64,000 nucleotides of DNA, taken from assembly GCA_965637545.1 (NCBI GenBank), contig OZ281496.1:13082001-13146000 (forward strand). Reading direction: 5' to 3'. Below the pieces are notes generated by a model. It searched no databases. It was not told where the DNA came from and saw only the letters and a list, made by a program, of their open reading frames with translations. The position numbers and the translations under genes are program-made. Within the stretch, counting starts at the first letter, position 1, and each line of letters begins with the position of its first letter. Origin of the DNA: Phallusia mammillata. Taxonomy: Eukaryota. This document shows, piece after piece, positions 1 through 64,000 of this stretch.

Positions 1-189
1 TTGCGACCTATGGCGTAATAATTCAAAATCTTCGAACACGAAAAGCGGTCAAAAAGAGAAACCAATTGTAGAAACCTGCAATTTGGAAATGACGTTTCAT
101 TTTAGAAACATCTGTGTAAATAATTATTTAATTATGTTATAACATTGCAATTGTAGTTTACCTGTTAAATAACGGTACTAAAACGTTTG

Positions 190-1010
190 AACTGTTTGAC
201 GTCAGAGACAAACGTTAATTCTACGTCACATATGACGTTTTGAAATAGGCTTAGTTGTATTGCAGTTTGTTGCAACGTTACTAAACAACGTTAATAAAAC
301 GTTTAAACTGACGTCGAAACCGGTTGTACACAAGTTAAATTTGACGTCAGTGACAAACGTGAATTCTACGTCACATATGACGTTTTAGAATAGTTGTATT
401 GCAGTTTGTTGCAACGTTACTATACAACGTTAATAAAACGTTTAAACTGACGTCGAAAACGGTTGTACACAAGTTAAATTTGACGTCACTGACAAACGTG
501 AATTCTACGTCACATATGACGTTTGAACAAAGTTGTATTGCAGTTTGTTGCAACGTTACTACACAATGTTAATAAAACGTTTAAACTGACGTCGAAAACA
601 GTTGTACACAAGTTAAATTTGACGTCAGAGACAAACGTGAATTCTACGTCACATATAACGTTTTAACAAAGTTGTATTGCAGTTTGTTGCAACGTTACTA
701 AAGAACGTTAATAAAACGTTTAAACTGACGTCGAAACCGGTTGTACACAAGTTAAATTTCACGTTAGTGACAAACGTGAATTCTACGTCACATATGACGT
801 TTGAACAAAGTTGTATTGCAGTTTGTTGCAACGTTACTAAAGAACGTTAATAAAACGTTTAAACTGACGTCGAAAACAGTTGTACACAAGTTAAATTTGA
901 CGTCAGAAACAAACGTGAATTCCACGTCACGTATGACGTTCAAAAACAGTTTTATTTTAGTTTGTTGCAACGTTCAGATGAAACGTCAATAAAACGTTTA
1001 AAATTACGTC
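190..1010. repeat. 139-bp tandem repeat array rich in ACGT/TGACGTCA palindromes
   Basis: TGACGTCA at 342, 481, 620, 898 (mutated at 759) gives 139-bp spacing; near-identical short ORFs recur at 139/278-bp offsets; degenerate units continue to ~1200. Confidence 0.92.
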
Positions 1011-2588
1011 AAATATAGTTGCACACAGGTTTTCTTCAAACGTCAACAAAATACGTTTTTTTCACGTTTTTAAACACGTCTGGAAAGGTTGTATAAATGT
1101 TTTTGCCTGACGTTAGGTTTTACCAAATTTCAACGTCATGTATTACGTAACAAAAACTGTAGCAAGACGTGATTTGTTGACGTTCGTTGGCAAACTTTCC
1201 CACAACATTTACTTTGTGTAAAAAAATTGGTTCCGAACGTCGAAACTACGTTGTGTGTTAGCTGGGGTGTTTTTTTTTTTGCTTTTGTAGTGAACAAGAT
1301 AGGGTGTTGAATCTTTTTTACTTTTCAAATTATGCCTTTTTAACAGCGAATTGGATTGAATTGTTTGTTTGTATAACAACAGCACTAAACGGGAAAAAAC
1401 ACAATGTGAATCGGTCATTTGGTGTGCAGTAGTGGGATCAAACTATGTAGCATGTCTCTATTTTTGTTGTGATGGTTTGTTGTATAATTGTTAATGAAAT
1501 CAATTTTGAAATCTCACCAGTTGCCTGTTCTCTTAGTTTCTAACGTCATGGGAGCAAGCTAATCTGGCCATGCGTCGAATTGCTTCCTGTAATACGAGCA
1601 CGTTGTAAAGCCGTAAGTCGCAGCTGCACAACCCGTTAGTGTCTAAATTACTTCGTTTACGCGCAACAATTGATTATTGTAGTCCAGTTAAAGTTTGCAA
1701 TAGCGAGGGAAAGCTAGTATGTATGTTAGTTAGATTTGGAAGAAGGAATTCGTTTGTCTGTCATGTTTAGAACACATCGTTCCAATCATTTTAGTAGAGA
1801 TCTGTTATGTTGGATATGTTCGGTATAGTAAAAATGTCTTTTAGGTCGTTACGTAATTACACTTTGAAACAAATAAGCGATGCGAAGTTGTAATTAAACC
1901 TAGATCGAATTTCCACAAGAGTTTGGAGTTAAGTGTTGACACTCGGAAACACTGATTGGCTTGATGCATCTATACGTTTGTTTTGAATAGAAGGATGACT
2001 ATAGTCTATTTTTACTACAATGTTTACTTACTTATAACGGTTGCGTGTATATTAGTTTTAATTTATTGTACTTCTGTTGTAATCTCAAGTTTTCACAAAG
2101 TGTAAAACCCAATCCCCGGAAGTGCAGTGATTATCTTAAATAGAACAAATGTATTACAGACGTGGCATCAACCGCTTCACGCACAGATAAGAACTACTGA
2201 ACTGCAAAAATATTTTCTGACATATTTACGCTAAAATAATTACTTTTTCTCGGTAACCTTTGTAGGTTAAATTCACTCAATACTGGATAAAGCATTTGGC
2301 CTTTTTAACAGTGCCACAGAAATATGTCCGATCAGTTGTTTGTCCCAGTTTGTGGTCAATATAAATGACGCTTGTAATCGGACACGCTGGAAAAGGAAAT
2401 TGTTGCACAGCTAACTACCGCACTGCGTAGCCAGTTGATTTCGATTACCTTGGAACCACACTCGAGTATTAGGAGGTGTAGATAGTTAAATGCAATTGCA
2501 AAGTATTACAAAACTTACGGTTGTAACTTTCATATTTTAATCCCGTAGTATTATACTTTATTCACATATTTTATCCCTTGTTGCTTTA

Positions 2589-3524
2589 TTGTGTAAGGCG
2601 ACTCTTACTAAACATAAACCTTATAAATGTGATGTTTGTGTAAAAATATTTGCAACAAGTGGACATTTAAAAATACACATGTTGACACAAACCAGTGAGA
2701 AACTTCATCGATGTGATGTTTGTGAAAAAATGTTTACCCGTTCAAACGATTTGAAAACACACCTGTTGATTCACACAAACGAGAAACCACATCAATGTGT
2801 TGTTTGTGAAAAGAGATTTTGTCAGCGTGGAAATTTAAAAAGTCACATGTTGACACACACCAAAGAGAAACCTCATCGCTGCATTGTTTGCGAAAAACGC
2901 TTCAGCGACAGTGGAAATTTAAAAAAACACATTTTGACACACACTAAAGAAAAAGCCCATCGATGTGATGTTTGTGAAAAAAGATTCACCAGTTCAGAAG
3001 GTTTGAAAAAACACGTGTTGATTCACACCGAAGAGAAACCATATCAATGTGTTGTCTGTGAAAAGAAATTCGTTCAGAATGGAAATTTGAAAAGACACAT
3101 GTTGATTCACACGAACGAAAAACCACATCGATGTTATGTTTGTGAAAGAAGATTTAGTCGAAATGGAAACTTAAAAACACACATGTTTACACACACCAAA
3201 GAGAAACCTTATCGCTGCATTGTTTGCGAAAAATGCTTCAGCGAAAGTGGAAGTTTAAAAAGACACATGTTGACACACACCAAAGAAAAACCTTATCGAT
3301 GCGATTTTTGTGAAAAAAGATTTCGTCAAAGTGGAAGTTTAAAACCACATATGTTAATACACACCAATGAGAAACCTCATGAATGTAACATTTGTGCAAA
3401 AAGATTTCGCCAAATTGGGACTTTAAAACCATACATTTACACACTCCAAAAAAAACTCATCGATGTGATGTTTGTGAAAAACGCTACACCGCAAGTGGGA
3501 AAGTCACATCACGACACACAATAA
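2589..3524 (+). CDS. Tandem C2H2 zinc-finger protein exon (about 9 fingers, degenerate/frameshifted 3' fingers)
   Basis: Repeated CxxC-x12-HxxxH with T(K/N/E)EKP(H/Y) linkers; first finger has H>Q; tenth finger breaks into a frameshift near 3435. Confidence 0.9.
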   Translation: MCKATLTKHKPYKCDVCVKIFATSGHLKIHMLTQTSEKLHRCDVCEKMFTRSNDLKTHLLIHTNEKPHQCVVCEKRFCQRGNLKSHMLTHTKEKPHRCIVCEKRFSDSGNLKKHILTHTKEKAHRCDVCEKRFTSSEGLKKHVLIHTEEKPYQCVVCEKKFVQNGNLKRHMLIHTNEKPHRCYVCERRFSRNGNLKTHMFTHTKEKPYRCIVCEKCFSESGSLKRHMLTHTKEKPYRCDFCEKRFRQSGSLKPHMLIHTNEKPHECNICAKRFRQIGTLKPYIYTLQKKLIDVMFVKNATPQVGKSHHDTQ

Positions 3525-3592
3525 AGACAAAACTCCATTGATGTAATACAAGTACAGGTTTAACATCAACACATTATGATACACACTCTAGA

Positions 3593-3670
3593 ACAGCAGT
3601 TCCCAAACCCGGGTCCGCGGACCAAATGGGGGTCGGTTTCCAAACCGGGTCCGCGGACCAAATGAGCAAT
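3593..3670. mobile_element. Left end of a hAT MITE (partial)
   Basis: CAGCAGTTCCCAAAC terminus after TCTAGAA, internal duplication of CCGGGTCCGCGGACCAAATG; right end not found. Confidence 0.5.
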
Positions 3671-4307
3671 TTCAGATTTAGCATGCATTTAGATTCCTAG
3701 AAACAATTTTTTTAACCAATTAATTTTTGTTGTTGTCTAAACCCAGTCAACAGTACAATGCAACACAGCGTTAAATCGAAAATGTGAAAAATTATATATA
3801 AATTTTTAATGACATATAATTGTGGTTTTCGAGTTTACTTCTTTCAAAAGCTAAAGCGACATGTAGTGTCAATTTCATGTATTCTTGCTAAACTACCTTG
3901 CAAATCATCACGTCACTGACTACACATATTAAAACTGTGCACTGACAAGACTTTGGTTTGTAACTTGGGATGAAATAAGTTCAATTTGTTGCAACAGGAT
4001 ATCGTTAATGCTCATCACGAAACTGATGAACACAATGCAAATCGTCATTTGGCGTGTAGTGTAAACAGACGTTGTTTCTGTTGGATCGTTATGGTGTGAA
4101 TAAATAGATATTCCACGTGTTGTGTGGTCTCTCAGTTTCTAACACGAAAGCTGACCACGTGTCTTACGTAAAGCTGCTAATTTCAGAGTAAAAAACAAAC
4201 AGTCCCGTCGAAAAAACACACAGGGATTCATACAAATGCAGCGTATCAGAGATTTTCGTCGTCAACAGGCATTGTAAACTGTTAAGTATTACGCATTTCG
4301 AGACCTG

Positions 4308-4452
4308 TGTTGTACGCATTTCGCACCTTGCGTTTTAATTACATGATTCGCATTTTTGTGCTGTTATGCTAATTAATTTAGGTGCTATGTATAAACCGTG
4401 CTTGCTTTCGTTTTATTCATTCAATTGATTTGCTCTGATCGAAAATACAACA
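4308..4452 (+). mobile_element. 5' LTR of a Ty3/Gypsy (Mag-like) retrotransposon
   Basis: TGTTGTA...TACAACA perfect 7-bp terminal inverted repeat, 145 bp, followed by a primer-binding site. Confidence 0.75.
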
Positions 4453-4453
4453 T

Positions 4454-4466
4454 TGGCGAAGAGGAT
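4454..4466 (+). promoter_or_regulatory. Primer-binding site (tRNA-Ser type)
   Basis: TGGCGAAGAGGAT 1 nt after the LTR; one mismatch to TGGCGACGAGGAT, the complement of the tRNA-Ser(GCT) 3' end. Confidence 0.7.
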
Positions 4467-4507
4467 ATTTTTCGACTTCACGCCATTGGAAATCTTCACT
4501 TCTGACG

Positions 4508-5520
4508 ATGGAAAAGTTTTTCGACTTCATGCAAAAGCAAGTTCAAGAAAGACGTCACCAAGAACAAATAGAAGTTATAATGACGGCACTGAAGAAGACA
4601 TCTTCCGATGAAAGTTCTTCTTCAGCCCGTATCAGCGCACCCCAGGTAACGCCTAATTTCTGCGCGTTTGATTCCACAGTGGAGCTGTGGCAAGATTGTT
4701 TGTCTAGGTTTTACACTTTTGTTAAGGCTCATGAAGTTCCCGAGACGAGACAAGCGCAAGTTTTTCTGACGAATAAAAGCGGTACTGTTAACAAGCTTCT
4801 GGCCAATTTGGCATCGCAGAGTTCTCCACCCAAACAGGTAATTGGCTTAAAGATGGAAGAGATTAAAGCTTTCATGGATGAGCAGTATGACCCCAAACGT
4901 TTTGTGGTGAGAACGTTTTAAATTTTGGAGCGGAATGAAGCGTAAGCCGGGAGAATCGATCCAGGAACTTGCAGCGCGCATTCGTCAGGATGCTAGCACC
5001 TGCGACTTTCCATCTATTTCCGACCCTTTGGACGAAGCATTAAGGACACGTTTCATCTGTTCTGTTGGCAATGAGGCTGTCTTGAAGGCTGTATTCAAGG
5101 TAAAAAGTGACGAACTTTCGTTTTCGCGGGCTATACAGATTGCTACGGAGACGGAAGATGCTGCTCGGGTTGCCAAAGAAACTGTTTTCGGGGCAGAAAT
5201 GAAACCTTCCGTTAACAAGCTCAAGAGCCACAAGAACCCGAGGAATTTAGGCTTCCAGCATACAAGGAAAGAACCGTTAACATGTCATAGGTGCGGGAAG
5301 CCTGGACATCTTGCAACAACCTGTCGTTTTAAAAACTCCAGGTATAATTTTTGTAAGTGCAAAGGACATTTGCAAGCAGTATGTCGAAAGAAGATGCAGA
5401 TTTCGAGCGTGAGATTAGTGGCATCTCTTGATTGCCAGCTCATGCCGAAACTGATTTGTACACTAGTCGTCGATTCCAAATCGTTCAACGTAGAACTCGA
5501 TACCGCTGCAGGTGGTATTA
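4508..5520 (+). pseudogene. Gypsy gag-protease remnant, frameshifted and 3'-truncated
   Basis: Gag-like ORFs 4508-4921 and 4935-5612 rejoin as VVRERFKFWSGMKRK with a 2-bp repair; zinc knuckles CHRCGKPGHLATTC and (Y)NFCKCKGHLQAVC; protease motif ELDTAAG; no RT/IN downstream. Confidence 0.85.
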
Positions 5521-5853
5521 TTTGTTTTGAAGTGTTCACCGAACCAAATCAGGCACATAGAGAACGTTATCACAGGAGGGATTGCACTTTTTCATTTATG
5601 GCCATTGATTAGTATAGTGTCGAACGTCATTTTATGCAGCCTGGTATGAAACGACAGCATTCGTCTTGAGTGTAGGGAAAAAAGTAAATCGCGCCATTTG
5701 TGTGATTAGTTCATGTTTTGACAAACAGACTGTCTAAATCAGTGGTTCCCAAACTATGGTACGCGTACCACTAGTGGTACGCGAAGGTCTCCAACGTGGT
5801 ACGCGAGCAACTTATTCAGTTCACACCAAACGATCGCAAATGATCTTCTAGTG

Positions 5854-6244
5854 CAGGGGTCTCAAACACGCGGCCCGCCAAGGGTTTTTGTGCGGCCCGC
5901 GAAGTAACTTTTTAAAAGTTGTGTTTTACTCTGGCGGAGTACCGTTTTTGACTAGAAAGTTTACATAATACAATCATTTTTCTATTAGTGGTATATGTTA
6001 CGTTTTCACAAGATAATCAAACTCGCTCAGTTTTAGAATCAGCAATTGAGATTGTTGCGTCATATTTCATACATATATCTGTTTGTTATTTAATACAATA
6101 TTGTTTTTAATGTAGCTAATGGCACAAATGAACATTTCATTTTTTAATCTTGCAATATTTTGTTTGATATCGATATAGTGCGGCCCTTGACTTACTTAGA
6201 AGTTTATTTTTGGCCCCCAAAGCAGTTTGAGTTTGAGACCCCTG
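5854..6244. mobile_element. Nested hAT MITE
   Basis: CAGGGGTCTCAAAC / GTTTGAGACCCCTG; TSD TTCTAGTG on both sides. Confidence 0.93.
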
Positions 6245-6638
6245 TTCTAGTGATTATCGTAAGCATTATTTTAATTCACACAAGTTACGTAGAGCGTGAA
6301 ATTTCATACTACATTCCCTACTAAATTCTAATTCCTTGATGTATTGACGCATCGAACTGTAAAGCAGGGTTTCTTTGTGACGAAACAGGTGTATTATGAC
6401 GTTATGAATCTGTTATTATGACGTAATAAATCCTTAAAGTCAGATTTGGTAATCAGCTACTAGTTGTGTTGACAGTAGCACTGTAGCGAGGGCGGTAAAA
6501 GTTTGACTAAATTTTGCTTTTGGTTACTAAAGGTAAAGTTAGTTAGTAAAGTTTAGTAACATTTTTATTCATTAAACATTTTGCCCATCATTTTTTATTT
6601 GTGAATTTGTGAAGAGTTTTCTAACAATTATTGTAGGT

Positions 6639-7128
6639 CAGGGGTTCCCAACCTTTTTACAATCTCGTACCACTTGGACGCTCTGCACTGCCACGCGTAC
6701 CACCATAGAGAACTAATGTGCTTCTTGCAGCACAACTAATTTGTTCGAATCATATTTCATTCGACGCTATTTGAAGCTTAAGCTAAAAAACAGTAGATAA
6801 TATCTCTCAAGAGCAATCATTTGACATAATTAACGCCAACTGTGCCACAGCGTTGTACGGCTTTTTATAGCAAGTAGCAACTATGCTTTTGTTGACAATT
6901 GACATGACCTGTATTTTAAAGATCGTAATGATATGAAACAACAGAAATATTTACGTAACGATGACAATAGGCCTGGGGAATGTTGTTTTTTTGTAAACAA
7001 AACCAGATAAACAAAATATAAGGTTGTAAATCCAGGTTTATGTGAACAAAACGGAAGCTACTCACGTACCACCGGAAAAAGCTTCGCGTACCACTAGTGG
7101 TACGCGTACCACAGGTTGGGAACCCCTG
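6639..7128. mobile_element. Nested hAT MITE
   Basis: CAGGGGTTCCCAACC / GGTTGGGAACCCCTG; TSD TTGTAGGT on both sides. Confidence 0.93.
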
Positions 7129-7232
7129 TTGTAGGTGGTACGAGAACGCTGCATGAACCCAAATAATGGTACGCGAGTAGATAAAGTTTGGGAACCACTG
7201 GTCTAAATAGTCCAGCGGTAATGCAAAGTAAA

Positions 7233-7251
7233 CACGTGTGCATTGACCCGT
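7233..7251 (-). promoter_or_regulatory. Conserved 19-bp upstream element ACGGGTCAATGCACACGTG (copy 1)
   Basis: Identical 19-mer at 25134-25152 and 32662-32680, each upstream of a zinc-finger exon; regulatory role inferred. Confidence 0.45.
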
Positions 7252-8418
7252 TGCCAATTATTGAAGGCAAGGCACGTTCCATGGCATTCTGGAACAAATG
7301 TACTAATTACTTCGGTATTATGACGTATTTTGAACTTCATAGAACATTGTTTGCGTTTGGAGTTGTATTTTACAGCAAACCTGAGCCTAATGCGATTTGC
7401 AGTAACATATGAACCTCCGGTGTTAGTTGCCCTAGAGATGGAGGGCTACAGCCAAAACAATTACCACATAAAGCCTTTTGTCACTGGGAGACTTTAGCCC
7501 GCAATAATATTTGTTCATAGTAAACCAAAGGTAGATGCTAATTGCCGAGTTTCAACGAATATATAATAAAAAATAGTTCTTGAGTTCGGAGATACAGTGG
7601 TGTGGTTGTTAGTTATGCACATAGTGTTAGACGCATCACACGGGCAATACAAAGTGTTATCTAAAGTTCGCTGAAGTTCGTTGGCTAAGCTACAGAGGCG
7701 TAAAGACTTTTTTGCCAAGACTTACACACCCACTGATGTTGCAACCAACACTAGCTTTGTGATATTTTACATAACGTCTGAAAACATTAAGCCATGATCA
7801 GAGGAAAAGTTAGTAAGGAGTGCTTGATGGCCTCAGGTACTTCAACTGCAAGCATCAAGTGGCAAGATTTAAAAAGTTTTTAAGTCGGCGATATTGTACT
7901 TGTGTTTGGTTGTGGCATTACGAGCGTAAGGTTTAGGAAGCAGTTAAATACAGCGTGTTAAGCAAACCAATCAACGACATGTCGCGCTCCTGGTGCTATT
8001 AGATGATTTGGTTTACAAATTTCGCATAGGCTATAAATGTATACAGAGCTGAACGTTCGTACACATGCATAAGCACAACATCAACCGACAAGGCGAAACC
8101 AATTGTGTTTATGAAATACATTACCAGGTGACGCCTTTTATAAGACAGATGCAGCTTCTTTTATAACTGGAGAGCAACAATCTTACTCAAGTGCAAACTC
8201 TATCAGAAAGTCGAAAAGTCAGATATCTTTCTGAATCAGTTTCCTAGATTAAAAACGTGCTTGAATCTCTTTATGCTAGTTCAATTAAAATTTCCAAAGA
8301 TTGTTACATAGAGGAATTTAACTTGCAAAAAAGTAATGTTAGCATTATTTTCCAAGTAGCACAATCTTTTTTTGTGAATTTGCTTTGATCAAATGTTATT
8401 CAATGTTTTTCTTTAGAA

Positions 8419-8763
8419 GCAGACTTTCCAAATAAACTGAGAAATTTGTTTGATAAGTGGTAAGATAAAGAAGAAATTTGTTCACCTGCAAACTTACAAA
8501 ATCATTGCAACGAGAAACAACCTTTTAAATGTGGCTTACATGAGAAATGCCTCAGAGCAAATTTGACCTCAAATGTCACACTGGTAAGAAACCACATCAA
8601 TGCACTGTTTGTGAAAAGAGTTTTAGTCAAGGTGGAGATTTGAAAAGACACATACTGACTCACACTGGAGAGAAACCGCTTCTATGTAATGTTTGTGAAA
8701 AAAGGTTTCGTACTGTTGGAAATTTAAATACACATATTGACTCACACTGGAGAAAAACCACAT
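8419..8763 (+). pseudogene. Truncated C2H2 zinc-finger paralog (2 fingers) of the gene at 29917-30546
   Basis: Acceptor TTTTTCTTTAG shared with the paralog; finger 2 RTVGNLNTH identical; ends at a LINE fragment. Confidence 0.85.
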
Positions 8764-8990
8764 GGATAACACTTTACATTTAGATGGGTTAAATGTGATT
8801 GACCAGCTGGAGGCCCATTTGTCAAGTAGATTAAGATCTTGCTGTAACATTTCGCGAAGTTGATTTGGACATCTATCGGAGAAGTAGAGTGCTGTTTCAT
8901 CAGCAAAAAGCGAAATGTTAGAAGTTATATTGTTGGAAATACGGACCCAAGATGTCGAACACCAGCATTGGTAGGCATAAAATCCGAAAA
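8764..8990 (-). mobile_element. LINE reverse-transcriptase fragment (CR1/L2/Jockey-like)
   Basis: ISLFADETALY...LQQDLNLLDKWASSWSITFNPSKCKVL within ORF 8623-9021. Confidence 0.8.
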
Positions 8991-10051
8991 AAAAAACATT
9001 GTTAAAGCGCACCCTTTGCAAACGACCGACTAAATATGACCGAAGTAGCGTGCGTAGGTTCCTATTTGTGCCAACTTGCTGTACCTAACGTTTGCAACAA
9101 CCCATGGTGCAAATCGAACGCTTTGGAAATGTCTAAGAAGACAATTCCGCAATCATTTAAGAGTGCTTGTTGGCTTAAATATTGTGAGTTAGGTGCAGAA
9201 GATTGGTTATACTTGTGTGGTTTTTGCGAACAATCCTAAACTGTGACATTAGTCGCATAACGGTTTAATGGCCAGCCATACGACCTTAAACATTAAGCGT
9301 AAAACGTCAAGCAAAAATCAAGTTGCACCCTTTTTTCAACCAACAGTATTACGTTTTTATATTTTATCATTTATGATAATACACACGTCAAACTTTGAGA
9401 CTCCCTGCCTTACACTAACTGATAAGTGTCCGCCAGCACCAAACTTTAAGTCTGTGGGAGAACCACACTTCTAAACAACGTCGTAATCTTTTTTTCTCTT
9501 AACAAGACTAGCAACGGGTCACTGCGGTCTTATATCTTGGTTCGACAGTCAGAACATACTTAGATGAACTAGAATGTGTTGTTTAAAAAATTAGCTAGAG
9601 TTAAGAGAGAGGAGACATGTAGAGAGGTTTGTTTATTTCATCTCATGATTACATGAAGCAGTAACACGCAAAATCGTCAGGACATGTATTATTTAATATG
9701 TGAGTTAACAGCAGCCTATCTGCCATTAATTATTATCTTCAATAAATTACTACATGTATTTGAACTCGGACTTGAGGATACCCACACACAGTGCAAGGGC
9801 AGGTTGACTACCCCGAACCTTGGAGCAAAATGATTTAGGTTGGCAAGAAAATACAACCTGATAGTTAACTCACGTGGCGACAAAGCTGCGAGACAAACGC
9901 ATAAATTGTTGGTGGCGTGAATAGCGATTTAATCTGTGGCAACGATTTCCTGACATTATACAGCTGTCAATGTAATACTTCAAGCTTGTCTTGCCGAAAT
10001 TTAAGCGTTCGTTTTTAGGTAAAGATATATTTCACGTTATTTCTTTTGCAG

Positions 10052-10898
10052 ATTAAAAAATAATAATAATAATAAAAGTTACCATGAGGATCAAAATTCG
10101 ATCCCTGAGGTTATGGATACACAATTCCAGACTCTGCAAAGGAATTAAGTTTATCTGCGACCTTTTTACAGCATTCTTTAAAAGAACCTCATAAGGGTTA
10201 ATTGAAAGCTGGATTTTGTACAAAAGATTTCAAAAAAGAAAGTGTAGAGCAGGATATTACTTATACCGGCAAGTCTGGTGATGACTTAAAACGAGTTAGT
10301 CCTATTTACAACAAAAAATACAACTTCCATCGATGTGAGGTATGTGAAAAAATATTTAGCCGTCAAGGAAATATGAAAAGACACATGCTGACTCACAGCG
10401 ATGAGAAACCGCTTTCGTGTGGTGTATGTGAGAAACGCTTTAGCCGGAAGGGACTGTTGAAAATGCACATGTTATCTCACACTAAGGAGAAACACTACGG
10501 ATGCCATGTTTGTAACAAATGGTTTAGCCGCAGTGACAATATGAAAACGCACATGCTAACTCACACAAAAGCAAACCCGCATCGATGTGATGTTTGTGAG
10601 AAAACATTTGGGCTAAACGTTAAAAACACACATGTTGACTCACACTGACCAGACAAATTTCAATGTGAAATTTGCAACAAAAGATTTCGGCGCAGAAGTG
10701 ATTTGTCAAAACACATGTTACCAAAGAGAAACGCCATCAATGTGATGTTTGTGGAAACAGATTTGGTCTTAATGGAAGTTTGAAAAGACACATTGTTGAC
10801 ACACACAAATGAGAAACCTTATCGATGTGACGTTTGTGAAAAAAACTTTTCAACGTTGTGAACATTTGAAAAGGCACATGTTGATTCACACTACATAA
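10052..10898 (+). pseudogene. C2H2 zinc-finger gene, about 7 fingers, 3' half frameshifted
   Basis: Acceptor TTTCTTTTGCAG at 10051; three intact fingers in ORF 10202-10648; further fingers in shifted frames to ~10895. Confidence 0.82.
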
Positions 10899-11444
10899 AA
10901 TGCTGTTGGGGAAACACAATATCCATAGTTTGTTAAAAAATGTTCAATGTTAAGTGCATAAAACCTTATTAGCAAATGAAATGGATTTAAAGTTTTATTT
11001 TTTTAAATTCAAGTGCACTTCTGACACACCCAAGTTGGGTTATCTTTGATTCCAGAGGCATGGGTAGCGCATTATTTTTCGTTTATTGAATTAGAACGCA
11101 CAGATTTCTTGAGTTGTTGTTTTTGCGCTAGCACTTTGCTTTACCGAATTAGTGGGATGGCTTGTGATCTTGCAGCGATTTTACCGACCGTGATTTGCGC
11201 GTTTAGAGTTTGTGAAAATAAAGTAACGTGCCTCGGTCAAATTTCCCCCTTGCGTTTTTTACACATAAGTTTTCTCACCTCTGCTGAACCGCTCATTAAC
11301 TGTCTTAAGGCTAATTTGTATCGTCCCTATACGTGCTAACGAGAAGCAACGTCCCCAATAATTACGGTTTAGAACTTACTTTTTGGGCGTATGTCTTTAC
11401 AACTATGCGCTCAAATTAATATTGTGCGCTTTTTAAGTCTAGCG

Positions 11445-12250
11445 CAGCGGTTCCCAAACTTTTTTGATTTTTTTTCGAAACGGTCCCCTTTCAATTTTTT
11501 TGACCGCTCACGGTCCCCCCCCCCAAAAAAAAGGGGACGTCAAACAACGAAAGTACTCCGGTTTCCGCATCAATTTATTGCCAACATATTGTACATTTTA
11601 ATGAGATGGGTGAACCTGTTTGGCTTTCACTAGATCATCGATTTTAGGTTCAGTTTTGGAAAGGGCAACTCTCATATCATGCGTCACATCCAATTTGTTT
11701 CGGCATTTTGTTTTGATGGCAAGTAGTGCAGAGAAAGCTGTCTCGCATTCGTAGGTAGTCGCAAATGGAACAAGTACTTTAAGTGCCATCTTTGCTAGAT
11801 CTGGATAAGAATTTGCCATTTGAATCCAAAATTCATTACAACCCATTTCACGAAAACTACGTTTTGCACTACTATCGTTCACCAGGTCAGTGTGTGTGTG
11901 TTTTTTGTCCTTCGCAAATAAATATGCTACTTCATACGATGCCTTTTAAAAAAATTCCAAGATTGTGAGGTGGTTTATCATGGTTTTCTTTGACTTAACA
12001 ATTCTTTTTCTCATCGGCAAAAAAGCCTTTGGCTTGGCAATTAAATTCGGATGTTTCGCTGTAATATGGCGTTTTTTTTTCAATTTCCCTCTATAAAGCC
12101 TCTCATTGGCAAGAACCTGGGAGCAAATAACGCATTGAAGACGCAACTCAGCATTTATAAAAATACACGTAAAACCAACGTTTATAAATTTTTCACTGTA
12201 CTTTTGCTTGCGCTGGTTTTCCATTTTTTTGCTTGGGCTGGTTTGAGATC
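11445..12250 (-). mobile_element. Internally deleted Buster/ZBED5-type hAT element
   Basis: TIR CAGCGGTTCCCAAAC after GTCTAGCG; C-terminal dimerisation peptide YPDLAKMALKVLVPFATTYECETAFS (11598-11882) next to N-terminal QCVICSQVLANE peptide (11946-12224); other end not found. Confidence 0.82.
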
Positions 12251-12512
12251 AGAGTCGTTTATCGGGCGCCCATCCCCTCTGCTGAAAGATACAAAGGTTT
12301 GCTGGAAGATACAAAACCCTGCTAAATTTGAAAGTTAATCAAGAACGCCTTAACAAATATAACAGTAGCCTACATTTTTAAATGATAACATACAAATATC
12401 ACTATTTGTCCTGTTAAGCAACTCAACACAGCTGCTACTAACCTCGCATTGCAAAATGGTAACAGAAAAGCATGACTGCTTGCACAGGTGCGCTTAACTT
12501 ATTGCATTGTAA

Positions 12513-13213
12513 AGGCCAGTTTACACTGTGCTTAGCGGCGCCTAACCTAACCTTACCTTGCGACCCCTTCCGTTTACACTGCGATTATCGGTGCGTACCT
12601 AAGCTTACTATATAATATACAAGACGTATTTTTCAGCTCACAGCAAATGTCGATGACCATAAATTACCACATAAATTTATTGTTACCTATTTTAGATCGA
12701 AAAAGCTTTGTATCAATCTAAATTAAATCATATTTTGTTAGTAAACATGATTTTGCATCTTGGTAATCATACAGGACTGTTCTGGATGTTGTTGTATAGA
12801 TTGGTGACATTTTATCTCACTTTCATGTTTCTATAACATGTAGTCCGCTGTGCTAGGGTAAATGTACATTTTAAATGCAATTAATTACAGTATTTAAACA
12901 CAATAAAACATAACATGCAATAATAACCATGTAATAAATACTTAAATTGAAGGCAAATAGTGTGTCATCATTTATTTTTGGCAATTGAACCAGCTTTTTC
13001 AAAACAGAAACCCGTACACAGCGATAACACAAACCGTTTGCGCAGGTACAAGCAGCTTGATACGCAGAAAAACGCTCGGCAGGCGATCGCTCGCTCATTT
13101 CTACGAGACTTGAGCGCCCGAAATCAGTCAAGCGCGAAACCAGACAGAAAAAATGAAACAAACAAACTTACGCAGGTTTGAGCGAGCGCGATACGCATAG
13201 TGTAAACGGGCCT
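12513..13213. mobile_element. PIF/Harbinger MITE
   Basis: TIR AGGCC(A/C)GTTTACACT; TAA target duplication at 12510-12512 and 13214-13216. Confidence 0.88.
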
Positions 13214-13369
13214 TAACACAGACTGTATGTAGCAGTTACGTAGTCACGTGTAACAATACAATAATAATTAAGAGGTTTAAAAAAGCTGTTCATTAATACT
13301 GTAGATATAGTCATGAGAAATTTAAAATATTTTACGACCCAGAGTGGGAGGTTTCGCCATGCTCTAGTG

Positions 13370-13667
13370 CAGTGGTTCCCAACCTTTTTTTGTCGCGACC
13401 CAAATACTTACCAAAATTTTGTTTTGTGGCATCTCGCGACCCATGGATATACTATTTGGGTTGTATTTTTGTTTGTAAATCAGGAAAGTTTTTCGAAAAT
13501 TACTACGCTAGTTTGTAAAATAAATAACATCAAACAAAAAATATTCGTTTTTAGTCATGAAATTGTTATTAGGAAACAATTCATAGCCTTGGGAAACAAC
13601 AAAATAACGCTACGAAACGTAGATGCTCTAATTTTCACAAAAGCTTGGCGTAGGTTGGGAAACACTG
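13370..13667. mobile_element. hAT MITE
   Basis: CAGTGGTTCCCAACC / GGTTGGGAAACACTG; TSD CTCTAGTG on both sides. Confidence 0.92.
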
Positions 13668-13689
13668 CTCTAGTGAACTAGAAGCGTTA

Positions 13690-14020
13690 CGCCACGATTT
13701 CTTAAAGTCTGTCGTTGCCACTATTAAGCTGTGCGGAAAACAAGGCTTACCGTTAGTTGGGCAGCGGGGTAACGGTCGTTTAAATTCGCATGATGGCAAT
13801 TTCAATTTCTTTGGCGCTTCTTAGGTTCCGCAGAGACGATTCTGCAGTAGAGCAATATTAATGCAACGTACACCAGCAAAACGGTTCACACTCAACTGAT
13901 TGAACTATGTGGCAACTATATACGAGCTACTTTAGGTAGCGATATAAATTAAACCTTTCATTTTTTTCCACCTTGCTGACGAAACTACAGATGTCGCAGA
14001 TAATGAGAAGTTATCAGTCA
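13690..14020 (+). pseudogene. Degenerate hAT transposase fragment (DUF4371/ZMYM1-like)
   Basis: Manual translation gives IKLCGKQGLPL, DGNF..ALLRFR and LADETTDVADNEKLS in broken frames. Confidence 0.65.
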
Positions 14021-14023
14021 CTA

Positions 14024-14890
14024 ACCCTGTTTACATGCGTCGTCTGCAAACGGATCGGATTAAGCCTTAAGCCGGCTTGAGATTTGATCCATTCCAGCGA
14101 CCTATTTACATGCGCGTATCGTACAAGTTTTAATCCGTTTGTGTAAACATAGTTATAACACCTCTTGTTTTGGTTACAAAGGATACTTACAAAGTAACTA
14201 ACAATTATCGCCTGTTTTATTGTGTGAAAAGGATCACTGCTTCATTTAGAGCTTTTGTAGAAGTGAGAAATCAAGCTGTTAGTTTCCTATAAGCAGTTAG
14301 GGTAACTGATTGACATTTTTTCTTGTCAGTTGGTTTATTGTTAACTGTTGGGTTCCAAAGCTGATGGAACAAACCATGCTTAAGTATTATATTTTGTTTA
14401 GATAACAATAAAAATGAACTATCAGGAAATACTTGGAGTTGTCCTGGTCATAAAATATGTTTTGGACTGTTACATTATGATGGTTGAGTGGGACAGAGAG
14501 AGCAAACACAAAAAGTTTAAGTTACTATTTGGTGGACTGAAGTTCTTGCAGAGCAAAGTTGACAAGCGAAGTGGCAGAATTTGGATGTATCCAAGGTAGT
14601 AAACTGTAACTAGCCAACCTGTGTTATGAAGCTTTTTTAGAATTATAAAATGTTACAGGACAGGAAACTACTGGGAAGGTGATGTTTCACAGTACAACAA
14701 TGCACAATGGATCCAAAACTTTAGGATGACAAAAGAAAACTTCATGGAGTTGTTGGCTATAATTCATGATGACATAAAACCAGGTTAGGACCAAATATAT
14801 ATATGGCAATACATTTGAAACATCTTTATCATTACAGTGCTAACTAAGTAATCATTTATTGCAGAGGACATAACAGTCCGTGAGCCGTTA
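14024..14890 (+). mobile_element. Left part of a Harbinger transposon (TIR plus transposase exons 1-3 start)
   Basis: ACCCTGTTTACATG TIR-like end; exons 14414-14595 (..RIWMYPR), 14659-14783 (..WIQNFRMTKENF..) and 14865 onward, with the same intron phases as the Harbinger at 60002-61591. Confidence 0.8.
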
Positions 14891-16348
14891 GCGGCTGAAC
14901 TACGGCTAGAGTTAGACAAGGCTAACTTTGTCACCGTTACAATCGATGCTTCGAACAGAAAAGACATCAAACTTGTTCCAGTTGTGGTTCGTTACTTTGT
15001 GCCCGACTTGGGCGTAAAAGTAAAGCTGTTGGAGTTTAAATCACTTGGTGGTGAAACTTCAGAAATACTTAGCAACTACTTAGTGTCTATTCTTGACCAA
15101 AATGTGCTAAAAGAAAAACTTGTTGGATTCTGTGCGGACAACTGCAATACTAACTTTGGCGGTGTAAAAAGAAAAGGGAAAAATAACGTTTTCTTCAAAG
15201 TAAGGGAAAGCCTGAAAAGAAAAATAATAGGCATTGGATATGCTGCTCACATTGTTCACAACTGCCTCCAACACGCAGTGGATACATTGCCTGTGTGTGT
15301 GGAAAGTCTTGTAGTAAAAATCTACGAATACTTCCACATTTACACTGTTCGCGTTACCGAACTGAAAAATTTTTGCGACTTTGTCGAAATTGAATATCAG
15401 CAAATCTTGCAACATGGTAACACCAGATTTTTGTCTTTGTTACCAGCTTTGCAAAGAATACTTGATATGTTTGAAGCTCTAAAAATTTACTTTAACTCCC
15501 AGGAAGGCTGTCCAACACTAATCAGAAGATGTTTTGAAGAACCATCGCAAGAGCTTTATTTGAAATTTGTCCAAGGCTTACTGAAGTACTTTAACGAAAT
15601 TATTTTGAAGTTGGAAAAAGAAAATGCCAGTGCTGTAGATATGGCAAACGTTCTGTCGGAACTAAAATTAAACTTACGTGAAAGGAAGGAGATCAGCTTC
15701 ATTCCGTACCAAGCACTGTGTCTTTTAGAAAAGCTGGAAAACGCTGGGGAAGTGGATGGAAAAATATTCCGTAAAAAAACAACTGAATTTTATCAAAAAT
15801 GCCTATCATATCTGGATCTTTACGAGGATGCTTATAAAGATGTGTTACCTCATCTTTGGATTGATCTAAAAGCAGATGAAATATCATGGCCTAGTGTTCT
15901 TTCATCGGCAGAGCACATTAACACCCTGTTTGGAATTCAGGTAATCAACAGCGACTCCCTTTTCGACGAGCATGTGCTAATCAAACGGTATCTGTCTCAA
16001 CATGATAAAAACGAAAGCTGGAAAAAGGAATGTTGTGAAAAAAAGTGGGTCGAGATGTTTGCCTTCCTTTCAGAAAAAAATGTACTCACTCCAAACTTTC
16101 GAAAGGTGATGGAATTTGTATTTTGCTTACCAGGGACTTCGGCACTGGTGGAGAGAATTTTTTCCATTATGAAAAATATGTGGTCTGACAATAAAAGCAG
16201 AATGTTGGAGCAGAATGTAAAAGTCCTTCTGACATGCAAACTTAACACTAATACGTCATGCTGCGATTTTTATGACAAAGTTAAATCGAACAACGAGTTC
16301 TTAAAAAAAGTACGAGGTACAGATAAATACGACTGGTCCAAAATGTAA
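14414..16348 (+). CDS. Predicted spliced chimeric Harbinger-N-terminus / hAT-transposase-core protein (596 aa)
   Basis: Exons 14414-14595, 14659-14783, 14865-16348 with GT-AG introns of 63 and 81 nt give 1791 nt without internal stops; hAT motifs IDASNR, ADNCNTN, HGNTRFLSL, ALVERIFS. Confidence 0.6.
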
Positions 16349-16906
16349 ATTGATTGCGTGTTTGCTTTTTGTGTTGAGTAATTCGGATATCGTTGTTCGT
16401 TTAAGTTAGGTGGTAGAGTAGTGGTTGAAACGCAATAGATTTTAGCTTAATATTCCTCAAATTATGGGAATGCTAAAGAATGAATAAAATGTAATTTATT
16501 TGCTGTGTGATTGTAGCGTTTCGTTTGTGTCTGTAAGGTTTACTCCTTGTTTTTGTGTACGTGGTATTTTTTGGACAGTATCCACCCCAGCCTTCCGCCT
16601 GTCAGTAAGTTTCATTTTCAGGATAAAAATCTTATCGTCTGTTTTTGATGTAAAAAATACCGCATGTTTATGTCGTTAAAAATGTCTGTGTTTTCTGCTG
16701 CGTTCGCAAATACACAGCCAGATTTTGTTGATTATGATCAGGTCAACCACCTTCAGGCAGATCGTACAGAAGAGGTCGCGACGGCGTTGTCTTATATCAG
16801 TAATATCACCTACTATGCTAACCTTTGTTCCCCCAACACAGAAGAAACGGGAAAAAAATTGTTTGGAAGTGTCCCGGTTTAAAGTAAAAAACATATGGCA
16901 AGCCTA
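14890..16906 (+). mobile_element. 5'-truncated hAT element (Blackjack-like) with right TIR
   Basis: 454-aa ORF 14984-16348 with hAT catalytic and dimerisation motifs; right end ATATGGCAAGCCTA (reverse complement TAGGCTTGCCATAT) with subterminal GTCCCG; no BED finger or left TIR. Confidence 0.82.
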
Positions 16907-16969
16907 AGCAGACACGACATTGCAGTTTTAAACAATTAACAAAAGCCTGCACTGAGCACTGTAAAACAA

Positions 16970-17280
16970 AACTCGCCCTACCATCCCCAATCATCAGCTC
17001 TTTGGATGGTTAGCACCAAGTGAACAGCAAAAACTTGCTAGGTGTGTATGTGATGAAAAGAGTTGGAAAATCATTCCAGACTACCCAGTTTGGTTAGAAT
17101 ACTGTGTATTATGGTTCTTAACCTTTTGTTGGGAGGAGGAACTTCGGGTACTACCACACTTGTGTCAGAGCAATATGTAGATGTGTCAGAGCAATATGTT
17201 TTTCCTGATGTAGACCTAGAGAGTGGTTTAAGAAGTAAGTGTAAAGCAAACACAAGTACATACCATGCAATGGTGATTTA
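16970..17280 (+). pseudogene. Possible Gypsy integrase remnant
   Basis: TCGCCCTACCATCCCCAATCA translates SPYHPQS (integrase PYHPQSNG-like); the rest is degenerate. Confidence 0.35.
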
Positions 17281-18243
17281 GTTATGACATAGGCGTATTA
17301 CCTGCGACCAAACAACTTCTACCAACAGTTACCGACATCACAAACATAGCTTAAACATTGTATTCCACCTACTCGGGAAAATTTTAAAACGACTGTTATA
17401 AGTTATTCCTGTCAAATACGCATTGTTTTACAAAATTAGCAATGTATATAACTGTATTCGGCGACTTACCGCAAGGAAAACAAGTAAGGAGAATTTTTTT
17501 AGAGAAGTTTAAGCCGTTAAATTTATTTTTAAACTCTACAGTTGCTTAAATTGAAGAACAATATGTGTTTTTCCCTATACCCGCTGCACTAATTTGGACA
17601 CAAAATGGCGGTCATGTGGGTCTGTCGCGTGACAATGAGATGGACAACTTGTGTCTACCACCTTCAGCAGAGAACAAAGCAGTTTTTTAAAAGTCCCAAA
17701 ATAGCTAAAAACATACTAATAAATTGTTCATTTAGTTGTCACAAACACTTTCCGAGTTTCGAAACTTAATTACAACTGTAAAAGTGTAACGTTTTTCGCC
17801 GTGGGATAAAAAGTCAGTTAAGCCTCAAGGACTGTTAAGGGGGCTTAATGGCATTGAATTGAAATGTCAGAGAGGTTTAATAACATTGCTGGTCCAGGAG
17901 AGTTATTAGAAGATGTAAGACAAGCATTAAAATGCAGGTGCTACTAGCAAATACCAGTAGTGGTATCCAGATGTAACCAGATCTACTGATAATATGAAGG
18001 CTGAAGGTTCCGCTAATACCGACAAAATGATGATCAGGGAGTTTAATCGTGCTGAACTTACGAAGGCCATAGGTAAAAACATCAGGTTTTGAAAAACAAT
18101 CAATCACAAAATTTTAAATGACAAGAAAAGACTGAACAACTTGCAAATTGTGATTGGCTGATGGATTGTAGACCAAAAAAATTTAATTTTCACATTTGTA
18201 TTTTGATCAATTTATTATATTATGTTTTTTTTTTACTGTAAAC

Positions 18244-18601
18244 CAGTTGTTCCCAACCAGGGCCCATGACCCCCCAGGGGGGCCACGAGCTGTGTTCCGG
18301 GGGGCCACGGGTGTTGATTCACCAGAAACACCCACTAAATTCCATTTCCTTTTTAACTTTATTCCCTAATTTAATTGACTATTTCACATACTATTTGTCT
18401 ATATTGAATTTTTTATGATTACGAATTCTTGTTTATTCTATTCGACCTGTTTAAAGTCGACATTAGTACCGAATTCCAACATGAGGTTGCCATTTACATT
18501 TTTAAGGTGGCCACAGGTCATACGGGGTTGCTTGAAGGGGGCCACGAGGTCCAAAAGTTACTTTTAGGGGGCCACGGTCAACGAAAGGTTGGGAACCATT
18601 G
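18244..18601. mobile_element. hAT MITE (same family as 38440-38742)
   Basis: CAGTTGTTCCCAACC / GGTTGGGAACCATTG; TSD CTGTAAAC. Confidence 0.9.
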
Positions 18602-19143
18602 CTGTAAACTGACTGGCCGAACATCAACCAAATATTGCAGATACTGTACATGCATTTTTAGGGCCACTCATTAAACTATTATTTTGTATGCGTTTACTAC
18701 CAGTATTTTAGAGTCACAAACGGCTGAATTTGTTGCAGGAGAAAGGATATGGATGAATTGTGATGTTTTTTTATATTTGTTTGGGGCATTTTATAAAATA
18801 TGTTCATCCATCAATTGATAAAAAGGTTCTTCTAATTTAATTCTGGATGGACATAAAAGCCATACACAAAACATGTCTCAAGTTGTGGTGTTATTATGTT
18901 GTCCCTGCCTCCAAACATCAGTCACCATTAGAGACATACTATCACCAGCAGATCACAATGTGGATGCGAGCACATCCAGGAAGGTCTCTGACAGTGTTTG
19001 AAATAAGTCAAATGTTTGGGTTAGCTTAAGGTAAAGCAGCTGTGTTAGCACTACTGTGAATGGATTTAGAAAATCTGGAGTCTTCCTTGTGGACAGTTCT
19101 GTTTTTGATATTTGAGGTCACTGATCGACCAAACCTAATAGAG

Positions 19144-20453
19144 CAGTGGTTCTCAAACTATTTTGACCGCGACCCAAATCTGAGTCTTATGAACATCTCA
19201 CGACCCAAGCCTCAAACATCAAAAATGTGACAAGACGGACTTTAATATTGAGGCCACGTCGTCGCCGCATATGAGTCTGGCCATGTCAAAATGGCTGCAG
19301 GCTTAACGAGCTCGATTCGGCAACACCACATAACACAACGCACATTGTGACTTTGCAGCACCATGATCATTGATCAAAGTGAATCCCAAATCCAAAAATG
19401 TTTCCTTGTACGAATACTTACTAATCTTTAAACCAGTGGTTCTTAACCGGTGGGTAATTACCCACTAGTGGGTAATTTGAGGATTTCAAGTGGGTAATTT
19501 GAAGTTGGGTTTGTTGTTCCATGTGTACTCCACTGGTTCTTAACCGCTGGGAAATTTCCCACCAGTGGGAAATTACTGAATATCCATGCAGTGGGAAATT
19601 CTTTCTGGTCTGGAAGTGGGAAATTGTTTTAAGTTTTACTCGAATATCCAAGGAAGTAAATCTGATTAGTTAGTCACAAAAGTAATTTTTTTTAACAAAC
19701 ACCGAGTCCTAGTGCACTGTTTTACAATTTGTAACGATTTGCCTCGATTTCTACTGATGGCGCAATCCTCGTTGCATTGTTACGTCACAGACACCTGTCA
19801 CCGCTCAACGATTGGCCACGAGGTGCGAGGAGTTTAGTTTCTGATTTCTGAAAGCTGATTTTAGTTAATTATGGTTAAATTGAAGTTAGATTTAGGTGAG
19901 GATTAGGTTACTTGTACTCGATATAAGCTAGCAACGTTATGGTAAATAACTTTTAGCAGTTATCTGGTAGATTCTACATTTCTAGGAGTTATCTAGATTT
20001 CTAGAAAGATTCTCTATTTGTGCTTTGGGATATGTCACACAGGTCACTAGGATTCATTTTGATTTTTCAGTCAGTTTTAAAAGTATGTGGGGAATATAGG
20101 TTTATTAAGTAGCGGAAGTGGGTAATGAAAGAAAAAGGTTAAGAACCCCTGCTTTAAACTATTACATCTCCACTTTCATTTTCGCATGATTAACTTGTCC
20201 TATTATTTCCCGTGCTATGATGTTACAATTGCCATGTGGGCAGCAGTAAAATTGAAAGGCTATTGTCGTCTGTATGGGGTAATGATTGGTTCATTTTACT
20301 GTACAACGTGGTCGAGTGGGGTGACTTAACTACTACATTAAGTAAATTTGTTTGTGTTTACTTAATGCAGTGATAATTCGTTTGGGCATATTTGAATCAC
20401 CATAGCGCGACCCATTTTTTGACCGTGCGCGACCCATACTTTGAGAACCACTG
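19144..20453. mobile_element. hAT MITE (family of 36525-37145) with nested MITE
   Basis: CAGTGGTTCTCAAACT / TTTGAGAACCACTG; TSD TAATAGAG. Confidence 0.92.
19434..20151. mobile_element. Nested hAT MITE
   Basis: CAGTGGTTCTTAACC / GGTTAAGAACCCCTG; TSD CTTTAAAC; internal GTGGGTAAT/GTGGGAAAT repeats. Confidence 0.92.
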
Positions 20454-21129
20454 TAATAGAGGATTCCAATTTATGCGTTGCTTCAAAAACTGCCAATTTG
20501 TTATTTCCGTCTACCACTGAATGAAGCTTCTTCAGGTTTGGCCGATTCTTTTTTCGTAAGTGTGTCATCTACTACAAAACCACAAAATACACGGTAAATG
20601 ACATGAGTCCTCTTTCAAAAATAACTTACGGAGATGGGAAGAGAACAAGAAAAGCAACAATAGCTACAGTTTTGACAAGTTCACCTCATTAACGAAGTGT
20701 TGCAGGCAATAACATTTTAGAAACACCGAAAATACAGAAAAATAAGGAAAAACAATTCTGCCTAAAAGACATATTAACTCAAAAGCAGATCAAAAGAACC
20801 AACATGCTTGCTTTGTATGTGGTGTAAGTACCAATGATGATTGGATCCATTGTGAACAATGTACTTAAGAGTGTGCATATATAGAAGACCAACAATACTA
20901 TTACAGTGACAACTATGTATCACATAAGATAAAAAGCAATTAATTTTTGCTCCGATAAAAACAAAAATAGTGTAATTTTGTTTACCTAATATGTGCATTT
21001 TACTAATCTGTAATCAAAAATGAATGTCAGAATGCTGAATGCTGGCTTCACTGTCCGTTGAAATTTCGCAGACTAAGAGATCAATGCTCTATTTTTGCAA
21101 TAACGGTGAACAGCCAAATGAATCTTTTC

Positions 21130-21760
21130 TAACTATGACCGTATGTTCAAAATTCGAAAACTGGTTGATTTGATCATACCTGTTTCATTTTGTTTCATTT
21201 GTATTGCAACCACGAACAAGAACTTTCTTTGAACAAAACCACAGAAATAGAGCTAAAGGCATGTCGTGGCTGAAGCAAAAACAGGCTATGTATTGAATTG
21301 GAGTCTGTATGCAGGAAACAACGTTATAAGGGAACTCTGTGCACCATCACCACGTACACATGAACAGCTACTATTACAATCCGTATTTGGCCAAAGAGTT
21401 GAGTCAGAAACATGCCGGACTGTGTGGAACGGTAAATTACAACTGAAAGGGAATGCTAGAAAATTCTAAACAACCCAAGATTTCGCTCAAAAAGGGACAA
21501 AGATCCAGTATACATGGAAGGGGACTCTGTGATGGTTTGTGCTTGGCCTGACTCGAAGCGCCTTACTTTGCTGTCGAACATTCATGGGGCACTAACAAAG
21601 TCAGATGAAATGCTTAAAAGCCAGATTGTGTTATGTGGCGAATAACGAGACAAAATGGACCAAACATTACAAACTTACTTTTTCCATGCTGATCAATAAA
21701 ATGGTATTTGGAGCATGGTCACTACTCAACGCTCATACAGTTTACTGCAGTGGCATTATT
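21130..21760 (+). pseudogene. piggyBac (PGBD4-like) transposase remnant
   Basis: YDRMFKIRKLVDLII (21134-21178), AEAKTGYVLNWSLYAG, VCAWPDSKRLTLLSNIHG, LNAHTVY in broken frames. Confidence 0.75.
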
Positions 21761-22250
21761 TTCCAAAATCAGCCGGATTTTTTTAGGACTGTGCAGCTAC
21801 AATGTTATCAAGAGATTTACAGGAAGACCACCAGGAGAAAGATCTGGGGAGAAACTACAAAGACTGACCGACCCCTAGGAATTTTGCCATAAACTGGGAA
21901 GGGTGGCTTGCCCAAACTGTGGTATGCCTTCTTCAGTTTATATCACAAAACAAAGCATTTTAATATCTACAGATTTGTTAATTTCTATTTTTGGCTACAT
22001 ATGTATCTTTCTCTGTGTATTCCTGCCATTTGTTTTTAGGTAGCTGTTTTTTAAAACTTTTTTGTTCTCATTAGTGCAATTTAAATTCGCATTTAGTTCA
22101 TGGCAATGAAAAATATCACGGTTTTGTGCAAGTGTTGAATAAATGTTTATTTTGACAACAAAACTAAATGAGTCAGCATATATAGCAACTGAGCGAAATA
22201 TAAAAAACATACTTTGTGACGTCATCATTTCAATGAGGTAATTTACTCAA

Positions 22251-22994
22251 TCAAGTCAGCTTTACGTGTGTCAACATGTGTTTTTTTAAAGTTTCACTTC
22301 GGTTAAATCTTTTCCCACAAACGTCACATCGATAAGGTATTTCATTGGTGTGTATCATCGTGTGCCTTTTCAAATGTCCATTTTGACTAAATGTTTTATT
22401 ACAAACATAACATCGATGATGTGTCTCTTTGTGAATCAACATGTGTGTTTTCAAAACTCCACTTCGGCTAAATCGTTTTTCACAAACATCACATTGATAT
22501 GGTTTCTCTTCAGTGTGAATTAAATTGTGTGTTTTTAAATCTCCGCCCCGTTTAAATCTTTTTTCACAAACATCACATCGATGCGGTTTCTTGTCGGAGT
22601 GTGTCAACATGTGTGTTTTCAAATCTCCTGACTGGGTAAATTCTTTTTTACAAACATCACATCGATGGGGTTTTTCTTTAGTGTGTGTCAACATATGTAT
22701 TTTTAAAACTCCACCATGGACAAATCTTTTCTCACAAACATCACATCGGTGAGGTTTTTCGTTTGTGTGTGTGATCGGTGTGTTTTCAAATTTCCACCTG
22801 GGCTAAATTTTTTCTCACAAATATTCCATCAGTGTCAATTTGTTTTATAGAGAAGGTTGTTCCCGAGTCCAAACCCTCGTTTTTTACATCCCTTCAACTT
22901 GGTTAATTAACTTGTGTAACTAATATTGTGATCTAAAAACAAGATTTCGTTATTTTCACCGTTATTTCGGTTGTTTTGTCGTTGACCTATTTAA
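22251..22994 (-). CDS. C2H2 zinc-finger exon (6 intact fingers; upstream part frameshifted, possibly pseudogene)
   Basis: ORF 22251-22694 plus an in-frame upstream finger; acceptor GTTTTAAATAG near 22995; frameshift near 22770-22800. Confidence 0.8.
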
Positions 22995-24439
22995 AACAAA
23001 GGAACAGTACTTTTTATATTGTATGTATTCAGTTGATGCTACTGAAACTGAGTTAATTGGGTCAAATGTCACCACATTACCGTGCTTTTCCCTATTTGCC
23101 TAAGATCAAATACCAAGCAATAAAAAATATGTTCGATGCCATTTGTTGTAAATCTCTCGCAGTCTACTTTGCTAAAACAGCTTGACCCACTCCAATACCC
23201 ACAGTTACAGCAGTATTATATATTCAACTAATAACAGGGTCAGAAACACACTGTACTTTCTCAAACTACACATGTAGAAAGTTACTGACTTTGATCGGTG
23301 TGGATTATTTACCAAATCGTCACCTCTACCATCCATTCACAGTTTGTGTCGCTTATCACCTGCGTTCAACCAAGTTTCATTAGAAAATGGCATATCACAA
23401 TTAACCTAAAATAAAGAATGCTTGTCATGTCGTTGAGATCCAAACATAAAGCTTGTGTGATATTTAAAACAATTCGTTTATGGGTACGTGTGGGAAATTC
23501 AAAACTGTGCAAACAGTCACGACGTCTTAAGTTTTGGTGTTAGCATAACTTCATTTTTAAGTGTAGTTAAGTTGCATGCTTAAAAGGAAACTTTCTCCAA
23601 TCTGACTCAACATAACAAATCACTGGTAAAATATTGAGAACCTCTGTGTTGTTAATAAACAAACAAAAATGTCCTAAGGTAACGACATACGCACCACAAC
23701 GTTACCTCGCTACTTACAAATCCCTCAACTGAGCTACCATGATCATTTGGTGTGTGTACATAAAATTGAGATATTAACCTGTAGCGCATCTGCGACCTTA
23801 GAATTTTGTACGTTCTGATAATAATGAAAGCGCAATTAGAAAGAGGACACAGTTGGTCACGACTTGTACTGTTTAGTGTGCATGAGAAAAAATAAAGAAT
23901 ATATACTTCCTAAAACAAATAGAAACAAACGTTGCCTAATTCTTACCCTTGTGCGCATTGATGCGTGTTGCATTATCAAAGCGAGGGTATGGGTAGTTGT
24001 CGTCACGGTTAGGTAGACATGAGCAATGTGAGAAAAAAGAAACTTTAGCTTTTGGCTTACTTAGTCTGGTAGTTTTCACGCCTGAGGCATTTCATTATGT
24101 TATTATGTTTGTGCAAGCTTGGACTAAAAATTGTACGAACAATCATTGACCTGATTAAGTTGTAACCTGCTACATTGTATAGCACATTATTTAATCTTTA
24201 TTACGTTTTTTAAAGGAGGCAACCCATGGTTACGTAAAACAGTGAAAGTAAATTTGTAAATTATCATTTATTTACAATGTTTTTCCTATTGCAAGACCGT
24301 CAAGATATGATATATGCAAAGGCTAATTGCTTGGTTCAAATCAAACTACTTCGTTACGCTACTTGAAGATTAAAATACGCTAACATGACCATGTCAGTAC
24401 ATTTTTGACACAAAGCTAAAAGGTTTGCATTATCTAACA

Positions 24440-25071
24440 CAGTGGTTCTTAACCTTTTTATAACGGCCGAACCCCTACGATATTCTTCAGCCTTTGGTCG
24501 AACCCCAAAGTTACATCCTAGGTTTTTAACCCATTTTGTTTGGTGGGTCATGATTAGTTTTTGTTCAAACGTGGTGGCAACAGTTACTGTTTGTCATTTT
24601 GTTAAAATCTGACATAATACAAGCAACTTGTTTCATGATTGCTTTAATTTCGGCAAGGCCCAAAATCCCCAGATTAATTTCTAGCTTGGTGCACAGCGAG
24701 GAGATCAGTCTTGAGTGTTTATGATGTCATAATCTAGATTGTGATGCTTGTGGTACCTGTCTTGTTCGCATTGTTGGCGTACAGTAGGCGTACAAAAAGT
24801 CTGACACATATGGTTATTACTTATTGGGCTGATAATACTCTTTTTAGTGCCACAAAAACTGTTTAGAGCAGTCCAAAACACCCCTGCCTAAGTTCAACCA
24901 TCCAGTGTTTTGATATTTGGCAAATACAAATTGCTGTTTTTAACGACTATAGACCCTAAAGTTTGACATAAACGAGTATTTGTATTGTACTTCAAAAAGA
25001 CCTTCGTCGAACCCCTGATTCGGCGTTGCCGAACCCCTGGGGTTCGATCGAACACCGGTTAAGAACCACTG
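24440..25071. mobile_element. hAT MITE
   Basis: CAGTGGTTCTTAACC / GGTTAAGAACCACTG; TSD ATCTAACA. Confidence 0.92.
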
Positions 25072-25133
25072 ATCTAACACAACAACAAAAAACGTGTGCC
25101 GCCCTTTTTTTCTTTTGTCAACGATTATTGGTG

Positions 25134-25152
25134 ACGGGTCAATGCACACGTG
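25134..25152 (+). promoter_or_regulatory. Conserved 19-bp upstream element (copy 2)
   Basis: ACGGGTCAATGCACACGTG identical to copies 1 and 3 although the flanks have diverged. Confidence 0.45.
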
Positions 25153-25557
25153 CTTACATGGCGTTTACGTCAAATCGTTCTCCTACTAACAAAGCCAATA
25201 GCGTACAAATAGAGCCATTTCAAGCTCATCTATAACAATAACAGAGAAAAGGTACATGCATGTGTGATTAATATGCCCAGTCATGCCCAAGTACATTTTA
25301 ATAAAATTTGATTTAATACATTACTTTTAGTTGGTCATTATCTAATAAACATAATAACTCAGCTCACACGTTCAATTCTGTCCCTTTTTCTGACTGATGT
25401 TTACATCAGCTCGTAGCGAGGTGTTTATTCGAGGTACATCAAAAATAAATTGCACAATGTACGAATACGCCACTTAGACGAGAGTGAAAGAAAGAAAGCA
25501 TTCTGTCCGGTTCGCTGTGGGCATAAATAAACTTGCGGTTAGCAGACCGTCCCGTTT

Positions 25558-28178
25558 GCATATTTCCAAAATGTTTCCGAATTCGAACAACAGGGTTTTT
25601 TCAACCAATCACAACAGCGGAAATCTGCGGGTTGGCGTTACGTCACGTCTTGGTTGCTAAGTGGTAACTTTAACTTTACTATTGTCAACGATTCAAATTT
25701 TTTTGTCAGTTTTTATTTAAAAATACGTTTTGCGGTCAGAAGAAGATAAAGACTCATGCATTTGGGATGTTTGAACTGAAGGTAATGCTTGTTAGGTTAT
25801 GAATAACAGTAAATTATAATTTTATTGAGTGTAAAATGGTTTCTATGCAATATAACTTTTAAGCAAAATATTTTCTCTCATAAATGGTATGTGTTTGTTT
25901 AGGATAGCAACACATCCCTTTCAATCAATCAATGTCGATTTTTTACAATGCATATATGATGAGTACTGCACAGCAAACAAGTTTGGATGGTATAATCAAA
26001 GCGTATTATGCCTCATTGTCTCTATTGCAAGCACCTATGATCAACGTAATTTATCACATTATGCATGCCATACCTTGGGATCAACAAACTGTTCCTAACT
26101 AACAGAGATGAATGGTTCTTAGTTGTCACAGTGCAGTTCTAACTTAAATGTACACTATGGACACCATTTGCATAGTTGTTCCAAACAACTCCCAGTATTT
26201 TCAGACTTAAATGTTGTTCTGTAACACCAATGTGTATGTTGTTTTGATTGTGAATGCTGTTAATTTTGTTGTAAGTTAATGAAACAGAAGTGATCTTGAA
26301 TGACAAAATGAAGTAGTATGCTTTGAAACAAATGGAGGATTAAAAAAGGCTACTACAGTATAGAGTATATTATGAGAAGAATTACTTGTGCGTTTTTTCT
26401 TATGACATTGAAATAATAAATATTTTTACCCAAAAATGTTGTACCGAATAACTACAGCCCAAAAACAGTCAAAAACCATAAATAGTATAAAAGTTGATTA
26501 TATCTGTAATGTATCTATAATATCTATGATGAAACAAAACTCTTTGTCACTTAGCATACTGTAAATTACAGTTGGCAAGCCTGTCCATTGACAACACCCT
26601 ATCTGAAATGTGAAAAAAAATCTTGCCAAGCTTTTTTGTGCTCATTGTTGCAAACCATAAGCATTGATGCGACAACAGTGCAACATTGCATTTGTAACAT
26701 CAAGCACTTTATTCTTTGGTAAAATATGACATCAATTTAGAGCATATATATAGAATATCACCAGAAAACAATTTACATTTGTAATTTATAAATGAAAAAT
26801 ACAGACACACTGGCAGCTGTTGGTGCAATAAAGATCTGTAATGTAGTGGGAAAAGCCTGTGATATAATATATATTCAACATTGATCAATTTATATTAGAT
26901 GACTTTTATATCCATTAGTTGTGGTCATTAATATGAATCATAATGTTTAACTACTAACTAAAGGTGCCATTTTGTAAATGTATTTTTTATGGTGTGTATA
27001 GTTTAGATTAAACCAGATAATACCCAACCCTACTCTAAATTAAGCCAAATGTTTACCTAATTTTACAGTCACCAATCTCTATTTATTATACAGGCTGTAA
27101 TCACAATTTTTGCAAAAACATCTAATGATTTTAGTCCATCTTTTGTTGTATTAAACACAAAAACAGAACAATAGGCTTATAAACTTCACCATTTAGGAAA
27201 CTATATTGGTACTGCATAACATTTCAGAGGAAAAGTACTTAATTTATCAAGTATACAAAATAGGTTAATACCACATCATGATATTTTTGTTTAATGTATT
27301 GTGTTTAAAATCAAATTAATTAAGTACCAAACGTCCACAACTAGTGGTAAATGTTACGGCTTTGAGATCTACATGTACACGCTGTACGGTTTAAATAAAA
27401 CCAGTAAATATATTTCAAACCAAAGTGCATGGAAAAGCTGAAAATTATATTTTGTGCTATTGATATCAAGCAAAAATAGAAATGTGAGTGTCAATAGCTG
27501 GTCACTTTAGACAATTGCTTTAAATTTTTGTGGTAAGGTGTCTTGGCCTTTCTGTTCTTGTCATTTCCAGTAAGACTTGAGGTTGTTTTTTCGGGTAAGA
27601 CTTGATTCTGTTTCAACTATACATGTGTAGCAGATTGAGCACAAGAGATGGAAACTTCCCACTACTTTTTGTCTCCAATCAAAATTACTGGAAAGTCTGG
27701 TCATAAACTTATCTATGCTGTAATTGGTGTGTTGGCTTGGTTTTAACTCTAATTTTAACATCTTCTGTAGATACAGGAAAAAGTGTCAGAAATCTCAAGT
27801 TAGAAAACCATAGTCATTAATAATCCATTTTTAGTTACACAAGTTCCCCCAATTTTGCTGCAGAGAATCCTTTTCGTGAATGATATATCATATATAGACA
27901 CTGACATTGCCATCAAATTCGTTTATAAGCGTTATGTTTAAAAAGAACAAAATAATCTTTTGCATGTAACTATTACAATCATCACTAAACTGTGCGAAAC
28001 ATACTTCAAATACGATGGAAGGCCGGTTGCTACGCAAGGTGTCCTCTGATTGGTTAATAAAATCTGATATGCAGGGTGTGTTGTGATTGGTTAAAAGATG
28101 CCGTGACCCGCGAACTTCCTCCATTGTGATTGGCTTAAAAACCCCGTTGTTCGAATTGGAAACATTTTGGAAATATGC
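25558..28178. mobile_element. Non-autonomous Mutator-like element (MULE), 2.6 kb
   Basis: TIR GCATATTTCCAAAATGTTTCC(G)AATTCGAACAAC.. about 60 bp; 9-bp TSD GTCCCGTTT at 25549-25557 and 28179-28187. Confidence 0.85.
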
Positions 28179-28594
28179 GTCCCGTTTTGTGTTACCTTAA
28201 AAAAGTCGACTGGGGTTTGAAAAACAATTCATAGATCCATGCTTAGTTTTACAATTGTATTTTCAATAGTCTGTCGTCGATTGTCCACATTAATTAGGTA
28301 AAGAAAAGCGCTGACGCGCGAAAACTAACCAATCAAAAAGAGATCGTAAATTAGGAAAAATCAAATATTTCTGTTCGCGCTACACAATGCCCCCAGCACC
28401 AAATAGCAACGATAACTCAATTTGTGGGAGTGTAAGAAATGCGCAAAAAGAATTTTTGGCTTTAAAGTCGTCGTATAGCATTTCGTGGTTATGGTATTTA
28501 TTTATGCTAATCTAACTAGCTACCAAAGAAGTATTTGGGTACAGCGTAATGCCTTTTACAAATCCAAACCTTGTAACTTCGTCTATTTCCTTTT

Positions 28595-28650
28595 CATTTA
28601 GTGTGAATCAACATGTGCCTTCTCAAATGTTCACGTTGCTGCTTCTTTGA
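28595..28650 (-). pseudogene. Isolated last-finger fragment of a zinc-finger gene
   Basis: Minus strand reads EHLRRHMLIHTK*, close to the 3' end of the gene at 10860-10895. Confidence 0.55.
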
Positions 28651-28791
28651 ATCATATATTTATCTTCTATATCTAAGTTCTATCTAAGCTGAAGGAGACT
28701 GGGACGTTGTTTAGAAGTCTGGCTCTCCAGCAGACCTCGCGAGTCTAAGATTGATGTGGGTCATGTTGTTTGATGTCTTTAGGCTTATGGC

Positions 28792-29308
28792 CATAGACGC
28801 CGAATTTTACAAAAATGAAAGGTGTCACACGTAAAATATGACGTCACTTCTGCTTGCAACCACAAGAAATTGTCCAAACCAACTCCCCATAGAATGCAAC
28901 GTTCGTCAATATCAGAAGAAAAACGATATGTTTGAAATAATATTTAGTTGGCAATTGCAACATGTTACTGTAACGTTTATCATTGGTTTAGCAACGTTGT
29001 AAAATGTTCGTCAACTTGTTGCTTCTTTAACCATTTATTCCAAGAAATTGCATTGTACATAACAATGGCCCAACATTCACTGGCAGACAATAGCGTGTTT
29101 GACGTCATAAACAAAGGACTACATAAAACAGGTTGCAGTTTTTTAGTCACGTTTTGTGGCTGCATCGCCAACACATTTGTTTACAAGCAAATTTGTTCCC
29201 ATATGTTCAGATTTGACGATATTTAGTACGATACCGTCACAACTAACCAAAATATCCACGGTGACGGCCGCCGTGCTTTAAAAACCCAAGACCTACTCGG
29301 CGTCTATG
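28792..29308. mobile_element. P-element-like MITE
   Basis: TIR CATAGACGCCGA / TCGGCGTCTATG; 8-bp TSD CTTATGGC / CTTATGAC (7 of 8); CAWAG end and 8-bp TSD are P-like. Confidence 0.7.
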
Positions 29309-29916
29309 CTTATGACTAATTTTCCAGTATAGGGTGTGTTTTATATCTAACTGATTTTAAAACTATACGACCATGGTAAACATATTTGTGACAGGAATGA
29401 TGTTGAGAAGTTAAGCCACTTGAAGAATTTGGTTTGGTTAGAATGAAAGCAATAATTAGTTGATTGCCCCACGGATAAACCCTATAGGAAACACGGATTA
29501 GAGCCAACGTGACCTGCAGTCTGCTGATGTATCGATCATGAGCAGTCAGACAAGTGCACAAGCAAAAATTAACTCCCAACCATCAAAGCGGTTGTTGAAC
29601 GTTGACGTTCAAGAGAAAAATACGCACTATGACTCGCTGACTAAAAACAACTAATATGTTAAACAAGGTGTATTAAAGTAGGGACAAATACGACATGACG
29701 TAGGTATAAACTTCTCTGGTCTTAGTATGGTTGAAACTTACCCTCAGTGCCTGTCTAAGGTAAGTCAGCAAACGCGAATGTATAAAGTGACAACGGGGCG
29801 AATAACACGCAACGTGCAGTATTTCCTGCCAAAATTTTATATTTTAAGATTTCGGGTATCAATTCTAACACGATTGGCACAGAACATTCATTGTTTGGCT
29901 TTCAAAGTTTGACTAA

Positions 29917-30546
29917 TTATTTGCATTGACGCGATGTTTCTTTAGTGTGTGTCAACATGTGATGTTTTAATGTTCCCATTCGACTAAATTCTTGCTCGCA
30001 AACATTGCATGGATAAAGTTTATCAACAATGTGAGTTATCATGTGTGATTTCAAATGTCCGATTTGGCGAAATCTTTTTTTGCAAATATAACATTGGTGA
30101 GGTTTCTCATCATTGTGAATCCTCATGTGCATTTTTACTCCTACTCTTTGGCCAAAGCTTTTGTTGCAAACATTGCATCGATGTGGTTTTTCGCCAGTGT
30201 GAGTCAACATGTGTTTTTTCAAATCTCCAATTTCAACAAACTGTTTTTCACAAACCTCACATCGATGTGGTTTCTCTCCAGTGTGAGTTAGAATGTGTCT
30301 TTTTAAATGTCCAAGTTGACGAAACCTTTTTTCACACACATCACATCGATGTGGTTTTTCTCCAGTGTGAGTCAGCATGTGTGTATTTAAATTTCCCACA
30401 GTACGAAACCTGTTTTCACAAACATTACACAGAAGCGGTTTCTCTCCAGTGTGAGTCAGTATGTGTCTTTTCAAATGTCCACCTTGACTAAAACTCTTTT
30501 CACAAACCTCACATCGATGTGGTTTCTTTCCAATGTGATTCATCAT
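29917..30546 (-). CDS. C2H2 zinc-finger protein, 7 intact fingers
   Basis: 209-aa ORF with seven canonical fingers and TGEKP linkers. Confidence 0.9.
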   Translation of the reverse strand: MMNHIGKKPHRCEVCEKSFSQGGHLKRHILTHTGEKPLLCNVCENRFRTVGNLNTHMLTHTGEKPHRCDVCEKRFRQLGHLKRHILTHTGEKPHRCEVCEKQFVEIGDLKKHMLTHTGEKPHRCNVCNKSFGQRVGVKMHMRIHNDEKPHQCYICKKRFRQIGHLKSHMITHIVDKLYPCNVCEQEFSRMGTLKHHMLTHTKETSRQCK

Positions 30547-31232
30547 GTGACATTTGAGGTTAAATTTGCGTCTGAAGCATTTCTCATATAAGCCTAATTT
30601 AAAAGGTTGTTTCTCTGTCTCGTTGCAATGATTTTGTTAGTTTGCAGGTGAACAAAATTTGCTCGCAGTACTGAATACGGTTGGTTTGAGTCCAATTCGC
30701 CTTTCTTCTTTATTACCACTTATCAAACAAATTTCTCAGTTGAATCAGGAAAAAAGAAAACTAAAGAAAATACTTCTAAAGAAAAACATTGAATAACATT
30801 TGATCAAAGCAAAATCACAAATCACTGTTGACAACTGAAGAAACAAGCGTACATTTCACATAACAACTACATGTAAAAAAAGATTTTGCTACATGGAAAA
30901 TAATTTTAAGTTTTACTTTTTTGCAAATTAAATTCTTTGATGAAACAATAGTGTGGACATTTTAATTAAACTAGCATAAAGAGCTTCAAGCACGTTTTTA
31001 ACTGGGAAACTGATTCTAAGCAAAAGCTAAATTTGGCTTTTCGATTTTTTGATAGACTTTGCACTTGAGTAAGATTGTTACTCTCCAGTTATAAAAGAAG
31101 CTGCTTCTGTCTCATAAAAGGCGTCACCTGGTAATGCATTTCATAAACACAAATGGTTTCGCCTTGTCGGTTGATAGTGTGCTTATGCATGTGAACGAAC
31201 GTTCAGCTGCTTATACATTTATAGCCTATAGT

Positions 31233-31636
31233 CAGAGTTGCCATACCGTCCTTATTTCTAAGATTTGTCCCTATTTTGAAGGGCGTTGTCTTAGAAAAGT
31301 TCATTGTCCATATTTCTAAGAACTGTCCTTATTTTGTCTTATTTTCAACAATTATGAGTCAAATCCCTGCTACAAGTGAAAGTAAACTTAGACCTTAGCT
31401 GTTGTAAGATTCACGAAACATTTTCTACGGACAAGTGGCTGGCTGGAACAGATTGTTTCTGACCTAAATATAGCATATGATATGTGGAACAGATTGTTTT
31501 TGACCTAAATATAGCATATGATATGTCATGGCTCGTATAAATGCAAAGATTTGTTCAAAAACGCTTGTTTTGTTTCGTATGAAAACTTAATTTTTCGATT
31601 GTCCTTATTTTTGGTTTCAAATCGATGGCAACCCTG
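31233..31636. mobile_element. hAT (Blackjack-like) MITE
   Basis: CAGAGTTGCCAT / ATGGCAACCCTG; TSD CCTATAGT / CATATAGT; absent from the paralogous site near 8025. Confidence 0.85.
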
Positions 31637-32661
31637 CATATAGTAGATGCGAAATGTGTAAACCAAATCATCTCATAGCACCAGGAGCGCTACGTGTCGT
31701 TAATTGGTTGCTTAACTCGCTGTATTTAACTGCTTCCTAAACCTCACGCTCGTAATGCCACAACCTAACACAAGTAAAATATCGCCGACATAACAACTTT
31801 TCAAATCTTGCCACTTGATGCTGCAGTTGAAGTACCCGAGGCCATCAAGCACTCCTTACTAACTTTTCCTCTGATCATGACTCAATGTTGTCAGAGATTT
31901 TGTAAAATATCACAAAGCTAATGTTGGTTGCAGCATCAGTGGATGTGTAAGTCTTGGCAAAAAGTCTTTATGCCTCCGTAGCTTAGCTAACAAACTTCAG
32001 CTATTCTACTTTTAGATGATATTTTGTATTGCCCGTGTGTGCGTCTACTAGTACTATGTGCATAACTAATAATCACACCACTGTATCTCAAGAACTCTTT
32101 TTCATTATATATTCGTTGAAACTCTGCAATCAGCATCTACCTTTCGTTTACTATGAACAAATATTACTGCGGGCTAAAGTCTCCCAGTAATAAAAGACTG
32201 TTTTAATTGCTTTTGCTATCGCCCTCCATCTCTAGTGCAACTAACACTGGAGGTTCATATGTGACTGCAGATCACATAAGGCTCAAGTTTGCTGCAAAAT
32301 ACTATAACTCCACTCACGAAAAGAACGACATTACACATACAACTTTACTTGCCCTTTTAAACACTGTTATGTGTGTTTAATAAACATCAATGCCGCGTGG
32401 ATTAGTTCTTCAGACACACTGTGTGTCAAGAAAACATTTTTGTCAAATCGTATGAAGCAAATGGTGCAGCTTTTGGAAAATTTTGTGAAATATCACAAAG
32501 CTCGTTCGCACAATACCGATTAATTGGTCGAGTTACTGGTAAACGCAAACAATGTTCTATTAAGTTGAAAATACGTCAACATACCGAAGTCAGTTCCAGA
32601 ATGCCAAAAGCTCCACACTAACGTCCGAACATGGAACGTGCCTTGCCTTTAATAATTGGCA

Positions 32662-32680
32662 ACGGGTCAATGCACACGTG
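32662..32680 (+). promoter_or_regulatory. Conserved 19-bp upstream element (copy 3)
   Basis: ACGGGTCAATGCACACGTG; variants at 33218-33236 and 33734-33752. Confidence 0.45.
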
Positions 32681-32712
32681 TTTACTTTGCTTTACCGCTG
32701 GACTATTTAGAC

Positions 32713-32945
32713 CAGGGGTTGGCAACCTTTGGCCGCACCCGTGTATAACACAAGGTGATTTTACTTTGTTGCATACCAAATATCCTTAACTACAAGTAAA
32801 ATTCGCATTTTATTCTAGCCACATATTGCCAGGTCACAGAAAAATAGCAACGGGTGCATAATAGTTGGACTCGCGTCTCTGCGGGCCGCACAACCTTTAA
32901 TCAAGGGTCGTATTTGGCCCGCGGGCCGCAGGTTGTCCACCCCCG
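32713..32945. mobile_element. hAT MITE
   Basis: CAGGGGTTGGCAACC / GGTTGTCCACCCCCG; TSD ATTTAGAC / ATTTAAAC. Confidence 0.82.
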
Positions 32946-33460
32946 ATTTAAACAGTTTGTTTGTCAAAACATGAACTAATCAAACAAATGGCGCGATTTA
33001 ATTTTTTCCCTAAACTCAAGACGAATGCTGTCGTTTCATACCGGGCTGCATAAAATGACGTTCGGCACTATACTAATCAATGGCCATAAAAGAAAAAGTG
33101 TCATGCCTCCTGTGACAACGTTCTCTATGTGTCTGATTTGGTTAACACTTCCTTGTCAACTTTCACATCAAAAATCTGACACTCGACTAGCTGTAGGACT
33201 GCCTTTTTCTTTCGGTTACAGGTCAGTGCACTCCTTTACTGTTGCGGTGTGGATGAGTCTGACAGTCACAAGGTTGTCAGTGTTTTACACTTTCGCAATT
33301 TGGAATGGACTGAGTATCAGATCTCGACGATTTGCAGAATAGCTTTCACCAGATCAAAAACCAACATTAACATTCCGCATGGATTAGTTTGACGGACACA
33401 ATATGTGTCTACAAAACAGGACCTGTCTCATTTCCGGCATATCGTAAGCGTACTAACCTA

Positions 33461-33693
33461 GCAAAAGGCGTGTTTTATTTTCCTCATAACACAAGACAAA
33501 TATTGTCGTTGTATTTTCAAACAAGACTTTATCAAATTACTTAGCTCAACTATGACGGAAAAGTTACATTACACAGCAAAAGGCGTGTTTTATTTTCCTC
33601 ATAACACAAGACAAATATTGTCGTTGTATTTTCAAACAGGACTTTATCAAATTACTTAGCTCAACTATGACGGAAAAGTTACATTACACAGCA
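33461..33693. repeat. Near-perfect 2 x 115-bp tandem duplication
   Basis: GCAAAAGGCGTGTTTTATTTTCC..TACATTACACA starts at 33461 and again at 33576. Confidence 0.92.
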
Positions 33694-34160
33694 CAAACCT
33701 GGCGCTCAACGAGCTGCCTTTTTTCTTTCGGTTACAGGTCAATGCACTCGTGTTGACTGATGCGTTGTTGTGTGGCTTACAAGTTTTCCAGTGTTTTTAC
33801 TTGACCACATCATAGGCCAAGTACTTGTTACTGCATGTGTGGGTTTTTAGCCATCTCAAGATATTCAATGTTTTGTTCGTGCGCTGGATGTGCTAGAATC
33901 TATATGCTTTGCGCGCAGCCTACACAGTTGTATTAGAGTGCTGGGTTTGCAGAATAGTGTTTACCAAAACAAATGTGTATTCGTCGACTTTAGGGATTTT
34001 GTTGTAGTCACCCAGGTGTTTGAAGTTTTACTGCCATAGAAAAGAATACATACTAAATAAACTTTGGTCTGCAGCAACTATATTGCAAAACGATTTGTGA
34101 AACATGTTCTTTCTACTAGACGAGCTTTGCTGTGTGGCGTTTGTGCAGCTGGGACTACAG

Positions 34161-34946
34161 CAGTGGTTCTTAACCAGGGGGGCACGCCAAGACATTTCCA
34201 AGGGGGGCGTGAGCCAAAAGTTAAATAAACAAATTTATTTAACTTTGGACTCACCTCCCCCTAAAATTAATTTTGCAGGTATAGTGAATTGGTTACGAGC
34301 ACTGACGTTTTTAAAAAGAAACAAATATTGTGATGCAATACCTTATTGGCGTAAATACGTGGCAAAGTTTTTAGTTTGTTAGTTTAGAACAGGGGTCACC
34401 AAATTTTTTAACTGCGGGCCGGATAATTTTAATAATCACGCTCGAGAGCCGCATAAATTACAAGCCCTGACGCAGCCTTACCCAAACTGGCACTCGCATG
34501 TCTTCCCACGATCTTATTTGTATTCAGATTGTGCGCTGTTTAATTGCAAAATTATGAAAAATATGGAAGTATCACATACCAAGTAATGCACGTTTATTCT
34601 ACCACGAAGAACTAAAAAGGCAATTGTTCGCACACAATTACTATTCTTTGTTTTTGTCAGTGACGTATCAAACTGCTTATGGATGATACTTACGCCTTGT
34701 TATCCTGTTAGACCAGGTAAAATTATTACTAAAATGTATTATGAATGTTTGCACAATTACTAACGCCCCCGGACCGTAAATAGGTGATTCCTGGTTTACA
34801 ACATAGGCAACGGAAACTTCTGGTAGTTCCATTGCTGCGTGTGTTCGAAAAAAGTGTCGTTTTTTGCCTGTTTCAGGGGGGGGGGGGCGTGAAGTGCCCG
34901 ACAAACATCTTAGGGGGGCGTAGACAAAAAGAGGTTAGGACCGCTG
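34161..34946. mobile_element. Composite non-autonomous hAT element (same family as 40164-55871)
   Basis: CAGTGGTTCTTAACC / GGTTAGGACCGCTG; TSD GACTACAG; internal CAGGGGTCACCAAA end at 34390. Confidence 0.9.
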
Positions 34947-35799
34947 GACTACAGTGACAAGCAATTCAGTTTTCCGCTTGTGACCTCACGCAGTGCCGAA
35001 AGTGTAGTGAAGATATATGATTTGTTGTTTTAGATTTAGACGCTGATAGCTTTGCTTTGTTTTAACCTTGTGTTGTTATGTGCTGTACCCAAGTAGATGT
35101 TTTTAAGCTGTTACATCAGTGCAGCATTATTAAGGCAATTGTTAAAACGTTGGTCTAATCAACTAAAAGCTTCGGTAAGTATACAGTGTTGTATGATTGC
35201 GAAAAAAACTGCTCTAAAAATGGTATGTTACATTTTGTGAATGCATATGCAGCAGGTTTGATTTCATGTGTTATAAAAGAGATCACAATCGTTTGCAAAT
35301 ATCCCGACGAACTACTGTGGTTAGTGTAGAACGAGTTTAAAGTAATGATGATTAATTGACTGTCAGCGAACAGGCAAAGTAACTCGCTTGATTCCCTTGT
35401 CACATAGTTTTTCTTGTTGCACTTGTCTAATTGTGGTTGGATGGTTTAGAATAGTAACGTTGCACCCAACGACTGTAGCGAGAAAGAAAGTGTTCAAAAT
35501 ATTTTCCAAGTTTGCTCTAACGTAAGATATTACAGGTTTCTATAGTAAACATCAACTTAACTCAACATCACAGGTTAAAATTTACTGATTGATGGTGCTA
35601 GTTGATGGCAACCAAATAATGTAATTTTGCACGTATGATTGCACTGGCTATGGATTTTGACATGCTATATATGTTGAGATTATTAGCAGCTAATTTTAAA
35701 GCCCAAATCACTTGTGGTGCGTTTGGAAAACAAAATCTTTTTACAGAGCAGTCGAACATAATAAATCATTTTGTTTTTGCAGATAAACAAACAAGAACA

Positions 35800-36405
35800 A
35801 TGGCGACCCAGGAATTAAATTTGGAGCAAACCGATCGGCAATGTGCAGATGCTTATGATCACAATGAACTTTCCAAAATAAATGAAAGAGAGCAATTACA
35901 ATGCCAATTTGCAGGAATTAGCATTTTTTCTGAAAAGGGTGCCTTTAAACGAAACAAATTGACTCCCACCAGTAAAACAATCTTTCAATGTGATGTATGT
36001 GAAAAGATGTTCAACCGCGCCACAGGCTTGAAAAGACACATGGCAAATCACTCCAATACGAAACCTTATCGATGTGATGTGTGTGAGAAAACGTTTAGTC
36101 AGGGTGGAAATTTGAAAAGGCACAAGTTGACTCACACAAATGAAAAACCACATCGATGTGATGTATGTGAAAAAATGTTTAGTCTCGACCAATATTTGAA
36201 AAGACACATGCTAACTCACACAAAAGAGAAACCGCACCAATGCTGCGTATGTGAGAAAAGATTTGGTGCAAGAGGGGATTTAGCAATGTACATGACGATC
36301 CACACAACAGAGAAACCGCACCGATGTGACATTTGTGAGAAACCATTTAGCCACCGGGGACATTTGAAAAGACACATGTTGATACACACGAGAAGTATAT
36401 ACTAA
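35800..36405 (+). CDS. C2H2 zinc-finger protein, 5 fingers (one with H>Y)
   Basis: Acceptor TTTTTGCAG at 35782, ATG at 35800; ORF open to 36405; fingers with TNEKPH/TKEKPH linkers. Confidence 0.85.
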   Translation: MATQELNLEQTDRQCADAYDHNELSKINEREQLQCQFAGISIFSEKGAFKRNKLTPTSKTIFQCDVCEKMFNRATGLKRHMANHSNTKPYRCDVCEKTFSQGGNLKRHKLTHTNEKPHRCDVCEKMFSLDQYLKRHMLTHTKEKPHQCCVCEKRFGARGDLAMYMTIHTTEKPHRCDICEKPFSHRGHLKRHMLIHTRSIY

Positions 36406-36524
36406 ATGCTATTAAGTTGAAAGTTTCTTTTGGAGAAGTGCTGCAGCATCTCATAGTTGGTATGTCTGCGTCGTTTAGTACATTTAAAACAAAACAGTTC
36501 TTTTGCCATCTTGTTCATCTAATG

Positions 36525-37145
36525 CAGTGGTTCTTAAACTTTTTTGGCCGCGACCCAAATCGGAGTTTTATGAACATCTCACGACCCAAGCCTCAAACAT
36601 AAAAATGTATTAACGAGACGCAATTTCGCGGCCACGCCGTCGCCGCATAGGAGTCTGTCCATGTCAAAATGGCTGCAGGCTTAAGCTTAACGAGGTCAAT
36701 TCGTTCGCCAACACTGCATAATAAAACACACATTGGCTTTGCAGCACCATGATCATTGATAGAAGTGAATCTCAAATCTAAAAATGTTTCCTTGTACGAA
36801 TACTTACTCGTCATTAAACGCTTACTGTTATATCTCTAAGTTCAGTTTCGCATGAATAACTTGTCTTATTATTTCCGGTGTTATGACGTTACAATCGCCA
36901 TGTGCGTAACAGTAAACTTGGAAGCCTATTGTTGTATGTGGCCTGTATGTGGTAATGGTCGGTTCATTTTACTGTACAACGTGGTCGAGTGTGGTGACTT
37001 TACTACTACATTAAGTTAATTCGTTTGTGTTTACTTAATGCAGTAATAGTTCGTTTGGGCATAATTGAATCACCATAGCGCGACCCATTTTTTTGACCCT
37101 GCGCGACCCATGTTTGGGTCGCGACCCATACTTTGAGAACCACTG
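36525..37145. mobile_element. hAT MITE
   Basis: CAGTGGTTCTTAAACT / TTTGAGAACCACTG; TSD ATCTAATG; homologous to the outer part of 19144-20453. Confidence 0.92.
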
Positions 37146-38439
37146 ATCTAATGTAACGACACAGCGCACGTTAAGAGAATTTTGACGGTTTTGTTTAGAC
37201 TAATTATTTGTTACACGACCGATTTATGTAATGGGCACTCACTAGCTTGCCTTGATCATAACTACCGAAAACGCAAACGGTTTAACTTCTGGGTGAAACG
37301 CGGTACCTTTGCGTATTCTGTCTGTATATAAATAGTACAAATAGTCATGAGAAACTACTTGCAATTCTCCTGGCGAAATGGAGTTGTTATGTAGCTCGTT
37401 CAAGGCACCTTTCATAGTCCAAAATAACATGTTCACCTAAAAATGTGGTTGAAGGAGACTGGTATGCATTGGTCTCCCTCAACATTTGGAAATGAGAGAG
37501 AAAAATGTATGTTTTATAAAATATATCACAGATACAACGTAGCTTTGTTTTTTGTTAGTCGTCGATTTTGCCAGCAAATTTGTCCCCAATGTAGGTTTGA
37601 GGGGCATGCAATGCTATAGGCAAACCATGTATGTGTGTCATTTCTACTTTTAGTGCTCGGGAAAACTACGGGGATAGGGAGAGGTCGTTTTAATAATTTG
37701 GAAAAAAACTGGTGGAACTGATCGACTGTGAAGAAATAATACTTACGACACAAATGAGACAAAAAAAAACATTTTTATGCGCATTTCGAAACAGATTTTA
37801 TTGGCTTTCGTTTTTAGAAGGGCAATCGTTTTTTAACCTGTATTTGAGTAGTGTGACGTCATTACGCTTTTAACATTTGCTATGAAATGACGACATCAAA
37901 TTGTACAAGTTAAAAATCTCCAACATTTGCAATTGCGACCCTGCTTTCACCTCGCTCAAAAAGCATAACTACAAACAAAAAACTTCCACAACCTTTGGTC
38001 ACATGGTCATTAATTGGACGTCAGAAAATTATTGTTGTGTTACTAGCAAGCTGGACGACACGGCAGGCATGCGACCACGCGTACATCTGACCAATCCGCA
38101 AGTGACGTATGTTGTAATGTCCAAATCCGGCAGTACCAGGTTCGTACTTGTTTACACATTACAGCAGGATACTTTTTCTTTCGTTAGTTTTTTGCTAACT
38201 AACAACAATCAAGCCCAACCACGCAGCAAAGGTTAACACAACTCTATACACAGTTCCAAGGCAAGCAAACATACACACAATAATTTTGTCTTGTATAATT
38301 ATTATTCAAAAATTCTTTTGTACAAAAATTGGATTCAACGCATTAATTGCAGCCGCCTGATCAAAACAATACGAATTGTTAGTGACGCTCAAAATTGCGA
38401 GCGGCCACGGGCGGTAGGTCGCCCAGCCTTGAATAAGAG

Positions 38440-38742
38440 CAGTGGTTCTCAACCAGGGCCCATGGCCCCCGAGGGGGGCACGGGTGTAGATTCACCAGAA
38501 ACACCCATTAAAAGCCATTTTCTTTTAACTTTATTTCCTAATTTAATCGACTATTTCACATAATATTTGTCTATATTGAGGTTCATCATGATTACGGATT
38601 CTTGTTTTCTCTATTCGCCTGTTTAAAGCCGAAATTATTACCGAATTCCAACACGAGATTGCCATTTACATATTTTAAGGGGGCCACGAGGTCAAAAAGT
38701 TACTTTAGGGGTCCACGGTCCACGAAAGGTTGAGAACCACTG
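38440..38742. mobile_element. hAT MITE
   Basis: CAGTGGTTCTCAACC / GGTTGAGAACCACTG; TSD AATAAGAG. Confidence 0.92.
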
Positions 38743-38959
38743 AATAAGAGGAACATTAAAGTTTCCCCCTCTTTTGTCGTAACGCTCCGAGATCGAAAAG
38801 AAAAGTCATAGCATTGGCGAATATTGAAAATTATTGAGAGTAAAACAAAAATAACCTACACTAACACATTATATTTTTGTTCCTAAATCCACAATGGTAC
38901 ATTAAAATACTATTAATAAATTTTTTTTATAAAAAACGCAAGCAATATTTAATTCATTA

Positions 38960-40128
38960 TTTCGCGGCAGTTTCTTCCACACTTGAACTTCTGAAACGAA
39001 TAGCTGAGGTACGCGGGATCGCACTTGCACCACAAACGGGATTTCCACACTCGCTACTAATTTTATTTGGCAGGACAGAACATCTTTTATAGTTTGTGAA
39101 GCTTAAACCGGATGGCCGTCCTTGTTTACATATCCACCCAGCCAGTTCTCCTGAATTTGTTGTCAAAAGCGTAATTGAGTAATGTTAAAAATGTATGATT
39201 TCGTACATTGTCCGATGGATGACCATAGTAATACAACTTTGTTAGGTATTCGATTCTGCAAATTAGTGTTTGTCTTTGTATGACTTTGTGTGACTTATAT
39301 CTCTTTTACCAAATAAAAAAGTTAAATAAAAAGCTCTGGTGTGTAATAGGAATTTTATTATAAATGAACGCTGGTTTGCAAGTTTGTGATATTCCAAGAT
39401 GCTATGTCGCAATGGCTGTGCATAGCTCTTTTATTCATCACATGCAAGAGTTCAGAACATTACCTTTGGTGTGTAGTCTTCTGAAAAACAGTGGGAACAA
39501 TCGCACATATGCCGTAATCATCCAAGAGACTAGGAACCGTCTTTAATACTTGTAGCGGGTTTATGAGGCGATCAAGTACGTTGCTTATCACCACACAACC
39601 GAAGGTTCCAATGTCGGGAGGCAAGTTTTGAGCATCTCCCACTGAAAAAATGCACCTGCTCCGATCCTAATTTTATTAGAAACATACGTGTTTTACTTAA
39701 ATCTGTGTTCACAAAAATACACACCTAATAAGATTGCTTGTTTTTGTACTAAAAGACAGAAGCCGGTCCTTTCAATTTGTAAAAAAAGTCAATAAAACCA
39801 ACAGCGGTTTGTACATGAATGGTTTGAGAACATTCTCAGATATTTGAGCCGAGATTTTACATTTTTACACTCAATTAGTTGAAAATCCCCGTAGATTTGC
39901 AAGAATACTTACAATTGAGTCCGGTATCTCGGCCTTCATTTTCGTTTGCAGTTCGCCCTCTTCACACGAGTAAATTGTCGCTTTCCCGTTTTGCTTCAGC
40001 TTTTCACAAAACTCTATTAAAGCTTTGGAACAGTCGAGGCCGATAACGTTTTCAACTTTTGCTGACAAGTGGAATGTCACACCACCAACACAACATCCAA
40101 GATCCAGAGCTCTCATGTTCATGCACGC
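38960..40128 (-). pseudogene. SAM-dependent methyltransferase resembling the OvoA C-terminal (mercaptohistidine N-methyltransferase-like) domain, 3 exons
   Basis: Exons 39913-40128 (RALDLGCCVG..EEGEL..IPDSI), 39464-39666 (DRSRCIFSVGDAQNLPPDIGTFGCVVISNVLDRL..DYTPK) and from 39150 (ENWLGGY..IPFVV..VWKK), GT-AG; one 1-bp frameshift near 39500 and one TAA near 39105. Confidence 0.8.
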
Positions 40129-43100
40129 CTAAGTAAAAGTAAAGACAAAACATAAGCTGAGAAAATAACCAAATTTATTTAACTTTGGACTCACCTCCCC
40201 CTAAAATTAATTTTGCAAGTGTAGTGTATTGTTTGCGAGCACCACGTTTTCAAAAAAGAAACGAATATTATGACCTTATGGCGTAACACAAATTTTGAAT
40301 AATGATATACAAGGCAAGGTTTTTGGCTTGTCAGTTTAGAACAGGGTTCACCAATTTTTTTTAGTGCGGGCCGGATAATTTTAATAATCACGCTCGAGAG
40401 CCGCATGGGTTACAAGCCCTGACGCAGCCTTTCCCAAACTGGCATTTGCGAGGCGATTTTGACCAGACCACAAAGGGTCTTCATGTCTTCCTACGATCTT
40501 ATTTGTATTTAGATTGTACCACTGTTTAATTTTAAAATTATAAAAAAATGTTTATTCTACCACAAAGAACTAAAAAGGCAATTGTTCGCACACAATTACT
40601 ATTCTTTGCTTTTGTCTGTGTCGTAACAAACTGCTTTTGGATGATACTTAAGCCTTGTAATCCTGTTAGACAAGGTAAAATTATTACTGAAATGTATTAT
40701 GAATGTTTGCACATTTAACGCCCCTGGGTCATAATTAGGTGATCCCTGGTTTACAACATAGGCAACGGAGACTTCTTGTAGTTCCATTGCTGCATGTGTT
40801 TGAAAAAACTGTCATTTTTTGCCTGTTTCAGGGGGGCGTGAAGTGCCCGACAAACACCTTAGGGCAGGGGTGGCCAAACTTTTTTACCAGAGGGCCAAAT
40901 TTGCAACTGTCTAGTCACTGGAGGGCCGGATGAAATTAGACTTGCGTAAAATTTGTAGTAACTGGTTGCCATCTTTATTAAAATATATATTATTGTAGTA
41001 GAATAACAATAAATAACACCATCTTGTTTACACTTGTATTTAATAAAAGGTTTATATATTATATCAATGGGATAAATGCAACTGTCCACAATTTTGAACA
41101 AGCCTTTTAGTCTGGAGTAAAACTCGTTGTCGAAACTTTCATAATTGCTTGTAAATTTGCATCTGACAAAACTGATCTGTTTTTTGACTTTGTTTGATTT
41201 AAGCATGAAAAAGTCTGTTCACAAATATAAGTTGATCCAAATATACACAGTATCCTAGCAGCAAAACCTCGTAAATCGATGAACTTTTCAGCAAGCAAAT
41301 ATTTGAAAAATTCTACCAAAGGCATGCCTAAACTTCATTTTCAACTCATTATTAGCTTGTAGATCTATTAGTTCCAGCTGAAGAACGTCAGGGGCTGTCT
41401 CAATGTCTGTACTAAAGGGTGAAACAAGTATATTAAATGATGAATCCATTACTCTTAAGTCTGAAAATCTTCTTTGGAATTATTGTTTCAAGATGCAGAG
41501 TTGATTGCTGTATTTTTCAGCAAGTTTCATATCTACTGTTGCCTTCCTTAGCAAAGAAAAATGAATAAAATTACATTCTGATATCTGTTTGACAAAAAGT
41601 GAGAGCTTTGCCTCAAAAGCTTTTACTTTGGTGTACATATCATGCACAAATAAGCCTTTTCCTTGCAATTCCAAGTTTAGAGAATTGAGCTTTTCAAACA
41701 TTTCAGTGGCAAACATAAAATCACAAAGCCAGTAATCATTTTTCATCTTCTCTATGAAATCACATTTGATTTGTTTGATATCAAGGAAATAGAGAATTTC
41801 GTCTCTTAGTTCAAAGACTCTTCTTAGAACTTTCCCATGACTAAGCCACCGAACACTGTTGTGATATAGCACATCTTTATATTCAGTCTCAATATCATCC
41901 AGTAATGTCTTGAATTGTCTGTGTGATAATGGCCTGGATCTGAGTAGATTAACTACTTCAACTACAGGACGTATTACATGATTAAAATCCAGAGCTGACT
42001 TGCATAAACTTTCTTGGTCAATGATACAATGAAATTTCCATATTTCATGCTGAGGACAGTTTTCTTTAATCTTTTTTTGTAGGAGGCTAATCATACCTTT
42101 GTTTTTTCCAGTTAGAGCAGGTGCACCGTCAGTAGTGATACTCGCCAATTTATTCCACGGCAGGCCAGCCTCCTCCACACACTTTATTACACATTTACAC
42201 AGGTCTTCCCCCCTGGTTGTGCCTTTTAAAGGTTCAACTGATAACAACTCCTCTGAAATTGTAAAATCTGACTTGATACCACGTATAAATATCATAAGTT
42301 GTGCAATGTCCTGAACATCATTGCTTTCATCCAGAGCTAAAGAAAACCACAAATCAGTGCAAGCAGGAGACGGGGCTGTAACAATTTAGTGACAGGGTGT
42401 CACTCGCTGCCTGTCACTGACAGACTGTCCCAGAATTGTGACAGGGTGTCCCTGATTTTGTGACAGGTGTCCCTGATTTTGTGACAGGTGTCCCTGATTT
42501 GTGACAGGGTGTCCCTGATTTGTGACATTGGCTGACGCTCTGTCACATACAGTGACTGTGTGATACGGATTTACTTTTCGTGTCTAGTTAGCATTACCTA
42601 CTTGGTTTTGTGGAAGTGCAAAGACATGTAGTTTTTTACTGTTATTTAGTTTCAACCCAATCTAATGACTCGTTATAAAACAATGTTGCTAACAGCGAGA
42701 AAAAAAACGAAAAGGTCCTGAAAAGAGGTTTTATTATTCAACGAAGTAACTCCATGAAACACAAAAAGGCAAATAAGTTTTACATGCAGACAGGACACTG
42801 CCAATATTTCAGTGCCTTGAGCCTCAAAGAGTCAATTCCAACACAATGGCAATGATACCATCGCCAACAACTGTCACATCCAATCTATTGACACACAGAA
42901 TGTTTTATGTAAATAACAAAGTATTTTGACAAGCACAGTAGACATGAGGAAAATGGGTGGCAATGACAAATATCATTTAAGATCACATTATATACAGTGT
43001 ATTTACAAACATCAGTAGAAAATGGATTTGACTTCAAAAAAATTTAATCTGCAGTTGTTTTATGCAAAAATTTCAGGTCAATTAGATTAAAGCAATGAAA

Positions 43101-43299
43101 AAGTACACACCCAATTTCCATCTGCGGTGCTTCCACATTGAGCACATAGATCCACAATGTTCTCTAAAAACAAAACAAAAATACAGTGCCAGCTATAACC
43201 AACAAAATTATAGCCAATGCTTAAGTTAAATAAAAAAAGAACAATTTAATAACAAAAAGTGGGAAGTGTTAATTTTCAAATGAACCTACCTGATTCATT

Positions 43300-44370
43300 T
43301 AGTATTTGCTGTCCAATTTTATTTCTGAGATTAACCATAGCCCTTGGGGAACTAGGAAACATTACTTTTTTGGGAATATTTTTCCCGCAGCTGTTCATCA
43401 AACATTCAGCAATCTAAATGCAATAAAATTTCAATTGTGGCTTTCAAACATGCATTAAGTTTTTACCTTTAATACAAACACTCCACAGTTGTGTGCATCA
43501 GTTTGCACTGGATGGTTTAGGCTTTTGTATGCTTTTATTTCAAGATCCTTGTCATCATCATTAGAATGAAGTGACAAATATGTTCTAAGAATAAAATATA
43601 TGATCTAACATTAATGCAAATGGCTTGATAAGTAAAATTTTAGAATCCACTTACTTGAATTTTGGTATTGCATCAGATCCTTTACTTGTGTTCGGAGTAT
43701 ATGGATCAATTTTGTACAGAGTCTGAGTTTTCCAATGAACAAACTACAACACAAGTAATATATTAAAATTGTAAGCAGTATTTATATATTTATAATAACA
43801 TACTGGTTATAAATATAATAACTTGGAGCATTGGACATTTAATTTCAAGCTTATGACAAAATGTACACATACGACTTTTTACTCTTTACCAGTAGGTTCC
43901 AGTGATTTCCGTGTAGGTTGTATGCTCCCATAATTCCATCATACTTTGAAAATGTTACCTGAAACATTACCATTTTCTTAATTTGTGTACACAATTAAAA
44001 TATAACTGAACAAATATAGTGAGATTACATTATTTAGTGTATGTCGACTTGCCACTTTAAAGTTGTTGTCCAAAATACAGTTTACAATAAAGGAGTCCAA
44101 AACAAAAAAAAACATTTTTTGCACACAAGTTGAGTGCATAGTTCATCACCTGCAAGAAATGAACACACACAATTGTAAACATTTGGTTTCTAATACTAAC
44201 AAACCATTCTGGTGTTGCATCAAGATGGTGCAATTATATATACATGCAGCATAAGTGTGAAACTGTTGAAACCACTGAACATTAATCACATATTACCTTA
44301 AATTGTAAGTACTTACTTCTCCATCAAGCCAATTTGTCTCAGCTAAGGTGCAAAACGATGAGTGTCGCAA
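43300..44370 (-). pseudogene. Ulp1/SENP-like (C48) protease exons of the Zisupton-like element
   Basis: FCTLAETNWLDGEV (44317-44365), HWKTQTLYKIDP (~43700-43745), QTDAHNCGVFVLK (43467-43510), each next to GT/AG sites. Confidence 0.7.
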
Positions 44371-44558
44371 AATGGACACACCCTTATTGCACAATGCAAC
44401 AATCATATTGTGTTTTTTCTCTTCCCACACCTTCTTTGCAACAAAAACCAAGGAGGGAGTGGGACAATGTTTGCCTTTAGTATGTGACACACTGGTTGTT
44501 TTTGGTGCAATATTGTTTTTCTTTGTGTCTGCATTGCCCAAATAAACATCTTGGACTG

Positions 44559-45200
44559 TTATTGGATCTTGGTTCTTATTTGGAACTTTATCATTTTAAG
44601 GTTCTCAACTGTGCTTGCATCTTTTATTTCACTGGAAACCTCCTCATTTTTTTCACTTGGAAAATCCTCACTTTGCATTTCAAAGGTCTCAACTGTGCTT
44701 GCATCTTTTATTTTACTGAGAACCTCCTCATTTTTTTCACTTGAAACATCCTCATTTTGCATTTCAAAGGTCTCAACTGTGCTTGCATCTTTTATTTTAC
44801 TGAGAACCTCCTCATTTTTTTCACTTGAAACATCCTCATTTTGCATTACAAAGGTCTCAACTGTGTTTGCATCTTTTATTTCACTGGGAACCTCATCAGT
44901 TATTGTGCCAATATCCTCATTATTAATTTGAAGGTTCTCAACAGTGCTTGCATCTTTTATTTCACTGGAAACCTCATTTTTTTCACTTGGAACATCCTCA
45001 TTTTGCATTTCAACTGTGCTTGCATCTTTCATATCACTTGGGACATCCTCAATTTTTGTGCCAATATCCTCATTACTAATTTGAAGGTTCTCAACTGTGC
45101 CTGAATCTTCTATTTCACTGTTTTCACTTGGAACATCCTCGTTTATTTCACCAGTTTCGTCATTACTTACTTTAAAGCCTTTTTGTTCGTTTGCATCATC
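44559..45200 (-). repeat. Coding acidic tandem repeat (about 84 bp / 28 aa) within the Zisupton-like gene
   Basis: IKDASTVETFEMQNEDVSSEKNEEVLS repeats in ORF 44559-45032. Confidence 0.8.
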
Positions 45201-46940
45201 TGCAACCTATTATGTTAAAAAATTTTTGTACAAGTGTATGTTCAATTCCAGACAAAATGATGACAATATTAATGTTATCTTTGAGTTATTTAAGTAGCAA
45301 ATTGTTAATGTTAAAATTGTACAGCCAGGATGCTAATTAATATTTCATTAAAGGTAATCAAGTTTTAAACCATTTTTCTCCAAAACAATGCTGTATGCTG
45401 TGCCCAATTAGAAATGTACAAACAAGCATATACACATGTGTGACCTGCAACCCACCTCTTGAAATTGTGATGCTGGTGTTGTTAAGATTTTTCTTTTTTT
45501 TGTCGGAACATTCAAGACTGTTGTTTTGGGAAAGATTCGCCTGTCTACAAATAAAAAAGGTATATTATGGTATAGAATAGGACATTTTTCTGCCTGACAG
45601 TTATCATCACAAATTACTACATTGACCAAATGCATTTTTCTCTTGCCCACTTTGCTAAGACTTAAAGCTAGTGCGATTTTTACAGTAGTTCTTTTTTTAT
45701 TACAGCTCATTGTGTAGTATAGGAGTTTTTTATTATAATAAACCTTTATTTCAAAGCTACACGTACCCTTCAGGAGAGACACAATAGCACCATCAGTTGC
45801 ATGTGCTAGATCTCCGAATTGGCGTTTTAATTTGTTGAAATACTTTTGGTTGTCACCTTTGTTTCTCAAGTGGATTGAAAAACGACTCAGAAATAAAAAA
45901 ATTACAAAATCCATGCCGCAAAAGGAATATCTGAGCAAAATGGAAAATGTTACCATATTGAAAAAACAAGCACAAAGTATATGTTAACCTGTCTGCGGCC
46001 ATGTCTGCGTTTCTTTGCTCACAGACACTTGTGTTAATCATGAGGTCAGTGTTTCCAATATCCCTAAAACTCTTAAAAAGCCTTTGGAAAATATTCTTTG
46101 AATATTACCAGCTCTGTGAGATTATTGATCATATCATCAGCACTGCCACTGCTACCAACGCCAAACATGTTGCAAAGATTTTTCAGGGCCTTGGCTGATG
46201 TCTGAAGAATTTATGTATGAAACATGAAGTGTGTAATTCTCAGTTTAGTTTTTTTCTTACCTGGTCTGCATTGAAAAGGGCATCCAAAATGTCGTCATGA
46301 GAAATTTTTTCCTGTTTTTCCTCAATTTCTGTTTTACCCGGTTTGGAACAGTTTAACGCTGCACCTTTCCTGTGCTCAGTGTTTGGAACCACCCTTGCTT
46401 TTCTAGAAGATGCACCGATCCATGGAGCAACTCATTCATAGGAGATTTTTACTTTCCAGGGATTTTTTGTTGGTCCTAAAATATTTTAGTACGAAATCCT
46501 TTTTTGCAGGAAATTGCATAAAAAATAGTGTTTAACTCACCGAAAAATCCTCTGCCAATGATTTCCTTTGCATAACTCTCCCATGCATTTTCTATGTCAA
46601 TTTCATCATTGGGCAATGGTTGAACTTTTTTCACACATTCAACTGCCAAGTACAGTACAACAAATTATTATTCAACAAAAAACAGTTTAGATTTAGGAAG
46701 GTTTTTATTAATAAGCAAAATGTATTTTTTATTGCCCCTCTCTCAAACCTTTAATGACAAATAAGCATATTGCCTAAACCAAGATTTTGGGTATGCCCGA
46801 TTATTAAACAACCGAATAAAAAAAATCTATCATGCTTTACAAAAAAATTCATACCAGGTCGGAGGCAAGTATTTTTCCAGTTTCCATCGGCTATAAGAAT
46901 ACCTGGATGTGAGCCACACTTAATGCATTGGAACCCATAA

Positions 46941-49900
46941 CATCATAGCCATCCGGAGTGACAAAGACTTGGTAAGGCATAAGATTTATTTACAATAGTT
47001 GCAGTTTAATCTACAAAATTCCTTAATCCTTTTCTCACATGAAATGTAACAAATGCACAAGTGATCTCAACAGCAACAACCCATACTTTTGTACCCGATG
47101 CCTATTGTCCAATTTACCCTTCAGCAATATCAGTAACTTAGAGCTAGTAAATGTAATTTCACCCAATAAAACTACACATCCACCCTGTTTACTAGCAAAC
47201 ATTAGTCACAGCCATTCAGACTACTATGATTGTGCATCCTTGAACTGTACTCTGAAGCAACATAGCAACAAAGATATGTATATATTGCACACAAATATTC
47301 GAAGCCTAAGAAAAAATAAACCTGCCTTAGAACTATTCCTGTCTGATATGGTCAGATCCCCTGACATTGTTATGATAACTGAGACTAGAATAACCCTTAA
47401 TGGCATAAGCACTGATGCTGATATTATGGGATATAACTTTCATCACACTGATACTCCCCATAGTGCCGGAAGAGTTGGAGTATATATAAAATCACATGTT
47501 GCATATAGTATAAGACCAGACTTGGAAATTACTGTCCCAGATACTGAAAGTCTTTGGGTCCAACTTAAATTGAAAAACAAAAATGTTATTTTGGGAGTAA
47601 TATACAGACATCCAAAGCATTCATTTGAAGTGTTCCAGGATGCACTATCATCTACATTGCATAAACTAAATGATGCCAACCAAACTGTTTATTTATGTGG
47701 TGATTTCAACATAGACCTCATGCAGCACAAGGAAGCAAAAGGCATTCAAAACTTTTTAGATTCTATGGAAATTTATGGTCTATCATCATTAATATGTCAA
47801 CCCACACGTATAACAAACCATAGCCAAACACTCCTTGACCATTTTTATACCAACAATCAAAATATTACCTGCAAATCAGGAATACTGACTGTAGACATTT
47901 CAGACCATCTTCCTGTCTTTGTGTTATTGCATTCAACTTGTGGTGATAGAACAGAAAAACTCTTAAGCAGAAATGAGACCTCATTTTGCAGTGAAGATTT
48001 TATTTCAGACATTAAAGATGCTGTTAGCAACATACCACTACCAAGTGAAACCATATTGCATAAATTCACTTCATTTAATCATTTATTCCACGAAATACTG
48101 GAACGACATGCACCATTAACCACAATGACTAGAAGAAGAAGGAAATTGGCCAAAAAACCTTGGATAAGCAAGGGAATTTATAAGTCAATCAAAATAAAAA
48201 ATAAAATGTACCATGCATTATGTAAGTCAGGCTTCTCAAGTACAAGTAAATACAACCAATATAAACAGTACCGTAACAAGCTTAATCACATTTTACGAGA
48301 TGCTAAGCACAGGTATATTGAAAAAGAACTAACAGATCATAGAAATGATATTGGTGAAATGTGGAAAATCATCAATAGTTTGTTGTCCCGAAAACAAACT
48401 CTACACAAAGCTCCAACTGAACTAAAACTAGATGGCACTGCACATTGCACTACTGACCCAATCACTGTGGCCAGCAAATTTAACCAGTTCTTTGCCAACA
48501 TAGGAGCAAATATGGCATCATCCATTCCACAGCCAGTAATGCCACCACCCGATATTTCCCTCACAACAAAGCCATCATCCTTCTTCTTCTATGACACTAC
48601 CCCAGATGAGGTGGAAATGTATATATCCACTCTTGACAGTTGCAAGTCTGTGCCCAGTCATGAAATTCCTATCAAATACATCAAAATGGTCAAAAGCATT
48701 ATTTCACCTTTGCTTTCAGAGACTTTTAACTGGTGTATACAGCATGGGGAATATCCCACTGAACTTAAAATTGCGGAAGTAATACCAATTCATAAAACAG
48801 GTTCACAAGTTGAATGCACTAACTACAGACCAATTTCATTACTGTCCCCTTTCGCTAAGATTTTTGAAAAAATTATATATCAACGTCTGTACAACTACGT
48901 TGAAAAAAATGGAATGTTAACAACTCACCAGTATGGTTTTCGATGCAATCGGTCCACATCCCTGACAATTTATGACATACATGAAAGAGTGTTAGCCGCC
49001 CTTGACCAGAAGAAATATACATGTGCTATTTTCCTAGACTTATCAAAAGCGTTTGACACAGTCGATCACAGGGTTTTGTTGTGGAAGTTGGAGCATCAGT
49101 ATGGAATACGGGGAAGCCCCTTAGAACTGTTCCGTAGCTATTTAAGTCACCGCAAACAATGCACACGCATAGAAAACGTAACATCAAAACTGCTAAACGT
49201 TACCTGTGGCTGCCCTCAAGGTTCGTCACTGGCTCCTTTATTCTTTTCGCTTTACATAAACGATTTACCAACGGCATCTAAATTCACAACGAAACTCTTT
49301 GCGGATGACACGTGTTTAAGCATGTCATCAGAGTCTCTGACTGATCTACAGGCCAACGTAAACAAGGAACTCGTTTATGTTGACAACTGGATGCGCCACA
49401 ACAAACTATCTCTTAATACGAGTAAAACAACGTATTTACTGTTTTGTCCTTCCAAGCGCTTAAACACGCAGCAGTTTTCGATTTCCATAGGATCTCAGCA
49501 AATACAGCGATCAACAGAAACAAAATACCTGGGAGTTTATATCGACGATCAGTTAAAATGGGAGAAACACATAGCTCATGTGGAACGAAAACTAGCACAA
49601 GCCTGCGGTATCATGTACAAGCTGCGTGACTACTTTGGACAACAGTTTCTCCGTATTATTTATTACTCTTTTGCGTACCCCTATCTGCAATATGCGATCG
49701 CGGCGTGGGGTAGCGGATACGCTGCATCAATTAAAACCCTTAACATCAAACATAACAAAATTTTGCGAGCTATTACTCGCAGCCCTTACCGATGTCGCGC
49801 TACTCCACTATATCATGATTTGCGTCTTCTAAAATTTAAAGACATTTACAAACTTGAGGTAGCCAAACTGCTGCATTCGTTTCATACTGGTGCACTACCT

Positions 49901-50846
49901 TCCACATACAACTCCCTTTTCACACCTATTACGTCAGTACACCATTACAACACCCGAAGGGCTGAAAACCAGAACTACTTTCATCCACGCGTAAACACCG
50001 CGTTCGGCACAAGATCAATTTGTCATCGAGGTCCAAAAGTATGGGAAGACTTACCACGCGATATTAAGTCTCTGTCACGCTTGTCCTCTTTTAAGAAACA
50101 GCTTCGCTTGTATTTATTAAGGCAATATCACCCCTCAACAATTATTTCACTTTCCTGTCCTCGCCTATACCAGAATTCATATAATACAGCTTGTTCTCCT
50201 ACGTCATAACTACCACAGTTTTCACTTTTTTTCTTTCGTGTTTTTTTTGTGTGTGTTTCAGTTTTATCTTAGTGTGATTTTACTTTTTGACTTTTTATTC
50301 CATACTATTACATCATTAAACTGGATAACTTGGTCACATAAAAAGAACAAAATACTGCCGTAGGATTCGTTTTTTTCAGATCAGCCATCCGGGTCGAAGA
50401 CAGTGCAGCACCTTCCCCAGCGAACAACATCAGAGATCTCGAGATCGATCTTACAAAAGCAGAGGAGGAGATGCTCGACGACAACAGTTTCATCGTCGCA
50501 ACGAACTGTCCTCGGGACACCCGGGTCTGCCTACGGGATCACAGGAAACGTTCCGAGGAACCGAGCTGGTGTTTCCGTTTAGGCGGGTTTCATTTGGCCA
50601 GCAGAACCTGCGGGTTCAAACACCGTCTTATGCAACCGGACGTACCCCGCCAGGTTCGTGCGGTCGGTTGCGATCCTACGGCAGGACATACCCAAAACGG
50701 AATTCAACCACAATTCAAATAACAGGACACTTGACTCGATAACCTACGGTTTTTTCGGTGTCCTTGCTGTTTACGTATCCGTTCAACAATGGAACTGTAA
50801 TGATGAAGTGACTATGCAAATAAAATTTGACTTGAATTTGACTTGA
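46941..50846 (+). mobile_element. Non-LTR retrotransposon (CR1/L2/Crack group), probably 5'-truncated
   Basis: TSD (A)CCCATAA at 46933-46940 and 50846-50853; 3' end AATAAAATTTGACTTGAATTTGACTTGA; inserted antisense in a Zisupton exon. Confidence 0.9.
47039..50209 (+). CDS. LINE ORF2: APE endonuclease plus reverse transcriptase, 1056 aa, uninterrupted
   Basis: HTNIRSL, ITET, GDFNID, LLDHFY, SDHLP (EN); NYRPISLL, QYGFR, FLDLSKAFDTVDH, CPQGSSLAPLFF, FADD, KYLGV (RT); Cys-rich N-terminus. Confidence 0.96.
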   Translation: MKCNKCTSDLNSNNPYFCTRCLLSNLPFSNISNLELVNVISPNKTTHPPCLLANISHSHSDYYDCASLNCTLKQHSNKDMYILHTNIRSLRKNKPALELFLSDMVRSPDIVMITETRITLNGISTDADIMGYNFHHTDTPHSAGRVGVYIKSHVAYSIRPDLEITVPDTESLWVQLKLKNKNVILGVIYRHPKHSFEVFQDALSSTLHKLNDANQTVYLCGDFNIDLMQHKEAKGIQNFLDSMEIYGLSSLICQPTRITNHSQTLLDHFYTNNQNITCKSGILTVDISDHLPVFVLLHSTCGDRTEKLLSRNETSFCSEDFISDIKDAVSNIPLPSETILHKFTSFNHLFHEILERHAPLTTMTRRRRKLAKKPWISKGIYKSIKIKNKMYHALCKSGFSSTSKYNQYKQYRNKLNHILRDAKHRYIEKELTDHRNDIGEMWKIINSLLSRKQTLHKAPTELKLDGTAHCTTDPITVASKFNQFFANIGANMASSIPQPVMPPPDISLTTKPSSFFFYDTTPDEVEMYISTLDSCKSVPSHEIPIKYIKMVKSIISPLLSETFNWCIQHGEYPTELKIAEVIPIHKTGSQVECTNYRPISLLSPFAKIFEKIIYQRLYNYVEKNGMLTTHQYGFRCNRSTSLTIYDIHERVLAALDQKKYTCAIFLDLSKAFDTVDHRVLLWKLEHQYGIRGSPLELFRSYLSHRKQCTRIENVTSKLLNVTCGCPQGSSLAPLFFSLYINDLPTASKFTTKLFADDTCLSMSSESLTDLQANVNKELVYVDNWMRHNKLSLNTSKTTYLLFCPSKRLNTQQFSISIGSQQIQRSTETKYLGVYIDDQLKWEKHIAHVERKLAQACGIMYKLRDYFGQQFLRIIYYSFAYPYLQYAIAAWGSGYAASIKTLNIKHNKILRAITRSPYRCRATPLYHDLRLLKFKDIYKLEVAKLLHSFHTGALPSTYNSLFTPITSVHHYNTRRAENQNYFHPRVNTAFGTRSICHRGPKVWEDLPRDIKSLSRLSSFKKQLRLYLLRQYHPSTIISLSCPRLYQNSYNTACSPTS

Positions 50847-52124
50847 CCCATAATCAATTTCTTGCATTGCAATGAAATGATAAACTGCATTTCTTATGCA
50901 GGACACTGGCAATGGCTGATCATCAAATATAACTTTTAAACTTCTTTCTTCAGCCACATGATTCTGAATAAAAGAGAAATACAATCAATTCATGTTAGAC
51001 AATTGAAGTTATTGCTATAAATATTATGAAAAGTTGTCTTACAAAGGGTTGGATTTCAAATCCAGTAACCCAACACAAATATGACTGTTAAAAATAACCA
51101 CAGTTGCTACTAGGAAATGTATTTTTGACACCTTTATTCCTTTGATAAGATGTGAAACAAGTTTAATAGTTATCAGAGTATCATTGTTGAAGTTGTGCAG
51201 ACCAGATGTAAACTCTTGAAATCTTACATCCAAGTTACATTTACTGCACTTTTTTTGAAGAATCGGGACACCTAACAAGCAAACAACAACAATTTAGTGC
51301 TGAGCAATTTTAACGAAGAAAAGCCCTTACCTCGCCAAATACTTTCCACTCCATATATTGTACACAATTTTTTCATCTCATTTGTCAACACATTGCCACA
51401 TGCTGGACAATTTGTTTCACTTGGAGTAAGAATTTTAGTTGGTTTTGTTTCATTGCATTCAAGACTTGTGGGTAATGTCTCGGGTATACATTTTTTCGTC
51501 ATAAAATATTCCATCAAAAATTTATCATTGGTAGTTAGTTCAAAAGACTGAAATCTACATAAAAGTCCAATGTTGGCCAAAAATAATTTATATTTTTTAA
51601 ATTAAAATAAAGAATTCTTGACTATAAAATGGCTTCACCTTTTGATTCTGTACTCACAGATTTACTACAAAACTGATGCAAACTTTTTACATCTGCCATA
51701 CAATACAAGAAAATTAACCTCAAGCATTTTTTCTGTAGTCAAGGAAAAGCACACTGCACCCTACAATCAAACCTGGTCTTATTTTCTGCAAACATTTCCA
51801 CTTGATATTGACACATATACCACTTGCAGATTGCTTCAAGCACACAAGATCTGTTGCTGCCTGACATTGGACATGACCAGTTATGAGTAAATGTATCATA
51901 GGTAACTCTTAAACGCTTCAGCCTTGAAAAATACTTCTCCTTTCCAGTAAAAACCGAATAATACAGAGTTCTTGCACTGTATCCAAGTTCCTCGAAGTCC
52001 CCAAAAACAATCAGTGGGCATTTATACTCTATGCTGGTGTTAAACATTTCCATGCATCTTTCCTTCGTTTCTGCTGAAATGATTTGCTTTGAAACAAGAT
52101 CTTGCAAAAAATGTTCATCTAAAG

Positions 52125-52903
52125 CAGGGGTCTTCAACCTTTTTGGCTCAATCGCCCCCTTATTAAGGAATTGTCTCCAAATCGCCCCCCTATGAGATTG
52201 TTATTTGTACAAAAGTTCTGCTTTTTGAGCAGACGTGGGCGGTTAGATTCATCCAGCAACACGAAAGCTTCAGTTAACAGCTAAAACTTAATTTAATTGC
52301 TACAACACGCAAGGTCCATTTTACCACAATTCTTCTAACTAACGCATCCAAGATTTGTTAAAATTCATTACATCATAGACAAAACAATGTTACGATTATG
52401 CGCAAATAATCGCCTTTTTTGTTGAAAACAGTGGTCCATTACTCTGTAGAGGAGAATCCTAAATGATACAAATACTTCGCAGTTAAGGAAGCGGTTGTAA
52501 GAAGTGTGAAAGCGAAACAAGTTTGAGGTAAAGCTCATTACCGTTGTATTAAAAAAGTATGGCCCGTCACCATACATAGCCTCAATAAAGTGTCCCGTGT
52601 GGCAAATTAAATGCCCAACCTTGCTCTCGGGATCACAAAACGTACAAACAATCACCAGTAAACACAACGTATTCAAATAGCAGCATGTTTAAGCTGATGC
52701 GTCCCTTATCACTGGTGTTTGTTTGCAACACGAATTATATCTGCTTGTAAGTTAAAGTTAGCTGAGTCTCACAGTTCTTGTACATATTTATACAATCAGT
52801 AATGTTGAAATCGCCCCCCTTTGTAGTAAAATCGCCCCCTAACTTCCAAAATTGTCACCATCGCCCCTTCGGTAGACGTAATCGCCCCCGTTGAATAACC
52901 CTG
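52125..52903. mobile_element. hAT MITE inserted in a Zisupton exon
   Basis: CAGGGGTCTTCAAC / GTTGAATAACCCTG; TSD ATCTAAAG; removal restores EIKALD-EHFLQDLVSK in frame. Confidence 0.9.
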
Positions 52904-54113
52904 ATCTAAAGCTTTTATCTCTGGAACATGTGCATTTTTTACCGCTTCAAGATGCTCACATTCTTTTCCAGGGTTTATCTTGCCAGCGGCTTTCATCATA
53001 TCAATGCAATCAATTTCTGTGCATAAAATCTTTTGCTTTTTTAGACTTTTTTGTACATGGATTAGTCCATGCTTAATCTTAGAAACAAAAAAAAACCCTT
53101 CATCACAATCCAGACAAATCGCTGGAAAAAGGTTTACGCCTTGCAGATGTTGCTGCTGAACATGTATTCTCAGGCTTGAAACTGTACTGAATTGCTTCTT
53201 ACAGTGTGGGCAAGACAATTGATTGACTGGGGCTGAAAAAATGTATTTATTTGTGATAAACTTTTGGCATTTAATGTTCATAGTTTTATTCTTCACATAA
53301 ATTATTCATTTATTAGCCATGCATCTATTATATTAGAAGGACAAAAGACCTTGAATTTGAAGAGGTCATATTTTACATACCATTCTGAACAGATTTTTCA
53401 GGTTCAGTATTCGCATTGATTTTCGCCTCCTGATTGCCACATTTTTCTGAAGTTGACAACAATTTTAGACAAAGCTTAACACCAAAGTTAAGTTTTGATC
53501 ATATTGTAATGTTTCATTCCTTGTAATTTAAATTCTTTCATACTTTGGTACAGAAGTTAAAATACAAAAACTAAAAGAAATAAAATGTGATTTACTTTAT
53601 TGGTGGGTTATTTTAGTCATTATCAAGATAACAAGTTGCAAAATGCATTACAATTTGACAGCCATACTTACGTAAGTGTGCTTTTAGGCCACTACTCCGT
53701 GTCAATATTCTTTTGCAAAAAGGGCAGTGAAAGTGTGAGCGAAATTTTGTATTGTTGGAGGTTTGGGGTAAGCATAGCCTTCTGCATGGTACGGAAATAA
53801 CTGAAAAACAATGGTTACATACATGTTAATTCCAAAATCTTTTGTAATATAGCTGGCACAGAAAAGAAATTAAAAGTAACATCAATTATTACATTGTCAA
53901 TATGCTAGTTGCAATTATCAACCTACTTGTTTTTTCTTTTGTGGGACATTTAATGCTGTATGGGATGTGGTGAATTTTCAAATGTTCTGTGACTGTAGCA
54001 TTCTTCGGCCTTAAATCACCGGCTTGGCACAATGGACAGTAGGTGAGGCCTTCCACTTCTTCAAATAACTCATCAATATTTTCAACAAACATTGTTTTAC
54101 TACTGCTGTTTCT

Positions 54114-54276
54114 TAAACAATAATACTTACAAATGTCAATAATAACTGCCGTTTCCTAAACAATAGTACTGTACTTACAAATGTCAATACTAACTGCCGT
54201 TTCCTAAACAATAATACTTACAAATGTCAATACTAACTGCCGTTTCCTAAACAATAATACTTATAAATGTCAATAA
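54114..54276. repeat. 43-bp minisatellite (about 3.6 copies) in the Zisupton 5' region
   Basis: AAACAATAATACTTACAAATGTCAATACTAACTGCCGTTTCCT repeated. Confidence 0.85.
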
Positions 54277-55207
54277 ATATCTTGCAAGTAAGCAATTACA
54301 CCTACCGCTTATATCTAGCTAATCTAGCTATTTATTCTTGGTGACACTCAAAATCAGGGACACCCAAAATTAGGGACACCCAAATCCGCAGCGACTTTAG
54401 TGACAGCCTGTCCCTGATTTGGTGACATACAACGGGTGTCCGTGACACCTGTCCCAAACGTGACAGGTGTCCCAAAAATGTCACAACCCCTGTTGGCAAG
54501 CAGTGTGAAGCTGCTGGGACAAATCTTTGCTGATATCTTGTACCCTTCTCATAACTGTATTCCTTGATAGTGCAATATTCTCAAATTTATTCTGTGCTTC
54601 TGGACAAAGTATGCGTGCCGCATCCACAATGCAGTCTTTTACAAATTCTCCATCAGAAAAAGTTTTTTTGCTTTGTTCAATTTTGTAACTAATATAAAAA
54701 CTAGCTTCTGTTGCTGAAATGTGAATGGATTGTGTCTTTGAAAAAAGCGACTGTTGCTTTATTAGATTTTTCACCATTTCAGCAGCTTTCTTAACCTTTT
54801 GCTCTGTTGATAGTCCTTCACTGTATCCAGCATGTTTTGTATTATAGTGTCTTTTCAAATTATACTCTTTAAAAACTGATATTCCCTCATTACAAATTAA
54901 ACACGCTGCTTTCCCATTTACCGCAGTGAAAAAATATTGATATGTCCATTCCTCCTTAAAAACTCGGCATTCATCATCTACTTTTCTCTTTTTCGTTGGA
55001 GACATTTTAACTGATAAGGTAGAGAAAAAATAAAATTATTGCTGCTTCTGAGAAGAAAATCCACTGTGCGTATTGTCTCTTACATGCTAAGTAATATACT
55101 GAAAGTCGAAGCCGGAACAATTAACTTCCTGATTTCTTACAAAGTAGGCTAGTAGTCCAAAGGGATGTGAAAAAGAGCACATACAGGCTATGTTAGCTAC
55201 TTACGTC

Positions 55208-55690
55208 CAAAGTCTATATAAAACACAAGTTGTCCAACCTATTGTTACGCAAAAAAGCCTATGGAGCCATTTTGTGTCCAAAATGATACAGTGGGTAGAG
55301 GAAAATTACACATAAATTGTCTGATATTTACAAACTGTAGATCTTAAACGCGAATTAGATTCGCCATATTGAATGACATTTTCGGGTTCTAACATTTCAC
55401 CGTAATATTAAAAGCGTAATTGCTATTTTTTCATGTAAATTTTGCCGCTTATTTTTCATGTAAACTTAAAATATTTGCATTCAGCGTTCGTTAACACGCT
55501 CAAATGTTAGAACCCCAAAGCTTTATTCGATTTTGTCTATCAATTTCGCGTTAAAGTCCACTAGTTTGTAAAATTAAACAATTTATGTGTTTTCCGTATA
55601 CCTGATGTATTAATTTGGACACAAAATGGCGTCCATGGAGCTTTATCGCGTAACAATGGGTTGGACTACTTGTGTTTTACATATACTTTG
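55208..55690. mobile_element. P-element-like foldback MITE in the SPIN-like element
   Basis: About 120-bp imperfect TIRs starting CAAAG; TSD CTTACGTC at 55200-55207 and 55691-55698; a one-armed relative lies at ~17540-17660. Confidence 0.8.
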
Positions 55691-56217
55691 CTTACGTCAT
55701 GGTTGGCAGACTATTCTGAAAATAACGCTGCAAGAGCATTTATTCTAAAAATAACAACGCTTGCCACAAGCGACTGCTAGTAGCAGCCAGCGCTGTTGCA
55801 CTTCTTGTTCACAGTGGGCCGTAGTTTGGCCACCCCTGCCTTAGGGGGACAAAGAAGGTTAAGAATCGCTGCTCTATACGTAACAACAGCTATTACAGTT
55901 ACCAGTCAAATGAATAGCAGATCCCTTCCTCTTGTGCATTAAGTTACAGCAAATCATTTCAGAGTGGCGTAAAACCACGTGCATCCCGCACAAATGCTAC
56001 TGCATCTCACTGTAAAGCTCATCAAAATTAGTACGTTAGACTTTCGGTGCAACCTAAAGCCGTAAAATAATATGTACATGAAGTGGTACTGCGTACAAAA
56101 AAAACATTTAAACACGACATCAATTTAGATCTACATTCGTATGATTATGTTGTCAAAGCACTAAACAGGTAAAAGTAGATTTGTTGCTTGATGTTTGCTA
56201 ATATTTGGTCACCTTAC

Positions 56218-56308
56218 CACTGACGCCATGTCTGCACAACATGTATACTGGGAGACAATTCTAATTCTAGCATTGTTGTATTGTTTCCACAAAAAAAGAG
56301 TGGCTGGT
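56218..56308 (-). pseudogene. Candidate upstream exon of the methyltransferase gene
   Basis: Strong acceptor TTTATATTTCTCATTAG and donor GTAAGG; 91 nt open (PATLFLWKQY..CCADMASV), ends in phase 0, matching the phase-0 start at 40128; homology weak. Confidence 0.45.
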
Positions 56309-57059
56309 CTAATGAGAAATATAAATAATAAGTTAAAAATTAGTTATTTTTCTGTTGTGGCACCGGTCCATAAGTGTTTAAGATTGTGTATACACAAGAG
56401 AGGTCATGATGGCTGTCGTAGTTGTCTATCCAGTCGCCTCCAAGTGAAATCGCGGTCGAACAGTGGAAGATCGAACACCGATTTTCAATAACTTGGCAAT
56501 GAATGGCTTTCAAAGCAAACGTCAGTTTCGGGTTTGTCCTTCGCAGCACATCGAGGAAAGCTGTTTTCATGCTTCACGGTGCTGCCCGGGACAAGAGTAA
56601 TTAGGACCCTGGAGATATTTGAAGAGTTACATTGCGGCCCTGAACTGTCTCGAGTTGGTTCGTAAGGAGCCATGACATTTTTCATTTACGATTTACATGG
56701 CGTGATATGTGACATCGTGCCGCCAACAACAGTTTTTATTGACAATTTATGTTTTTTCCCGCTGTTTGGCGCTTCACGTACCGCAATTAAATTAGTGGAA
56801 AGGACGCGTCTAAATACTGTGAACGGTACGCGACCACCGTCGGGGTTAGTGTATCTAAATTTCCTGGGGTTAGAGTGGCAGATCTCCTGCCCTCGGAGGA
56901 GTTGTTTGGCGTGAACATTCACGTGTTTTCGTATGCGACAGTTCGGGTGTTAATCCTACACGCTCATGAGCCGCATTTTATTTGCATCAGGGATGTGAAC
57001 AAATTTGCTACTTATTGACCTTGCTGGTGATGTTGAAAGCGTATTTCGTCACAATTCAC

Positions 57060-58500
57060 ATTGAGATGGTACTGCCCTCTGGTTGTGACGAGTGAAGAAA
57101 CATCAGTAGGGCACAAGACATGCTGAAATGGAACACAGCAGACATCAGGTTGTTGTGGCCAATGGAAGAGCGGGAAGGGCCATTTGGGTGCACAAAATCA
57201 ACTGAAATATCTTCATTATTACTGTCAACATCCTTAACTACAGCAATGTACCATTTTTGATCAAACACAACACATTTGAATTGACCTTCTGTTACATGAA
57301 GTTGTGATGAAACATCTTGAGCACAAGACTGTACAGATTCCACTAGAGAAAATTGAATGTCACTGCTAATCCTTTTTATGCCCAGTTTGTTTGAGGCAAG
57401 TGGCTTAAAATAATGAAATCCACGGGTTCCTTTAATTGTGGATGCGTTCTTGAATCGAGCACTGAGACCTGTTCTTAATTCATCTAAAAGATCTTCTTTG
57501 AGTAGTTGAAGAAATGAGATAGTGGGAAGTTTTACTTTGCAGCGAGTCATCATTGCAGAAACGGTTGGTATTTGATTTTCTAATGGTCGTCTAAGGCTTT
57601 CCATTGCAGTTGATCTTTTTACATTGCCACCAATTCCGTCACAAGGGGATTTTCCGTGACTAGTGGCAAAAAAAGACCAATCTGCTTATACACCAAAATC
57701 AACTTTATGTTTGGACTGTAAAAAGACTTGCAATTCTTGTGCAGCACAGTCATCAGTAAAGTATTCTACATTATGTAAATTCTGAATTTTCGTTTCCAGT
57801 ATCTCAATGGTTTTCTTTTGAATCAAGTAGGCTACACCATCACAACATTATGTTGCAACTCTTCTGACAGAAAACATTTGCATTTTCTGCGAAATCCATT
57901 AGAATAATAGCTGAATTAGGGTCTGCAAGTTTTATAAGATCTTTATATGATTCTTCCATCTGTGCGCCATGCAACAAAAGCACCACATTTTGGTGTATTG
58001 TGCACACACACACACACACAGAGTGTGTTCCGGATGCGCCAGCGCTGACGCACCATTTAGGTTTAAGCGTACAAAATTTGGAAAATCCAATTTTTGTTTA
58101 TTGGTTTTATTCTTTGAATGATATAAGCTCTTGTCATGTGCACAGAAGAAACCTTTTTTGTTCATATTTATTTTTTTTGATGCTAACAGTCTGTCACTCC
58201 TGGCATTATTCTAGGATTTTCATTATTTTGGTAAAAGCATTTAACCTTACCGATTATATTTTCTGGAAGTGATTTTCCCTTCCGAGGTAATGGCAAGGAA
58301 CAGATCCCACTTGAAATTTCAAGCGTTCGAGCTTCTCTCTGACCATTCTTTCAGTAACAGAAAATTCATCAATAGTCTTTTCTCTTCACCAGTTGCTTGG
58401 TGCCATTGTGAGGGCTCTTTTAAAAATGGCCATTTGTCACAGTCGGACAAAAGCGAATGGCCAAAAAGCGCATTTCCATGACTTACACAACCAATAAAGC
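57060..58500 (-). pseudogene. DDE transposase remnant, tentatively Sola2-like
   Basis: EYFTDDCAAQ, WSFFATSHGKSPCDGIGGNVKR (57600-57770), IKGTRGFHYF, WYIAVV..FVHPNGPS; stops and deletions; family from recalled motif. Confidence 0.55.
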
Positions 58501-58589
58501 GGAACAACAAGTAATTAATATATAATTCGTTTACATTTGCTTAGGGTAACATCACAATCAACAATGTGGAGATTCCATTGATGATAGTC

Positions 58590-58835
58590 GGTGATGCTGC
58601 CTACCCTATGTTGCCATGGAATTTTGAAAAGAAAATTAGACGTACATCTTGATGAAATTCCATTGGTCATTGGAACATGTTGCATTCTTCACAACCTATG
58701 TGAGGAAACTCAAACACCAGTTCCACTTGACACTGAGAATGAAAATCAAGTGCGATCATCAACACTGTCTGATCCGCGTATTGACAGCCACATTCGTAAT
58801 GCTATTGCAGACCATATTTTTACCACTGTGTGATT
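58590..58835 (+). pseudogene. Deleted C-terminal fragment of another Harbinger transposase
   Basis: GDAAYPMLPW fused to ILKRKLDVHLDEIPLVIGTCCILHNLCE. Confidence 0.7.
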
Positions 58836-58919
58836 TTAATTTGTACTATTAAGCCTCTTTACATGGACAAATTAACCGAGTTAACTCGCTAAGTTAACCC
58901 GCATATTTTGACGCACGGT

Positions 58920-59946
58920 TTGCGTCGCTACGTGAAAAATGGAAAAATCTCAAAAAAGCATACAATAAAATCAAAGTAACTTTAAACACTTCTGGTGCTT
59001 CTAATAGAGGAACCCAGTGGGAGTTTTACACAAAAATGAACTCACTGTTTCAACACAGACCAACAGCAAAGGTTCATATTTTTTTATACATTACATTTTT
59101 GTTGCTGCAAGCTAAAGTTTAATTACATTGCAGTACCTTTACGGTACATTTTAATGTGGTGGATACTTTATTACAGTAATACTCGTGTATAGGCAGGCAA
59201 AGTCCAAATAAAAGAGGATTTTTTTAACTATTCAGGCAATGTGTAGCAGTGGGGTGGATTCACTTGCCGGACCAAGTAAAGATCCAGATGGTAAGACTTC
59301 AAGCTGATACACATTTATTGATGTATATTACCTTCTAAACATTACATGTAAATTCTACTGCATGAGTTAGGGATACTTGGTAACTCCGTTTAGTCTTATA
59401 CTTTCTTAATAAATGCAGATAATACAGTAGTTGAAGAAACAGGAATCGGCACACCTGAACCTGAAGGTATTGCTTAACAGTACATCTTGATTTTCAGTTA
59501 TTAAAATTTCCTATGTTTATTTTGCAGCAAGTAATGATACCCCTGCTGCAGAACCACAGACTTCACAGAGTGCAGGTAGCAGTTAAACACAAATCTTAAA
59601 ACTTAACTTTTAAACTCGGTTGTTTCTACTTTTAGATCCAGAGCCAAACTCCAGAACCAAACAGCCACCACGAAAAAAACGCCGTACAAATCGTGAGTGC
59701 ATTGTTATTTTTTTTTTTGCAAAACCTACACTATGTCAGTATTTGTATGTGTGTGTTCCAGAATCATCTGAAGATGCATCCTTCTCTACATTTGTGAAGG
59801 TTTACAATGACAATTGTGAAAAGGATCGCCAGTTAATGAGAGAAATAATGACCGAAATAAGAAGTGACTTCGCAAGTGGTGTGGCTGAACTTACTAAGTG
59901 TATGGTTGTTGAGGTACTCAGCGACTCAACTATAACTGAAGAATAA
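58920..59946 (+). pseudogene. Myb/SANT-like DNA-binding partner gene, 5' part missing, micro-exons
   Basis: EKWKNLKKAYNKIK..SG..WEFYTKMNSLFQHRP; 48-57-nt GT-AG micro-exons to TAA at 59946; begins about 55 bp after the TIR without the first Myb helices. Confidence 0.75.
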
Positions 59947-60001
59947 AATTCACAAAACAATGTATGTGTACAGCATTTTTTAACATAACAAAGCAGGTCA
60001 T

Positions 60002-61591
60002 TTAAAGGAAGCGGCTAGATTCACGCAATGGCAAAGATTTTACAACATGTGACAGCAAAGCATTTCTACATAGTACACCATCTTGGTCTGCAGCATCACA
60101 TGGACGACTAACTGGCTGCTGAGGCACAACAGTAGTGAATTGCAGTCGACCCACAGTATCAGCAATGGGCACATTTAAACCTTCACACATATTATGTAAT
60201 ATGCAGCAAGCCCCAATGATTTTAGGAGCAAAAGTTATATCACACTAAATTTTTCTTAAAATACGCCATCGTGCCTTTAGTTTTCCAAATGCATTTTCAA
60301 CTGCTATTCGTGCACTGCTGTGATAGCAGTTGAAAGATTCCTTTTCTGCTGAAAGATTTGAACCAATAAATGGCTTAATTAACCAGGACAGCAGTGGGTA
60401 TGCTGGATCACCAAGGATTAGTAATGGCACACGAAATCCCTCAATTACAATCGGGACCTTTGAACAAAAAAACAACATTTAAAACTCACTTTATCACTAA
60501 AACACCATGTGTATCAAATACCAACCTGTGGAAGCATATTGGAATTTTTAAATAATCCAGAGTTCTTGAAGACTGTAGCATCGTGGCAACTTCCTGGCAT
60601 TTTTACAGAAATGTTTCTGAAACTGAAAAAAAATCGAGTGACCTCATGTATACAAATAAAACATAACTTTGCTTACCGGTACATGTCATCCACAACACCC
60701 TGCAGAACCAAAGAATCCCAACCTTTTCTGTTAGTGTAATCCTTTTTTCCTTTAACTGGAGCAGTTACTGCTATGTGGCTACCATCAATACAGCCCATTA
60801 CCTAGGAACAAAGAGCAATTATATACACCTTGCAAATTTAAAACATATTTTCTCATACCTGAGGAAAGTGTGACTTTTCCTCGAATCTTCTGGCTATTTC
60901 TTGGGCCTCTTCATTGCCAGGCATAAATATGTGATTTGTTATCTGTTTTACGAGGGCATTACACAACCTGATACAAAAGCAAGTTTTTAGTTGTTTTAGA
61001 CAAGAATATAATTCTCAAAACTTACCGCAATAGACAGTTATGTACAGAAGCTTCACTAACTCCAAACAGTTCACCTATGGTTCTGTACTCAGCAGAGGAT
61101 GCAAGCTTGTATAAACCAATGGCAACACGTTTTTTTGTATCAATTGGTTGTCTAACAGCAAATTCGTCTGAAAAATACAAAAGTACTGAAAAAAAAACAA
61201 AAAAAAAAGAATTGTCAACTAACCAGGTTTCATTTCATTCCAGACCAACCCAACTAATCGTTCAAAGTCAGCTTTGCGCATTCTAAAATGTTTTATCCAC
61301 TGGGAATCATCAAAATTCCTGACAATTTTTTCCCAAAAATCTTGTGATCTGAAGCAATACAAAAATTTTAAACCTGAAACTTAAGATAAGTCGGCAGTGA
61401 AATGCATAGTACCTTGGTAACATCCAAATTCTTTTTAACTTTTTCTCTGTCTGATTAGATTTTGTTTTTGATAAAACTGCAAACAATACCCTTCTTGACC
61501 TTTGACGTTTTTGAAAATAAGAAAAAACTGAGTATACTTGCAGCAAGTATTTGCAACACAAGAGGTAAAATTGAGCCTTGTTTGTGTCCAT
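60002..61591 (-). pseudogene. HARBI1-like DDE transposase, 7 exons, 410 codons, one premature TAG
   Basis: Exons 61413-61591, 61224-61348, 61026-61167, 60859-60967, 60677-60801, 60526-60622, 60002-60457 splice in frame; GCIDGSH, GSCHDA, LGDPAYPL, VENAFG motifs; TAG at 60245-60247. Confidence 0.9.
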
Positions 61592-61979
61592 TTCTTATCA
61601 ATTGAAAACTCTAAATTCCTTTACCTTAATATCACAATACATCAAAACAATGCTTTGTAACAACCAAGTTTTAAAAATGTTTGTAAGATACAAATAAAAA
61701 ATCACACGAAGCCTGCACCAAACAAGCGGGTTACGAAAACGCGCCATGTAAATTGAGGTGCTTAGCGGGGTAGAACGGGGAACACCCGCGATAGATTTCT
61801 ATGCGGGCTAACGCGCATCGCTAACCCGATCATGTAAATAGGCTTATTGTTGTGTAATTATGCTATTTTGTGATGTGAATATATGTACCTATATTGTTTT
61901 GTACCTATGCCACTCTGTGATGTCAATATTTTTACAGATTTTGTTTTGTGCCTATGTCCACCCTTATATAAAACAATTG

Positions 61980-62165
61980 TTACATTTCCACGTTCAGTTA
62001 TGCATGATTAACTTGGCCCGCTATGACGTTACAAATAGCCATGTGCGTAACAGTAAAATTGGAAGGCCTTTGTCTGAATGTTGCAATGATTGGTTCATTT
62101 TACTGTACAACGTGGTCGAGTGAGTTGACTTTATTACTGCATTAGGTAAATTCGTTTGTGTTGCG
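61980..62165. mobile_element. Internal fragment of the 19144/36525 hAT MITE family
   Basis: Matches 36830-37030 (CATTTTACTGTACAACGTGGTCGAGTG..) without TIRs. Confidence 0.75.
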
Positions 62166-62879
62166 TTTTTAGAGACGAATAAGGCTAAATTAAATATTGT
62201 GACGACTGACTAATTAAACTTCAAGTGAAGGCTGTTTCCCGTGATTGTCGGTGAGTGTTTTATTTGACTTGTGAACTAAATTAATTTATGGCTTTTATGT
62301 GTGACTTATGGCATGCTGAATTTTCTATAGTGCTTGCAGCGATTGTTTCATCGTCTTGCAACTGTTGATACGTGTACTGTACCTGTTGACCTGTGTCGCA
62401 AAATAGTTGGTAAGTTAGACATTGGCATTTTTGCGCGTTGACATATGTCAATGTGTTTCGTTTTCTTGTTTAGAAAACCGTTCCCGTCTTCGTTCCCGTT
62501 TTCGTTCTCAACCCTGTTTCTGTCCGTTCCTGATTGTGTACGACGTTGTGGTTGTTGCCGCTGTTGTCGCTGTGGATTATTACACGTGATTCGGGAAGTG
62601 TGATTTGTGTGGGAAAGGGCGGGGCGTGTTTCAACGTGACAAACCCCTTTGTGAGGCTCAGCCTTGCAGGTCGGCCGTTCAGAGTCTACAACAATTGTTG
62701 TCTTCTTTGAGCTGAATTTCTTCTAATTGTTCTTCTAGATCTCCCTGGTAAATAAAAAAAAAGGGTTAATACAAAAAACTGTAATCTTTTACGTTTCTGG
62801 CATGTAAAAGTTTCATAATAACCTGTTATATTGAAGAAGCAAAGATTGTCGGTCCAGTAGAGGGTGAGGGCAGTTCTTC

Positions 62880-63730
62880 GGCCTGGCCAGTGGTTTGAGA
62901 TGTTGATGGTTGTGTAGGGTCATGAAAGACTTGGCTGGTTTGGGGCTGTTGTTGGGAGCGGCCAGTGGTTTATGATGTTGATGGTTGTGTATGATTATGA
63001 AAGACTTGGCTGGTTTGGGGCTGTTGTTGGGAGGGGCCAGGGGTTTGGGATGTTGATGGTTGTGTAGGGTCATGAAAGACTTGGCTGGTTTGGGGCTGTT
63101 GTTGGGAGCGGCCAGTGGTTTATGATGTTGATGGTTGTGTATGGTCATGAAAGACTTGGCTGGTTTAGGGCTATTGTTGGGAGGGGCCAGGGGTTTGGGA
63201 TGTTGATGGTTGTGTAGGGTCATGAAAGACTTGGCTGGTTTGGGGCTGTTGTTGGGAGGGATCAGGGGTTTGGGATGTTGATGGTTGTGTAGGGTCATGA
63301 AAGACTTGGCTGGTTAGGGGCTGTTGTTGGGATGTTGATGGTTGTGTAGGGTCATGAAAGACTTGGCTGGTTAGGGGCTGTTGTTGGGAGGGGCCAGGGG
63401 TTTGGGATGTCGATGGTTGTGTGGCGTCGTGAAAGACTTGGCTGGTTTAGGGCTGTTGTTGGGAGGGGCCAGGGGTTTGGGATGTTGATGGTTGTGTAGG
63501 GTCATGAAAGACTTGGCTGGTTTGGGGCTGTTGTTGGGAGGGATCAGGGGTTTGGGATGTTGATGGTTGTGTAGGGTCATGAAAGACTTGGCTGGTTTGG
63601 GGCTGTTGTTGGGATGTTGATGGTTGTGTAGGGTCATGAAAGACTTGGCTGGTTTGGGGCTGTTGTTGAGAGGGGCCAGGGGTTTGGGATGTTGATGGTT
63701 GTGTGGCGTCATGAAAAGGCTGGTTTGGGG
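62880..63730 (-). repeat. 75-bp minisatellite with 57-bp variants, about 12 units
   Basis: 25-aa repeat MTLHNHQHPKPLAPPNNSPKPAKSF in one frame and QPSTSQTPGPSQQQPQTSQVFHDPT in another; point-mutation stops in both. Confidence 0.92.
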
Positions 63731-63782
63731 CTATATAAAACATACACCTATAAAACTTACTTTGAAAAAAAAATTCACTCAC

Positions 63783-63936
63783 CTTTGCAGCTGACAAAAC
63801 CGCTGGTACGGTATAAATCTAAAAAATAATTGATGTATATTGAACCCTTAGGACTATGCAATACATAAAAACAATTTTACTTCACAATAAAACCCTAATC
63901 TTACCTCTTTTCTCTTGGTTTTAAGTTCCGTTTTCT
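63783..63936 (-). other. Two candidate micro-exons (63905-63936 and 63783-63818) upstream of the repeat
   Basis: TTTGTTGCAG..GTAAGA and TTTTTTAG..GTGAGT splice signals; a further acceptor TTTTATATAG just upstream of the repeat near 63732. Confidence 0.45.
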
Positions 63937-64000
63937 CTGCAACAAACACAATATTTTGAATTATTTATATTGAACTTTTACATTAGCTATTTTACATTTA

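What the first reader, a model, noticed from the sequence alone, without database searches (positions are those of the whole stretch)
14024..16906. In-frame, spliceable Harbinger-hAT chimeric transposase gene with hybrid ends
Seen: after a Harbinger TIR (14024), exon 14414-14595 (..WMYPR, phase 2) and a 125-nt exon 14659-14783 match the intron phases and exon-2 length of the Harbinger at 61 kb. Exon 3 starts EDITVREP (cf. DEFAVRQP) and runs without a frame break into LAAELRLELDKANFVTVTIDASNR and the whole hAT core to 16348. The total is 596 aa with no stops, in a region where most TE ORFs are broken. The unit ends in a hAT right TIR (16906). The D, D and E residues are present, the BED finger is replaced by the Harbinger N-terminus, and the CxxH motif reads YAAH. 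Inference: a deletion, perhaps at the shared EP codons, fused two superfamilies into a new expressed or domesticated protein.
Basis: partly seen in the sequence, partly recalled or inferred. Interest (0 to 1): 0.78.

Follow-up and report, generated by a model that had tools for sequence, protein, structure and literature searches.

The report
One-off Harbinger–hAT fusion gene remnant
A deletion joined the front of one jumping gene (Harbinger) to the back of another (hAT) so that the reading frame stays open and a spliced fusion RNA is made, but nothing shows that the fusion protein has a use.

Summary
Window 14019-14886 is the first ~870 bp of a PIF/Harbinger element: left end, 5' region, exon 1, exon 2 and 22 nt of exon 3. 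Window 14887-16906 is the last 2,020 bp of a 2.8-kb hAT element, ending exactly at that family's right terminal repeat. The junction 14886/14887 occurs once in the 240-Mb genome. It is a blunt join without microhomology, and CC|G keeps the frame, giving 596 codons by arithmetic.

Contigs of RNA-like runs show both predicted GT..AG introns removed. One run, X7, has a contig carrying the window-specific letters that crosses the junction, so the spliced chimeric RNA exists.

- There is no shared "EP" breakpoint.
- The fusion lacks the DNA-binding parts of both parents: the hAT zinc finger and the region matching Hermes 1-146, and the Harbinger HTH and DDE_Tnp_4 domain.
- Its private amino-acid changes hit conserved hAT residues: CxxH Cys to Tyr, and Pro to Leu beside the catalytic Glu.
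- The synonymous/nonsynonymous counts do not differ significantly from decaying copies.
- An open frame over this stretch is also kept by 2 of 8 other copies.

Most likely this is a young, immobile, transcribed by-product of a deletion. The joined protein was not searched or folded. The genome is probably Phallusia mammillata.

The parts
14019..14886 (+). 5' part of a PIF/Harbinger element: left terminal repeat, 5' region, exons 1-2 and the first 22 nt of exon 3. It is truncated at 14886.
   Evidence: Matches L013/L014/L015 positions 1996-2879 at 94-95% and then diverges. The full copies carry DDE_Tnp_4 further downstream.
14019..14040 (+). Harbinger left terminal inverted repeat (CACTAACCCTGTTTACATG..)
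   Evidence: All four copies start with the same letters. An inverted match sits at the right end of L014.
14414..14595 (+). Exon 1 (ATG to ..WMYPR, phase 2)
   Evidence: Translation. Spliced joint 14595/14659 in RNA-like contigs of X4 and X7.
14596..14658 (+). Intron 1 (63 nt, GT..AG)
   Evidence: Skipped in contigs of X4 and X7 and not in DNA run X2.
14659..14783 (+). Exon 2 (125 nt, ..FRMTKENFMELL..)
   Evidence: Translation. Same length and phase as the Harbinger at 61 kb. Identical to the three full copies.
14784..14864 (+). Intron 2 (81 nt, GT..AG)
   Evidence: Skipped in contigs of X4 and X7.
14865..16348 (+). Fusion exon 3: 22 nt of Harbinger, then the hAT catalytic core, insertion domain and hATC domain, through the stop codon.
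   Evidence: Translation. PF05699 hit. Hermes Z 21.5, model residues 1-466 aligned to Hermes 147-609.
14886..14887 (+). Harbinger/hAT breakpoint. Blunt join in which CC|G makes a Pro codon.
   Evidence: Parent sequences compared. The 28-mer across it is found once in the genome. It is crossed by X7 contig 25 with 0 mismatches.
14887..16906 (+). 3' 2,020 bp of a ~2.79-kb hAT element. The first ~765 bp, with the left repeat and the zinc-finger codons, are missing.
15239..15250 (+). CxxH motif reading YAAH. The Cys to Tyr change is private to this copy.
   Evidence: All 10 other genomic copies that cover the site have G at 15240. 15 of 15 distant homologues have Cys.
16145..16153 (+). Codons LVE of ..SALVERIFS.. 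holding the catalytic Glu (16151-16153). The Pro to Leu change at 16146 is private to this copy.
   Evidence: The stretch aligns with Hermes ..SAASERTFS...
16894..16906 (+). hAT right terminal inverted repeat (..TATGGCAAGCCTA)
   Evidence: Same end in 11 other copies with unrelated flanks. Left repeat TAGGCTTGCCATA and 8-bp target duplications in full copies.

Best explanation
This is a single, immobile rearrangement product. A Harbinger element and a hAT element lay in the same orientation. A deletion removed the Harbinger from its position ~868 onward, whatever lay between the two elements, and the first ~765 bp of the hAT. The ends were joined bluntly (inferred: end joining). By chance the join kept the frame.

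The Harbinger part still supplies its 5' region (promoter inferred), start codon and two introns. The locus is therefore transcribed and spliced into an mRNA with an open 596-codon frame.

The predicted protein is about 110 residues of Harbinger N-terminus, cut before the helix-turn-helix, fused to the hAT catalytic core, insertion domain and hATC dimerisation domain. It has no hAT zinc finger and nothing equivalent to Hermes residues 1-146.

With both parents' DNA-binding modules gone and an invariant Cys lost, it is most likely a non-functional, slowly decaying by-product. It is neither a transposase nor a domesticated gene. With one Harbinger end and one hAT end, neither family's enzyme should be able to move it (inferred).
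For: - Two families meet at one point. Query positions 1-863 match only Harbinger copies and 864-2883 only hAT copies.
- Both families extend beyond the breakpoint in their other copies.
- The junction 28-mer is unique in the genome.
- There is no microhomology at the join.
- The rest of the Harbinger is not found downstream of 16906, so this is not a simple nested insertion.
- The hAT right end lies exactly at 16906.
- Spliced joints 14595/14659 and 14783/14865 appear in RNA-like contigs and not in the DNA run. X7 contig 25 covers 14862-15205 with 0 mismatches and carries the window letter at all five window-specific sites it covers (four private to this copy, one shared with L005). X7 contig 24 carries the window's letters in exon 1.
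- The hAT fold starts at the junction: Hermes Z 21.5, model 1-466 aligned to Hermes 147-609.
- The full-length family protein has ~138 further N-terminal residues with a C..C..H..H finger. A 67%-identical homologue gives a weak zf-BED hit.
- DDE_Tnp_4 and the weak HTH hit lie downstream of the Harbinger breakpoint.
- Private changes are C126Y, K155E, S208I, P428L and A454V at conserved columns.
- The private synonymous to nonsynonymous ratio of 7:11 is not significantly different from 26:81 in other copies.
- 2 of 8 other copies keep the same frame open.
Against: - The window-lineage ratio, if the 6 changes shared with copy L005 are included, is 11 synonymous to 13 nonsynonymous. That is nominally lower than in other copies (Fisher p 0.045), so weak constraint cannot be excluded.
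- The breakpoint falls almost exactly at the start of the hAT catalytic domain, which is convenient for a modular protein.
- The whole 596-codon frame is open, while every sampled full hAT copy has at least one hit in its first 140 codons.
- Translation and protein stability were not tested.
- Only contigs, not raw reads, were available, and the junction contig has only 25 aligned letters (30 with the spliced tail) on the Harbinger side.
Confidence: 0.8

Rival explanations
1. The fusion is a young functional gene. For example, it could be a truncated hAT transposase expressed from a Harbinger promoter. Through its hATC and insertion domains it could form mixed oligomers with full-length hAT transposase and dampen transposition (a poison subunit), or it could have another new host function.
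For: - Open 596-codon frame, with spliced transcription in X7.
- The dimerisation domain scores above the Pfam cut-off and the fold is predicted with confidence, pLDDT 82.
- The nominal excess of synonymous changes on the window lineage is 11:13 against 26:81, p 0.045.
- Truncated transposases that repress their family are established for P elements and Ac (background knowledge).
Against: - Once the changes shared with L005 are removed, the signal disappears: 7:11.
- Private changes hit conserved residues.
- It is a single copy with no known orthologue.
- No protein of this architecture appears among 140 homologues.
- The region equivalent to the Hermes intertwined dimer domain is missing.
Confidence: 0.1
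2. The junction is an assembly error that joined two repeats.
For: - Both sides are multi-copy repeats.
- No DNA contig across the junction was listed for run X2. Its listed contigs at 14886 and 14887 run on into the intact parents.
Against: - An independent RNA-like run (X7, another study) has a contig that crosses 14886/14887. It carries the window letter at all five window-specific sites it covers (four private to this copy).
- A DNA contig of X2 covers the unique right-end/flank junction 16878-17037 without mismatch.
- Contigs drop rare variants, so absence in X2 means little.
Confidence: 0.03
3. It is a working hybrid transposon whose hybrid protein recognises its own hybrid ends. The Harbinger N-terminus would recruit the Harbinger Myb-like partner to the left end, and the hAT core would cut.
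For: - One intact end of each family, and a DDE triad that is present.
Against: - There is only one copy of the junction in 240 Mb.
- No target-site duplication can be defined.
- The hAT DNA-binding regions and the Harbinger HTH are absent.
- The CxxH Cys is lost.
Confidence: 0.01

Closest known systems
hAT superfamily transposases (Hermes; Ac; the FAM200/DUF4371-type animal hAT group)
   Same: - RNase H-like DDE core interrupted by an all-helical insertion domain, plus a C-terminal hATC domain (PF05699; Hermes Z 21.5).
- Family copies have 13-bp TAGGCTTGCCATA terminal repeats and 8-bp target duplications.
- Homologues of 40-67% identity occur in Ciona, fish, aphids and spiders.
   Different: This copy lacks the left end, the zinc finger and everything before the catalytic domain. 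Its CxxH Cys is Tyr, and it carries a foreign N-terminus.
PIF/Harbinger transposase genes (HARBI1-like, DDE_Tnp_4)
   Same: - The 5' end, first two introns and N-terminal ..RIWMYPR.. / ..FRMTKENF.. motifs are those of a family whose full copies carry DDE_Tnp_4 (E 1e-16).
- The intron positions are shared with a diverged relative at 61 kb.
   Different: Only the first ~110 codons remain. The HTH, the DDE_Tnp_4 domain, the second gene and the right end are gone.
Chimeric genes that fuse a transposase domain to other coding sequence (SETMAR, GTF2IRD2, KRABINER and other host-transposase fusions; background knowledge)
   Same: A transposase-derived domain is placed behind a foreign N-terminus and promoter, and the product is joined by ordinary splicing into one frame.
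   Different: In those cases it is usually the DNA-binding domain of the transposase that is kept, the partner is a host gene, and the fusion is conserved between species under purifying selection. Here the partner is another transposase, the DNA-binding parts are lost, and no conservation is shown.
Truncated transposase repressors (P-element KP, truncated Ac products; background knowledge)
   Same: An internally deleted element encodes a shortened protein that could still associate with the full-length enzyme.
   Different: KP keeps the DNA-binding domain and loses the catalytic part. This one is the reverse, and no repression was tested.

Membership tests
hAT superfamily | RNase H-like catalytic core with an inserted helical domain, as in Hermes | tested here: met
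   AlphaFold model with pLDDT 82. Foldseek gives Hermes at E 1.8e-9. VIA-align gives Z 21.5, rmsd 4.0, 386 aligned residues, model 1-466 against Hermes 147-609.
hAT superfamily | C-terminal hAT dimerisation domain (PF05699) | tested here: met
   E 2.1e-7, 31.1 bits against a cut-off of 21.4, residues 388-458. A profile hit to the Hermes C-terminus scores E 2.7e-6.
hAT superfamily | D, D, E catalytic residues | tested here: met
   D28, D92 and E430 of the exon-3 product sit in near-invariant or invariant columns of 16 homologues. Their assignment as the catalytic triad is by motif position and is inferred.
hAT superfamily | CxxH motif | tested here: not met
   The window reads YAAH. 15 of 15 homologues and all 10 other genomic copies that cover the site have Cys.
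hAT superfamily | N-terminal zinc finger (BED-like) DNA-binding domain | tested here: not met
   It is present in the family (MPKRKC..C..C..H..H), and a 67%-identical homologue gives a weak zf-BED hit, E 0.009. It is absent from the window copy, whose hAT part starts after ..CIVPM.
hAT superfamily | Short terminal inverted repeats and an 8-bp target-site duplication | tested here: not met
   The family meets this: TAGGCTTGCCATA at both ends, with perfect 8-bp duplications in L003 and L011. The window copy has only the right repeat and no definable duplication.
PIF/Harbinger superfamily | DDE_Tnp_4 catalytic domain | tested here: not met
   It is found in full copy L013 (E 1e-16, 61 bits), but it lies downstream of the breakpoint and is absent from the window unit. 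Pfam finds nothing in exons 1 and 2.
PIF/Harbinger superfamily | Terminal inverted repeats with a 3-bp TWA target duplication | tested here: inconclusive
   A 16-19 bp inverted match was seen between the left end and a right end in L014. The flanks do not show a clear 3-bp duplication, and the window copy has only the left end.
PIF/Harbinger superfamily | Second gene for a Myb-like DNA-binding partner | tested here: inconclusive
   Minus-strand ORFs in L013 (4081-4353 and 4522-4953) gave no credible Pfam hit. This region is absent from the window unit.
Domesticated transposase gene | Immobile single copy | tested here: met
   The junction is unique in the genome and the ends are mismatched.
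Domesticated transposase gene | Purifying selection on the coding sequence | tested here: inconclusive
   7 synonymous to 11 nonsynonymous truly private changes, against 26:81 in other copies, which is not significant. Counting the changes shared with L005 gives 11:13, p 0.045. Several changes fall at conserved sites.
Domesticated transposase gene | Orthologue at the same site in other species | not testable with these tools
   No related eukaryotic genomes are available here. No protein of this architecture appears among the homologues found.
Domesticated transposase gene | Expression as a mature mRNA | tested here: met
   Spliced contigs carrying the window's private letters, and a contig across the junction, in run X7. 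This is contig-level evidence from one study.

The most novel reading that the evidence does not exclude
The chimera is a newborn gene. A Harbinger promoter and N-terminus drive a hAT catalytic and dimerisation module stripped of DNA binding. That module could act as a dominant-negative partner of the still young hAT family, or could be the raw material for a new host protein. This would be a rare look at the first step of transposase domestication by fusion of two superfamilies.
Probability: 0.07. Interest if true: 0.6.

Novelty: new variant of a known kind. Interest (0 to 1): 0.3.

Why it matters
Fusion genes built from transposase domains are a known source of new regulators, but their first, unselected stage is rarely caught. 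Here the parents, the exact breakpoint, the retained promoter and introns, and a spliced transcript can all be documented. It is a clean example of how easily an expressed in-frame chimera arises by accident in a genome rich in transposable elements. It also shows why an open frame and a transcript are not evidence of function. If the protein turned out to interfere with hAT transposition, it would be a tractable model of self-regulation and early domestication.

Tried and rejected
- **Nested insertion (hAT inside Harbinger, or the reverse).** Rejected. The sequence after 16906 does not match the rest of the 3.2-4.1 kb Harbinger. The sequence before 14019 does not match the hAT 5' part.
- **Microhomology or a shared EP codon at the breakpoint.** Not found.
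- **Reading the common start of all hAT matches at 14887 as a true element end.** Rejected. Other copies continue ~765 bp further upstream among themselves.
- **Selection test on private substitutions.** Underpowered and not significant once variants shared with L005 are removed. The Harbinger part gave no discrimination: 2.7-4.9% substitutions in exon 1 and the introns, and none in exon 2.
- **Harbinger target duplication.** Could not be defined.
- **Literature searches for Harbinger-hAT chimeras and for Phallusia transposons.** Nothing relevant.
- **Earlier scan notes.** Nothing on this locus.
- **Word-index protein search with exon 3.** No protein with this architecture, and no near-identical entry.
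- **Not done, by the operators' rule.** The joined spliced 596-residue product was not searched, folded or printed. Exons were handled one by one by reference.
- **Not possible.** A second read-laying run to look at DNA runs for junction-spanning contigs.

Full report
**What is there**

- Exon 1 is 14414-14595 (MNYQ...RIWMYPR, phase 2).
- Exon 2 is 14659-14783 (125 nt, ..NAQWIQNFRMTKENFMELL..).
- Exon 3 runs from 14865 to the stop at 16346-16348.
- The lengths add to 1,791 nt, which is 596 codons plus a stop.

The diverged Harbinger on the minus strand at 61 kb has the same phase-2 end of exon 1 (..RIWMLPR), a 125-nt exon 2, and an exon 3 beginning DEFAVRQP.

**Two families meet at one point**

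I searched the window's own genome with 14024-16906. The genome is 240 Mb, and the window is C3:13082001-13146000.
- Query positions 1-863 match three other loci at 94-95%.
- Positions 864-2883 match at least ten other loci at 96-97%.
- No locus other than the window itself crosses 863/864.
- A 28-mer across the join occurs once in the genome.

The three left-hand relatives (L013-L015) share about 3.2 kb or more with each other, and one shows a matching inverted end ~4.15 kb away. They continue past the breakpoint with ..VREP|IPVDKRMGIAVFKLASSAEYRT... One of their later ORFs hits DDE_Tnp_4 at E 1e-16, so this family is PIF/Harbinger.

The right-hand relatives continue about 765 bp further upstream among themselves. 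There they have a left terminal repeat TAGGCTTGCCATA and a single ORF that starts MPKRKCKLTSQ...C..C...H....H. L003 and L011 have perfect 8-bp target duplications. Every copy ends at ..GGCAAGCCTA, which is window 16906, followed by unrelated flanks. This family is a hAT of ~2.79 kb.

**The join**

The window reads GTGAGCC|GTTAGCGG. The Harbinger parent reads GTGAGCC|AATACC. The hAT parent reads GTGCCGAT|GTTAGCGG.

There is no microhomology and no shared EP codon. The hAT parent has ..CIVPM|LAAE... Both parents are cut after the second base of a codon, so CC+G gives Pro and the frame is kept. For a random join that is a 1 in 3 event.

The rest of the Harbinger is not downstream of 16906. The hAT 5' part is not upstream of 14019. 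A simple nested insertion is therefore excluded.

The simplest history is a deletion between two same-orientation elements repaired by end joining. That history is inferred. The size of the lost DNA is unknown.

**Is it transcribed and spliced?**

Only contigs of public runs could be laid.
- In two RNA-like runs from different studies (X4, X7), a contig skips 14596-14658 and 14784-14864 with GT..AG ends. DNA run X2 shows no such joint.
- X4's spliced contig carries the letters of the intact Harbinger copies and runs on into AATACCAG.., so it comes from another copy.
- X7 contig 24 carries the window's letters at 14507 and 14534, where the three full copies differ.
- X7 contig 25 (349 nt) lies on 14862-15205 with no mismatch. 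It has the window letter at all five window-specific sites it covers: 14926, 14965, 15061, 15088 and 15175. Four of these differ from every other genomic copy, and 15088 is shared with L005.
- Contig 25 has five further letters in front that do not fit the intron. Together with the ambiguous CAG, that gives the 30-letter overlap with spliced contig 24 that a k=31 graph would produce. That these five letters are exon-2 letters is my inference.

So a spliced RNA that crosses the chimeric junction exists in at least one study. This also argues against a misassembly. Level, ends and strand cannot be read from contigs.

**What the protein would be**

Exon 3 hits the hAT dimerisation domain. A model built with 15 homologues has pLDDT 82. 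It matches Hermes transposase with Z 21.5, rmsd 4.0 Å and 386 aligned residues, model 1-466 against Hermes 147-609.

The hAT part therefore begins almost exactly where the catalytic domain begins. Everything equivalent to Hermes 1-146 is missing. From background knowledge, that is the BED finger and the intertwined dimer/DNA-binding domain. The family's own first ~138 residues, including the zinc finger, are also missing.

D28, D92 and E430 sit in near-invariant or invariant columns.

The Harbinger contribution of ~110 residues stops just before the segment that gives the only, weak, HTH signal. It is far upstream of DDE_Tnp_4. The fusion therefore has the DNA-binding module of neither parent.

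Exons were treated separately.

**Any sign of selection?**

Over 14888-16348 the window and 2 of 8 other copies keep the frame. The other copies have one to a few lesions. All sampled copies have independent lesions in the first 140 codons.

The window has 24 coding differences from the family majority, 11 synonymous and 13 nonsynonymous. Six are shared with L005, a copy about 22 kb upstream of this unit. That leaves 7 synonymous and 11 nonsynonymous truly private changes. The pooled private changes of the other copies are 26 and 81. This is not significant. Only the uncorrected count reaches p 0.045.

The private amino-acid changes include the following.
- C126Y in CxxH: 15 of 15 distant homologues have Cys.
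- K155E: 13 of 15 have Lys.
- S208I: 11 of 15 have Ser.
- P428L, next to the catalytic Glu: 11 of 15 have Pro.
- A454V: 12 of 15 have Ala.

That pattern is what relaxed constraint looks like. The Harbinger part shows 2.7-4.9% substitutions in exon 1 and the introns, none in exon 2, and 3 of the 5 exon-1 changes are nonsynonymous. This is uninformative.

**Verdict**

The structure is real, unique, in frame, spliced and transcribed. The best explanation is a young deletion product whose expression rides on the retained Harbinger 5' region. It cannot move, because it has one end of each family, and it probably has no function (confidence 0.8).

A regulatory or newborn-gene role cannot be excluded (about 0.1). 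An assembly error is unlikely (0.03).

The organism is probably the ascidian Phallusia mammillata. A UniProt entry of that species is a truncated member of this hAT family, 94% identical to the window's exon 3 over the shared part.

Noticed in passing
window 13802-14022: The 221 bp directly left of the Harbinger end encode a hAT/DUF4371-like motif (..ADETTDVADNEKLSV..). They recur at 98% identity with the same two boundaries at G000:C3:14840093-14840313 (L018), where a different sequence follows. This looks like a fragment of another, older hAT-like element or an exon-like module.
   Followed up: partly
window 14019-14140: The first ~92-117 bp of the Harbinger match many other loci at 88-97%, and DNA run X2 shows a depth of ~570 there. 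That suggests a family of short non-autonomous (MITE-like) derivatives sharing this end.
   Followed up: no
L005 (G000:C3:13071567-13073584, about 22 kb upstream of the chimera and 8.4 kb before the window start): A neighbouring hAT copy shares 6 of the 24 window-specific coding variants, clustered at 15712-15784 plus 15088. This points to common descent or gene conversion between nearby copies.
   Followed up: partly
P0032 (UniProt A0A6F9DMT6, Phallusia mammillata): A 352-residue entry named 'Numb protein' is a truncated transposase of this hAT family, 94% identical to the window's exon 3 over the shared part. The name looks like a misannotation. It also shows the family is transcribed.
   Followed up: partly
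window 16333-17039: A contig of RNA-like run X14 runs from the hAT 3' region across the right terminal repeat into the flank. It has 7 differences and a 5-nt insertion at 16578. This could be read-through transcription, DNA carry-over or an allelic variant.
   Followed up: no
L002, L003, L005, L006, L008, L011 (first 140 codons of the hAT gene): Each sampled copy has its own stop, frameshift or deletion near the 5' end of the transposase gene. No fully intact copy was seen among those sampled, although the family is only ~3% diverged.
   Followed up: partly
window 13360-13650 and 17560-17655: High-copy short repeats flank the unit on both sides: dozens of matches at 87-93%, and the second one has inverted partners ~360 bp away at other loci.
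   Followed up: no
window 60180-61600 (minus strand): A diverged Harbinger relative, 65-75% DNA identity to the L013 family, has the same intron positions in its first three exons. The intron-exon structure therefore predates the split of these families.
   Followed up: partly
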